From: Ramazzottius varieornatus
Lineage: Eukaryota; Animalia; Tardigrada
Assembly: GCA_001949185.1 (NCBI GenBank)
Contig: BDGG01000002.1
Span: forward strand, 7,182,448 to 7,246,447
Length of the DNA: 64,000 nt
Reading direction: 5' to 3'
Shown here one piece after another: positions 1 to 64,000 of this stretch (positions within the stretch are counted from its first letter, which is position 1; every line of letters starts with the position of its first letter). The notes beneath the pieces are model-generated. The model worked only from the letters and a program-made list of their open reading frames with translations. It did no database searches and was not told the DNA's origin. The position numbers were made by a program, and so were the translations under genes.

Positions 1-2
1 AA

Positions 3-1619
3 TTGATGAGCCTCCCGCCTGCTCAAGCGGAACACTATGCCGGTATGAACGTCCGGCAGATCGGCAACAACTGCTGGATGTACCTATGGCCGAAAATCTC
101 CTTGATCGTTCTGGTCTACCGATATTTTCATCCTCCATCGGAGGCTTTCGTCAACATGGTAAAATTCGTGACGTATATCGCGTCCTTATCAGCTTTCGCG
201 CTGGTTCTCGCGGGTCTACAGTGGCGAGCGTGGAACACCGTATACGTACTTCGAGGTCGCAGCAACGGAGAAATCCGTCTGTCGGTCATTTCCAACAATT
301 ACTACAACGTGGATAACTTCATGTGGGTCTCCGTGAACGAGGAAATGATCAATAAGGCCTACGCCCTGGTGTTCCTTGGACACTGGGCGAACAGTATAGC
401 GCCTGTTGTGTACCATCATGGAATACAGGCCGTCGTAGCAGCGGCACCGGAAGCTTTCGTACAATCTGCAACGACGTCATGGATTTCGCTCTTCGGGCTG
501 TGTTGGGTATTGGCTTGTCTGTATCACAAAGTGATGACGCTGTGGTTCCGGTCGATGCAGATTGGTTTCACGGCCGCGCAAGAGCGGGACCACGCGGCTT
601 TGAAATTCGAACTGTCGGGATGTTTTTACCTGTTTCTTTGGTTGGGTGATGTCCTGGACATGGATCGACAGCTGACTGTCATTCATGTCTCGCGGATGAT
701 GTTCTTTTTCGTGTTGTTCAAACTGGCAACTATTCCGAGTGTCTCGGGTCAGGTGGCGCAGACTCAGGCTTTGGAAGGATCCGGAAGTGGGTTGAACTAC
801 TCAAAGTACGTCGTGGAAGGCTCTATAGTTCCTGCCGCTCTGGGAATATTCTTACTGGACAGGTCAATATCTTCAGTATAGTCCATCATGATATTTCGAC
901 TGTTGGGTAGTAAAGGATTATGATCCGTCTTTTGTTGCAGGGTTTGGAGGGCGCCGCTGGTCGTCGAACCGGTAATTCACGGCACGTGGATGACCGACAA
1001 AACATCCCTCTTCCCTTCGGACTTCGAAATGTGGATGCATGGTGAGACTTTCTTTTGCTCCGTCGACCTGGCTTTTCAGTCCTTACACACAGCAGTCAAC
1101 TCTGTGGCCGCCTACGGACACCTGGAGGCAGACTATTCTGCGCCGCTTTGTCATATCCTGATGGAAAAAACCGACTGGCTCTTCAAACTGTGGAGCCTCT
1201 TCCTCCGGCACATTCTCAACATTGTTCTGCAGTGCTTCACATTAACGTTGCTTTGGGAGAACAGGACCGACGTTTTCTACGTCTCCTTCATGTATTTCTT
1301 CAGAATATTCAACTGTATGGAGTACCTTCACGAAGCGTCTGTAGGTGGCGTTTCCGGTCAGTTCTTCTGCTGGTCGCGCTGTGTGATCAAAGCACTGGTA
1401 CTTCCTACTGAATCGCAATTTGCCGAGTGGAATGACAGATGTAGTATTTGTCAGCTGGAAGATGAGGACCATCAGCTGTTTTGTACTTTTCCATGCGGAC
1501 ATATTTTTCATCGAGAATGTATTGAGCAATGGCTGAAAGTACGCATGTGTTGTCCGTTGTGCATGCGCGGAATACGCTTCCGGCATGGCCGAATAAAAAT
1601 GGACAAATCATCGTTCTAA
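3..1619 (+). CDS. Multi-pass membrane RING-H2 E3 ubiquitin ligase, RNF145/RNF139(TRC8)-like; 5' end may lie upstream of the window
   Basis: Hydrophobic ORF 3-881 joins ORF 990-1619 in frame via GT-AG intron 863-940; C-terminal RING-H2 CSIC..PCGHIFHRECIEQWL..CPLC. Confidence 0.7.
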
Positions 1620-1783
1620 CGTTTGCACTGCGTCATTAATCTATTTTCGTACATTTTCATAAATTAGTGAGCTAAAAGTCAGGAGGGCAAAAGTCCAGAG
1701 ATACAAATATATCAGAAAGCTTTGGTATGGCTTTTAGGGCACATTTTCCAGTACTCGTACAAAGTGAGTCTTTGGTTCGTCAT

Positions 1784-2220
1784 CTACTTCTTTCCAAAGG
1801 TGGCGAATCCGTTTTCGTAGGCATATCCATAGGGAAGACCAAAGTAGCCCAGACCAAATCCTCCGAGACCAAAGCCTCCGAATCCCCCGAAGCCAAGACC
1901 TCCGAGTCCAAAGCCGCCTAGACCTCCAAAACCTCCGAGCCCTCCAAAACCTCCGAGCCCTCCCCCATAAAATCCTCCGTTACCCCCATAGCCACCGTCT
2001 CCATGACCACCGCCACCGTACCCTCCTCCGCCATACCCGCCACCCCCATATCCTCCGCCGCCGTATCCCCCAGCAATCGCCTGACCGATAACCCCTGAAA
2101 AATAATAAAAAATAATTTTCGAGTCGTCGGTAAACGCTTCGCGATAAACAGCACAACAAGGTTTACAATGGCCGAGCGTGTCTTACCTGCCACAAGGACA
2201 ATAGCGATAAGCCAACTCAT
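1784..2220 (-). CDS. Secreted Gly/Tyr/Phe-rich peptide (114 aa) ending in FGKK-stop
   Basis: Exons 2220-2187 and 2094-1784 splice to signal-like MSWLIAIVLVAGVIGQAIA followed by GGYGG, GGLGGF and GGFGL repeats and ...ENGFATFGKK*; this frame is absent from the ORF track. Confidence 0.85.
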
Positions 2221-2790
2221 TGTGAGTTTAGAAATGGATCTCTGGGTGGAAAGGTTTTCTGCTTGTGAACTCTTGCGTTGATAGCACTGAGGGTAATGTA
2301 TAATATGTGTAGTTATCAAGATGGAGTTATATATAGTGACCTACGAAGATCTTTGCCCGAGCACAATGTTTTGCGTTAGTTACGGTCGAATACGATTACC
2401 TAGACGTTACAAAACCAAAGTATTCGAGAAGTTACGTGATCGTCTTCCTCATGTTTCGAAGAACAATATGCGACCACCTGTATGGTCGATGGGGTCGTCG
2501 GAACTTGTGAGTCATGCTTATTTACGTTCCCTTCGAACACTTGAAAATTAAAATTCTCATAGTCACACCAGGAAGTACGACACTGGGAAATTTCATATCA
2601 GTTTTTAGCGAGCAATAAAAATTCTGTCTTGCACGAAGCAGTTGTAGACCGAACTCGAACGTCCGAAGTGTCAAAGAACAAGAAGTAACAGAAGCAAACC
2701 AGAACCGCAAGCACGTGGTTCGCAGTGCTAACAGCACCCGATGGAGAAAAACAAATACGTGCGCAGTTGTTCTTTTTGGGAAATTGATCA

Positions 2791-3538
2791 TTATTGTGCA
2801 ACTTCAAGTGTAACAGCGATGCAAGCCAGTTGATTTCCGGTTGAGTCTGTCACCGTTATTTTCCCTTCGTAGGCTCCCTGAAATTGACCCACATGGACAG
2901 TCTAACAGCGCAAGCTTCCACATTCGTCATAGAGTACCTCTGCCATCCAGCGTACGAAAGACGACATGTGCGGAATCTTTATAACTTTATTCACTGTGTA
3001 GGTCATTGCGGCAATTGGGCAGACGTTCTCAAACTCCGTGCAAATATCCGTGAAAGTGCTGCAAAATCGTGAAAGCATGTCAGTTGTCAGTTCTAGGACT
3101 TCTGGCTGAAGGAGGTAATGTCCGTTACCATGATCCAAATCTTCCTTGACATGGAATACTCTGGCCTTGCAAAAGACCCGCAGTCTTGTGCAAGTCAGTT
3201 CGCACTTCCAGTGGTCCATTGAGGTCCTGCTTCACTTCCACTTGGGCTGAGATGGTTATACTCCCGTCCAACGATATCACATCGGGCGTTATTTTCAGTT
3301 CTTTTACTTGTATTGTCTCGTTAGCCGAATCGACACCTTGGAGAAACAACACGTTCGTATAGATTCAGCAACAAGTCTGTGATGTATCAAACAATACAAC
3401 ATCGAGGTCTGTTAAAGGAGGTGAACTCACGAACTTACTGCAAGATCGCCATGTGAAGGCCAAGGTTTGTGGCAGATAACTTAGCTGCCATGCGACAAGG
3501 ATAGCCAACATAGAAGGTGGGAAAACAGATGGTTCCAT
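2791..3538 (-). CDS. GM2 ganglioside activator-like ML-domain lipid-binding protein
   Basis: Four exons: signal peptide+FTWRSC, ...IPCQGRFGS|CTFTDICTEF...CPI, last exon GAYEGKITVTDSTGNQLACIAVTLEVAQ*; Cys pattern of GM2A/ML family. Confidence 0.75.
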
Positions 3539-4577
3539 GGGTAAGCACTTTGTCTCGGCTTGGTGGTAGGAGAAGCCTTCTCCAAATAGTGGACGAAGAA
3601 GATCCAATTGGCTTTCGACAGCAGAGAAGCCTTATATTAGCGCTCTTCTCTTCCGCAGATCGGCTTCTCGTTTCATTGAAGTGTACGATGAATCTGGGCT
3701 CGGGACGAGCACGTAGAGCAACTGCCGATGGGAGCCGAAACCTGCAGATGGAAAACTTCCATGAACGTGACGGTAAACTTGCGTAATGTTGCCAGGTATG
3801 GCCTGAAAGCACGCCCTGGAGCATTGTATTTTCCAGTCTATAAGCTGACGCGTATAAGCCTGGATGGAGTGGCGAGTTTGGTAAATAGGAAACAATCCGG
3901 TTCATGATGGGGTCCCCCTTTTAACGTAGGCGTCAACTCGTTAGGTATTGCTTTTTTGCCGTTTAAAGATTCTCTTGCAGTTTTTTTGCGTTACAATATC
4001 GGCAGAACATCCCGCCCCAGCCAGTTTGCGGTTCCCGCTGACTCCAAAAAAAGGTCGCCGAAAATTCAAAGATTCCCTGATTTTTTCAGCGTAAAATATG
4101 CGTAACATTAAATCACTCTCAGTTTACGCTCCAATAACGTCATAGAGACGGCGCGAACGCAGCGTTTAACTCAAGACAGAAACGTCGTCTGTGAATCCAG
4201 CGGGAAATTATGGCGACCCGTGATTTTTTTGCGACGGGATTTTTCCCGTATCAAAGGGTCCTCGAGAGCGTCGCCGCGTTGTCGCTGTAGGACAGCTGCA
4301 CCTGCGAGTTCATTATAATGCGTATGGCACAAAAAAGTGCGTGATGAGGTGAGGAGTCATCTGAGTGTTGTCTGGTCCGATCGATAAGGTACTCGAAAAT
4401 CCGACGACCCCGTGATAGATTGCAGAGCGAGCCCGAAGAACCAGGTTAATGAGAGACAAGGCGGGCTGGAGGATGTGGCGGTCCTCTGCCCAATTACGCA
4501 CCAGCATCATGTTGTAGCAAACAGTGATTGGCTTGACCATTCGGACAAGCCACATCATTGGTCGCGCTTACGTCACA

Positions 4578-4585
4578 TGACGTGG
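4578..4585 (+). promoter_or_regulatory. Candidate UPR element TGACGTGG about 120 bp upstream of the LMAN1 ATG
   Basis: Exact match to XBP1/ATF6-type UPRE consensus; nearby CCAAT/ATTGG boxes; LMAN1 is a UPR target in mammals. Confidence 0.4.
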
Positions 4586-4705
4586 CATCTGGGCCATCGA
4601 GGCGAGTTGATTGTTGATCAGCCTGAAGACGATTAAAATTTCAACAGCTGGCTGGTTAGTTGCCTTGAATTTGTGAAGTGGTTACCACCTGTTCTTCCTG
4701 CAAAG

Positions 4706-7325
4706 ATGGCACTTTTCTCCATAATTTGTGCCATTCTTACCGTGTTCTTCTTGAATTATGCAGCCAGTCAATCGCAGTACAGGAGGTTGGAGTACAAGTA
4801 CAGCTTTAAAGGGCCGTACATCGTACTGAAAGACAACACCGTACCATTCTGGGACGTCGGAGGCCGTAAGTAAATTCATGTCAGTGTTCCGTGAGAGTTG
4901 ATAAAAGCTCGTCTCCCTTACAGATGCCATTGCCAGCGATGATCAGGTCCGGCTCGCACCGTCGCTCAAAGCCCGAAAAGGTGGGTGCCAACGAGGATGA
5001 GACTCACAGGAGTGATTCAACAGAGAAATGCGAAGAAAAGCTGAATCATTCTCAATTAGGATGATAGCTGGTAGCGTTACCACTATGTATAGCGGTACCA
5101 GCTATCACCGGAAGTTGTCTGTTTCTCGTGCAGACATCCGGAAGTTGTCCCTGTGAGTCAGCTACATCGTACAAGTGGCTGGCTGTCTGTTTCAGGTTAT
5201 ATGTGGACGAAAGCGCTGACAAGTTTTGAATGGTGGGATGTGGAAATGTCGATTCGCGTGTCCGGAAATGGTCGAATAGGAGCGGATGGACTCGTAAGGA
5301 TTATAACCCACGCTGCTTCCTCCCAAGTTCTGTTGGGTTAGGGTTGACATCGTGAATATATTTTTAGGCCTTTTGGTACGCGACCGACAGGATGCAGGAA
5401 GGTGATGCTTTCGGCAGCCGTACCTCATGGAATGGTTTGGGACTTTTCTTTGACTCGTTTGACAACGATGGGAAGGTAGGCCGGAAGTGATAGCATTTGA
5501 CTGTAGCTCGAGTTTGTAAGTAATCTAGCGCTTGTGGATTCTTGACAGATGAACAATCCTTACGTCTACGTCATCCTTAACGATGGTCGGAAGGTTTTTG
5601 ATCACGAAGCGTAAGTCCCGAAGTCAAATGCTCTTCTAACAAGCAATGCACTAACCAGCTACGATTGCAGGGACGGAGTTAACCAGCAGCTCGGCGGATG
5701 TTTACGGGACTTCAGAAATAAGCCATTCCCTATCAAAGTCAAGATCGAGTACTACCACAACGTTCTCACCGTAAGTGGTCTCTTTAGCAGTCCTGTGCTC
5801 CCGTGTGAGACAGTTTTAAGTTTCGCTGACTTGAATGCTTGCTATAGGTTCTGATGACCAATGGACTGACCGCTGATGAGACTCCCGAGCTTTGTCTTCG
5901 TGCGGAGAACGTCTTCCTGCCTCGAAGTGCTTACTATGGTCTGTCGGCAGCCACCGGAGGTTTGGCCGATGATCACGACGTGCTGTCCTTCATCACCACC
6001 AGTCTTCACGACCAAAGTCAAGAGGTAAGAGGTCGCGGATAGTTTTCCCTTTAGTTCATTATCCATGGTTCTAACTGGGAATGTCTTTGTTCTATAGCGC
6101 AGCGTACAAATCTCGCAGATGGAACGCCAAAAGCTGGAAGCTCAGTTCAGGGACTACAATGAGAAGCTAAAAGCCCAACAGGAAGAGTACTTAAAACAAC
6201 ATCCGGAGAAAGCGGCGCAACACCAGCAGCAGCAGATGCAGCAACAGGGCAATACCGGTACACAGGTAGGCTAACACATCTTAAATAGGCTAACTTGCCT
6301 GTTGATATTTCAAGGTTTGATTTCATGTATGTGTAGTTTGAGAATCCTCAAGACCGAGCTTTTCGTCAAATTTTCGACGGCCAGCAGTTCATCCACTTGG
6401 CTGTCCAGCAACTCAACAAGCGGATTGACGAGATTATCGGTCGTCAGGAGCGAACTCTTTCTGCAGTGTCCGCGTTGTCTTCTGGACAAGGTCAGGGGCA
6501 GGTGGTGGCTGCGAACGGTAAGCACGTCCGTTCATTTGGAATACTTGGCTGCTCAGATGTGGAATATCTTCTGTTGTTGTAGCAGCTCAGTATAACCAGC
6601 CGCCAGCAGCAGCAGGAGCGGGCGGATCTGTCATACAGCGTTATGAAGTGGACCAGATACTGCGAACCCAGACGGAACTTCAAAATGCACTCCGTGATAT
6701 CAGGTATTCGTTCGGTTACTTCTCATAGCTTTGTTGAAGGTTTAAGCCTGAAATTCCTAGCGTTCGATATTATTGTTGAATACGCCTGTTATGTAGAGCT
6801 TTTTCGGCGGATATCCAGACGAAGATTACCAACCTGCAGCACGTCCAGAGCCAGCAACCCGCGAGCTATCAGCAGGCAGGACAGGGACCAAGTCTGACGG
6901 AAGTTCGAGATGCAGTCAATAATGTTCGACAGGATACCGCTGCCATTCTGGCTCGTCCACAGGTATTTCCGCTCTACATCAAATTTGCAGTCATGAACGG
7001 TTTTGTAGACCACCGTACGTAGTTAGATATCGTTGAACTATGGCTCTATTGAGGGTCTTGTCCTTTTCTTGCAGCCGGTAGCCTCATGTCCACAGCCTAA
7101 TTGCATCAATACGCTATGGTTCGGCGCCTTCATCGCTGTGCAGACTGTGATATTCGTGGCGGTTAACTTATTCAAGTAAGTGCACTCGTCCTGTAGGTTG
7201 TCTTGGTCTTTCCTGGGGAAATTTAGTCTACTGAATACATTAATTTTGAATACTCTTGGTTGTTTGTGATTGGGGTACGTTATTGCAGGGGGTCGGGAGA
7301 AAGTAAAAACAAGAAATTTTATTAA
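4706..7325 (+). CDS. LMAN1: ERGIC-53 L-type lectin cargo receptor
   Basis: Signal peptide, RRLEYKYSFKGP, GRIGADGL, FDSFDNDG, YGLSAATGGLADDHDV, coiled-coil stalk, TM segment, C-terminal KKFY*. Confidence 0.93.
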
Positions 7326-8509
7326 CGGATGGTACTCAGGAGGGAGAAAGCGCTGATCTGCCTCATTAATCAAAGATGTGTTTTTTAGTGTTAGACTTTT
7401 CGATGTTATTGAACCGGTTTGCTACAGAATCTTAACTTTGATTGTCGGCCGGCTCCGGCACTTTGCAATGCGAGATTATGTCTGTGTGTTTTTTGTACTG
7501 TGTAGTGGTCGTCTGATTAGTCTTTAGTGAAATTGACATGACGTTGACGATGGTGAATGCGAGTTCTGCGACGGCTTTAAGATGCTTCTTTCTGAAGTGT
7601 CACAAAATGTCCGCGAGTTTGCTTGATGTCCAATAAAATTCTGATCTTAACCTTCTTATTAGCTTGTATTCGTATAATGAAATCAAGAGACGTCAGAGTG
7701 TCAGTCAGTCGACTGACGTGAAAGACCGGCAAACGAACGCGCAGTCTTTCTTTTGCATGCTCCTGCAAACTCAGCGCTGTGATGAGTGTATTGGGGTCGT
7801 GTACGCAGGTGGTTGAGAATGGAGGGCTCTTCGCCTGCCATGTAGAGCTTCTTCGGTACATGAGAGGTGAAAGGTAGTATGTCATCAGTCCGGGTAACCG
7901 GGAGCGTTGGACACAGTTCTTGATGATTGCTAAAAGGTTTTAATCGTCCAAACAAGACAGCGTGAATGACATGATGGTACAGGTAGTTTATTGCGGTGGA
8001 AAAGCGGTAACTTACTTGTTCTTTGGTCGTCTTCGGACGTTGACGGCCCTGGAAGTCGATGAAAGAAAGAACTTTTCATTGCCATCAATTTTGATTCTGA
8101 CGATTCTCTTCATAGAACCATTGTTGTTAGCAAAGTATAGAGAGGCTAGTGCAGCGATGAGTCTTTCGAGAATTCCGGCGCGGTTCGTAATCGTGAGAAA
8201 ACTTATTGCATCAAAGTGTTTGTGAAAAGGTCGACCTAAGGGGTCTCTTCAATCATAATCTGGCCTGTCTTTTGTCTATATCCGACTGCCATCACCCCGC
8301 GCAGTACATGACTTTACCTTGTTAACCATGGGAAGTCGCAATCGCGAACACGTGTAAGCCAACGCCGAGAAGTTCTTGATAGAGACTGATCTGAAGAAGA
8401 TGGACTTTTGTCCGCTTGAGCGAATGTCTTTCATGTACAGCTTGAAGTTATCAGATGACTAGTTCGACTCTAGTTTTAGCTGAACTTCCCGGCCTCTTCA
8501 ACTGCAAGC

Positions 8510-8967
8510 ATGCGGTTCCCTGTTTTGTGGGACTCTTTTTCCGGCTGCGTGCTTCCTCCGATCTCCATTTTTTATTTCCTGGTTTTATCTTCTGTGGAAG
8601 CCACCAATCGGTACTACGGAACGTATCTTTCGTATGGATCGGGGGATACTATCATTCAAACTTTTCACGCCAACAGCGGACCTTCAGGAGCCGGCAGGTC
8701 AGTTCATCCATTTCATGCTTACCCGATGAATCCCAATGGTTGTCTGAGCAATTTCTATCCGATAGGAAATGGCATGTGGAATGCTTGGACGGGGAAGCTG
8801 CAATCGGCATACAGTAAGTGAGCCTGCGACTTTTCCTCCACCAACATGAAGTTTTAATAGTGTCGTTTAATAAAACATCCATGATAAGCGAACGCGGATG
8901 ATTTTTTAATTGGGCGTGTTAAGGTCGTCTGATCGCATCGATGGGTAACGTCAATACGCTAGACTAG
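8510..8967 (+). CDS. Possible small secreted hypothetical protein
   Basis: ORF with signal-like hydrophobic stretch (ISIFYFLVLSSVEA), GTAAGT donor near 8814 and an in-frame short second exon 8924-8967; no recognisable homology. Confidence 0.25.
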
Positions 8968-10276
8968 TGAAGGTGGTACACAGTCTGATTTAGTACAAAG
9001 GCGGAAGTGACGGCTAGTTGCGTTAACCTTCCACCTGTTCCTCTGAGGTGCACCGTTCCCCTTAGCGAGCCCAAAGACCCCAGATAAAATACTTGTCCAA
9101 TATTGCAGGGAAATGGGTGTCGGTCGTAGCTTCTTCGTCGAACTTGAGCTCGTGGTCTTCCGTTGATACAGGTGCATTGTGAAGGTGTTGGATAACACGG
9201 AAATTATGAGGGGACAAATACGCAGATGACAGGCTATGTAGAGGAAATAGTAAGTCGTGTCGGGCTTGAGCGACTTTGCGACGTCGTGGTGCTGGTCATT
9301 CAGTTGCGGCGTTCGGTGTCCGTATGAACAGCAGGCCATAGTTCGAGGGTTTTAGGTCGCCGAGTAGCCATGGTACGCAGTCTTGGGTCACAAGCCAGCC
9401 ATTTGTCGGCAGGGTATCCGCGATCGGGATGCGCTAGTTCGGCCATCATGTTCGTGTAGCTTAAATTGACAATGAAAGAGCCAAAGTGGGGTTTCACCAG
9501 TGATGCGGTACACCACGAAGATGGAGAAACACTTCGTGAACTCAGCAAAAGGAAGATACTTCACGCCCTTTATCTGTTGATTTTACGACCAACTCACCGG
9601 TTTCTGCATCATTCTGTTGAGATTCGCTTGCCATCAGCCAGTTCCTCGGATGCGATCATTCTTTACCAGGTCATTAATTTTTACATAATCGCGCTCGGTG
9701 AACAGCGTCTTGAGGAGGCACTTGACAGGAGGTATAGGAAAGGTTAACTTAGTCCCACATGTATTGGCAGTAAATCGTAGTCAGCCTTACGGACCTTTAG
9801 AGTTCAAAATTCCCAAGCCCAAGCGCTCGTGTACAGATCTCTCCTTGGTGTGGCATCGTCGTTTGTCGTCGTCAAGCTCAGAGGATGAATTCTTGTCGCT
9901 GGTTGACTCGCCGGTTATGGTATGAGATCAGAACCTGGTTTTCCGGCTGGTACTGGAGACTCGGGAAATTAATGCGTAAGAATACTGGGTTCTAGTAATT
10001 GAGGACCGATGTGAGTGCTTTCACTTGATCCCCCTTACTTGGTCGAGTTTGTCTTCCTTCGACTGTTCTGTTGATGAGTTCCTCTGTTGGGAGCGGACTC
10101 TGGACGGTGGAGGAGTATTGAACCGTGGAGAATGTTTACGTTGGTGTCTCGTGTCTGATGGCGTGGCTTCCGGGGTGTTACGTCGTACGACAGGTTTGAA
10201 GTGGGTAAAAGAAGTCGATGTCCCAGTCACGTCGGGTTTTGACGAAAGCCGTCGTTTGAAACATGGCTGGATTCAA

Positions 10277-10743
10277 TAGTCCTCCTCACGACAGCCCGTA
10301 AAACTCCGTTGATTGTGTTGAAAGTGGATCACGAAGTTTCGCTTTCAAGATAAGCAGCCCTCGAGTAGCTTATCCTGAAAACGAAAACGGATTATTCTCT
10401 GCACAATTGACTCAAAATTTCAAATTTTCATTTCTCAGCTGATCTCTGTGAGCACAGTGCTTCACGTTGCGGGATACCGTTTCACCTATGGGCTTCGTGA
10501 TACCAATTAGTGTCGGGGATATCGACAGACAGAGACTAGCCAGAGAGAAAACCACGAATTTCAGCCTAGTCAGGAGGCAAAGTTTGCCTACAAACCTACC
10601 CCGCAAAACTCGCGCATTTCCGCTCCCGTTTCCGAGACTTTCGAAAAACGCAATTTTGCCTCACTCACGACTAATTTCCGTTGATCAAGCAAACTCAAAT
10701 TTCAAATCAACCGTTTGCGACATAAACAGCTCGTCGTGAGGAC
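10277..10743. mobile_element. Non-autonomous TIR element (MITE), internally deleted inverted copy of the element at 36721-37255
   Basis: Near-identical reverse complement of 36721-37255; left end TAGTCCTCCTCACGA, right end degenerate TCGTGAGGAC. Confidence 0.85.
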
Positions 10744-11006
10744 ATCGAATCGAATATCTGTGACAGAATACAAAGATTTTACTCCTTGATTGGACGTCGT
10801 GGTCAAGCTTTGCTTCGACGCAGGGATTGCTCAGCGAAGTCCATAATTTCCATCAAGCACACACGAGATCGCTCTGGCTGTAATAGCAAGCCGGTATGAG
10901 GTAGAGAGCAAGCTTGAGAAAGCCACAAGCAAAGATCGCGAATCATTCAAAAAACATTGATCACAATGATCGCTAAGGACAATAATTTCTAAATTGTGTC
11001 TTGCAG

Positions 11007-12336
11007 GGACTGGGTGAACGATTTTCAGGTACGTGGGATATTCAAGCAATTTATTATGAAATACTGCCTATAAAGCAAGCCACCGCACACGCAGCGAAAC
11101 GGTGTGGATGATCTTCTCCCCACAGAAAATCGAAGTGCTGTGGTGCAAGTTCATGTGAGTCCTCTTCTCTTTCCTATTAATAAATATCCAGGCATATTCT
11201 TGATCGATTTTTCACCGTTTGCTTGTTTCTTTCCAGGTTTCCTTATAAGCCTCCAACGAACGGACTATATCCTTTTTATCCCAAGTAGGTTGGTCATCTC
11301 AGGACGGAGATCGGACCGAATTTCAAAATGGCTCTTTTTTTCCAGCTGCCATATTCGGAACTACACCCAACAGTTCTTCTGTTTCTCGCCGGCAAATGTC
11401 TTGTTGACCATCAACACATTCATAGCGGGTAACTGAAATCAGCTGTTGATTGTTTTGGTTGTGAATCCGACTTCCGCGTCGTTCCTGGGCTTTTTACACG
11501 GCTGATTTTTCAGGGTTTTGGGATAACGAACTACAGTTCTTCGTTGGCCGTAGAGGGCTCGACGACACCAACATTTACAAATGCTGCCGTGCTCCCGAAG
11601 GTTAGAATGTCTACACCAACCACATTGGTTAGAACGTCTACACGCCAGCTTCATATTATAGGATATTATATCGACTACACCAGTTGCTATTATATGCCAA
11701 CACACGACCAATACTGGGAGTACTATGTAAGCTGATGAACCTCATTATACCTTTATTAATGCGATAAAACACTGCACTGCTTTGTCGGGGTACGTCGGTT
11801 ACTCACTACAAAGCTGATGCGGGTAGTTTAGACCTGTTTCAACCGGCCAATAAAGAAGGAGCGTTCTTACACCAGACGAAAGCGGGTTCACATATTGAAG
11901 ATAGAATTTTACCTTTTCAGGATTCTGTTCAGCATATCATTACCTATTGCGCCAGCGGATACGTGATGACGGGCATTTCGAAGAAGACCAACCCTTATGA
12001 TCTTGAGGTAAAACAGATCAAAGCTTTCGGTATAAGGTGAGCACTCTACCGGTATGAAAATTATCTTGGTTTGTGTAGTGGCATATTGAATGGATGCAGT
12101 GTTGTCGAGTTGGGTTCGCTGGCGGTACGCGGTTCGCAACGGCCAAAATTGCGCCGGAAACCCCGAGGGTCACTCGCTCGGGAGAGGATCAAGAGAGAGA
12201 CTTCGACAAAGCAATCCAAAGAGCCGACACGAAGATCACTGAAGGGCTTGGAAGAACAGCAAACAAGCTGGATAACAATTTGTTTGGTTATCTGCCGGCT
12301 GGTCTTGGAAATAGCTCGTCTAAGTTTACGTACTAG
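11007..12336 (+). CDS. Dermatopontin-like Cys/Tyr-rich protein, copy 1 (first exon/signal peptide not resolved)
   Basis: Short exons splice in frame: DWVNDFQ|KIEVLWCKF..|CHIRNYT..|FWDNE..YKCC|GYYIDYTSCYYMPTHD..|..YCASGYVMTGISKK..|WHIEWMQCCR; W-x-N, C-x2-G-x3-TG and W-x2-CC motifs resemble dermatopontin repeats. Confidence 0.6.
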
Positions 12337-12516
12337 ATTTTGTTGGCGGTCCGTTGTTGCCACTTCTTCCTCGTTGCTAATTCTTCTTACTGTGTTACCA
12401 TAGATTCTTTTTTTATTACCTACCCGTTTTCAGCTTAGCTGTATGAACACATAGTAGTTGCCCTAAGGATTCCTTGTTCTTCCGTCTTTACTGACAATCA
12501 GCAAACGAAAGGTTAA

Positions 12517-12590
12517 CGATCGCTATATCAAGTGGCGCAGTACTGTTTTATTATCGGCCAAGAGAGTGCGCCACTTGTGACTACGATCTT
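12517..12590. repeat. Family A palindromic dispersed repeat
   Basis: CAAGTGGCGCAG-N25-GTGCGCCACTTG with GATCG/CGATC outer arms. Confidence 0.75.
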
Positions 12591-12835
12591 GTAGGTTTCG
12601 TTTGCTAGCCTCCCATATCCTGGTGAGCTCGAAAGCATTTCTGGACATTTCTTCACTGTACAGGTCTGCTTTCTTTCAACTTCAAAAATTCCGACTGTGA
12701 GATTCATTAATACGGTGCTTAATATGCATCAATGAAGATGACAATGGATATATCGACTTGCTCGCCGTGGGGGGACGTCAACGGCCTTGAGTCTTTTGTT
12801 ATGTTAGAAAGCCTTAATTAACTCAAAACACACAG

Positions 12836-14033
12836 CGGCGTTAGCGATCTTCGCTGGATTTCAACTTAATGGCTGTCATAAATCAGCTTCAGAAGCAATG
12901 ACGGGTATACAGTAAGTCACTGTTTCTGTGATATGGTTTCCAACTTCATGTAAGCGTTTCAAAATGAATCATTTGCAGGGACTTCGTTCAAAACTTCAAG
13001 GTAAGCTTGTTCGGTTATGCGGCCAACAAGGCTGGGCTGTAGTCACATATCTCACCAATATAAGCCCGCTGTTCATGGCTGTGTAATATCCGTCGGTGTC
13101 TTTCACAGAGACTGGAATCTGTCAAGTGTCCTTCAGTTTTCCGAACAAGCCACCAGCTCAAGGGCGATATCCTTATTATCCGAGGTGAGCATTGCAAGTA
13201 ACACTAACCGAACCCGCAAGTGACAAAAACATAGAACTCAATCACAGTGCTGACATGATAATCGTACCTCATAGTTGTAATGTGAGAAACTACACGACCC
13301 AGTACCACTGTTTTTTTTGCCAACGAGAAATACAGAATCCTTCGATCTTGAAGTCGTCTTCGGAACAACCAACCCATGTAATCTTTGTAGCTATTTGGGA
13401 CAACGAATTTCTGTGGCAAGTCTACCGCCCAGGGAATGACGACCCGCAGTACTACAAATGCTGCAAAACGCCTGCAGGTTAGGGTACCGGTATCTACTGC
13501 ATACAGCCACTTAATTCGGCTAGGGTTTTTACACACCATCTTCACAACAGGGTACTACATCGACTACATGTCGTGCTATTACATGCCGACGCACGACCTC
13601 TACCGGGAATATTACGACTCCCTGAATAATTTTGTCGTATACTGCACCAAAGGCTACATCATGACGGGTATCTCCAAGAAGATCAGTCCGTGGACTCAAC
13701 TATACAACATCGACTGGGTCCAGTGCTGCCGCCTGGGCTTCGGGCCGCCACGAGGACTGCATCCTCCCGTCACCTACGTTGGCAAGGACGGCACTCCGGT
13801 GTGCAACTCGAGGGTACTGCCAGCGACAGAAGTTCCCTGCTTATATCAGCACCAATACCGGAAGTCGTCTGCTTCTGGAACACAAAGTACCAATGGAGCA
13901 AATTTTTGTAACAGCACTTAGTGCCTTTCGAGCTGCTACCGACCAAACGCACTCATCCGAAGAGATGCATTTTTGGAGCAACAGATACGCACCGGCAAAA
14001 CCAGTGGACTTGCAAACCCTTTCTGCGCTGTAA
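12836..14033 (+). pseudogene. Dermatopontin-like paralogue, copy 2, with two apparent frameshifts
   Basis: Paralogous to copy 1 (GYYIDYMSCYYMPTHD, YCTKGYIMTGISKK, WVQCCR); frame breaks between RLESVKCP and FPNKPP (about 13135) and before EEMHFWSNRYAP (about 13870-13920). Confidence 0.55.
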
Positions 14034-14281
14034 CTTGTCATCTTGTAGTCTCCTCATTTTAGTAAAACCTGTTCAAATAAAATCGAACGACCCACTGTAC
14101 ACTACGCCACATAAACATACTGTCGGTGGCGGAGTTACACGCGAGGCGCACGTTCTCAGTTTTACTGCCTGGAAGCTTACGTCACTTGGAAACTCGATAT
14201 GGTGCTTCTGTGCGAGAGTGGTTTCAGAAGGGTAATCCATGTTTCAAGAACGCAGTTTCCTGGCTTCGATACGCTCAAGGC

Positions 14282-14610
14282 AACACGTTGGCAAGGACGG
14301 CACTCTGGTGTACAACTCGAGAGAATTGCCGGCCGTTGAAGTTCCTCCTGCCTATCGACAGCAGTATCGAAAGTTTTCTGTTTCTGGAATACGCGAAAAA
14401 AATGAGACAGCCTGCATCAACGAAAGTACGATGGCGATTTCCAAGCAAGCGCCCTTCACTGACGAAACTCACTTTTGGAGTAATCGTTATGCTCCAGCTG
14501 AACCAAATTCCATGTCGGCCTCTTCACAACATAGCAAGCGGATTATCTTTATGGAGCGAGAAGCACTAGCACTGCTCGGCGGTTTCATGGGTTGGAACGT
14601 AGGTAAATGA
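14282..14610 (+). pseudogene. Duplicated C-terminal fragment of dermatopontin-like copy 2
   Basis: VGKDGTLVYNSRELPAVEVP..YRK..HFWSNRYAPA matches 13778-14000 at DNA and protein level. Confidence 0.6.
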
Positions 14611-14618
14611 ACTAAACA

Positions 14619-14690
14619 CGATCGTTTTCATAACTCGCGCATGTTTTCAGTCAGTAAAAATGGAATCGTGCGCCACTTGGGACAGCGAGC
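14619..14690. repeat. Family A palindromic dispersed repeat (degenerate left arm)
   Basis: GATCGTTTTCATAACTCGCGCAT-N25-GTGCGCCACTTGGG. Confidence 0.6.
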
Positions 14691-14888
14691 GCTACACATT
14701 CGTTTGCCGACTTCCCTGTTTGAGTACACGTGTACCGACAAATATTGCTAAACAGCCACCAGATCGCTGGCGGGATGAGCAGAAATGAGGGACATGTTAC
14801 GTCCGAAGATTAGAGTATATTATGGAATCGAACTGAAAGTACCATCATTCGACCATGCTCAAGTTCACAAAACTATCAAACGAGAATT

Positions 14889-16830
14889 TTACATGAGGAT
14901 CAAACCAATCTCGTTGGACTTCATGGCCGCACACTTCCAATTGAACAGAAAATAATTAAGCGTGCCGTCACCAATGCCGAACTTCAGATTGGTGAGAAAC
15001 TTTGCGTTATCCAGAGCATCCAGCGCGTTGAAAACGTCAAACCCGTTCTGCGCAAACGAAGCTTTACCATACGGTTACTGTCTTTGTCTATACAGAGTAA
15101 CGGGTACAAACCTTTTTTGCCATTATGATAGCGTCCATCATCAGATCATCCCACGATCTGCTGGTGGCGACATTATAGAACGAGTAGGCTGCGTTCACGG
15201 AATCATGGCTACGGTGGTTGACCACTGTGGACGGCAACGAGTAGAAACTCACAAAATCCGTCACGGTGCCTTGTTCGTCCGCGACTACGTACGAATAGAT
15301 GATCTTCTCCTTGAACAAGAAGTAGTGGTTCACTTCCTCTAACGTAAATTCCGGAGCCAATTCAAACTTCGACAAATACTGCAAAAGCACACATTCTCTC
15401 CATGGTGTTTCAAGGGCAAAAGCTTTCAGCCTTACATCAGTCAGAAGCTTGTGTATTGCTGGAATATCTCTCTCTTCCGTCTGGCGAAACCCTCTGGTCT
15501 TCGGCTCCTAGAATCAAAATGTCTCAGAATGGACGTACTCAAGAAGCGCGTTTAGTCACTACGAGAAAGCACTGTGTGACATACCTCTGCTACTTTGAAG
15601 AGTTTCTTCATGCGCTGCATGGTCATGTTCTTGCCGATGCTGCTGAAGCCCACGTCCACCAGCTTCTGTGGATCCAGCGAACGATGCCAATACCTTCAAC
15701 GGTAACATCTTGGTAGTACGATGGCAGAACAGTAAGGTAAGTGCGAAACATTGATCCACAAACCTGCAAGCTCCGACAGGTTCGATGGGCAACAAAGCAC
15801 CGGTAGTGAAGGCTGCCTGGACTATGCCTTCCTCGTTGCATCGCCGGGTTATCTCTCTGATCAGCACAGCAGCCATTCGCTTTCCTCTTAGCTTCTTATG
15901 GACACAGAGGAAGTTAACCTCGGTCATCTTCATCGACCTGAAGATCGACGAATTAGTGATGTGTTACGTATCTAAGTCACGGGCACTTGACTTACGTTAA
16001 AATTAAGAGCCAAAGAATCGTGGAACCGTTCATAACCAACTTTGAAAGGTTTTACCTACTTTCCTCGCACTCGAATTTGTGACGGCACAGCGCTGATGAA
16101 TCCCACGAGCTTTTTGCTACCATGAACGCGTAGTCCTAGATGCCACTGTTGTTTCCATCCTGGTGGCTTGAGCGCCCAAGTCAAGAACTCGTGGGAATAA
16201 CGAAAGCGGAACATGGCATCGTCATCTTCCACGTAATTATCGTGCAGCAACGTGTAAAGCTCATGCAGCTGCAAAGCAAACCGCGCGTTAACACAGTGTC
16301 TTGGCGCATCCATCGAATCAGCAATTAGGCACTATCCCAAGTTACCAACTAGCAGACCATACCTGCTCTTGATTACCGATGTCTAGCGCATCCCAGTAGA
16401 ACTCCGGAAGCAATGGATATTCCTGCTTCCTGAACTCATCCTTCGACTTCGTCTCTATTGGATCGTTTACAGTCGGCACAACTTTATCTCCTACAAAGCA
16501 ACAAACACTTCGACGTTAGTTAGGCTTTGATGTATTGCTGGGAAAATTACCAAGCTTTGGTACGGGCTGCGTCGACCAGAAGGGATGCTCCTTCGTGGGT
16601 TCAGGTCCCACGCTCTGAGACTTCACAGGCTTCGTGGTTTTCTTTTGATTCTCCAGTAGCTGCCGCATGGCTTGGATGAGTTGGGGATATTGTTCTCCAG
16701 CTGATGCGCTTCCGGTTGCATTGCCAATCGCGGTGAATGTCGAAGGAGTGCTGTTGACTGGCTCGCCTTTTCCATCCTCTTTGGTCAAGGTCTCGGACAG
16801 GCTTTCTTCGGGCTTGCTCTCCGTCGTCAT
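14889..16830 (-). CDS. NMT1: Glycylpeptide N-myristoyltransferase
   Basis: [58 protein letters not shown]-terminal IGLILM*. Confidence 0.96.
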
Positions 16831-17378
16831 CCTGCAGTACAGCTGGAACTCATAGATCTAGGGAGCAAAACGGATGAGGTAGTCAGTTGACTAGTCACGA
16901 TTGCGCACCTCAAGTTCGAAACGACGGAACCTGTAAAGCGAGGCCACAACCAACGAACTTACGAACTCACTATCTTCAGATCGATCCCACTGCCAGCAAT
17001 ACGACACACGAGGGAAGATCATCAACTTGGAACCAATTACGTCATAGGAATATTTCGAATTTTGATTGGAAATCCTTGATTCGGTTCAACGTTTCTAGCT
17101 GGAGAAACTGAACCTTGATCACATGATTGAGACAAAACGGGTGTACTGGTGGACTTTGCCGTGCAAAACATCCGATTTATCAAAGAAACGCTTTTCTCAA
17201 ATTTTCGGGATGCAGGGAGCCTCCTTCAGTCTCTCCTGGAGTTTGGATGATGGAATGGATCACCGTTTACCTATCCCTGATGTCTGAGCTTGCTCAACTT
17301 GGCTAACATGGAAACTTCCCTTATCTTTGCAGGAGCATCGGGCCGGATGTAGGAGGAAGCGATCGCTCATTGCTGGAC

Positions 17379-18974
17379 ATGAAGATCCTGGCGTGCGGCT
17401 ACAACGGATCGGAAAAGTTTTTGCGAAAGCGGACTGAAGATGGAGCTGTTCCTTCAGTCTGCATCGATACGCCTGTTCCTCCTTACTGGGGTGAATGTTA
17501 TGATACCCTTCGATCAGCAGACTTCGCGGACTTCCAGCTTACGACGACATGGCAGTCTGTGTACCTAACGAACAAAGGTGAAGCTCGAAACTTTCATCGA
17601 TCTTTCTTTCCTCAATCCTTAGTTAACGCTGCGCATTGTAAGCATGTCCATTGTTATGATTAGGACATCTGAAGTACTTGGGGACGAATCCGCCGGATAT
17701 GTGCAAGCTGAGATGGTCTGCGATTCTGCAGGTTGTTGCTGTTGGATCTTCGACTGTTATATGCTTGGAAGAATGCGAGGAGTTACGACGACTGCACATT
17801 TTGACGGATGACGGTAGTTTTGCATCGTAAGTGTTGTGTACGGGCGTGTACCGTATTTCATGGCGTGTTACTGTATCTGCAGGTTTGGCATTCTGCCGAA
17901 AATGAAGCATTTGGCTAAGATTAGCGCAAGCCTTGTCGACGCGCGGAAGACTCCTGCGGTCGTTTACGGTTTTCGAAAAGGTGAATACGTAAACGATCCT
18001 CCCTTCGGCAACGATGAAGTTCTACATCGATTTTTGCTCTAGGCTCGAATCTCATGAAACTTTCACTGGAGCATGTGAGTGCGGTCAACGGTGAGGTTCA
18101 AATCGCCAAAGAGTTTGATATCGATGTTAACGACTTGGTTGCTGGACGAGAGCACTATCTGCTCCTGACCGGAAGCGGGCAAGTGTTCTCTTGGGGCTTG
18201 AGTAGGTAATGGAAAACTGTTGGACGTTCTCCATGATGTTGCAGCTAGCTGTATCGCCTATTTCTTGTTGCAGTCGAGGACAACTAGGACAAGGATGTCT
18301 GGATGCGGAGGAGGAACCTCAATTGATCGATGCCTTCGAAGACATGCAGATAACTATGGTATCAGCTGGCGGATGGTCTTCCATGGCGCTAAACGGTAAG
18401 TCATGTTCAGAAATATCTGTTCACTCGTGAACACGGTGAACAATGGTTGAGTAACATGTAGAATGCTCTTCAGAGCATGGGTTAGTTTTCCTGTGGGGAT
18501 GGAACAGTGCCGGAGCTCTAGGGTTCCCCAACCGCGGAGTGCGCGAACAAAACAAGGAAGAACCAGAGTCTGGTTCCAGCGACAGAGCAGACAAGCAGGA
18601 AGTCGAAGTAGTAGCCGATCCAAGGTTGCTGTCTTTACCCGAGAAAGTATCATGGATAAGCTGCGGCGAACGGCACGCGGCTGCTGTCTCAGGTAAGTCT
18701 TCCTCGTTCCAACCGGAAGTTCGTAATTGCACGATTTGCGCATGTTGGTTGACAAGGAATTCCTGTCCCTTTTACAGTTACAGGAAGGGTCTACGTTTGG
18801 GGCTTGAACCAGCATGGACAACTGGGCCTAGGCGACCGTCGAAACCGAGATCGCCCCGTTCTCATGTCCACACTAAACAACGTTAAAGTTCAGCGAGTCA
18901 TCTGTGGAGAATGGACAACGGTCTTGCTTCACGACGAGCCCGTCGATCTTCCCGAGAAAGAGTCGAACCAGTAG
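17379..18974 (+). CDS. RCC1-repeat protein, RCCD1-like
   Basis: AGREHYLLL..VFSWG..RGQLG, VSAGGWSS, WGWNSAGALG, ISCGERH, VWGLNQHGQLG, ICGEWTT. Confidence 0.8.
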
Positions 18975-21125
18975 AGAAAGAGGACTGAGCACTGCTGAGC
19001 GGGAGTTCGAAGAAGCCGAAGAGTTTGGTTCTACAGGAATAATAGAATGGCGGTAAGTGGGCAAAGGAACAGTAGGAATCGCGAAGCCAAATGTATTTCG
19101 ATATCGTTCTTATTAGCATTCTTATTCTTGCAGTTATCAGGCAGCAACAGCAGCACCCACATGTTGGACATCAAGCCCGACAATAGTAAATCGATGCCCA
19201 GTGGCCAGTCGGGCTCTTATCGATCGACACCGATAGTAGAAAAGCATGGCTGGTCTGGAATAGTGATAATGGCTCTGTCTTTCTTCAAACTGTCCTTTCT
19301 TCCAAAGTACAAGGGCCAAGTTGCACTTGCTCTTTCGAGCTGTCATGTCAAGGAAAATTGAGAATGTCCACGAGAGCCGTGGGATAAAGTTACAGGTGCA
19401 TCGAGATAATAACCGATTTCTGCGTCCACCACTGTCTCACTTCACTTCTTCCCTCTTCCCTCTGTGTACTTCCTTCCTTCATCGTTCTTATTATTGTAGT
19501 TTGACCAACGGAACCGATTAAACTTCTAACTAGACTGGTCAAATCTGAGCAGAACAGTGTTATCAACACACACCCGGTAATTATCGGGCTGATATTGTGA
19601 CCATCTTTACAGATCCGCTTTTAGCCCCTTTCTTCTTCTTCTTCTCTTGATCCTTTAACAGTCCAACCGACCGACCAATTTGAAATGCGAAAACTGGTTT
19701 CCGTCCTCTCAACTGACCAACACTCAAAGTCCTCCCCTTCTTTGTTCAGAAGTTTCCGATAACACTGTGTTGACTTCGCTTGACCACATCACGTAAAGGA
19801 ACTCTTGTCTTGTTGGGCAATAAAATTTGAAAGGGTAAAACGACCATGACGTGAAAGAAGAGACGCGGTCTTTTCGTCGATTACGTCTTTGCTTTATCCT
19901 CACATTTTCAGAGCAGGACGGCTGCATCTTTTCTTCGGGTCGTCTACTTGTCAAAAGTGGCCATCTGTTTTGAAAAGTCAATAAACACCAAGTCGCTGCT
20001 TGCTTTTGTTGCCGGCACAACTGTTTATGTTCACATTGTTATAGGATTTCCGAAAATGAGCTACTACTGTAAACAACGAAGTCGTGCATTGTAAAATGTA
20101 AATGGCCAATATAAATCTCGGCTCTGTTAGAAGATGGTGAACCCTCTCGTAACCAGGAAGAACCTTTCCGTTATTCCTGTGTCGTTTCCCGAGAATTCTG
20201 CCGGAAGTGTCCTGTCTGAGAAAGCTGCAGTAGAAGAATCCGCCTAGAACTCTTGCAAGTTTCTTCTGGAAATGTGTCGGGACCTCGGGTTCGCTGTTGT
20301 TTCGTGGCGCGATTGTGTGGCCAGTCACCAATGTCCAGCCACCCTGGTTCAGGCTCCGGGTCTCGTCTTGACTCTCGAAGTTCAAAGAGGCTTTTCTGTT
20401 GTGCCTTCGGCACTGAGCTTCTGGCAATGGCGGTTAAATCAATGGGGAAAGCATTCCATGAAAAGTTCCAGTGCAGTCACCGGTTCTGACGGTTCACCTT
20501 CAAGGAAGATTTTCTACAAAGGCCGTTCAATTAATCAACTTGGCCCAAATACCGTCGTTCGATTGTGTTCACGTACGCGAAATTTTGTAAGCGGGCAGGC
20601 CAACCGAAAGATGAACTGGAAAGATTGGTCAGCCTCCGTCTTCTGCTGTCTGTTTCCTGACTTTCCTCCCTGGATCGCTGCACATGACTGTACGTACGCG
20701 TGGTACGTCATCCTTTGCCCGTTGAAAAGCCAGCAAGAGGTTCATTCCATCGCTTTTCCATGAAGGGATCCATTTGCCCATTTGTGCACTTGCCAAAAGG
20801 TGAACTGGAGGAAAGAGCCATTTCGAGTTTTATGGCGCTACATCTTCTCCCTTTGCTGATAAGATTCTCTTGAAAGGAGCATGGCCCTGGCCAGTGGTCA
20901 TTAATAATGCCTGTGGCAGGCTAGTGTTTGCTTTTGGTCAACTCGCTGCATGGAACGAATCAACAAGTGTCCCTTAACATTACACAGGTGCACCCAATCC
21001 ATTCTTACGACTTTTCCCTCTCCTGTTCCTCATTCTTACCTCTCCAGATTGATCGACCTTGGATCGGATATTTTCCTACAACTGCCACGGAATTTTCAAG
21101 GAATTACCAGACGGGAAAATCTACC

Positions 21126-24100
21126 ATGGTAAGTCGACAGGAATTATCCTGGAGTTTAAACTTTTGTGCGGTAGAAGGAAATATGGAGGGCAGGACAGTG
21201 TTTCCATCCTCTAACCCCGCGATGACCGTCAGCTGACCAGTCCAGTTTTGGTAGGAGAAATATTACGTCACTGGGACTACTCAGTGTGTGATGCGATGTA
21301 GGACGAAGTTACGTGCTTGGTCCTACTCGAGCTTTTTAGTGCCTGGTAGGCGGCATTGATTGAAACTTGTGATTGGAACTTACAAAGGCGCGGGTTCATT
21401 GGAAGCCATTGGCTTGGTCGGATGTTTGTCTCCTTCAAAGAACCCACTACCATTCGGTCACTTCCGCCTGGTAAAATTCCAGCCATGTTTCAATATTATG
21501 CTTCTGGTTGTAGGCGTCGTCTTCGTCAGCCTTCAGTCCGCGCTTTCAGCTTCCGTCAACGCCCAGCAGTGCCTCGAGTCTACATCGGCCTTGGGAGCAG
21601 CAGTCGACGCCGTCTTCCTGTTCCTCGGATTCTGCCAGCAGCACGGGCTCATCTTTCCCTTTTTGCACCGTGTCCATGTCGGCGCCAACTACCCCAGCTG
21701 GCATCACGCTGATGCCTCACTTGTTTGCCCATGTCACAGCTTCCAATCAGGCGACGCAATCGCGACCAGCGCCACTTGGACCAGTTCCTTCCTCGCCTCT
21801 CTTCACGGCCATGTCACCATTTCCGGCAGCGGCCGTGGGACATTTCTTGACGCACTTTGCCATGCCGTCCACTCCGGAGGAACATGCAACCTTCATGGCT
21901 GGAGCTGCACTTCCGTCTTCCTCGGTTCCCTCGTCGCCATCGAACCCCTCACCGTCGCCCCAAGGGTCAGTGCACATTATACTACACTTGATTGCTTGAA
22001 CAATCAGCCTTTAATGTCGATTGTTCGAAAAGCCAGATTCGGCTGGTCAACCTGGCTGCCCTGGCATTGTGGCCAGGCTGGCAAGTGGCCATGTTTGTCT
22101 GATTGGCGGGGAGAGTAGACTAGCGACGTGACGTCACCAGTTGGTCAGCTTACCGTGCAGATCTGCGCACGACATGGTGCGCGGGTTGGGCTCCGCCGTG
22201 CTGTGCACTTTCCGAGCATCTTGTTGGTTGATTGAGAGTGAGGTGTTTGGGCTGATTGGCGTAACCCCGCTGACTTCTCCTTTGTTGTGTTTTGTTGAGC
22301 GGAAGTCGGTGATTCTTCGTCTCGAGAGTTTAGAAATAGACTACCTCAAAGGGATTTGAGAGTTTGATGATGAATGTGGGAGGAGATGAAGGGTTCGTGT
22401 GGACGTTGAATCAAGCCGAAGGATGGATGGACGCCGATTGAGGCGCGTGAAAGGCAAATGGAAGAAAGGTGTCGCGGCTCATCTCGCTTTCTGCATTAGC
22501 CTTTGAGAAATTGACAGAAGAAGGGGGATGGAAGGGAAGGAGTATCCGCTGGCAAAGTCATTTGCCGCGTCTTTCATCTTACCGCTGGTATATATAAATA
22601 TCTATATTCTTGTCCTTCTGGACATGGAAGAAATGCTCAGCACGTCACGTGGACTGATTAGGAGTGAGGTTGGCAGAGACAGATTGGATTTCGTTCTGAT
22701 CTTGAGCTCATGTCTCATTTGTATTTGTACAGGTTGAAACAGTTGAAAGGAAGCTGGAAGGAAGGGAGGACAAGGCGAAGAAATGAAGGACAGATAATTA
22801 CGCTAATCAATGAACACTGGAAGGATTAGTAAGAAGGTCTTTTTCCCACCGAATGAAATGCACGCGTGTCCAACGCTGAAACCAATTTTCCTACTTTCTA
22901 ATGAATCTCCATTCTCCACGTCCCTTCTTTCTTTTCTCTACAGGCTGCAGGCGACTTTTCGGCCCGGAAGGCACGTAGGCTTCAAGGAGCGAAAGTTCAA
23001 ATGGACAAGGAGAACTTTAGAGAGAAAGGTTTGGTAGAAGTGGACAGACACTTGTTGTGCTCAGTCTGCATTGGCAAATGTCTCCTTTGTGTAAAGTGCT
23101 TTTCGGTGTCGTCTATCAGCGTGGCTGACCACTGTCTGTCATAACTTTGAACGACAAGTGCAGTGGTCAGAGGCGGAGGGAAGAGGGGCATGTGTGCAAT
23201 TTTGCATGTGGATAATGGCGGGTTGGTTGCGAAACGATGGCGAAGATGTTCGGTGTTGGTTGGTGTTGTGCTTAGCCGCGACGCGTCATGTCTCCTACTT
23301 GTCTCCCAGACTCACTTGGCGCTTGATTCTCATTATCCATTTCAAATCTTCTCTTCCTCTAGGTTGACTTATGCAGTTCGTCGGAGAGGCTTTAGGTGAA
23401 AGGCAAACATTGACCAAGACGGAATGAATTTTCAAGCTTCATTCGAGCAACTTCCAACTTAGGTCGAAACTGAACCAGCAAGAGTTTCGAAAATTTCTTT
23501 CTCTTTCCGGTAGTTCTTAGTTCTCACGCGCTTCGGGGATTCACAAATCGATGAGAACTGCCTTCTTTTTCTCATGTTCAGGGAATTCATGGTGGAAACA
23601 GAAGCGCTGAGCGAACAAAAAAGTGGAAGGTTTTCGGAACGGACTTCTCACGGGTTGGTACGGTTCGATGCGAGTTTGGAGGCCATCAAGGAAAGTAGAT
23701 GGTTAAACGTGTAAAGCTGTTGTTGACCGTGGGCTAAATTGTCCTAAAAGTCTAGTAGCGTGGATAGCAATTTTCGGCTGGTCTGCCTTCTTTTCCAGCT
23801 GGCCGACATTGATGACCATCCGAAAGATGGTCTTCTCCCGTCCATCTGCGATGTACCTTATCTTCTTCTTACAGCCATTTTGTCGGCGGGCTCTCTTTCT
23901 TATCTGATGTCTTCTCATATTCGCTGCAAAGCGATGTCCAAATTGCTTCCTCGTGTTTGATGGCCAGGCAGCAGAAGCAAGTGAATTTTAAACTGACTTC
24001 CAAAAGGCGCCACCGCGTTTGCTCCTCCTTACTGGTTGGAGGTCACCCTAGTCCGTTACTTTACCAATCGCTGGAAGTCTCGACCACATCGCTGTTAAAA

Positions 24101-26678
24101 AATAATCAGTGTCTGCAGAAGAAAACTACGCTGGCGAAAGACTACAGATTGCATAGCTTCTGGTTTTTTCCAAGTGGCGCATATTGTCAGTGAACAACAC
24201 TGATGCGTGCGTCGCTTGGGAAATTTTGTTTGCCGAGCGGCCAATCGTAACGTCATTTTGTCCGATGTCCACCGGCTCAAGCTAGCACAGAACCAAAAAC
24301 GACACGAAGTGAAATATTATCCTACGTTTTTTGTTTTGCAGGAACCCCTTCTCGCCTTACCATAACGCACCATGGTCCGCACCCTACACGATGCAGAGTT
24401 TTCCACTTCCTTCGATGCCCTTCAACGTTAACCGTTCCTCGAACCGTTCTCCCCTCGTTGGCCGAGACCTTCCCACCTCCTACACAAATCCCCGGGTATC
24501 CTCACCCACAATAACACAAAACACAGATCAAACTTCCAACCATCGCAACGGTCCTTCCACGCTGCATATCTCAAAGTCCTCCTCAGCCAAAAAGAAGCGC
24601 AAACCACCACCCATCCAGATCGATTCTTCCATCAACAACTTCCAAGCAGACACAGCACACTTGCATACAACGTCGCAACAACCACGTACCAGCAACTCGA
24701 TCTTGAGTCAGGTGTTGGGTACTCCGTCGGCCTTGATGAGTCCGCTGGCCATGAACAGCTTCCCTGTTCGCAGTCCTGCAGGACATCATCCGCTGTCCAT
24801 GGCACAAGCTAGTCCGCTCTTCAGTGCTCATTTGCATTATCAAATGTACCAACAGCAGATGATGGAGCAGCAGGTCAGACTGATGCAGGAAGGAGCCTTC
24901 CCGATGCAGTCGCCGCTTCCGTCGTCAGGCTTCGGGTCGGTCGAGAGCCAAGTCGGCTTCCCGACGGCCATCAACTTCGCCTGCCTCTGCTTCCTCCCAG
25001 GTAATTTCGCAATTCAAGAAGAATTCTCTAACGGAGCGGAGCGAACACTGATGAGCTGCTAAACCAAGCACTGCTGAGTTGATTGACAATCAATACTGGG
25101 CTGCTCGGTTTAGCAGCTCGACAGTGTGAGCGAACCAAATTTACAAGATGGTATGTTTTCGAGTGGCGCAAGTTGCAGCCAATGACAATGGAAAAATGCG
25201 CCACTTCGAGTGAGAATTTTGTACGTTTTGTTCACCCAGCTTCCACTTGATAGCGTTCCTTCAAAATGCTCTGTCGTTTTTCAGGGACCAAAGTAAAGCT
25301 CCTATCGGGCAGAGACAATCCAGCAAGCGTTCAGTGGAGACTAGTCGAAGAACTTCAGCGGGAGAACTTCAAGGACGAGTAAGTGCTTCTATCTGATTTG
25401 AGACCGACAGCTTCACAATGAAACTCTTTTGTAGTTTTGGGCGTTCCTTTCGACTGAATAAGTACATAAAGAGTGACAATGCAGCGGGTAATTCGGTGGA
25501 GCTCAGTTTCAAGCCGGTGGACCTTTCCGGCAACCTCGAAGTGATGGTACTGTGTACGCCGTACCATCCCTTCTTCTCCTGCCAGAAGGGCTGGTTGTCA
25601 TTCGAACCTCAGACTACTCGGGAAATGTACGGTATAGCCTGTCAGCCCTTCCGCGTTTCGGACGTGGTGTCGGTCAATCCTCCGCCCATCGTCGAGAACC
25701 CGTGGGACACTGTAGATACGAATGCTTCGAATGTCTTGGCTGAATGGGCAATGCGCGTAAGTTATTCGGAAATTAGTACGAGACAGTGACAGTCTTGATC
25801 AATTACACGTGGAAATTCAACAAACGAAGTCGTCCATATCGTTTTTCCATGTGATGCACGTTTCCAGCCAGTAATCCTGAAAACGTGCGCCACTTGCGAG
25901 TTGCAACAACAATCAAACTCGGCCAGATCGCTTTTCCAAGTGGCGCACGCTTTCAGGCAATAACAGCACAAACGTGCGCCACTTACGTAAACGATCTGGT
26001 TGAATTTGTCTGCCGAGCGTTCCGGGCTCCCCTGGCTGAACTTTTGGGTTCTTGCAGAATCGAAGAGCCATGTCGTTGGAATCCGTCAACGAGCCTCGCA
26101 ACTGGAATCCTCAGATGGGTCCTAGCTCGGCGTCAGCGATACCCCGTGAACCGAAGGTTAAAGTCAAGAAAGAGAAGAAGGAAAAGGTTAAAGATCTGGA
26201 CAAAGTGAAAAGACCCATGAACGCCTTCATGCTCTTCGCCAAAGATCACCGCAACATATATACGCAGCAATATCCCGGTCGAGATAACAGGTAAGAAATG
26301 AAGTTTTCTTTGAAGCCGGAAAACCCAAGCGTTATTCTTTTGCCTATTTGTAGAGCTATCAGCATAGAGCTGGGTCATCACTGGAAGAGTCTTACGAGTG
26401 CGCAGCGTCAAACGTACACCGACAAGGCCAAGAAGCTGGCCGACGAGCACAAGGAAAAGAATCCCGACTGCTGGAAACGAAACCGGTCAAGAAGTCGGAG
26501 TGACTCTGACGTTTTGGGAATCAACAACGTTCATATTCCGGATCACCAGGATGGTCCTCTGAATCTGGGTCCTCCTCGCAACGATGAGGGCTTCGAAGAG
26601 GACGAAAACATGTTCCACGCACGCCAGTCAGGTATAACTGGTCTTCCTTCCACCATGTTCGCTGGTCTTTCGTGTTGA
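21126..26678 (+). CDS. HBP1: HMG-box transcription factor with AXH domain
   Basis: ATG|intron at 21126, Ser/Pro-rich exons 21514-21965 and 24342-25000, AXH domain (CFLPGTKV...HPFFSCQKGWLSFEP..C..FRVSDV), HMG box KRPMNAFMLFAK..YPGRDNRAIS..NPDCWKR. Confidence 0.9.
24160..24240. repeat. Family A palindromic repeat in HBP1 intron
   Basis: CAAGTGGCGCAT-N24-GTGCGTCGCTTG. Confidence 0.65.
25045..25126. repeat. Family C foldback (CACTG...CAGTG ends) in HBP1 intron
   Basis: ACACTGATGAGCTGCTAAACC...GGTTTAGCAGCTCGACAGTGT; arms related to 47510-47638. Confidence 0.7.
25143..25223. repeat. Family A palindromic repeat in HBP1 intron
   Basis: CGAGTGGCGCAA-N24-ATGCGCCACTTC. Confidence 0.65.
25820..26018. 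repeat. Two tandem Family A palindromic repeats in HBP1 intron
   Basis: Two arm pairs, each with a 25-nt spacer (25848-25896 and 25937-25985). Confidence 0.8.
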
Positions 26679-27432
26679 TGTTTTTCATCAAAGAGGTGTT
26701 TCTTTTGCAGTGGAAAAGAGTCTTCACGAATCGGAGACAGCGTAGATGGTCGCACGTTCAAGCTACCATACAACAGCAAGAACCAAATTACTTATCTGAA
26801 TGATCTTGAGTTGTTCGGAATGTTGAGGTCTTGTTTCATCTAATACTGATTTTGCTTTAATCTTGTTTTCTGTTTTTCTTTACTCGCACGGTCTGGTCAG
26901 CTTTTTTTGCTATATGAATTTGGCGAACTCTTGCATAGTAGACCACACATAGTTCGTTTTCACATTATAACCTTTTAGTTCTCGAACCTCAATTATTAGC
27001 TGGTTGCGCTGAGAAGTTTTAGTTTGTCTTCTTATTTTTTACCCTTTAACAGTCTTTTCTACATTAAAACAACATTTCCTGGCCTTGGAAGTTCGATGGA
27101 ATAGTACCGAAGTCCTGTGGTAGTGCAAAGCCTTCGGCTTCCTCGAATACTTCCGATTTCCACATCGGACAGCTTCAAGACCAATATACATGTGACTTAC
27201 ACAAATGCAGGAATGGCCAACCAACAAGTTCTAACATGGCTAAAATGCAAAAAGGAAGCAACGAGAAAGTTAGCATACTAAAAGTCTCTCGTAAGTCGTA
27301 ACATCAACATTCCGAACAACGGTGCGTTCAAGAAGAAAGTTCGGCTATCATGTATAACGGAATAACGGCGGACTTCTTTGGAATAAGAACAAGTCAGTCT
27401 GAGCTTCAGACTACAAGCAGCAGGTTTACAGT

Positions 27433-27951
27433 TCAAACGGAGACGGACCTGGAGCGAGATCTTTTGCGCGTAGGTGGCGAGGTTGCATCCGAGGAGTCCT
27501 TACGATTCGACGACGATTCTTCGGTCGCGCCGCCCTGTGCTGTCATGTCGATGTCGTCTTCGGTTCGTTTACGGCTGACAGGAACGTTGATTTCTTCTTC
27601 TCCGTCTACTTTTTGCTTCTTTGCAGTGCGACGGGTGGACACGACAGGAGCAATCCTTCGGGGATCGGCGTCCAGATACGATGTGACGTGCATCACTGGA
27701 GTCTGTGACAGCGAATCTTTCGAATGGCTCTTCTTGAAAACTTTAAAGTTGGGAGCTCCGTCTTCGGAATTTGTGAAAGCTTGGCCCAGTACTTCGCTTG
27801 CGGAGAAGGGACCAGCAGATTTGGATCGCAACATCGAGACGATATTCCCCTTGCTGAGCACATTTTTTCCGTTGACGGGCTCCACTTCGAGTTCGGCTGT
27901 CACGTCCATGTCGTAGTTCTCCTTCAGCCGCTTCGCCAGGGGCATAGCCAT
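27433..27951 (-). CDS. Small (about 172 aa) mostly disordered protein with an Nbs1-type NFKxFxK motif and a basic NLS-like C-terminus
   Basis: Single coding exon after a splice acceptor near 27960; PNFKVFKK at 27730-27753; ends PPTRKRSRSRSVSV*. Confidence 0.65.
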   Translation of the reverse strand: MAMPLAKRLKENYDMDVTAELEVEPVNGKNVLSKGNIVSMLRSKSAGPFSASEVLGQAFTNSEDGAPNFKVFKKSHSKDSLSQTPVMHVTSYLDADPRRIAPVVSTRRTAKKQKVDGEEEINVPVSRKRTEDDIDMTAQGGATEESSSNRKDSSDATSPPTRKRSRSRSVSV

Positions 27952-28850
27952 TGTCGATACTTGGAACAGCAACGCGCACGGGTACTAAGTAAAATACTAT
28001 TTGCAACTTGCAGGAGAGAAATCCGAGAGAGGATCACTGATCAACCAGAAAATGACGAAGATATCCAAAATATCGTACCGGCCCTCAGACCGACTGATCG
28101 AGCCGGGCAGGCGGCTCGATTCCGCTGAGACGGCGGGCGAGCGTTGCGAAGTGCATCGCACGGGCGCCGGACAAATCGTTGTTAGCTGGCTGCCAGACCG
28201 GCGGTGGAGTCGAAAATCCCCGTCGCTCTCGGGGCTGAGGATTCCGTCTATTGTGTGCGCATTCCAGCTATGAGTCTGCTGTGACTCATATATATATATA
28301 GGTGCATGAGCCGCATGTTTATCGATTGAGGTTCATTCTTACGTGCGTGCTCACCGCCGTGATTGTTCTTCCGATATGCTGCTGCGTTTTCTCTGTTTTC
28401 CACTTTCCATACTATTTCATTAATTATTATTCACCGCGTCATTTGTTGCCTGCGTCTTTGTGGTTGCAGGCACACCAGAGTTATTGCAGGTACGCAACCG
28501 GATGTCTTGAGGAAGTGGACTGTGGCTCAAGACGGATATGTAGGACATTCTCACAGGCACCACAAATCTTCTGACAGCTTCCGTTAGATCACCTCGTTAC
28601 GCGAGCACTTAATTCACCGTTTGTACGAGAGCTTTGATCCAGATTGTCCTGGGATCACCGTATCGCATATTACAGAAGTAAGTAAGCGCGGCATATTGGC
28701 TAATATTTGCAAAGCAACATCATCGCAGTCAGGAAATTCCTGCCCAGTAAAAATTTCTTGTTTGGAAATAGGAATGATCTTGCTTGGATAGCTTCCCTCG
28801 CTTTCAAAGCGTCTCCTGGTCTCTCTCCCCTGAAAACACTCTCTTCCAAG

Positions 28851-31800
28851 ATGTCGTTTCGCATGCCCCATTCCAAGTTCCGGCACGTGTACGGGGAGCC
28901 AGTGAAAAAGTCCCACTGTTATGAAAACATCCGCATTTCCAAAAATGCCCATGACACTTACTTCTCCTGCGTCAACCCAAAGTTTTTGGCGGTCATAATC
29001 GAAAGCGCCGGTGGAGGAGCATTTCAAGTCATCCCACTGGAAAAGGTGCTCTTGCGTACTCTGTTTCTACTCTGTTTAGTTCGTTCGCATATTAAACCAT
29101 ATGATCGATTTTTCGCAGCGATTTTTAACGTGGCTTATCCTTGCAGATCGGGCGCTTGGATATGGACTGGGGCAAGGTTTCAGGGCACACAGGACCAGTC
29201 TTGGACATCAAGTTTGATGGCTTCAACGATAACGTAATTGCCTCTGGTTCCGAAGACACCACGGCAAGTGTCATCAGTCAATCATAGTTATGGTGATAAA
29301 TAGACAATAAATCACTAGGCTATTCTAGATAATATCCACAGTATGTTTTGTCTGCAGGTCAAGATATGGCACATACCAGACGGTGGAGCTCGAGAAATCC
29401 GTGAGAGTTTGTTGACTTTGGAGGGACACTCGCGGAGAGTGGTAAGGGTTTTATGACGAGACAGTAAAACACGTAATAGGGCGTTTATGAAGAGCTGACT
29501 TATGAGTAATATTATTCTTCGTGCTGACTGGGTTCCTGACTTTCGTAGGTGCAAATCGAATGGCATCCCACCGCGGAAAACATTCTGGTTTCTGCAGGTA
29601 GCGACCAACTGGTAAGTTTACAAACATGGCAGTAATGTGCTGACTGATGTAAATATTCCTTTGACTCGCGAGGAGTATTCATGCTCGATGGAATACATCC
29701 ATGTGACTAAAATTTTTCTTTTTTATTAGGTCATCGTCTGGGATGTTGGTCGGGGAGAAGGCGTTAGGGTGATTGACTGCCATCAGGATGTCGTTTGCTC
29801 CATCGGGTTCAGCTGGTAAGATTGTCCCTCTCTTGATCGAGCACCTGCATGCTCAAACCCTTGCAGTACGTGTGATGGCGGTGTATGCAGATGCTCGCAC
29901 AGTGATGAATTCGCATCGTGTGAGGCTAAAGCTGGTTTCCCTTTCCACAGGACGGGTGATATGATGGCAACGACGTGTCGCGACATGCAGGTAAGCTCTG
30001 TCGATAGCACAAAACAACAAAAGGATTAGTAACAATTAGAACGCTATCGATGACAGCGAGCGCAAACGTGGTGCTGCTCAAGGTCGTCCTTCTACTCGTT
30101 TTTGTTGTAGATTCGCCTGATTGAACCTCGAATGGCTACTGTTGCACAGGTTAGTTTACATTATGGCCACTCGAGCTCGTGTCAGTTGGCGCGCCGTTTA
30201 TTGACACATTTGTTATGCATCCAAAAATATATAGCTGAATTATTGATGGCAAATTACACAGGTGACGCCGGGGCATAGCGGCACGCGCTCTTCCAAACTG
30301 GCGTTCTGCACCAATAAGCGGAAGATCTTCACGACTGGGTTCTCCAAGTTCAGCGAACGCCAGTATGCTTTGTGGGACGTCAAGAGTAAGCTTTTCTTCT
30401 CCTTACCGATTACAGAGCACAAAATGCACGAAGGAAATTTGGTCAGGAGCTGGCTGAGTTTCTATTAGCAGTAAAAATCTACGAAAAGTGGCACACTTGC
30501 ATGATCGATGGCAAATTAATCGAATGATGCAGGATCTTGATGCGCTTTTTTTCGAGAACTTGCTTACCGAGACCTCTGACAGTTTAATGGTTAACGTGTA
30601 TGTACGTGTTTGACAGATCTGCTGATCTTGTTTGTGACTGCTCGAAAGTTCGCAGAAGATTACAGAGGATTTGATGTGCACTAACAGAACTTTTGTTTGA
30701 CAGACATGTCTCAGCCCTTGAAGATGGAAGTCCTTGATGCTTCTAGCGGTGTGGTTTTTCCCTTCTACGATCCAGACTTGAGCGTGCTGTATCTGGCGGG
30801 TCGCGGTGACGGTAACATCCGCTATTACGAAATGGTGGACACCTTCCAGCATATTTCTTACCTTAACCAGTTCCAATCCGCTTCCCCACAACGAAGTCTT
30901 TGTGCCATGCCAAAGCGCGGCTTGAACGTCAAAGGGTGTGAGATTGCGCGGTTCTACAAACTCTACGCCACAAAGAACTTCGTTGAGCCGATCTCGATGA
31001 TTGTTCCTCGACGGGTATGTGTTTCCGTTCAGAAATTTTATTCGTTGTCAATCTTTTAATCTCACTTTGCTGAACTACTTCTGTTCATTTTAATACTGCG
31101 CAAGTCAGCAGTCGCTCTAAAGCCTGCTGGAATCGGGTTACGTGTTTTTGCATGCACCTGCATACCGCCACATCATGTATAGTGTGCAGTGTAATGTATG
31201 CAGGCTGGTGAACTGGCTTGCGAGCCCTTGCTCATCAGTCTACGCTTTTGTTCTACAGGGAGGTCCGCTGAAGAATCCATTCCAAGAAGACATCTACCCT
31301 GACACGGTAGCTCCAACACCGGCAATGGCGACGGAAGACTGGCTGAATGGCGCGAATGCTGCACCTGTCATGATCTCCTTGAAGGTATTATAAACTTCAT
31401 TAATCAGCCAAAATTTATCATTGTCCAGTGACAGAATGCGACTGCTTATGCACCTTTCTCACCCTTGTTATGATCCATAACAGACAAACTCTTCGCTGAA
31501 GACGAACAAACCGGTTCATTACAAAGCCAGCGAAAATCAGCTGATTACGTCGGATCGCAACAATGAGCTGAAATTTCGGTTTATCGCAAGCGACAACTCC
31601 ATCGACTACCGGCCCCTTGCAGAGAGGAAGTACAACAAGGCTGAGCATAATGGAGGAGGCGACACTGACGAGGGAAACAGGTAATCGTAAACCAGAGAAG
31701 AAATTCGATAAAACGGGAAAACCTTGCACAAAAACTTTCAGGAAACTAATAAAGCACTCACCGAATTCTGTACGGGGACTTTGGTCTTCAAACACCAACG

Positions 31801-32862
31801 TTCCTGCCGAACTCAGTGCCATGCTTTCATCAGAATATGGACCGTTAACGTTGGTAGTTTTAGGTCTTTCAACGATTCAAGGCGAAGTCTTCTGGTCGAG
31901 TCCTCCAGTTTCACTTTGGATTCGTCTCCTGAAAGGACGAACCGTAGTCCAAAGTATAGCCGGTTGCCTTAGGTCTTCTAATCTATCTCATTCATTCCTT
32001 ACTTACGAGTTTCGTTTTAGGCTTTCTAGTGGGAAGGTTAACCCGAGACAACGCTATAGCTTGCAAGAAGGTTCTCCGGCTACCGAGCGAGCAGACTTTC
32101 TGAATCACGACATGTAAGTTGTGGGTCAGAATATGTTACGCACTTGATCGGCACAATGAGACGGAGGTCTAAGCCAGTCTTTTCTCGATACTGTTGGTAG
32201 TGAGGTCGACAACTCACCCACCATGCGATCGAACTTGACGTCTTCCCGTTCATTCCGGAAGCTCCAACGCATCTGGACTCGGCGTCAGCATTCCGTGGAC
32301 CCAGCCATTCCGGACTTACCTGCTGGCCACACTGACAGTGACCACGCGGGCTTCCCGACTCTCCAAGAAGACATTGAATCCATGGACACTGAGTCCACCC
32401 AGCCTTCTTCGGTGGTCCTCGAAGAAAGCATGGACGCGGATGATCGTAGTCGAGACAGCGACATGGCGAAAGAGAGCCGCAGTGACGAGGAAAACTACGA
32501 CCCAAACTCAGGTCCTTCGGTAAGAATATGGACGGTCTTTTACTCGTTCAGTAGCTCCATCTGAAACTTATGGTCTGGCTTTGCTTCAGGTTTCCTACAT
32601 GCGCCACCGCTTCTTTGAACAGCAAGAAAAGATTTCCCAGCTGGAGCGCACGGTTCGCCAGAAGGAGGAAGAGAACGTCCGGCTGCTGGCGGAGCTGAAC
32701 GCGCTGAAGGAAGAGGTCAGAGCTCGTAAAGTGGCGGAGGACTACGTCAAGGAACAACATGAAAGCGAGCTGCTGAACAAGACAGTCTTCTTCGACTGCG
32801 AGCCGGGAGAGTCTACGACCGATCTGGTGCTTCCACAGGACACTGAAAGTATTGTAATCTAG
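28851..32862 (+). CDS. Coronin (type II / CORO2-like)
   Basis: [76 protein letters not shown]-terminal coiled coil. Confidence 0.92.
29838..29897. repeat. Family B fixed-spacer palindrome (coronin intron)
   Basis: GCACCTGCATGC-N30-GTATGCAGATGC. Confidence 0.7.
31154..31207. repeat. Family B fixed-spacer palindrome (coronin intron)
   Basis: GCACCTGCATAC-N30-GTATGCAGGC. Confidence 0.7.
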
Positions 32863-34169
32863 TCTGATCTTTACATTGCATGAAGAGGTACTATACAAAT
32901 GTTTTGGAGAATGCTGTTTTAAGCCTGCTTGATTACTTCGAAGACCAGAGCTTTCATGCGCTCCCAATCATAGTTCCTATAATTCCTACCGGTTGTTGAG
33001 ATTCCATATTTTGCGCTGGTTTTTCTGCGCGTACTTTTCCATTGGATGTTTTTCTTTTCCATTTGTCCTTGACATATATGTCGCTTTGTTGCATGCAAAA
33101 TCTGAAATCGTTATTAAATGAATTGAAAAAAATATATTCGGACCATGATTTCGGCTTTTCTGGTTGGAAGTTTTATCGCTCCAGGAGGTAAGGTAAACAT
33201 GGACAATAATCTAAACACCGGAAGCCCCTGCGTCTCTGAGAGACTAGGAATTATGCTATAAAGGCGTTGACCTCCCTGTCTAACTGTTAATTCCGTATCG
33301 AGCTATTTCTAGCGATAAAGTAACTGTTCACAGTTGGTGCCAGATGGGGGAAGATCTGGTTTCGATCACGAAGAGAAATTGGGTGGAATGTGACGCTCGG
33401 ATTGCAATATGAACGACGCCCGGCCATGGTGCTAATCAGGGAACTTTCTGAATCGAGACAAATGCTTCTCAGCCTGTCAGTTTGCTTATCCAACAAGTCA
33501 TCGATCAATCCTTCGATTACCATCGTTGTACGTATTAATATACATTTTTGTCGGAATTCTGGACCTTTATTAAAAATACACGTGGAGATTCCCGGTCCTG
33601 GTTGCAGTCGCCCGCTTGTGACTCAGCTTTATAACTGATGTCAAGAAACAATTTTTTGTATTGAAATTTTTTATTTGTGTTGAACCTCACACGTCTTGTT
33701 TCTCAGGTCTGAGTCCGATAAAAATAATTGATAGAAGAACGTGGCGCCAGACCCAAGATTGACAGGCGCCCCTGGGTGAAGGCGCGCAGCTTGGACTCAG
33801 TCGTATATGGCCTGAAAGCCGTGCCACTTGGCAAGCAGTAGGTGGACTTATCGTACAAATTTGCACTGGCTTGATTGTGGAAAATGAGTCATATGGCCGT
33901 ACAAACTTTGCTTCTTGATTCTTGAAAAGTGTTCCATGCTACCATGTGATTACACAGTTTTCATATCGCTATTGTTGCGCTTTTCGTAAACTTCATTACA
34001 TTAGTCTCATAATTCCTTGAAGAAGGCTAGGCTTTCTTCAAACGAGGTATGTTTCTTTGTACAGGTGGAAAGTCGTGAATGACTCGCAAGGGAAACGATT
34101 GGGGGATGCTGGCTGGATCGAGGATTGTGTGCTGAGGATTTTACGGCCAAGGTCTTTGTGGATGCTTGA

Positions 34170-37100
34170 ATGATCATTAGATATGGTAACAAGACTATCG
34201 TTATGTGCTGGATCGTCCTACTCTCCATCTTCCTGTGGACGACGGATGCAGCAGCTGCACAGAAAGGTAGGTCGTAGTATGACATTCTAACGAGGTGCGG
34301 TGGACATGTTTACTCTGGCCCACCTTAGTAGACTTTTCTGTCGACGTAGCGTGTGATCGGATACCACAACATGAGAACTGCGTGTAAGAAGTTGGAGATG
34401 TTTCGATGAACTTTGATTGCTGACAAACATTTGCTTACAAGCATCCTGTGGATGTTTACCGTGTGCGATTTTTTTCACCTCTGCGGTGTAAGATCGCATG
34501 TTCAGTTTGTATGTCTTTCCAGGTGAACTCGCGCAGGAATTCCACAAGTTCGATATAGCTTCTCCCGTCGTTTCTGTGATACGGAACAGCGAAGATGATC
34601 TCCTTCACTATGGACCAATCAAGCCTGAAAGAAGGAGATTGCAGTTTACAGCATTCGAGAGATTGTTTGATCTGGATCTGGACTTGAACGGGGACCTTGT
34701 CCCTAATAGATTCAAGGTCTCCGTCGTCGAAGGGGACAAAATCACCACGTCGTGGCCGAAGACGGAGAACTGCCGGTACCGTGGAAAGCTAAGAGGTTCT
34801 GCCGGGTCTGTTGCAGCTATCAGCATATGCAAAGATGGAATCAGGTAATTGTATTCATGGATTTTCGCCGTCTGAAGTTCAACCGGAAGTACGCTAAATT
34901 CCTGCTAGATTTTTGGACTGTATGATTTTTGCAGAGGCTATATTCAGGATGGTGCTAAAGAAGTCTACTATGTGGAGCCGGTCGAAAGTGGATTAAAACA
35001 AATCGTTATCGTGCGTGACTCTGATAAGATTTCCGAGTCGAAGAACTGCGGTAAATGTGTGCTAATAATTATCAGGAATATGGGTCAACCCAATTTGTCC
35101 AGACTTGCCTCTGGCCAAAATTCCAGTTGGCCTAATGAAGATTCTCCTGAACTACGTATGTTTTCTAATTTCTATCTAACCTGTTAACGTTGGTTGTTTT
35201 TTTCTTGTCAGGAGTCGACCTGGATTCTTCCTCCAAGCACGGCGCGGCGAACCATTCCCTAGTAAGAATTGATATTCGATCTCTTGATTCTGCCGATACT
35301 TGATCACGTTTTGATGCATGTTCGATCTTCGTTACCCTCGCGAACGAGCCACTCAGACAGCGAAATGCTCCATTAGAATCTGTGTGACCATGTTCTCTGG
35401 TAAAGCCTAGAATGTCATACTCGTCATCGGGTTAATGACAGCGTTGCTCAGAGCTCAGAGTATTCGTCAGTCGTTGGTGTAACCGTCTGGATGCAGCTGA
35501 CTGATTCAGCCCATGATATCCAGGGATGCAGCGATCACTGACGGAAGAATTTTAATTTGAGCCGGTGTAGTTCAACAGTAGCTGCGTAACGGTAGTACTT
35601 TGTGCGACACAGTGAGGAATTCTGTAATTAGATATGGCGCTATCTGGGTTTCAGGTTTCATCCCTGTCCGCAATGAGGACCAAGCGAAGTATCAAACCGC
35701 CGTCGACCAGCAATGCAGACTCGTTGTTCGTGGAGTTGGTCTTGGTGGCGGATACCAAGGTTTACGAAAGATACGTAAAGAATGAAACGAGGGTGACGAA
35801 TAGGTTCATCGAAATCGTCAGCGTCGTCAACGCTGTAAGTTTTCGTGACTATCGGAAAACAATTGTATGTTACGAAAGATCCCTGTAATAGTTCAGAAAG
35901 TATTTGAATTGTTTAGTCAAACGACTTTTTTGTGGCTTTTAAATCTGGGACATTGACAAAGGATTTCCCTTACATCGTTATCCCAACTGGCGCATATTTC
36001 CATTGTTACTGGCGAGAGTGCGCCACTTGGAGAACCGATCTTGGTTAACTCTTTTGCTGAAGTCCCATTTTAGTCGACGTTGACTAATTACTGTTTTTGT
36101 TTATCGCAGTTGTACGCACCATTGAACATTTTTGTGGCGTTGACGGGCGTGGAAATCTGGACCACTGTAGATAAGATTTCGATAACGAATGACTCTGAAG
36201 TGACGCTGAAGAACTTCCTGCGCTATCGCAAGAAGGAGCTGGCCCTTCGTTTGTCCAATGATAACGCCTATCTTATCACGTAAGTATACCCGCGCGCCTC
36301 TTCGTGACTTCCTTGTCGCATACCACACGATCAACTTTGCATAGAGTATCAGACGACACTAATTTCCTTATCGATTCTGCCCACAATTAGATCAAATGAA
36401 TTAACGAGGATGGTTTCCATGTTTGCAGTCTCGCCACATTCGATGGCATGGTCGTCGGGAAAGCCTTGAAGGGACAAATGTGCACGTACGAATACAGCGG
36501 CGGTGTGGCAAAGGTAGATTGCTGGTCCATAAATCGTTGTAAATCTGCCCAAATGCGAGCCGGTGTTGTTGGTAAATGACATTCAGTAGTTCGGCAGACG
36601 AAGTCTGTAAGGTTGTTTCAATTGGCGCACGTCTCTATCATTACTGGCTGACGGCGTGCACCGTGCGCCACTTGAGATAACGATCTTGTACTTTTCGCTT
36701 GTCGTTTCTCGTTTCAACATTAGTCCTCCTCACGACGAGCTGTTTATGTCGCAAACGGTTGATTTGAAATTTGAGTTTGCTTGATCAACGGAAATTAGTC
36801 GTGAGTGAGGCAAAATTGCGTTTTTCGAAAGTCTCGGAAACGGGAGCGGAAATGCGCGAGTTTTGCGGGGTAGGTTTGTAGGCAAACTTTGCCTCCTGAC
36901 TAGGCTGAAATTCGTGGTTTTCTCTCTGGCTAGTCTCTGTCGATATCCCCGACACTGATTGGAATCAAGAATGTTTTGTTATCCTCTGACGATCGAGGAA
37001 GCCGTCGACTAGATTGTCGAGGCTCAATAAATCTATTCAAGTCCATACGTGAAACGGTATCTCGCAACGTGAAGCACTGTGCAGACAGAGATCAGCTGAG

Positions 37101-40100
37101 AAATGAAAATTTGAGTCAATTGTGCAGAGAATAATCCGTTTTCGTTTTCAAGATAAGCTACTCGAGGGCTGCTTATCTTGAAAGCGAAACTTCGTAATCC
37201 ACTTTCAAGATCAACACAATCAACGGAGTTTTATGGGCTTTCGTGAGGAGGATTATTAATTTAATTGACCGAGATGTTCGGTGCTGAAGAAGAACACAGG
37301 ATATGTGGGCGCCGTTTTTTAGGGCCCATTGGATGCATGGAGAAGTAATACGTCCGACATGCCCAGTTTTCTTCTTCTTAGGATCACAGCAGGATGGCAG
37401 GTCCTGTGGCTGCCACAGTGGCGCACGAGATGGGTCACAACTTCGGAATGGAGCACGATTTCACCGACTGCCAATGTCTAGACGATCGATGCATCATGAC
37501 GCCTGCTTCTGTGTAAACCTCGATTAATCATCCTTCCTTTATCGTCTGTTTAATATCAGTATGAAAACCTAACGACTATCCTTTCTTTACAGGGGACAAA
37601 CTCCCTCGAACTGGTCTTCGTGTTCGCGGAAGTACCTCGAAGATAACCTTGCACGTGGTATCGGTTCCTGCCTGAAACGTGCGCCGCAGAAAGTAGAAGG
37701 AGCTTACTGTGGTAATGGGTTCCTTGAAGACGGAGAAGAGTGCGACTGTGGGCCGGATGAGTTTTGTCACAACAAGTGCTGCATAGCTGCTGCCTGCAAG
37801 CTTTCTGTTAATGGTAACATGTTCTTTGAAAGCAGTTGTAATGAAGGCGTAATGTACTGATTGGGCCTTGTTGTTCTGTTTATAGCCACATGTGGACACG
37901 GAAGCTGTTGCGATCTCGATACTTGCTCACCAAAGAAAGAATCGACGGTTTGTCGCGAACGCACTTCCGACGAGTGCGACTTGCCGGAGTACTGTGATGG
38001 GAAAGTCGGGACTTGCCCGCATGACTTCTGGAAGGATGACGGGACAACGTGCCGCGATGGCCAAGTAAGAAAAATATGTGAGCTCGGTGAAACAGACTCC
38101 ACCAGATCGTTCTCCCAAGTGGGGCACGTTTTCACTGATATAGGCTACGAGCGTGGGCCATTTAGTCAAACGATCTTTTTGTGTTTGTTTGTCGAGCTCA
38201 GAGCCGAGTTCCGGTTTGTTCTTGTGTTGAGACTCTAACTTGGGTTTACATTGTAGGCATACTGCGCGAATGGGGCTTGTAGAACCCACAAAGATCAGTG
38301 CGCCTACTTGTGGGGGAGTACGGGTAACGTGGCGGACGACAAGTGTTTCGAGCTGAACGTGAAGGGGAATGCTAACGGGAACTGCGGGCGAGATCGCGTA
38401 AACGAGAATTATACCATGTGTGCGGTGCGCGACACCAAATGTGGGCTGCTTCACTGCACCAGCCAAGTCGAGCGGCTGGCGATAGGCGCGGAAAGCGCAA
38501 CTTCCGTCAGCCAGTCATTCATCCCGGCAAGAACCACCTACATCAGCTGCAGGTATTTCCATTCTCAGTCTCGAATAACCGATAAAACCGATATTGTACA
38601 TGGGAGACAAATATAGGCCAACCTGTCCAGCAGGATATTCGAAAGTTACTTGACAGGGTGGTCGAAAATTTGAATTTAATTTTTTTTCACGGACTTGCAT
38701 ACACTATGCCAGACTTTTATCACGAGTTCCCGGTATGCAGGTTGATTCATGGCTTGTCTAGTCAGTTTTCACGTACCTGCATACATTTGGTTCGGTATTT
38801 GTCGGCGCGGAGAAGTATGCAGGTGGGTGAAGAGTGTGTTGATCTGCTGGCCGCCCAAATCCGATAGCTTTTCTTGTAATGACAATTTCCATTTACAGTA
38901 CTTGGCATTTCTTCAATGTTTCTATGTTGATATGTGCGTGGGCTTGGTTTTAGGGCGGCATATGTCGACTTTGGGCTGGAAGTGATGGATCCTGGCATGG
39001 TGCCCAATGGAGCGAAATGTGGCGAGGACATGATGTGCTACAACCAAGTGTGCACGCACATCTCCAACGTACCACGCAAGTGCTCTGCTAGCAGTTGTAG
39101 CGGTCATGGCGTTTGTAACAACCTGGGACATTGTCACTGCGATGCTGGGTACGCGCCACCCGACTGCTCGTACAGCGGCTACGGTGGCAGCATCGACAGC
39201 GGACCGGCCAACAGCTCCGACTCGTATCGACGTCTTCGAGACGCCATGCTGGTTCTTTTCCTTCTAGTCTTACCGGTCGTTGTAGCGGTGCTACTCGTAT
39301 ACTTCATGAGACATCGAATCAAGAAATGGCTGGAGATGAAGAAGAAGCATGGCAGAAGCTCTAGCAGGAGTAAACCGGTAACGACGAAGCCAGTCGAGAA
39401 AAAGAAGGTACAGAAGATCTCAGGTGGTTTTCCGAAGAATGGTGGACCGCAGAGGCAAAAGAGCGTTCGAGGGCAGCCAATTTCGCAGCCCATCGCTTTG
39501 GCTACTTCAAACGGGACCAGCGGCACAGTGGTGGCCATGAACATGGGGAATAGTAGGTTGACTAACACGTACCTAAATGAAACCTGGCCGATAGAGAGAC
39601 CTACTGGCCCGATTTACGTCAACGAGTTGGCAGCTACTCCACCACCGTTACCTGCTAAACCTCCGAAAGCTGTCCGCGACTCTCCTCAGGTAACGAAAAT
39701 GTCCACATCTCGTAGTTGGAATTCGGAAGCTCAGCAAACGACTTTGACAAGATTGTCCTCTCAAGCGGCGCATGTTTCCTGTGGCCGAGAGCGTGCGTCA
39801 CTTGGAGAAACGCTCTTGTCGAATTTGCTTGCAGGAACCCCAGTTTTGGACTGTAAAGAGCTCATTATTTGAGGGGAGACAGGACTCATTTCTCTCAATT
39901 TGGCTTGTTATTTTAGGTCTTGCATCAGCTTGCCAACAGTCATTCCCAACCTGTGGTGCCTTCAGAGATCTTCGAAGCTGAGGACACCTTGAAGCCTATT
40001 AGACCGGCTCCCGCGCCACCGCCGAGACCTGCCATCAGTCAGCCTGTTAGTCGGAATTCCTCCAGTGCTAGTTCGAGGCGAAGAGCCAGACCTTCGAATC

Positions 40101-40291
40101 GGCCCCCTGATCCTCCGACAAAAGCCCGTGCGGAGCAAGCCACACCGTTACAATCGGAGGATGACAGTTCGTCAGATTCGTCTCTGATGGGCAGAACACG
40201 TGAAAACCCAGGAGAAAACATACCAAAAAATTCGCTCGTCAGCGAACTTACCAGGAAATTTGAAAGCCAAAGAAATGGTCGGATGCAGTAG
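34170..40291 (+). CDS. ADAM metalloprotease-disintegrin, ADAM12/meltrin-like
   Basis: Signal peptide, prodomain with RTKR furin site, FVELVLVAD, zinc motif [16 protein letters not shown] turn, disintegrin ECDLPEYC, Cys-rich and EGF regions, TM, Pro-rich tail. Confidence 0.93.
35974..36045. repeat. Family A palindromic repeat in ADAM intron
   Basis: CAACTGGCGCAT-N22-GTGCGCCACTTGGAGAACCGATCT. Confidence 0.7.
36592..36700. repeat. Family A palindromic repeat in ADAM intron
   Basis: CAATTGGCGCAC...GTGCGCCACTTGAGATAACGATCT with a small internal duplication. Confidence 0.7.
36721..37255. mobile_element. Non-autonomous TIR element (MITE) with TA ends, in ADAM intron
   Basis: TAGTCCTCCTCACGA...TCGTGAGGAGGATTA; second copy at 10277-10743. 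Confidence 0.88.
38081..38198. repeat. Family A palindromic repeat, full length, ADAM intron
   Basis: AGCTCGG...AGATCG..CAAGTGGGGCAC-N25-GTGGGCCATTTA..CGATCT...TCGAGCT. Confidence 0.8.
38693..38824. repeat. Two Family B fixed-spacer palindromes in ADAM intron
   Basis: ACTTGCATAC-N30-GTATGCAGGT (38693-38742) and ACCTGCATAC-N30-GTATGCAGGT (38775-38824). Confidence 0.75.
39728..39834. repeat. Family A palindromic repeat in ADAM intron
   Basis: GACAAGATTG..CAAGCGGCGCAT-N19-GTGCGTCACTTG..CTCTTGTC. Confidence 0.7.
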
Positions 40292-40766
40292 GAATTTTGG
40301 AACGAGTTTCTCTTCTAAATGTGAAGGACGGACCGGTTTCCAGAACTTGAGTTTTATTGAAGTTTTTTTCCATTCGTTTTCTTTCTTTCATTAGTTTCTA
40401 CTTTTTACCTTACGTTACAAAGTTGTATCCGTCTTAAAACTATGCTGCTCCCATAATATCTCGCGTACTTGTCGCTCTGCTCACAGCTGGACAATTCCAC
40501 AGTCACACCACACGGAGGAACAAAAGTTTTTAGAATCCATACAGAAGCCGGTAGTAACTGCGAAAAAAATATTGTAGAAGTTATACTACAACTACAGTGT
40601 ACTGTGAGAGAAATCAACGGAGATTACGAACCGAGAAAGCACCGATAAAACCTGAACTGCATATGAAATGGCCACCGTTGAGGCAGGAACAATCCTCAAA
40701 CACAAGTAAGAATAAAAATAAAACATTATACTCAGATCAGAACTGAATGTAGAACTTTCGGTTTGG

Positions 40767-43554
40767 CTACTTCTTGCGACTTCCCATTCTCTTTCCCACT
40801 GTTGAGGCATAGAAGACGAGCTCTTTCAGCGGAATGCTGTAACTCACAACGCCAATGCAATACCTCCATACATTCGAATAATTGAATATCTGTCTTACCT
40901 ATGGAGAGTTTTGGCAGCGTATCCATTCTTCTTCTTCGGGAAGTACAAGTCAACTTCGGTCTTGTTGCCTTTCCCGTCCACCTTGGAGATGGTACCTTCT
41001 TCCTCATTCAGCGGATCAGCATCAGTCAGGTACGTGGCTATCTGACCAACTGTGACCAAGTCAGGAACGCGCTTGATACTTTTCATCTCTACGGAGGGAG
41101 TTTCGTCTGAGCCGCTAAACCACTTGACGACGTATTCGTCGCCTCTCGCCTTCTTCTTCACCGTCGCCGGGTAGTAGATCATCGCTTTTCCTTGTTGCCA
41201 CTTCACAAAGACCACCTCACCTGACAATCAAACTGTGACTAGACCATCGAAGTTACGTAGAAGATGAATATTCGAAAAAAAACCCAGAAAACTGGAAGGT
41301 CGGCAGACAAACTCGACAAGATCGCTTTCGCAAGTGGCGCACGCTCCCAGTCAACAACAGTGAAAAAGTGCGGCACTTGAAGAAACCGGCAAGGATGTTC
41401 TTCCGTGTGGCGCGCGCTTGCAGCCAGCAACAGCGTTGACGTGTGCCACGTGGGGAAACAATCTTGTCGAGTTTGTTAGCCGAGCTTGCAGTTTTTATAT
41501 TGGCCTAAGAAAATCGTTTCTAGGCTTTTTTCATCGAAAAACGGAATTTTGCTTGTACCTGGTGCAATCTCTTCGACGGCAGAAGCGTTACTCGGACTAC
41601 GAGTGCGGCTACGTGATAGAGACTTCGCAGCGATGAGATCTTCCTCGTCATTGATGAATTCTTCGGCAGAGTCGACATCAATTACGCTAGCCTTCTTTGT
41701 CCGAGCTCCGGACCGTTCGGCAGGTCTTCGTGAGCCACTGGTGCTGGGAGTACCGTCGTCGTCCGACTCGTTCAGGACCATCTTCTCAGAGCCCAGGTAT
41801 TCTTCTTGCGAGTTGAAGTCAAAGCAACCCTTAGTGCGTTCCTCTTCGTGGATTCCTAACAAGTTGAATTCGAATCTGTAGGCACGAATCGATCAGCGTC
41901 TGATAAAGCCTCATATAGCGGATCTGGTTTTCCATTCTGTGCGTTCACTTACTCTGAAATCTTATTTTTGCCGCCCTGAATGTCAAACTCGACTTCATAT
42001 CGCTTCGGCACGTCCCTTCCGCCGATGACGCGAATAACGCGACCTTCGCGGTTACGGCTACTGGCAGGCACGTCTCCTCCTCGCAGACGGGAAACTTGCA
42101 CCATCCTGCCTGGCTGTAGCCAACCGGAAGGACGAAGAAGCTCGTGCTCCAGACGAACCTCGCTCTTATTCATCCCGAAGAACTTGATCAAGACTTCCCT
42201 GTGTCACACAACACATAACAAAATGCAGTCGATTGACGAATTAGGTTTTTTTATCCTTCGAACTTACCCGACTCTGGCGCTGTTATACTTTTGTACAGTG
42301 GCTGGCCAATAACAGTTGTCCCGCTTCGCCAAGGTGTGGAATCCTACAGAAACTACAGACATGTTAAGGACAGAAAATGGACACCCGGTACTGGTAGTGA
42401 CATGAGGAGAAGGTTCTTGCCTGCTTTGAATACTTTTCCTTTCTCAGTCTGGCTTCGAGCTCGGTTCTCCGCTTTTGTTTCCGGGACGCCCTGAGTGGAA
42501 GAACCAGGCTTCGACTGTGCGAAAGTGCGGAAGCGATCCGCTAGTCCAGCTTGCGGTACTTTCTTCGGCGTAGGCTCTCCGGATCTGGAAGACTCATTTA
42601 GCGACCCTTCTTCTTCGTCTGAACTATCGCTAATCACCCGTTTATTTTTTCTGCCCATCAGCGAACTGACCGGCCTTTGAATGTACTCGTCATCATCGGA
42701 CAACGCGAAGTCCAGCTTCTTCGGTGTACCCGCTGGTAGACCAGTCTTCGCGTCCACGACTGTCACTTCCGTAGCAGTACCAGGACCGGAAGAACTGAAC
42801 GGCTGGCGAGCCGTCTTCGTGTCGTCCTCTGCTTCATCATCTTCGGACGTAGAAGAGATCGCGATGACTTCAGTAGCTTCTCTTGCCGCGCCCCAGTCTC
42901 GGTAGCTTCCGGGATGCTCAGATGACATGACTGCATCGAGGATGTAAGCGAAGCCCTTGTTATCGTGCTCCAGCTTCGTCAGTATGATGTTGTACTTTCT
43001 GTCGGGCTTGAAAAAGGCCTGCAGGACTTCGAGTTGCTTTGCTTTCGGTAGCTGGGAAAACTCCTGCGGAGACTTTGGACTTATATCGCCAAAGATCTTT
43101 TGCCCTACTTGGGCCAGTAGCTTGACTCCGCTCTTGTCAGCTACTTGAACCTGGACAACCAGAAGAAGATCAGCCAACGTACACCTGCCTGCTATCATAT
43201 GAAATGACCGTCAGACATCATGCACCTGCATACACCGGCGGTAGGTGTAGCTGCCGCTGTTTTTGTGTGCAGGTATACGTCGTCAGCTGGCGAATAAACT
43301 GGCATTTTCTATTGTCTGTATTCACTTACCATGACTTTGGAAAACTGCTGGATGCCCGTTCTCTGGTCGCATCTTCTGCAGAACTCGCCGTCGTACGTAC
43401 GCAGCTGACCACGACAGATGGAGCAGCCCGAGTACACAAACTCATCGTCCTGCTTGTCGATCTTTGGGAAATGGCAGTCAGCGACATGGTGTGTGTTTTG
43501 GGACTTTGAGTGTGAATGCACCGGCTTCGACGAGACTTCTTTCAGCGTCAACAT
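40767..43554 (-). CDS. Uncharacterised protein: N-terminal Zn-ribbon OB-fold-like domain plus two tandem Tudor-like modules separated by acidic/Ser-rich linkers
   Basis: FVYSGCSIC..FCRRC..|VQVADKSG (RPA70C-type pattern); VSVGFHTLAKRDNCYWPATV..VLIKFFG; GEVVFVKWQQGKAMIYYPATV..YVVKWF; exons splice in frame (one needs a GC donor at 42420), ending ..IPLKELVFYASTVGKRMGSRKK*. Confidence 0.7.
41300..41486. repeat. Two tandem Family A palindromic repeats in intron of the OB-Tudor gene
   Basis: Two arm pairs, each N25, sharing outer arms TCGGCAGACAAACTCGACAAGAT / ATCTTGTCGAGTTTGTTAGCCGA. Confidence 0.82.
43222..43275. repeat. Family B fixed-spacer palindrome (OB-Tudor gene intron)
   Basis: GCACCTGCATAC-N31-GTGTGCAGGTA. 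Confidence 0.65.
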
Positions 43555-43941
43555 GATGAAGGCAGTCCGAAGCGAACGCTGCAGAGAAGAGGATGGCTAC
43601 AGACACTACCTATCTTCCAGATTCATACTGCTGCTCGCCTAAAATAAGAGATACGTACAGTCACGCGTCTTGGGGCCCTTGTCCATCATGGTATCTGCTT
43701 TAGAGTCTACCAAGTACAACCATGTACATACCGTTGAAGTATTCTTGCTTCTCTATTGCAAGACTCAGGTGCTATACGCAGCATTCAGTGGAGTATCCAG
43801 CAACGCAATGAAGGATTAAAAGATTAGGACAGGAGAGTACGTGCTCATCAGCTGTAACACGCGGAAAAACACAACGGAAAATTTAAAATTCCTGAAAAAC
43901 TGCAAAGAGGCCGACGTCACGTCTAGTGGGATGACGTCATG

Positions 43942-44107
43942 ACGATGCGGGGCCGCACGGTTTGTTTTGATTTTCGTGTCGGCCCATCCCAACGCACCCC
44001 ATGGATCACCTGACCAGAATCTACGATGCGGGGCCGCACGGTTTGTTTTGATTTTCGTGTCGGCCCATCCCAACGCACCCCATGGATCACCTGACCAGAA
44101 TCTACGA
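43942..44107. repeat. Exact 81-bp tandem duplication in bidirectional promoter region
   Basis: 43942-44022 identical to 44023-44103, followed by a partial ACGA. Confidence 0.95.
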
Positions 44108-44211
44108 CCGAGTGGGCGATGTGTGCCACGTGGCCATCTGCTTTTGTTTGGGTGAGCTCTTGTCACCTCACGGTTTCAGCGTGGTCTCCTTCGTCTGAAT
44201 AGTCTCATTCA

Positions 44212-44496
44212 CAGCGGTGGACGGGTGATTTATTCAGCCTAATATCGAAAATCACGACACTGCCACCTACGACCCGTCAAGAACCGGTACAACAGGCAAT
44301 CTTATCATCAGTGCGCGAATTCGATCTCTACTGAACAAGAGACTTGGTGTTCGAACGACATTCAGAACGGTATTTTTTATTTGGAAGATATTGATGGACT
44401 GAGTGCCGTTCCAAAGTTGGGCTGTGCTTGAGGTTGCGAAGCCGTTCCGTGTTTTGGCTACTGTAACTTACTGAATAAATCACCCGTCCACCGCTG
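44212..44496. mobile_element. hAT-type non-autonomous element, 285 bp
   Basis: Perfect 26-bp TIR CAGCGGTGGACGGGTGATTTATTCAG and perfect 8-bp target-site duplication CTCATTCA (44204-44211, 44497-44504). Confidence 0.95.
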
Positions 44497-44533
44497 CTCA
44501 TTCATGTTGTTTTAAATTCTTGCGCGTACCTGT

Positions 44534-44580
44534 CAGGTCACAGGTCACAGGTCACAGGTCACAGGTCACAGGTCACAGGT
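44534..44580 (+). repeat. (CAGGTCA)6+ heptamer tandem array upstream of cortactin ATG
   Basis: Six perfect units plus CAGGT. Confidence 0.95.
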
Positions 44581-44654
44581 GAATCTTGTCTCGTGGATAA
44601 TCTGGATCAAGGAGGAAGAACAAGGAGCTAGCAGTCGCGAATTTTTATCGGAAG

Positions 44655-46996
44655 ATGTGGAAGTCCCAGACGATGCCGAGTGTAGCAGTTCAGTCCAGCC
44701 AAGCTAGCGATGACTGGGACACCGATCCCGATTTTGTGGTAAGGAAGAGCCTTATGTTTTCCAAATGATTCCAGCTGTACCTTTGCAAGAGAAGATGTGA
44801 AGGCTATGTGATGGCGTATTTTGGACTGTTCTTCTTTTCAGAATGACGTTAGTGAGAAAGAGCAGCGCTGGGGCTCAAAAGCCGTCGCTGGCTCAGGCCA
44901 TCAAGAATCAACCGAGTAAGTAATGTTGGAACAGTCCATTTTCTTATTGCCCCGGCACACCCGCGCACATCTGAGCTGTCGTCGGATGTGCAAGTGCGTG
45001 ACTTTATTGTTCGTCTTCCGTAATTCAATTTTTCGTACTTGCAGCCTGAAGAAACTCCGTGAACAGGTGCAAGCAGACCATTCGAGAATTAAGCAGAAGC
45101 AATCTGAAGAAATGAACATCGGCTTTGGGTATGGAGGGAAGTTCGGCGTCGAGAAGGACCGAATGGACAAGGTACAGTACTTGTACAGTATACTGCAAAT
45201 CTGCAACGTACTACAGAGCGCTCGGTTAGCTCGCAGTTGGGAAACGTGAAAACCACAGTAAATATCTGGTCTGATTTAGAGTGCGATGGGAGCAGATTAT
45301 CACGCGCCTAAGGAGAAGCATACTTCGCAGATCGATTACCAGAAAGGTTTTGGAGGGAAGTTCGGCGTGGACGAACGTATGGACAAGTCGGCAGTGGACT
45401 GGCAGTACAAAGCGGACTCGAAGAAGCACGAATCTCAAACCGACTACAAGACAGGGTTTGGTGGTGACTTCGGTGTCCAGAAAGATCGTCAAGATAAGTC
45501 AGCAATGGGCTGGGACTACAAGGCGACTACGGAGAAGCACGATTCACAGAAGGACTACAAGACGGGCTTCGGTGGGGACTTTGGGGTGCAGAAGGACCGG
45601 CAGGACAAGTCCGCTGTCGGTTGGGACTATAAAGCCAGCAATGAGAAGCATGACTCGCAGAAGGACTACAAAGCTGGTTTCGGTGGAGAGTTCGGCGTAG
45701 AAAGTAGGCCTCAAGACAAGGCAGCTCTTGGGTGGGACCATAAAGAGGCGAAGGAGCAACATGCTTCGCAGAAAGGTGGGTGAACTTTCGAATGTAGAAT
45801 TAACACACTGAAGTTTTGGGATCGATCGGTGTATCTTTTGTAGACTACAAGACGGGTTTCGGTGGGGATTTCGGTGTCCAAATGGACAGACAGGACGCAG
45901 CGGCGGTCGGTTGGGATTATCGAGAGAAAACGGAGGCGCATGAGTCTCAAAAAGGTGCGTCTAGTATCACAACACAAAAGAAGAAATGAGTGTGAATTTA
46001 ATGCGCGTTGCTTTTCTAGATTATAAGACGGGGTTCGGTGGAAAGTTTGGTATTCAGAAAGACAGGCAAGATAAGTCGGCGGTTGGTTGGGACGAAGAGC
46101 AGAAGGAAAAACCTTATACATCTTCGGAGAAACCGAAAATCGAGAACGGTAACTTTGTCTTCTGATATTTCGACTCTGAAAAAGGTTGATGAATCTATAT
46201 TTTAGGTGCGGTGAAAGCAAGTTCGCTCCGCGCCCGGTTTGAATCAATGGCTGTAGACGAGAAGGAAGAAGCTGCCAAGCGGACGGAAGCCGAGCGCCAA
46301 CGTCGAAAAGAGCTGGAAGACGAACAGAAGGCGGCTGACAAGAAACTAGAAGAAGAACGTCAACAGCGTAATGCGAGAGAAGAGGAAGAAAGAGCGGCGG
46401 AAAGAAAGCGGTTAGGCATAGCTGACGACCAAGAAGAGGTCGAGGAAGAAAAGGAACTACGAGCACCAGCTCCTCGACAAGCATTCCGATACGACGCACC
46501 ACCTGGACAAATGACTGCAACACCCACATCGCCCTCTCACACGTCCGCGTTCAAGGCTCCAGCAAGAACATCGGATGTGGAAGTGAGATCAAGGAACCAT
46601 GCTGAGGACTCGCAGACTTTGGCGAGGAAGAAGGTGACCTCGCCGACGGAAAGTACGAAGAGCTCGGTGGAGGAGGATGAAGGCATGACTGCTGTGGCTC
46701 TTTTCGACTATCAAGCAGGTACGAACCGCAGTAACATAAACTCGTTTCAGCGTATAGCTGGCTACAGCTCATGTTAATCTGTTGTTTTATCTGTAGCGGA
46801 TGAGGACGAACTTACCTTTGAACCCGAGGATGTGATCAGGCATGTTGAGCAGTGTAAGTTGAACAGCTGGTGTCAAAGTCATAGGAGCAGGTATAACACT
46901 ATACCAGTTTTTGTAGTAGATGAAGGTTGGTGGAGGGGCGAATGCAACGGGAAGGTTGGGCTGTTCCCCGCAAACTATGTGGAAGTGAAGCAATGA
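44655..46996 (+). CDS. CTTN: Cortactin
   Basis: [12 protein letters not shown] acidic domain, 6.5 HS1/cortactin repeats ([21 protein letters not shown]), coiled coil, SH3 [20 protein letters not shown]. Confidence 0.96.
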
Positions 46997-47509
46997 AGCC
47001 GTTGAGATTGATATGGAGGAGGATGCCTTGTAGTACTGTATCGACGGACCAGATTTTTGTGCAGCTTGATGTTGCCTTCGTCCATTTCTATTGCTTTCAA
47101 GTTTTCTCCTATGATATTTGCTGTCTTTTTACTTCCAGTCGCAGTAGCTCCCAATCGCATCTCCGTAATTGTTTCCTGTTCCTTTTTTATGCTTTTATGT
47201 GGTTTCATCCTACTGTTACATTGTTTTAATTGACAGTGCCTTGTGATCATAAAGTTTGAAGTGTTCGGAGAGTTGTGTCGCGAAAGTAAAGTTGATGGCT
47301 GCCCATCGTGCTAGTCGTTTACAATTGCAGTTAAATTCAACATTTCGCGGTTATTCAAACCATAGATGCTCACTCGGCAGACCGGGGAGTTGCTGGAGGA
47401 AGCGACCGCTGACAACGCTCCTACCATTCAGATGGCTCATGTCGCCATCTGGATACCGGCAGTGCTTGATTGTTGATTTGTATACATTGGAGACTTGGAA
47501 ACTGGGAAG

Positions 47510-47638
47510 CACTGACGAGCTGCTGAACATCGTGTTGCACAAAGTTGATTGGCTTGATCGCTGCCAGAACATACGGTTGATCAGTTGATGGGCACTACTA
47601 TCAGTTTGCGCAGCACGATGTTCAGCAGCTCGTCAGTG
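47510..47638. repeat. Family C foldback element, intergenic
   Basis: Perfect 25-bp inverted arms CACTGACGAGCTGCTGAACATCGTG, extending inward with mismatches. Confidence 0.85.
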
Positions 47639-47827
47639 TTGGAAAGTTCCAACTTCCAAGTTTAGATTTCTTATCTGAACCTTCTGTGTCGTCGTTTTCT
47701 TCCAGGTTTCACAGTTCCTTCCACGACGCAACAGGTTGGACATCGCATGAGAGTGGGTCGCGTGGTCTCGTGAGACCTCCGACCACAGCTGTTGAAAAGA
47801 ATTCGCTTCAAGAGGCATTCGCGGAAG

Positions 47828-49689
47828 ATGGGACCTCATCTCGTTATCGTGCATTCTGGTATGTGCGTTGTAAACCTCATTGTACCGGTACACCGCCCGA
47901 CGCGCCCGTCTGTACAGTGTACACGTACTGTAGATTGCTGCGGGACCTGTTGAGTGTTGACTCTTTAAGCTTGGCGATGTTTTATGTATATTTCTGAGCT
48001 TCAGTAGCGACGTGTTTCTGTAGGTGCTGGCTTTTGTCGAGACGCAGCTGTCCCAGCGATCCGCAGCCTCTGTACCGATATTTGTTCCGAGGTAAGCTAG
48101 ACTGGATAATGAGGATGACTGCGATTTTGTCGGAGCCTCGAGTCTGAGTCATCCGGTCATTCCGGTTTGAAAATCTTTCTCCGACAGACGCTGAAGAAGC
48201 TTAGCGATGGAAGCAATGCGATGGAAGCCGTCTGCATGGCTATAGCCTTATTGGAGGTAATTAGTCGCACTGAGTAGAGTGTAAAGCTGCATAGCATACG
48301 TGATCATAGAAGCGGTTGAAAAACAGCTAAGCGCTCCGATGATTTCGCTCTGCAGATTGCAGACTGAATTTTGTTTCAGGATAGCCCTTTGACCAACGCA
48401 GGAAGAGGATCAAATCTGACTCGGGAAGGCGAAGTGGAGTGTGATGCTTCGGTTATGGACGGAACCAGTGGTCGTTTCGGAGCTTGTGGAGCTGTTTCCG
48501 GTACTTTTGTTCCACTACCTGGTGCTGCTGATTTGACGTATCGCCGTTAACCGAATCACATTCGCAGGAATAGAACACCCTGTATATCTGGCGAGAGCAG
48601 TTTTTGACTACCAGCAAACGCATAGACAAAATGCGCTGGGTCTTGTTCCGCCGATGTAAGTTAGGTAAGAACTAATTTTTACTATACCCCGTTCGTTAGA
48701 TGAAGACTTATTCGATCAAACACCTGCAACCGCATCTGACTGATTCGTAGGTTGCTGGTCGGACAAGGAGCCTGGAAGTTCGCGCTAAAGGAAGGAGTTG
48801 ACACCGTCCCTCCCGAGTCGCTCATCACGCCTGCAAGTCAAAGGCGGTTCGAGAGGATTACAGCGCGGTTCACCGCTCTCGAAGCTTCCTCAGAGGTCGC
48901 TGTTCCGTCCAGCGATGCGGACCAAGCGGTAGATCATAACTTGGAAGATGAGGAGAACGACAGCATGGCTCTGGACACCGTTGGTGCCATTGCTGTTGAC
49001 ACTCTCGGGAACGTGGCTGTTGCCTCGTCAAGTGGCGGACTGCAGTTCAAACATTCTGGCCGAGTTGGACAGGTTAGTAAAATCTTCGTTACATACCTTC
49101 GAAAAGCAGCAACATATGGACTGTTTTGCGGTACAGGCAGCAATATACGGGGCAGGAATTTGGTCTGAAACAGACGATGGGGATACCTATGCATGCTGCA
49201 CTTCCGGTACCGGTGAGCAGCTGATCGAGACGGACTTGGCTCGTCAACTCTGTAGAAGTCTCATACAGGAGGGGCCATTTGAGATAGCCTCCACAGTCCA
49301 GAAGAATTTTCTCCGAGGAGGTATAAAAAGTTAGTTGCTACTATGCAGACACTCGTACTGAAAGAGTTCGTTGTCGTTGCAGGTTCAGCCGATGTATCTT
49401 CACCCCGCTACATGGGTGCACTCCTGCTGCAGGTGTCAGATTGGCAGAAGACTGGACGCGCTTTCGTCCAGGTCCTCCACACTACTCCAACATTTTGCTG
49501 GGCCTATGCCAGCTCGAAGCAAGAGAAGACCAAAGTAGGTCTCTTATATCGTTGTAGTGAAATTGTGATTTACGCTTAATGTATGGGTTCTTGTTCTAGT
49601 TTGAGAGGAGCGTCCGAAAGATCGCTGGTTTATCTACTGATAGCGCTAGTAAGAGTGGTGAAGTGATGCTCACTGGCTACTTAATGTAG
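47828..49689 (+). CDS. TASP1: Threonine aspartase 1 (taspase-1)
   Basis: [32 protein letters not shown], autocleavage [33 protein letters not shown]. Confidence 0.9.
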
Positions 49690-49792
49690 CTCACCTGATC
49701 GACTGAAAGTTTTGTTTACTGTGATATGAGTAATTTTTTATCAGGCAACAATATGAAGTTGCTTTGCATGGGGTACGAAAGAAAGCAACCTT

Positions 49793-52141
49793 CTAAACTC
49801 GTGTGGCAATAGTTGAGTCGGGTTCCAGCGCGACCACACTTTTGGCCCGTAATCCTGAATGATGAGGTGGTCGAACTCGAAAGTTGAATTTGACAGTCTG
49901 AAGTGGTAGTTGCAGAAAGCCGATCATGCCTCCATACGCCAGCTTCTCCACCTCGTCGATGGTGCGCGCCAAAGGCTGGCCCTTGGTTTCCCGCAACAGC
50001 CAGGCAGCTAGGGCCGCAATTATGGCTGCTATCCCCACGAAGATAAATCCGCTGCCTTTGAACGAAGTATTCGCAGCCTTGGAGAAACAGGTACGGTGTT
50101 TGGAAGTCGGGGTTGATCTGAACAGGGTGTATTAGGGTCGAACTTACCATTAACGGCAGCAACGGGGCGATCATGCTGCCAATGCGTAGGTTGGTGCAGC
50201 AGAGGCTGAATGCGTTGTTACGAATGACTGTAGGGAACAGTTCGGTTGTGTAGACGAAGATGACGCAGCAGGTCCCCACGAATGCCAGTCTGCTGAGGAA
50301 GGCAACGATGTTTTGTGCAATGACTTCCGCGTGACTTGAACCGGGAATCACGCCAGCAATAACGGCGAAGATCCCACCCGTGAGAAAGTACGTTGCCAGA
50401 GGCAAACGGTTGCCCAGCCTGTAAAAGAATTTCAGGTGATACAATTAGAGAAGATGATGATGGAGTATGTAGGAACTGTCGTGCCTGGAAGCGACGGTGG
50501 CAGCAAGGGCAATCGGGATCAGTTCCAAAAGACCGTTGATGGCCAGGTTGAGGTAGACGTCTGTGGCGATCTCGCTGCTCAGGTACGATACACCAAGGTA
50601 CCCGAAATAGCAGGCAAACCTACGAGTCGGAAGGGGTGCAATTCGAGCCCAAAGATGGCTGGTAAACGATTATGAATGCTTTTTACCAGCAAGTGAGGCA
50701 GAGAAGAGTGGTCTTTCGGACATTGGGGCTTCGAAAACCTACGGAGAAATCCCTTGCAGATTTTCGAAGAGGAACTTTACCAGTTTTCCTTCCTGATTTC
50801 GGACACTGGAAGAAGCATGTACTCACAGTCAGCGAATGTGTACATTCGCTGATCTTCTTGGCTATGGGCCGAATGCTTCTGGGAGAACGTCCTGATTTGT
50901 GACAAGGTTTCGGCCGGTAAGGAGATGCCGTTGAATCTAGCGACAAATTGACAGGTGCTGATGACCTCGTCCAAGCGGTGCTTCAGGCAGAGCCAGGTTA
51001 AAGATTCGGGCGCAAACCTGTAATGGTGGAGAGTCCATACGGCGTACCATCAAGGACTTTAGGCAGCGTACCAATAAAGAGGAATGGCAACGACGCTCAG
51101 AGCGGCAATGAAAGCCTGTATGTGCGTCCAGTTTTGTACCAAGAACGCGATCAAGGTTATGAGCAGAACGCCCGTAGTATACTGGACCTCTGCGATAGCG
51201 CCCCAAGTCCCTCTTCGGCTGGGCGGTATCCATTCCATCATGAGCACGAAAAACGCACTGTTCATCGCCTGAATGGAAAATGTCGCATCTGACTCGGCAC
51301 TGAATTAGCGTGTGCAGTGAGGATCGTACCTGTCGCGCCACGCCCACCAAAAACCGTAGCAGGACGAATGAAATGTAGTCTCGGGAGAATACCAACGCGG
51401 TTTCCAGGACGGCGTATACTCCGTAGCTGATCAGCAGAGTGGGTCGCCGACCATACTTATCCGCTGCCCACCCAGCCAACGGTGTGGCAACCACTTGTCC
51501 TAAACAGAACAAAACAAAGAAACTGAAATGGTTCGAAAGCTTGGCTTCCAGCGACCCATTTACCGAGGAAGTAGAGAACCGAGGCGAGACTGACCAGTGA
51601 ACTCCTGTCGCATATGAGATCCATCTATCATACACGGGAAGTGCAAAACCGTTCACAAACCACTCGAGATGATGCAGTGCAGAGAATGCATCCCGTTCCG
51701 GTGGTCACGTGCTCTTCTTATTACACGGGTCAATAGTGACCTGATGTGACATGACTACCGGAAGGGATGCCTTCTCTGTACTGTAAATCTGGCGGCGTTT
51801 CTTACGTCACCAATGATGGACCACTGCCGACCCGGATATGAGTATTCGAAACCATGTGGACAGTGACAAGCAGGGTCGGAGGAATTGACCACTGCACTTG
51901 AGACATTTCCCGCCGTTGTATTCCGCCTAACAACTTCCAGAAGACTTTCCAACGGGTCACCGTGACACCGAACTGATGTAGGAGGAAGTCCGTAGAAGAT
52001 GACCACAAAATCATTGACAGCCAGCGGAATGTACGTGAAGGATATCACTATGAACTGGATAATCTGGAATCGTCCAGGATCGCCCAGGAGCTGCAGAATC
52101 TCATCTAGCTGCTTGAACTCTACCGGCTGCTCGACGGTCAT
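49793..52141 (-). CDS. SLC22 family organic cation/anion transporter
   Basis: ILQLLGDPGRFQ, DLICD, ADKYGRRP, PESLTWL, YTTELFPTVIRN, LRETKGQPL. Confidence 0.9.
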
Positions 52142-52337
52142 TTTCGACTTTACTCACCGACAAAGATACGCACTCTTACTTAACGTGACCAAGAACTAGA
52201 GTATATTCGAAGTTTCTGTTGGCATTTTACCAATCAACCTTCCTCTCCCTCGAAGCGTACTTCGGTGAGCAACAACGCCGCAGTGTGGTCGACGATAAAG
52301 TGATGCGAATTCGAGTGTTAACTCAGTCCCATATTGC

Positions 52338-52366
52338 CACTGACGGGTGATTGACACCCGTCAGTG
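52338..52366. repeat. Perfect 12-bp-arm hairpin with CACTG/CAGTG ends (minimal Family C-like)
   Basis: CACTGACGGGTG-ATTGA-CACCCGTCAGTG. Confidence 0.7.
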
Positions 52367-52414
52367 ATCGAAAAAATTAATGCCTTGTGGCCTCCTCAAC
52401 TTGAACAGAACGTA

Positions 52415-53724
52415 TTAAAAACTGTTCAGTGACTTGAATGATGACTGAACCGGCTTATCCGCGAACAAAGATTTCGGCCAGCCTGAACCGTAACGTTTCC
52501 GCCATATTCTCAGTCTCAGTCTGTACAGACCATATATTCCCAGTTGCATTAGAGGTAGTACCAAGACAGCAACCAGAATGAGAACCAAAGACGTGGTAAT
52601 GGGCGTATCTGCGAACAAAAACACACCGTGGTTATTCACCGCAAAATGCAAACATTTCTCAGTTTGGGAGCTCGGCCAACAAACTCCGCCAGATCGCTTC
52701 TCCAAGTGGCGCACGTCTTTGGGGCAACTAGATAGAAGCATGCGCCACTTGGGAAATCGATCTCGTCGAGTTTGTCTGTTGAGCTCTCATTTGCCTCCTT
52801 TTACTTTCGTAGTTGAGGAACCCGTATATGGGAAAAGGCCCTCGCTCCGTTTGCCAGAATATGACCGAAGCGGTGATGTAGGCTCCTCCAACGAAGTACG
52901 TCATGTAAATGTGCGCCAAATGCACGGGAATGGCCACCACGAAGAGGTCTATTATCGTCACGATGCCGTTGAGCAGGTGAGCATGGTAGCTCACCACGTT
53001 CAGGAGGTTCTCAACGTTGTCGTCGAAAGGCACAATCAGTGTCCAAAAACCCACGCAGACTAAAGGGTTCAAGCCGACTTGGAGGTTGAAGAATATCCAG
53101 TGAATTTTCAGTGAAAGAGGAAGTCCCTTGCCGGGCTGCGCTGGAGAAATCTGATCGGTATAGTTTGCGGTTGGTGCTTTCTTTCCTTGAAAGAAAAATA
53201 AATAAAATTCAGAGCTTGATTTGTCCGGAATGACTGGTCGAACACTCACTTTCTGCAAGGTAATAGTAGGTTACGCTGAAGGCAGAGTAGATCAAGTACA
53301 AATTGAACAGGGCGAATGTCCAGTTGGTGAGGAACACGAGCCACCACCACGTCGGTACGTACTCTGATATCGGGAAGGTATCGTTGCGGGTCGTCGTAGA
53401 TACTGGTGTTGTGGTGGGATGGTTAGGTTGTTCCAAGTCATCAATATCTTCGCCGGCACCCGGAATGATTCCGCCTCCCTCTACTATGCTGATCACGAAC
53501 CAGACAAAAAAGTAAGCAGCAAGCACCACCCGGTAAGCCGGATATTTCCATCCGGAAAATTCAGGCCACTAAAAAGATACACAGGATTCAGCCCAGAATG
53601 GTATAAACCGGCAGCTGCATCTCGATCCAACCTGACTTTCGGTAAACTTCTCCCGATCACCGTGGTGAAGTCCATGTTTCTTCCATGCAAACTCTTCTTG
53701 CACGAACACCACCAGCGACCTCAT
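52415..53724 (-). CDS. Rolling stone-like multi-pass membrane protein
   Basis: EEFAW..F.ESQ|W, WLVFLTNW, LKIHWIF, HLLN...DLFVVAIPVHLAH, IYGFLNY. Confidence 0.8.
52668..52786. repeat. Family A palindromic repeat, best-preserved copy, intronic
   Basis: GAGCTCGGCCAACAAACTC..AGATCG..CAAGTGGCGCAC-N25-ATGCGCCACTTGGG..CGATCT..GAGTTTGTCTGTTGAGCTC. Confidence 0.85.
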
Positions 53725-54213
53725 TTTGCTGTAAGGTGTGCGCTCCGCCTCCTTCTCTCAGTACAGCAAGGACCCCACTGGAATATCGAAGAAGTCAGAA
53801 GTACTTGAAAAACGCATTAAGCGAAAAAAAGGCTTAAGCTTTACCGAAGTAATCGGACGCACTCACGACTACAGTAGAAATGCAAACGAGCTCGTGGACC
53901 TTGACCACACATATGGAATCTTCGCTTCAAAGTATTCTTCCTCTGAGTGGAACCGATAAGATAGGTCTTTGTGACACTATGTGGATTTATTGTCAGCAAT
54001 TGGGCTTGTCTAAGATAAATCCCAGTCGTTTCGTTGTCACATAGAGTTCCGCTGTTTAGTTTCGAACTCGAAACAGCCTTATAACCTTCACAGCTGAGAA
54101 ACTTGGATCATACTGCACCGATCGAAACACGGATCGAACAAGCTCTCTGTTTCTCATTCCCAGAAAAAAAAGTTTTGTCTGTGGCACCTGTTAACAGGCT
54201 CCGTACGATAGTA

Positions 54214-55063
54214 CAGTCCGATTCAGCCAAGTTGACCCCATGACCGTATTCTTTCCTTGGAAAATTTTCGGTTTCTTTGATTCAGCTGGTTTGTTCTTCC
54301 AACAAGTTTGGCAAATTATTGCTTATGTTTCAAAAAGGTGTCAACGCGAACCTTCTTGTCGATGAAGAAGCGTACAGTTTTTGTCAACGATAGACCCATC
54401 GTTTTAGTATCTGATCCCTTAGCGTTGAGCAATTCTAATGCCTCAGGATTGCGGAGGACTTTGTCAAGGGAAGGGGCAAAAACGCATAAAAACCGTCGTC
54501 GCGCTGTGCGGTGATCAAAATTTGAAATAGACCCTATTTTTAGTTCACCAATTTTCGAGCAACGCTCGCAGGAAACCGATGGTGTAAAAACTTGGTTATT
54601 TTTCGACATCAAGATCACTTGATAAAACATGTTTTGTCTTGAGAAAACGTCGCCCGAAGAGTCTTCGCAGAAGTATTCAGGCGAGTGCAACTTTCTCGAT
54701 GACACGTCCCTATCACGATTTTTCAGAGCTCTGATAGATATAGGATTAGACAGATCAATGTTTTATCAATATTTTCCTGTCATGACCCTGTCATTCATAT
54801 GAATTGTGGAGGAGAAATTTTCAATCAATTTTCGCTACAGGGAAGCCGGGCGCACATTTAGGGTCCGACCACCTTTTCAGCCTGCCAAGGCTTCGTTCTG
54901 GCCCAAGCTAAAATTTCAAAAGCGCTATCTAGGATTGAAAATGGGCTTGTTCGGTTCCAAATAGAATGTAGTATCGTTTAAAAACAGTTTTGACCTTGTC
55001 TGTGATGTTTCGAGTAGTAAGAACTGTTCTACAAAACAGGGTCAACTTGGCTGAATCAGACTG
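54214..55063. mobile_element. Tc1/mariner-type non-autonomous element, 850 bp
   Basis: 25-bp TIR CAGTC(C/T)GATTCAGCCAAGTTGACCC with one mismatch, TA on both sides; no recognisable transposase ORF inside. Confidence 0.9.
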
Positions 55064-55122
55064 TACGAGTACAGCCTCAAAAGCATATTGAAAGCGAACA
55101 TACCATAAGAAAAAGGTAGAGC

Positions 55123-56293
55123 TCATTGAACCGAAGTGGACTTGACCGATTGTTCCTTGTTTGTGTCCGACGGGAGTTTCTGGCTAACGACACGAACCTC
55201 CTGGTTGAACTGCACGAACATCAGGGCAGCCGCTACGGCAGCTTGGATATGCGTCACCTCCACGTCGTGAGACCATTCCACTCTACCCCAATGACCAATC
55301 TAGCAACGGAAAAAGAACTCCGTTGGTAGAAAAAGAGAATGCCGTTCTCGCGCAAGTTTACCGAATGACTATACCTGATATTCTTCTTCCAGCCGTGACA
55401 AAGCGACTGCCGTTTCCACTGAGATGTGTCGCTCGACCAAGGCCAAAGCCAAAATGACCGACTTCAAAGCTTCCGAAATTTCTTGGAACCCTGTACGAAA
55501 GACTGACGAATGTTGGTAAAGTTTCGGTATTTCGATTACTTGCGCAGTGACGTCAGAAAATCACTCAAAATTACCAGCAGAAACGGACCTGCGATGGCGT
55601 CATGCGTCAATTCAACTGGGGCTTACCTACTAACGACCACGCATCAAAACTCCGCAGGAGTTTCCTTAGTTTCTCTTTGGTACCGTCAGGTATTTCAGGA
55701 CCAATAACGCTTGTCGACGAGCCGAATGCAACGTCAAATCGTTTTTCCACCCACTTCATGACAGGATCCCACGCTTTCTGCTGCAGTTCAGCGAGAACAG
55801 GAGGCTCTTCAGCCCGGAAACAGATGGTGTCCGTATCGAGGAAAGGCAGGGTTTGTTCGATCCTTTCTTCGGCCGTCTCATTCAGCGGATTGTCGATAGC
55901 CTTGTTGCACAGTCTGCTCATATACATCGATGATGTGCGGATGATATCCTTCTGTGCTTCCCATTCGGTCGCGACAGATAGCGCAAGTGGTTCATTGGGG
56001 AGCTTGACGATGTTACCCATCGGCGTCCGTAACCGTCTTCTGTCCAGGCTAATCTGAAACGCGCCATCTTCCTGAGAAATATTCACCGTCTTGTAGAATC
56101 TCTTTCTCTGCTGCGTGTAGCTTCTTGTGCAGGTAGTTAAGTGGAGACGCCAGCTTTCAGGGCCGCGTAGCAGCACGACACTCCGCGCACCGGAAGTTGT
56201 TCGAAATGGTGTAAAGGCATGCTGCAACAAGACATCCCGCACTACTCCGAGCTGGGGAGTAACCGCGCAGGCTCCCGATCTAGAACACAACAT
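55123..56293 (-). CDS. ATPAF2: Mitochondrial F1-ATPase assembly factor 2 (ATP12)
   Basis: KRFYKTV, LDRRRLRTP, LALSVATEWEAQ, LDTDTICFR, SRLEEEYQ|IGHWGRVEWSHD. Confidence 0.93.
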
Positions 56294-56940
56294 GAATAAG
56301 TTACAGGTTCAAGACAAGTCGGAGAATTTCACAGAAACGAAAGTGATGAGACCAGACCGAGCTGCGAATACAGGGTGGGGCCGAGACCGAAGGGGAAGAC
56401 TGAAGAAGCAGTATCAAGTATCAACAGAAACTTTCCGGACAGGGAAAGATTGCGAAAAGACCGAATGGTCTGAAAGGCGTGTCTGACTTTGTCTGAAGAC
56501 ACCTTGATTGTCTGATCAAGCGGTACCCTCTGAACAGGCAGCCGATCAAAACCAGCCTTCAAGGGGAACACCTTATCACCCTTGTATTTCGCAAAGTTGC
56601 CTTAAGGAGTTTATCTCAAATCGTTTTTTGAACGAGAAAGTTAATCATATTCTTGTAACTGATGTTGTTGGTCGTAGACGTAGTTTCCACGTTCTGACGT
56701 AAGGAAGGTACGGGAAGTTGGGAACTGAGCATCTTCACGGATTTCAACTACTGCTAGGCACGTAGTGCGAGTCTACTTGAAAACAGCCGGAGAAGAACTT
56801 CATGCTGGTGGATCCGGTAAGACCACAAAGTTTCTTTCGGTTCAGTGAGGGCATGAGGCTATGAGCAGCGTAGGTATCATACTTATGATCCCGTTTCAGG
56901 TCGATAAGAGCGAAGCCAAGGAGGTGAGAGGTGAGCAGGA

Positions 56941-58189
56941 ATGAGTAAGCTCAACAAGGATCAGAAGAGCAAAGTGCGGCAGTAAGTGAAACTTTGAGGC
57001 GCCATATAAGATTCCGTTGGACGCAGTAATTAACCGGGAATAATTTTCTTTTCTGCAGGTTCATCGATCTGACTGAAACTGGAGAAACTACAGCTATCAA
57101 CTGCCTTACACAATTCAACTGGCACGTAGAACGAGCTGCCGATGCTTACTTCACTAATCCTCGTCGATATGCCGCCACGACAGAAGTAAAGTCATCCGTC
57201 GACCGGAAGAAGATCGAGCAGTTGTTCCAGAAGTATAAAGAAATCGATCGAGAAAGGAACGAAGAAAGAATCTTGGTGAATGGTATGATTCGCCTACTCG
57301 AAGATCTCCGTCTTGCGCCCGATAGTATCCGGGTCCTAATCCTGGCTTGGAAATGTGAGGCCAAGACACAGTGCGAATTTAGGTGAGCCAAACTTTCACT
57401 TCCGGTTTGGAAACACGAAGATATCACGAGACTTTTCTGGTTGCAGTCGAGATGAGTTTACAAGAGGCCTTCTGGAACTGCAATCTGACTCTCTGGAAAA
57501 GCTCGGGAAGGTGCTACAAAGTACCGAATCGGAATTGCAGAATGTCCAGAAGTTCCGTGATCTGTACAGCTTCACTTATAACTGTAAGTCCAGCCTAACT
57601 TAGCCGCCTAACGGCCTTTCAGCGCTGAATTATTGCTCATGCAGTTGAGTTCATTCTAATTTCTCCAGACGCTCAGCAGTTTTCCACTCAGAAAAACCTG
57701 GACTTCGATGTGGCTGTAGCGTATTGGAGGATAATACTCACCGGACGCTTTTCTCTGCTGGAACTATGGCTGGAGTTTCTGAAGGTACGTGCGCCACTTT
57801 AACGGATAACAGTAACAGGGATTATAGTAGCCTCAAATCAAGTCACTGTGTCCGTATGGAATTCCGGGTTAAGCAAATGATAAGGAGCTTCGCGAACATT
57901 ATTTGAATGGAACTAACCTAATTCGTTGGAAGATAATCTCAGAAAAATATAACGCACGTTCAGAGGCCGAAAGGTTTTTGGTTTCTGTCGGCAGGAATTC
58001 AACAAGAACCGCTCCATCTCCCGTGACACCTGGAACCTTGTATTTGACTTTGCGGTGAACATAAACGGTGACCTAAAAAGATTTGACGGGGAGGGTGCGT
58101 GGCCCGTTTTGATAGATGAGTTCGTTGAGTGGGTTCGGCCTCGTGTTCCCAGTCAGGCCGACGACGATGTCATGATTGTCGAAGATTAA
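56941..58189 (+). CDS. DCUN1D1: DCN1-like cullin neddylation E3 (UBA-like + PONY domain)
   Basis: [62 protein letters not shown]. Confidence 0.9.
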
Positions 58190-58434
58190 ATTTTGCCACA
58201 GTCTTCTCCACAACTAGTTTACCCAGACACCTGTACAGTATCCCTCGATCTTTAATAGAGATGTTCTTTCCGGATTCAGTCTGTTGCTTTTTACCATGAG
58301 CCCTAATCTCCTTTGGCCATAATTTCTGGCGCGAAACTGCGGAAAGGTAGGTTTTAATGTTATGTATACCTAACAAAAATAGTATGGAAAAACAACGGGC
58401 GGATTAATTTAGGAAAGTTTGCGTGAGGGGAAAA

Positions 58435-60570
58435 TCATGCAGTCCTGTAAGTACGGTGTCCTTCGTGGAAGGATAACATTTCGCGTGTTCCAACCACACT
58501 ATCCCAGTTGAAAGACTTCATGCCGTTTTGCGAGGGATTCCCCAGTTCGTCAGACCCCGCTGTGTCGCGCGTGTTGCCTCTAAAGCGCACAACAAGCCCT
58601 CGGATGGTAACCTGCTGCCTGAGCTCCTTGGCCGAGGTCTTGGGCAGGCAAAAACACAGGAAGCCATAAATTATCCTGGCTTGACTCCGGTAACACGAAT
58701 TCCAACAGCAATAAATGAAGGGGCTGTAGCACTGTGGAGGAGGAAAACAACCATTATTGAAAGCGATGTCTTAAATAACCAACAGGCTTCCACGAATTGA
58801 CTGGAAACTTGAAGGAACAACTGAGTACTGTATTCCAATAATTGGGACGTCGGCGAATAATTTCACCCAGATCGTCTTTCCAAGTGGCGCACGCTCACCG
58901 CCAGGAAACCAGGAAAACGTGCGTAACTTCCGAAAGCGATCTGGATGAAATCATTACCCGTCGCCGATTACCGTGCTAGACATCGCGGTCCAGTGTAACA
59001 GCAGGAACAAGAATATGCTATGACTGGTCGGACCGTTTAAGTCTTCGAAATCGCGTCGCAGGTGGTAGACGGATATGGGAAGCCAGCACGTGGCGAAAAC
59101 CACCACGACGAGTATCTGCGAAACAAGCAGGTTATTTCTGGTAATTGTAGACAACATTAACAGTTTAAGTCTTCCAAGGTTCTCACCAGCATCTTGATCG
59201 ATCTTTGACGATTACGGATTATGAGACCGGCATTTTGTACCGAAAGGAAACCTCCGTTTAGCAAACCCGTGCTGCAGGAAAAGTGATATTTATGTGTCCG
59301 GAAGTACTAACGGTACGTTACTGTACAGACAGTACAGTTAATCGCATGGTTTCATGTTGCGTACTTCACGGAAAAGAAGTTGTGTGAAAACCATAGCTTT
59401 TGCGAAATCTTCCCGTAGCAAATGCCGGTGATGCTGAGTGGTATGCAAAATTGGAACAGAAAGGTAATTAGGGACAGGTAACGACGATAGGTGACTTCCG
59501 GTGGTGGAAAGATGGCAATGCACCTGTGGAATAACAGTATGATCGGAACTGGGAAAAGAAGCTTTTATACATGAAGTAAGAAATCAGAGGATAAAGTGTC
59601 TAAGCTGCGTGAGTTCATCCGGTAAATCCCAGCGAGCCCGCGACCTTGAAAGGGTCCTTGAGGTGGGTCTGTGGGCGGAACCTTACTAACCTAATCGATG
59701 TGGTGAAGGAAATTGCTGTGACGGTTTGATGGATGAGGGCGTAAGGAAGAGCTCCGAGGATACTGAAGGTCCACACCAGAATGACCAGCGCGATACCGGT
59801 GTGAATGGGCATCCGCGGACGGAGTGGATAGACCGTGACGATCAAGCGATCCACAGCTATGCAGACCATGGTCCAGGAAGCCGAGTAAACCGCCGCTACT
59901 TGGATGAAGGGAATCACCGAACACATTAATGAACCAAAAGGCCATTCTTCACTCAGGACCCGCACAAGGTTGAAAGGTATGTTGAGTACTGTAATGCATT
60001 TCAAATCATGGCTTTTATGGGTACTCAGACAAACCTCTCAGAAAATGTTGCCTTCGATTCTTGACATGACCTACCAGTTATGAGGATATCCGAAACGGCA
60101 ACATTGAGGAGGAAGATGTTGGTAACTGATCTGTGCATCCGTCGCATCTTTCCTACAGGAAAGCAAAAGCTTTGGTTAAACTTGAAAACTGTAACACAAA
60201 AGATACTGAAACATGTTTGGTTGTCCCATGCACGGATGAGGTGGGTACTGCACGTACCGATCACGAACAGGACAAGTAAGTTTCCCATCAAGGAGGCTAC
60301 GATGATTAGCGTGTAAGCACCAAGGACAACGCCCATCGCGGTACTTTGTAATCTGATAGGGTATGGCCATTCGGAGAAATCCACACTCTCCGCTCCGTGG
60401 AACGAGGTCTTGGACTGATTATCGCTCGGAAGCAGCTTCAAAAGATCGGCGAAGTTCCGGACACTAGATCGGTTCGAGTTCGGGGCGGGTCCTTCCTGTT
60501 CGTGAGATCCCGCATTCTGCATAAAATCCTTCATCTGCTGAAGAAGATCCGCAGCCGAAGACTCCGTCAT
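58435..60570 (-). CDS. Class A neuropeptide GPCR (RYamide/NPY/GPR83-like)
   Basis: GNLLV, TNIFLLNVAVSD, NIPF, WPFG..C, IAVDR, CWLP, HWTAMSST|CYSPFIY. Confidence 0.85.
58850..58958. repeat. Family A palindromic repeat in GPCR intron
   Basis: CCAGATCG..CAAGTGGCGCAC-N26-GTGCGTAACTTC..CGATCTGG. Confidence 0.75.
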
Positions 60571-62298
60571 TTTTTTCAACCAGGTTATTTCCGCAGGAAT
60601 GATAAACGTAATGACAAATGAGGAAGTCGATGTGTTGCCGAAAGGAGAAAATCGACGGTTTATCAAGTGAAGTCCCAAAGGTTGCAGATCAACATACAAA
60701 AATCTTCGATACGGCTTATCATTCATCAATTCACAGACGTCTTAATAATGAATAATCGCGCCCGTTTCTGGATGGCAGCTGGAAAGGTCGGTTAGGCCAG
60801 TGTTGAGGATCTTATTTAAGCTTTCATGCGAATCGGGTTTGTTGTTGGTGAACATCCACAGACGCGGTTCCAAAATCGATCTGTGCGTGTTGCTTTAGTT
60901 GGAGGCGCACCGGATGCGGATTGCAGTGATTACGGCTCTTGGCGAGGAAGTGTCGTGCTGTTAAATGCGAGTGTCCTTTTTGGTGAAAGACTGGCAACCC
61001 AAGAAGTACTCTTTAGCTTCCGCCAAGCGGCGCCTTAGGGGCGCCGACGTTTCAAGCTCTCAGGTCTCGATCAAGGGAAGACCATAACGAGCTCGAGAGC
61101 GACTTCAGATCACTGTAATGCTGCGCTTAAAAAAATCAGCCCTATGGCTTTTTAGTGTAAGTATGGCGTCGGATGGTTGGCCTTCGGGAAGCTGAGTCGG
61201 CCCATGTGTTTCAGCGGAAGACGGGTCGATTCATCCCCACTGGCTTTTGATCGAGTGCGTCTCCCAAGGATAAATGGGATAAATGTGCGAGGCAGTCAGT
61301 TGCTCGTAGATCCTGATTTTGTTTGTTCCACGCCCAACTAACTTCTCGGTAATTGCAAGGTTGGACTGTATCCCACATTATCGAGCCGTGAACGCTGTCA
61401 TTCTGCAGAAGGGTCCTCTTTTAGAAGTCGAAACCAGATCTTGAGCGTATGTGGTAATAGGCTTAAGTCAGTGGTATGTAAAATCGAGAGCAAGATTGAT
61501 TATCCGACGAAAAGACGACGGGTTGGTCTTTTTGTTGTTTACAACAGGTTCGTTTGTCTACGGGTGCTTCCATTCAGGCAGAAAACAGCCTCTCCGAGAC
61601 CCGTTTTAGAAAACTCGGGATGAGGTTCCCAAAATCATCAGTACGACCAGCTTCTGATCGAAGCAAATAAAACAGAACCGGGACTCTCATTCAATTTTTT
61701 CGACTTTGGTTCTGGTGAACCAGGAAGTAGCAAACCATACAAGACTCACAAGTTATGGTTTGGTAATCTGTCACATTTTTCTGTACTTGGGTTCGAGAAC
61801 CGAGACAAGTGACATTGCCCGAAGAGCTACTTACCAGTCTTGTCTTGTTATACTTTGCATAACCTAATCAGGAATTACGTCACCTTCAAGAGGCAAGTCT
61901 GTCGTTTGCCCGTTCTCAGCTGTTAACAAAAGCATAATTTATATCTTGTACATGGAAATTGCGTACGTAATCGAATTCAAATCTCTTTGATGATCAAGGG
62001 TCATCCTTCAAGAGGGAAATCCACTCTGAAACGATAGTGTGAAATCAGGGCTAAGAAGGAAATCCAGAAGATTGCGCGGACGGATTTCGGACAGCAGGAC
62101 AGAAATCGGAAAGATCTCCGGGCAATGGCGCTCTAACGAAGCGTGATTGAAGGTCTCATAAAACTTGATCCCACGGGGAAATGGAAGTCACAGTAGAAAG
62201 CTGATGACGGGATTGTACGGGAAACCTCGCAAAGCTCTTGAAGAAATTTAATCTTAGGTGCGGTAATACTTGTCACGGGTTTCGTTCTCGTTGTGGCG

Positions 62299-64000
62299 CT
62301 ATAGTTTCGGGAATACGCCCTCCCAGTTGCGATCGGTTAAGGGCTGGGACTTGAGCTGTTCAGCTTGGGCCAGCGCTTCCGCGTGACTGAGTGATCTCAC
62401 TTGTCCACCATGCTTGCCGTCCGGACGCATCATGGCCCCCGTGAAGGCTAAGCAACTCACTTCCCACTCGCCGATATCCTTATTGTACGTGCACTTACTT
62501 TCAATCAGCTCCTGCATCTTTTTGGGCAGGAGCTGATCGATCACCTTCTCATACAGGCGAATATTCTTCTCCACTTCCGCCTTACTCTGCTGTGCTGCCT
62601 CTAGCCTTTCCTGGTTTTCCTATATCACCAAAATCATAAATGTAATTGAAAACCCACTTCAGGCAATCACTCACACGCTCGTCTCACCTGTCTCAAGTCT
62701 TTCAAGTCTGCCCTCAAAGTCACGATTTCCTCTTCCAGTCTGGTAACCTCGAACTTCTTTGAGGTAGCGATTTCCTGCAGCGTCTGGTGTTTCTGCTCCA
62801 TCTTGGACCGTTCAATTTTCTTACTTAGTAGAGTTTTCCGTAAATCTTCTTCTCGCTTCCGGCGAAGCTCGAGTTCCCTGAAAGCAAGCGATGCGATTCG
62901 GCGAGACAAAGGACGAGATTAGGCGGGTGATGTAAGATGAGAGTACCGTACTTTGCGCTGGCTTCCAGCAGACGCTCTTGTTCTTCAGCCTTATCCAACA
63001 GGTTCTCTCCGCCGACAATGATAGTCTTCTCTAACAGAGACAGCTTTTCCGTCAATGCATTTCGTTCAGCGTCCGCCGCCGTCAGCTGTTCCTCTTTTGC
63101 GGCAATATCTTCTTGCAGCTTCTGGCGTTCCTTTTCACCAAGAAAGCGATTCCTTTCCAGCTCTTCGCGTTCTTCAGCGAGCTCATCCTGCAAACAAATT
63201 TAAAGTGCACTAAACCTTTGGATATTCCCTCAAATTATCCAAAAGAAAAACGGACCCGCATTTTCTTTAGCTTAGCTTTTTCTTCTTCTCGTTGCCGCTT
63301 TCTTAACATCATCTCTTCGGACATTCTTTTGCTGCCCGGTCCGTCATTCTCGCCGCCACCAGGGTCTTCGTTCAGCTGTCTTCGGAGTTCCTGTATCTCG
63401 TCTTCGAGCTTCCTCAAAAGGGCGTCTTTCGGGTCCTCGTTGATCTTGGCTGCATTCTTGATGGACTTGGCCCGGGTAGCATACCGAAGTGTGTTGACGG
63501 TTTCATCATAGTTGTAGCCGGCTGGTCCCACGTTGGCACACATCACCGTCTTCGAGTTACCCCCTAGCGAGTCTTGCAGGATCCGGGTCAGCTTTGAGTT
63601 GCGGTAAGGTACATGAGTGCTTTTGCCATCGGTCAGAGCGGCAATGACGTTACCCAGGTTGCTCAAACCGTGGTTGATTTTTGCGGCTTCCTTCAGTCGG
63701 TCGTCAGTCGCTTCCGTCTTCCTGTAAACCCCAACGCGACATTTTACAGAAATACTTTGGTAGAAGACCGAAAGACAGGCTTACGTTTGACGTTCGGAAC
63801 CCGCGAGGTCGACAAGGTTCAGCTTGCCTACGCAAAGGTGGACTGATCCATCAGAGCGCCGCTCGCTCTTTTCGACTATAACGGTGAAGATGGCGTGAGA
63901 TCGCGAACTGTGGAGATTCATCTTAGTAGCGGCGGTCACACGGTTCTTCTTGCCGACCGCCATGATGCGATCTAGGTCGTCTGCGGAATAAACCACTTGC
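62299..64000 (-). CDS. KIF3A: Kinesin-2 motor subunit, 3' portion (gene runs off the window; true C-terminus uncertain)
   Basis: [74 protein letters not shown]. Confidence 0.88.

What the first reader, a model, noticed from the sequence alone, without database searches (positions are those of the whole stretch)
40767..43554. OB-fold/Zn-ribbon domain fused to two 53BP1-style tandem Tudor modules: candidate single-chain chromatin reader and ssDNA end binder
Seen: the N-terminal exons encode Y-x-G-C-x2-C-x11-C-x2-C followed by VQVADKSG and a helical segment; two later regions each hold a pair of beta-barrel-like segments starting VGFHTLAKRDNCYWPATV and GEVVFVKWQQGKAMIYYPATV. Established: the Cys pattern is typical of RPA70 DBD-C-type OB folds (also MEIOB, DDIAS, SHLD2), and the 53BP1 tandem Tudor begins G.RVVAKW..YFY.G and reads H4K20me2; in vertebrates 53BP1 and the OB-fold shieldin are separate proteins linked by RIF1. 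Inference: I know of no described protein with this architecture; it could couple histone methyl-lysine reading directly to ssDNA binding at breaks or in meiosis.
Basis: partly seen in the sequence, partly recalled or inferred. Interest (0 to 1): 0.85.

Follow-up and report, generated by a model that had tools for sequence, protein, structure and literature searches.

The report
Tardigrade zinc-ribbon protein with 53BP1-type Tudors
A tardigrade (Ramazzottius varieornatus) makes one spliced mRNA for a 661-residue protein that joins a zinc-ribbon, possibly DNA-binding, head to two histone-reader modules related to those of the animal's own 53BP1-like repair genes; I found this combination nowhere else, but the DNA-binding fold and the histone-mark reading are still unproven.

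Summary
One contig spans all seven coding exons, so the zinc-ribbon exons and the Tudor exons lie on a single transcript encoding 661 aa.

The genome is Ramazzottius varieornatus.

- **Tudor module 2 (exon 6):** 53BP1/Crb2-type. The profile-profile match to the Tudor exon of this animal's own 53BP1-like gene has probability 92%.
- **Tudor module 1 (exons 3-4):** homologous to the first Tudor module of a second 53BP1-like gene. It is 36% identical, with an intron at the same place and phase.
- **Origin:** the two Tudor modules appear to derive from a 53BP1-like gene, without its BRCT repeats.
- **N-terminal domain:** RPA70-DBD-C/OB identity is not demonstrated. Pfam, PDB profiles, hhalign and a shuffle test are not significant. 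Only motif register, language-model neighbours and secondary-structure order point that way.
- **Methyl-lysine cages:** degenerate, keeping 3 of 5 and 2 of 5 of the 53BP1 positions. H4K20me2 reading is not supported.
- **Family and range:** two more loci in this genome share the architecture, and one of them is disrupted. An exhaustive search of 1.84 billion representative proteins found no relative elsewhere.

Other first readers of this scan flagged what look like the sister loci on other pieces of the same genome. Verdict: a new domain architecture built from known domains, of moderate to high interest.

The parts
43732..43828 (-). 5'UTR exon. Its upstream limit is at least 43828, where the RNA contig ends.
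   Evidence: Joint 43637/43731 in 4 runs; X9 record 12 reaches 43828.
43330..43638 (-). Exon 1: 5'UTR plus CDS from the ATG at 43554. It encodes 75 aa, a putative first strand followed by a C-x2-C-x11-C-x2-C zinc ribbon ending ..FSKVM.
   Evidence: The MLTLKEV start is conserved at DNA level in paralogue B. Weak Pfam zinc-ribbon hits only.
43151..43329 (-). Intron 1 (179 nt, phase 0), which splits the putative OB domain. The same split is seen in paralogues B and C.
   Evidence: Joint 43148/43328 with cut +2.
42896..43150 (-). Exon 2, first 85 codons: VQVADKSG.. This is the putative second half of the OB fold, with strand, two helices, then two strands.
   Evidence: AF2 secondary structure E9-12, H13-23, H36-46, E53-63, E66-76 at pLDDT 53. 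The named ESM Atlas neighbours listed are OB families, at scores of 0.80-0.89. No Pfam or PDB match.
42421..42895 (-). Rest of exon 2: an acidic, Ser-rich linker with islands conserved in paralogue B (EVIAISSTSEDDE, LSDDDE, KRVISDSSDEEE, SGEPTPKK). These resemble SUMO-interaction or CK2-type motifs; that reading is inference.
   Evidence: A-versus-B alignment. No Pfam family.
42344..42420 (-). Intron 2 (77 nt), GC-AG.
   Evidence: Joint 42342/42420 in 4 runs. Only the +1 cut gives a canonical GC..AG.
42268..42343 (-). Exon 3: the first strands of Tudor module 1, barrel 1 (GFHTLAKRDNCYWPATVQKYNSARVG).
   Evidence: Aligns with the first exon of Tudor module 1 in both 53BP1-like genes. The downstream intron is at the same place and phase (GG|G) as in the chromosome-7 53BP1-like gene.
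41953..42198 (-). Exon 4: the rest of barrel 1 plus barrel 2 of Tudor module 1.
   Evidence: 36% identity over residues 2-80 to G000:C7:257464-257694, genome-wide E 1.2e-4. tblastn E 1.4e-6 in the small database. Alignment A5 has 11 invariant columns.
41559..41875 (-). Exon 5: second acidic, Ser/Arg-rich linker (FEFNLLGIHEEE..CFDF.., SVIDVDSAEEFINDEEDL).
   Evidence: The first 39 residues are 54% identical to paralogue B. No Pfam family.
40899..41220 (-). Exon 6: the complete tandem Tudor module 2.
   Evidence: Pfam Tudor_3 E 6.2e-5, 23.2 bits, below the 25.8 cut-off. The family profile finds the Tudor exon of the chromosome-8 53BP1-like gene. hhalign probability 92.4%, E 5e-7, 87 columns. AF2 gives 4+4 strands at pLDDT 56.
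40767..40836 (-). Exon 7 coding part: S-IPLKELVFYASTVGKRMGSRKK plus TAG. The conserved [IV]PLxELxF[YF]A probably packs on the Tudor module, followed by a basic tail; both readings are inference.
   Evidence: Joint 40836/40899. Conserved in paralogue B/P0002.
40495..40766 (-). 3'UTR, ending near 40495. It overlaps by about 15 nt the transcript of the convergent ADAM-like gene.
   Evidence: X9 record 12 ends at 40495; X9 record 11 covers 40000-40509.

Best explanation
This is a real, expressed, seven-coding-exon gene of the tardigrade Ramazzottius varieornatus. It encodes a 661-aa chimeric chromatin protein.

**Shown**
- A single spliced mRNA joins three kinds of region. The first is an N-terminal C4 zinc-ribbon domain. 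The second is two long acidic, Ser-rich linkers with conserved short motifs. The third is two tandem-Tudor modules.
- Both Tudor modules are homologous, in the same order, to Tudor modules 1 and 2 of the animal's own 53BP1-like genes. An intron inside module 1 sits at the same position and phase.
- The gene has no BRCT repeats.
- It belongs to a small family of three loci in this genome. No relative was detected elsewhere.

**Inferred**
- The gene arose when a copy of the Tudor region of a 53BP1-like gene was joined to a zinc-ribbon/OB-like domain.
- The protein docks on nucleosomes through its Tudor modules. It thereby brings the N-terminal domain, which binds either single-stranded nucleic acid or a protein partner, to chromatin, most plausibly in the DNA-damage response.
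- The linkers, which look like SUMO-interaction or CK2 motifs, add regulated contacts.
- Because the methyl-lysine cages are degenerate, the ligand is probably not the classical H4K20me2 read by 53BP1.
For: - **Transcript:** all junctions are spliced in 4 runs from 4 studies, and single contigs span all exons.
- **Organism:** P0002 is GAU97050.1 of R. varieornatus, on a contig of 4,740,345 nt. That equals the length of G000:C4, where it is encoded.
- **Tudor module 2:** Pfam Tudor_3 E 6e-5. Paralogue C hits DUF4537 at 26.5 bits, Tudor_3 at 1.6e-4 and 53-BP1_Tudor at 4e-3. The family profile hits the chromosome-8 53BP1-like Tudor exon genome-wide at E 2.5e-3. That exon passes Pfam cut-offs for Tudor_3 and 53-BP1_Tudor, and its best PDB hits are 53BP1. 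hhalign gives 92.4%.
- **Tudor module 1:** the exon 4 hit on the chromosome-7 53BP1-like gene has E 1.2e-4 and 36% identity. The intron is shared, and the alignments agree.
- **Family:** paralogue B matches exons 1, 2, 3, 5, 6 and 7 at 38-54% identity (43-47% on exons 1, 2 and 6). Paralogue C matches exon 1 (32%, E 2.7e-4 in a small database) and exon 6 (30%, E 2.7e-4 genome-wide).
- **Constraint:** dN/dS is 0.15-0.23 on the folded parts.
- **OB hints:**
  - The named ESM Atlas neighbours listed are OB families.
  - The secondary-structure order fits the second half of an OB fold.
  - Short local alignments to RPA70 DBD-C mostly fall in the expected register.
  - The zinc-ribbon entry of paralogue C beat all but 9 of 2000 shuffles.
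Against: - No significant sequence or structure match supports an OB fold. Pfam PF08646 finds only RPA1 in this genome. PDB profile searches are empty. hhalign gives P of about 0.07-0.14 per half. The shuffle test is not significant for the window's own exons.
- Both AF2 models are low-confidence (pLDDT 56 and 53), and the fold searches gave nothing.
- The cage residues needed for dimethyl-lysine binding are partly missing.
- There is no functional, localisation or induction data.
- The range outside Ramazzottius is untested at genome level.
Confidence: 0.55

Rival explanations
1. This is a BRCT-less 53BP1 decoy or scaffold. The functional core is the pair of 53BP1-derived Tudor modules. The N-terminal zinc-ribbon domain is a protein-interaction or oligomerisation module and does not bind ssDNA. 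The protein would compete with, or modulate, the two 53BP1-like proteins on chromatin.
For: - Homology is firm for the Tudor modules only.
- No statistical support for an OB fold.
- The genome has two 53BP1-like genes with several Tudor modules.
- From established knowledge, RPA70 DBD-C itself also serves RPA trimerisation.
Against: - The language-model neighbours of exon 2 are OB families.
- The D-x-SG strand motif and the zinc-ribbon position mimic DBD-C.
- The degenerate cages argue against simple competition for the same mark.
Confidence: 0.25
2. The Tudor modules are degenerate structural barrels that no longer read methyl marks. The protein would work mainly through its acidic, Ser-rich linkers, as a SUMO- or phospho-dependent adaptor or as a histone-binding acidic protein.
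For: - Only 3 of 5 and 2 of 5 cage positions are kept.
- The linker islands EVIAISSTSEDDE and KRVISDSSDEEE are conserved at 43% overall identity.
Against: - The Tudor exons show the strongest constraint, with dN/dS of 0.08-0.15.
- Three aromatic cage residues (W7, Y16, W33) are kept in module 2 in all paralogues.
Confidence: 0.12
3. This is not a functional fusion. It would be a decaying or chimeric locus, or a read-through of two genes.
For: Paralogue B carries an ATT at the homologous start, a frame-shifting C13 run, no exon-4 equivalent and a 19-nt duplication with a stop.
Against: - The window copy has an intact frame through all junctions.
- It is fully spliced in four studies, with single contigs across all exons.
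- dN/dS is well below 1.
Confidence: 0.03

Closest known systems
53BP1 / Crb2 / Rad9 tandem Tudor (Pfam PF09038, PF18115), including the two 53BP1-like genes of this genome (G000:C8 ~550.3-553.6 kb; C7 ~257.3-260.6 kb)
   Same: Both Tudor modules are homologous to modules 1 and 2 of the tardigrade 53BP1-like genes and lie in the same order. An intron is shared within barrel 1. Cage positions W1495, Y1502 and F1519 are kept as aromatics in module 2.
   Different: There are no BRCT repeats and no S/T-Q-rich N-terminus. An unrelated zinc-ribbon domain sits at the N-terminus. The D1521 and Y1523 equivalents are Ser in module 2, and the W1495 equivalent is missing in module 1.
   Same: A C-x2-C-x(10-11)-C-x2-C ribbon follows a short first strand. 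Next comes an h-x-V-x-D-x-SG strand, two helices and a beta hairpin. The order and register match DBD-C.
   Different: No significant sequence or structure match was obtained. The own-genome PF08646 search finds only RPA1. Paralogue C lacks the second CxxC. No DBD-A, DBD-B or trimerisation partners are implied.
TDRD3 and extended-Tudor/Tudor-SN proteins (OB-type fold plus Tudor in one chain; from established knowledge and PMC4152741)
   Same: These are precedents for an OB-like fold and a Tudor reader in one polypeptide.
   Different: Those use an RMI1-like or staphylococcal-nuclease-like OB and a single SMN-type Tudor that reads methyl-arginine. Here there is a zinc-ribbon domain and two 53BP1-type tandem Tudors, separated by long disordered linkers.
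53BP1-RIF1-shieldin axis of vertebrates (from established knowledge)
   Same: Conceptually it couples a chromatin reader to an OB-fold ssDNA binder.
   Different: In vertebrates these are separate proteins. Nothing here shows end protection, and no homology to SHLD2 was tested or found.

Membership tests
53BP1/Crb2-type tandem Tudor | Significant profile similarity to the family | tested here: met
   - **Exon 6 alone is sub-threshold:** Tudor_3 scores 23.2 bits against a cut-off of 25.8, E 6.2e-5.
- **The family profile links to a bona fide member:** it matches the Tudor exon of this genome's 53BP1-like gene with hhalign probability 92.4%, E 5e-7, over 87 columns.
- **That exon is itself a clear member:** it passes the Pfam cut-offs for Tudor_3 (34.2 bits) and 53-BP1_Tudor (25.6 bits), and its best PDB hits are 53BP1.
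- **Exon 4:** it matches the chromosome-7 53BP1-like module 1 at E 1.2e-4.
53BP1/Crb2-type tandem Tudor | Two consecutive small beta barrels of 4-5 strands each | tested here: inconclusive
   The AF2 model of exon 6 shows 4+4 strands, but mean pLDDT is 56. Foldseek and VIA-align gave no significant match. The weak Foldseek list is rich in UHRF1 and 53BP1 Tudor entries.
53BP1/Crb2-type tandem Tudor | Five-residue methyl-lysine cage (human W1495, Y1502, F1519, D1521, Y1523) | tested here: not met
   Positions were mapped through the 53BP1 PDB alignment and then the alignments.
- **Module 2:** W7, Y16 and W33 are kept. The D1521 equivalent is S35 and the Y1523 equivalent is S37.
- **Module 1:** the W1495 position is absent (AK-R). 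Y1502 is W and F1519 is F. D1521 is G and Y1523 is N.
53BP1 orthologue | C-terminal BRCT pair after the Tudor region | tested here: not met
   The transcript ends about 270 nt after the stop that follows exon 7. No exon hits a BRCT family. BRCT-bearing 53BP1-like genes exist elsewhere in this genome.
RPA70 DBD-C (PF08646) | Match to the family profile | tested here: not met
   - No PF08646 hit at E <= 10 for any exon of the three paralogues.
- The own-genome PF08646 search finds only RPA1 on C20.
- hhalign gives P of 0.07-0.14 per half.
- In the HMM shuffle test the window's exons gave p of 0.11 and 0.17. Only paralogue C exon 1 reached p of about 0.005.
RPA70 DBD-C (PF08646) | Four-ligand zinc ribbon inserted after the first strand | tested here: met
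   C-x2-C-x11-C-x2-C is present in the window and in paralogue B. Paralogue C keeps three Cys. This is motif-level evidence only; zinc binding was not tested.
RPA70 DBD-C (PF08646) | Five-stranded OB barrel with a helix between strands 3 and 4 | tested here: inconclusive
   - The domain is split by intron 1, and the joined sequence was not folded.
- The half-domain model has pLDDT 53, with the order strand, helix, helix, strand, strand.
- The named ESM Atlas neighbours listed are OB families at 0.80-0.89, which counts as a lead only.
- The two-chain prediction gave no answer.
RPA70 DBD-C (PF08646) | Binds single-stranded DNA | not testable with these tools
   This needs an EMSA or fluorescence anisotropy with the purified domain.

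The most novel reading that the evidence does not exclude
In a highly radiation- and desiccation-tolerant tardigrade, one polypeptide does what vertebrates need 53BP1, RIF1 and shieldin for. It would dock on damaged chromatin through 53BP1-derived Tudor modules and hold or protect single-stranded DNA ends with its own zinc-ribbon OB fold. It would be a lineage-specific repair innovation contributing to extreme DNA-damage tolerance.
Probability: 0.1. Interest if true: 0.9.

Novelty: new variant of a known kind. Interest (0 to 1): 0.62.

Why it matters
Ramazzottius varieornatus is a model for extreme radiation and desiccation tolerance, and the search for its lineage-specific genome-protection factors is active (Dsup, and TDR1 in other species).

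This is an expressed, constrained gene that recombines modules from the animal's own 53BP1-like genes with a zinc-ribbon, possibly OB, domain. It belongs to a three-locus family seen nowhere else so far. That makes it a concrete candidate for a new chromatin or DNA-damage factor.

It also documents how a repair-pathway reader was re-used by partial duplication and fusion. The hypothesis can be tested directly with ssDNA binding, peptide arrays, foci after irradiation and knock-down. If the N-terminal domain proves not to bind DNA, the gene is still a natural BRCT-less 53BP1-Tudor variant of interest for pathway-choice biology.

Tried and rejected
**Tools and steps not available**
- All work was exon by exon.

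**Homologue searches**
- The search for homologous proteins with exon 2 found nothing in the 134-425 aa range.
- With P0002 it found only itself.
- With a metagenomic RPA70 it found only 3 RPA70s.
- The metagenome scan for RPA70 exons returned 1 locus.

**Structure**
- The AF2 model of exon 6 (pLDDT 56) and of the exon 2 N-terminus (pLDDT 53) were too weak to use.
- Complex prediction on the exon 1 part, the exon 2 part and Zn gave no answer. It is neither support nor evidence against.

**Sequence tests of the OB idea**
- PDB phmmer/hmmsearch with exon 6, A1, A2, A3 and the paralogue C exons gave no significant hit.
- NCBIfam gave nothing.
- hhalign of exon 4 against the exon 6 family profile was not significant, although the short alignment fell in register.
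- hhalign and the HMM shuffle tests against RPA70 DBD-C were not significant for the window's exons.

**Other**
- The bacterial promoter/terminator scan is irrelevant for this eukaryote.
- The inverted-repeat scan of introns 1 and 5 found none at the settings used.
- Literature searches for RvY_08410, for tardigrade plus Tudor or 53BP1, and for OB-fold plus tandem Tudor found no description of this protein.
- Early on I guessed an insect genome from a neighbouring note. I dropped that once the assembly was identified.
Full report
**1. Gene model and transcript**

The finding lies on the minus strand. Splice-site reading gives seven coding exons:
- 43554-43330
- 43150-42421
- 42343-42268
- 42198-41953
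- 41875-41559
- 41220-40899
- 40836-40767, with TAG at 40769-40767

The phases close, and the junction codons are Gly, Gly, Glu, Gly and Ser. The product is 661 aa.

I laid Logan contigs of four RNA-type runs from four studies on 40000-44800. Every predicted junction appears as a joint in all four runs, and so does a 5'UTR intron (43639-43731). The joint at 42342/42420 reads canonically only as GC..AG. Two single contigs (X9 record 12, 2439 nt, 43828 to 40495; X5 record 9) cross all coding exons. The zinc-ribbon and Tudor exons are therefore on one mRNA.

The share of sampled words held by most runs (0.64) is close to the exonic fraction of the query. Low-depth contigs that keep intron 5 also exist.

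Everything below is exon by exon.

**2. Organism**

An exhaustive phmmer of exon 6 against 1.84 billion representative proteins found two proteins only. One is a 101-aa Logan fragment, 92% identical. The other is P0002, 43% identical, which is GAU97050.1 'RvY_08410-2' of Ramazzottius varieornatus on a 4,740,345-nt contig.

The window's assembly has 55.84 Mb in 200 contigs. Its contig C4 has exactly that length and encodes P0002. The window is therefore R. varieornatus, C2:7182448-7246447. The neighbours are a convergent ADAM-like gene and a divergent cortactin gene.

**3. A small family in this genome**

Six-frame searches of the genome and local tblastn find two further loci with the same layout.

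Paralogue B (C4:123.4-126.3 kb, minus strand) matches as follows:

| Window exon | Identity to B |
|---|---|
| 1 | 45-47% |
| 2 | 41-44% |
| 3 | 50% |
| 5 | 54% over the first 39 residues |
| 6 | 43% |
| 7 | 38% |

Paralogue C (C4:2.692-2.694 Mb, minus strand) has three recognisable parts. There is a zinc-ribbon exon (YVYEGCPECEKKL..C; 32% to exon 1, E 2.7e-4). There is a second-half exon starting VDVVDRHG. There is one C-terminal tandem Tudor, 30% identical to exon 6 (E 2.7e-4 genome-wide). The intron that splits the N-terminal domain is at the same place in all three loci.

A-versus-B dN/dS is 0.23 for exon 1 and 0.17 for the exon 2 N-terminus. It is 0.08 for exon 3 and 0.15 for exon 6. dS is saturated. 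This indicates long purifying selection on both ends of the protein.

Paralogue B is disrupted in this assembly in four ways:
- ATT where the window has its ATG
- a C13 run that shifts the frame before the zinc ribbon
- no recognisable exon-4 equivalent
- a 19-nt perfect tandem duplication in exon 5 that shifts the frame onto a TAA

The public model RvY_08410-2 starts inside exon 5.

**4. The Tudor modules**

*Module 2.* Exon 6 alone hits Pfam Tudor_3 (Crb2), E 6.2e-5, just under the cut-off. The Tudor exon of paralogue C hits DUF4537 (26.5 bits against 27), Tudor_3 and 53-BP1_Tudor.

A profile of the three paralogues (A1) searched against the whole genome picks up one extra locus, at C8:551270-551542 (E 2.5e-3). 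That locus is a 53BP1-like gene:
- Its Tudor exon passes the Pfam cut-offs for Tudor_3 (34.2 bits) and 53-BP1_Tudor (25.6 bits).
- Its best PDB matches are mouse and human 53BP1 Tudor.
- ORFs that read as BRCT repeats follow it; one gives a weak, sub-threshold Pfam BRCT hit.

hhalign of A1 against that exon gives probability 92.4%, E 5e-7, over 87 columns covering both barrels.

*Module 1.* Exon 4 has no Pfam hit. It does match C7:257464-257694 at 36% identity over 79 residues (E 1.2e-4 genome-wide). That is the first Tudor module of a second 53BP1-like gene, whose downstream ORFs also read as a BRCT pair.

The short exon before it aligns with window exon 3. The intron between them interrupts a Gly codon as GG|G in both genes, and the chromosome-8 gene has a phase-2 intron at the corresponding spot.

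*Conclusion on origin.* The window protein thus carries, in the same order, counterparts of modules 1 and 2 of the tardigrade 53BP1-like genes, without their BRCT repeats. The most economical reading is a partial duplication of a 53BP1-like gene's Tudor region, fused behind a zinc-ribbon domain.

**5. The methyl-lysine cage**

I mapped the human 53BP1 cage (W1495, Y1502, F1519, D1521, Y1523) through the PDB alignment and then the alignments.

| Human 53BP1 position | Module 2 (exon 6) | Module 1 (exons 3-4) |
|---|---|---|
| W1495 | W7 (kept) | absent (AK-R) |
| Y1502 | Y16 (kept) | W |
| F1519 | W33 (kept as aromatic) | F |
| D1521 | S35 (lost) | G |
| Y1523 | S37 (lost) | N |

Paralogue C keeps the Asp. 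Classical H4K20me2 reading is therefore not supported for the window protein. Some aromatic pocket may remain.

**6. The N-terminal domain**

That order is a short strand, C-x2-C-x11-C-x2-C, ..FSKVM|VQVADKSG, two helices and a hairpin.

Several independent local alignments to RPA70 sequences fall in the expected register, but none is significant:
- hhalign against the genome's own RPA1 exons, P 0.07 and 0.14
- hhalign against a small alignment of four metagenomic or MMETSP RPA70s plus RPA1, P 0.10 and 0.08
- BLASTP of paralogue C exon 1 against RPA1, E 0.006 for the single comparison
- a PDB 'Replication factor A' hit at E 1.3

The other tests were also negative:
- Pfam PF08646 finds nothing in any paralogue and only RPA1 in the genome.
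- PDB profile searches find nothing.
- In a 2000-shuffle test against an RPA70C HMM, only paralogue C exon 1 stands out (9 of 2000). The window's exons do not (216 and 342 of 2000).

Two weaker lines point towards an OB fold. Language-model features of exon 2 residues 1-85 have the OB families RMI1_C (0.89) and Rep_fac-A_C (0.87) among the three nearest clusters, with POT1 and CTC1 clusters further down at 0.80-0.82. By the tool's own calibration this is a lead only. AF2 on the half-domain gives strand, helix, helix, strand, strand at pLDDT 53.

A two-chain prediction of the two halves with zinc gave no answer. RPA1 has a phase-0 intron 2-3 codons from the family's phase-0 intron, which is suggestive only.

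I rate an OB fold as plausible, at about 60%. It is unproven, and ssDNA binding is pure inference.

**7. Linkers**

The A-versus-B alignment of exon 2 shows conserved islands in otherwise fast-evolving acidic, Ser-rich sequence. They are EVI(A/T)(I/L)SSxSE, LS(D/E)(D/E)DE, KRVIxDSSDEE and SGEPxPxK. A hydrophobic core followed by Ser and acidic residues resembles phospho-regulated SUMO-interaction motifs. That is my inference from general knowledge and was not tested.

The exon 7 motif [IV]PLxELxF[YF]A is conserved in paralogue B.

**8. Distribution and novelty**

No relatives were found in any of these searches:
- the exhaustive search with exon 6
- the length-limited word searches with exon 2 and P0002
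- the literature searches

'Ramazzottius-restricted' is therefore provisional.

Other first readers of this scan independently flagged two 'RPA70C-like OB plus 53BP1-like Tudor' loci and two unusual 53BP1 homologues on other pieces of this genome. I reached the same loci by search. Those notes are not independent evidence.

**9. Verdict**

The architecture is real, expressed and constrained, and I found no description of it. The Tudor half is well explained as derived from a 53BP1-like gene. The OB/ssDNA half and the H4K20me2 reading are not established. This is a new combination of known domain types in an organism where genome-protection novelties matter. Interest is 0.62.

Noticed in passing
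window 43942-44107: A perfect 81-nt tandem duplication (2.0 copies, 100% match) lies just upstream of this gene's first 5'UTR exon, in the divergent promoter region shared with the cortactin gene.
   Followed up: no
window 44534-44580: A (CAGGTCA) microsatellite of 6.7 copies, 100% match, next to the first RNA-covered stretch of the neighbouring plus-strand gene.
   Followed up: no
window 41194-41586: Low-depth RNA contigs keep the 338-nt intron 5, at depth 4-16 against 14-80 for the spliced form. Two contigs in run X2 break off at 41308 and 41344 into unrelated sequence.
   Followed up: no
window 40000-40509: The transcript of the convergent ADAM-like gene (disintegrin/EGF/TM, Pro-rich tail; last ORF 39920-40291) overlaps this gene's 3'UTR by about 15 nt. 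One assembler contig runs through both genes.
   Followed up: partly
L010 (G000:C4:120500-129500), minus strand, locus 2930-5830: Paralogue B (public model RvY_08410-2) has four disruptions. It has ATT at the homologous start codon, a C13 run that shifts frame, no exon-4 equivalent, and a 19-nt tandem duplication with TAA in exon 5. It is either a decaying copy or an assembly error.
   Followed up: partly
L018 (G000:C8:545000-554999, +) and L021 (G000:C7:252000-261999, +): Two 53BP1-like genes, each with two or three tandem-Tudor modules in series before ORFs that read as a BRCT pair. This is an unusual multiplication of the reader module.
   Followed up: partly
L028 (G000:C6:1402885-1402998, -): A zinc-ribbon-like relic (..RCPRCFASMRTYDHHY..) resembling exon 1 of the family, with an in-frame TAA. 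It may be a fragment of a fourth, dead copy.
   Followed up: partly
L002 (G000:C20, RPA1), locus 1317/1516: The genome's RPA1 has a phase-0 intron in DBD-C (..WRLMLN|AEVADFGG..), only 2-3 codons from the phase-0 intron that splits the family's N-terminal domain (..FSKVM|VQVADKSG..).
   Followed up: partly
P0001 (Logan contig, 1297 nt): The only close relative outside the assembly is a 101-aa fragment, 92% identical over residues 5-80 of exon 6. Its last ~25 residues look frame-shifted relative to the window.
   Followed up: no
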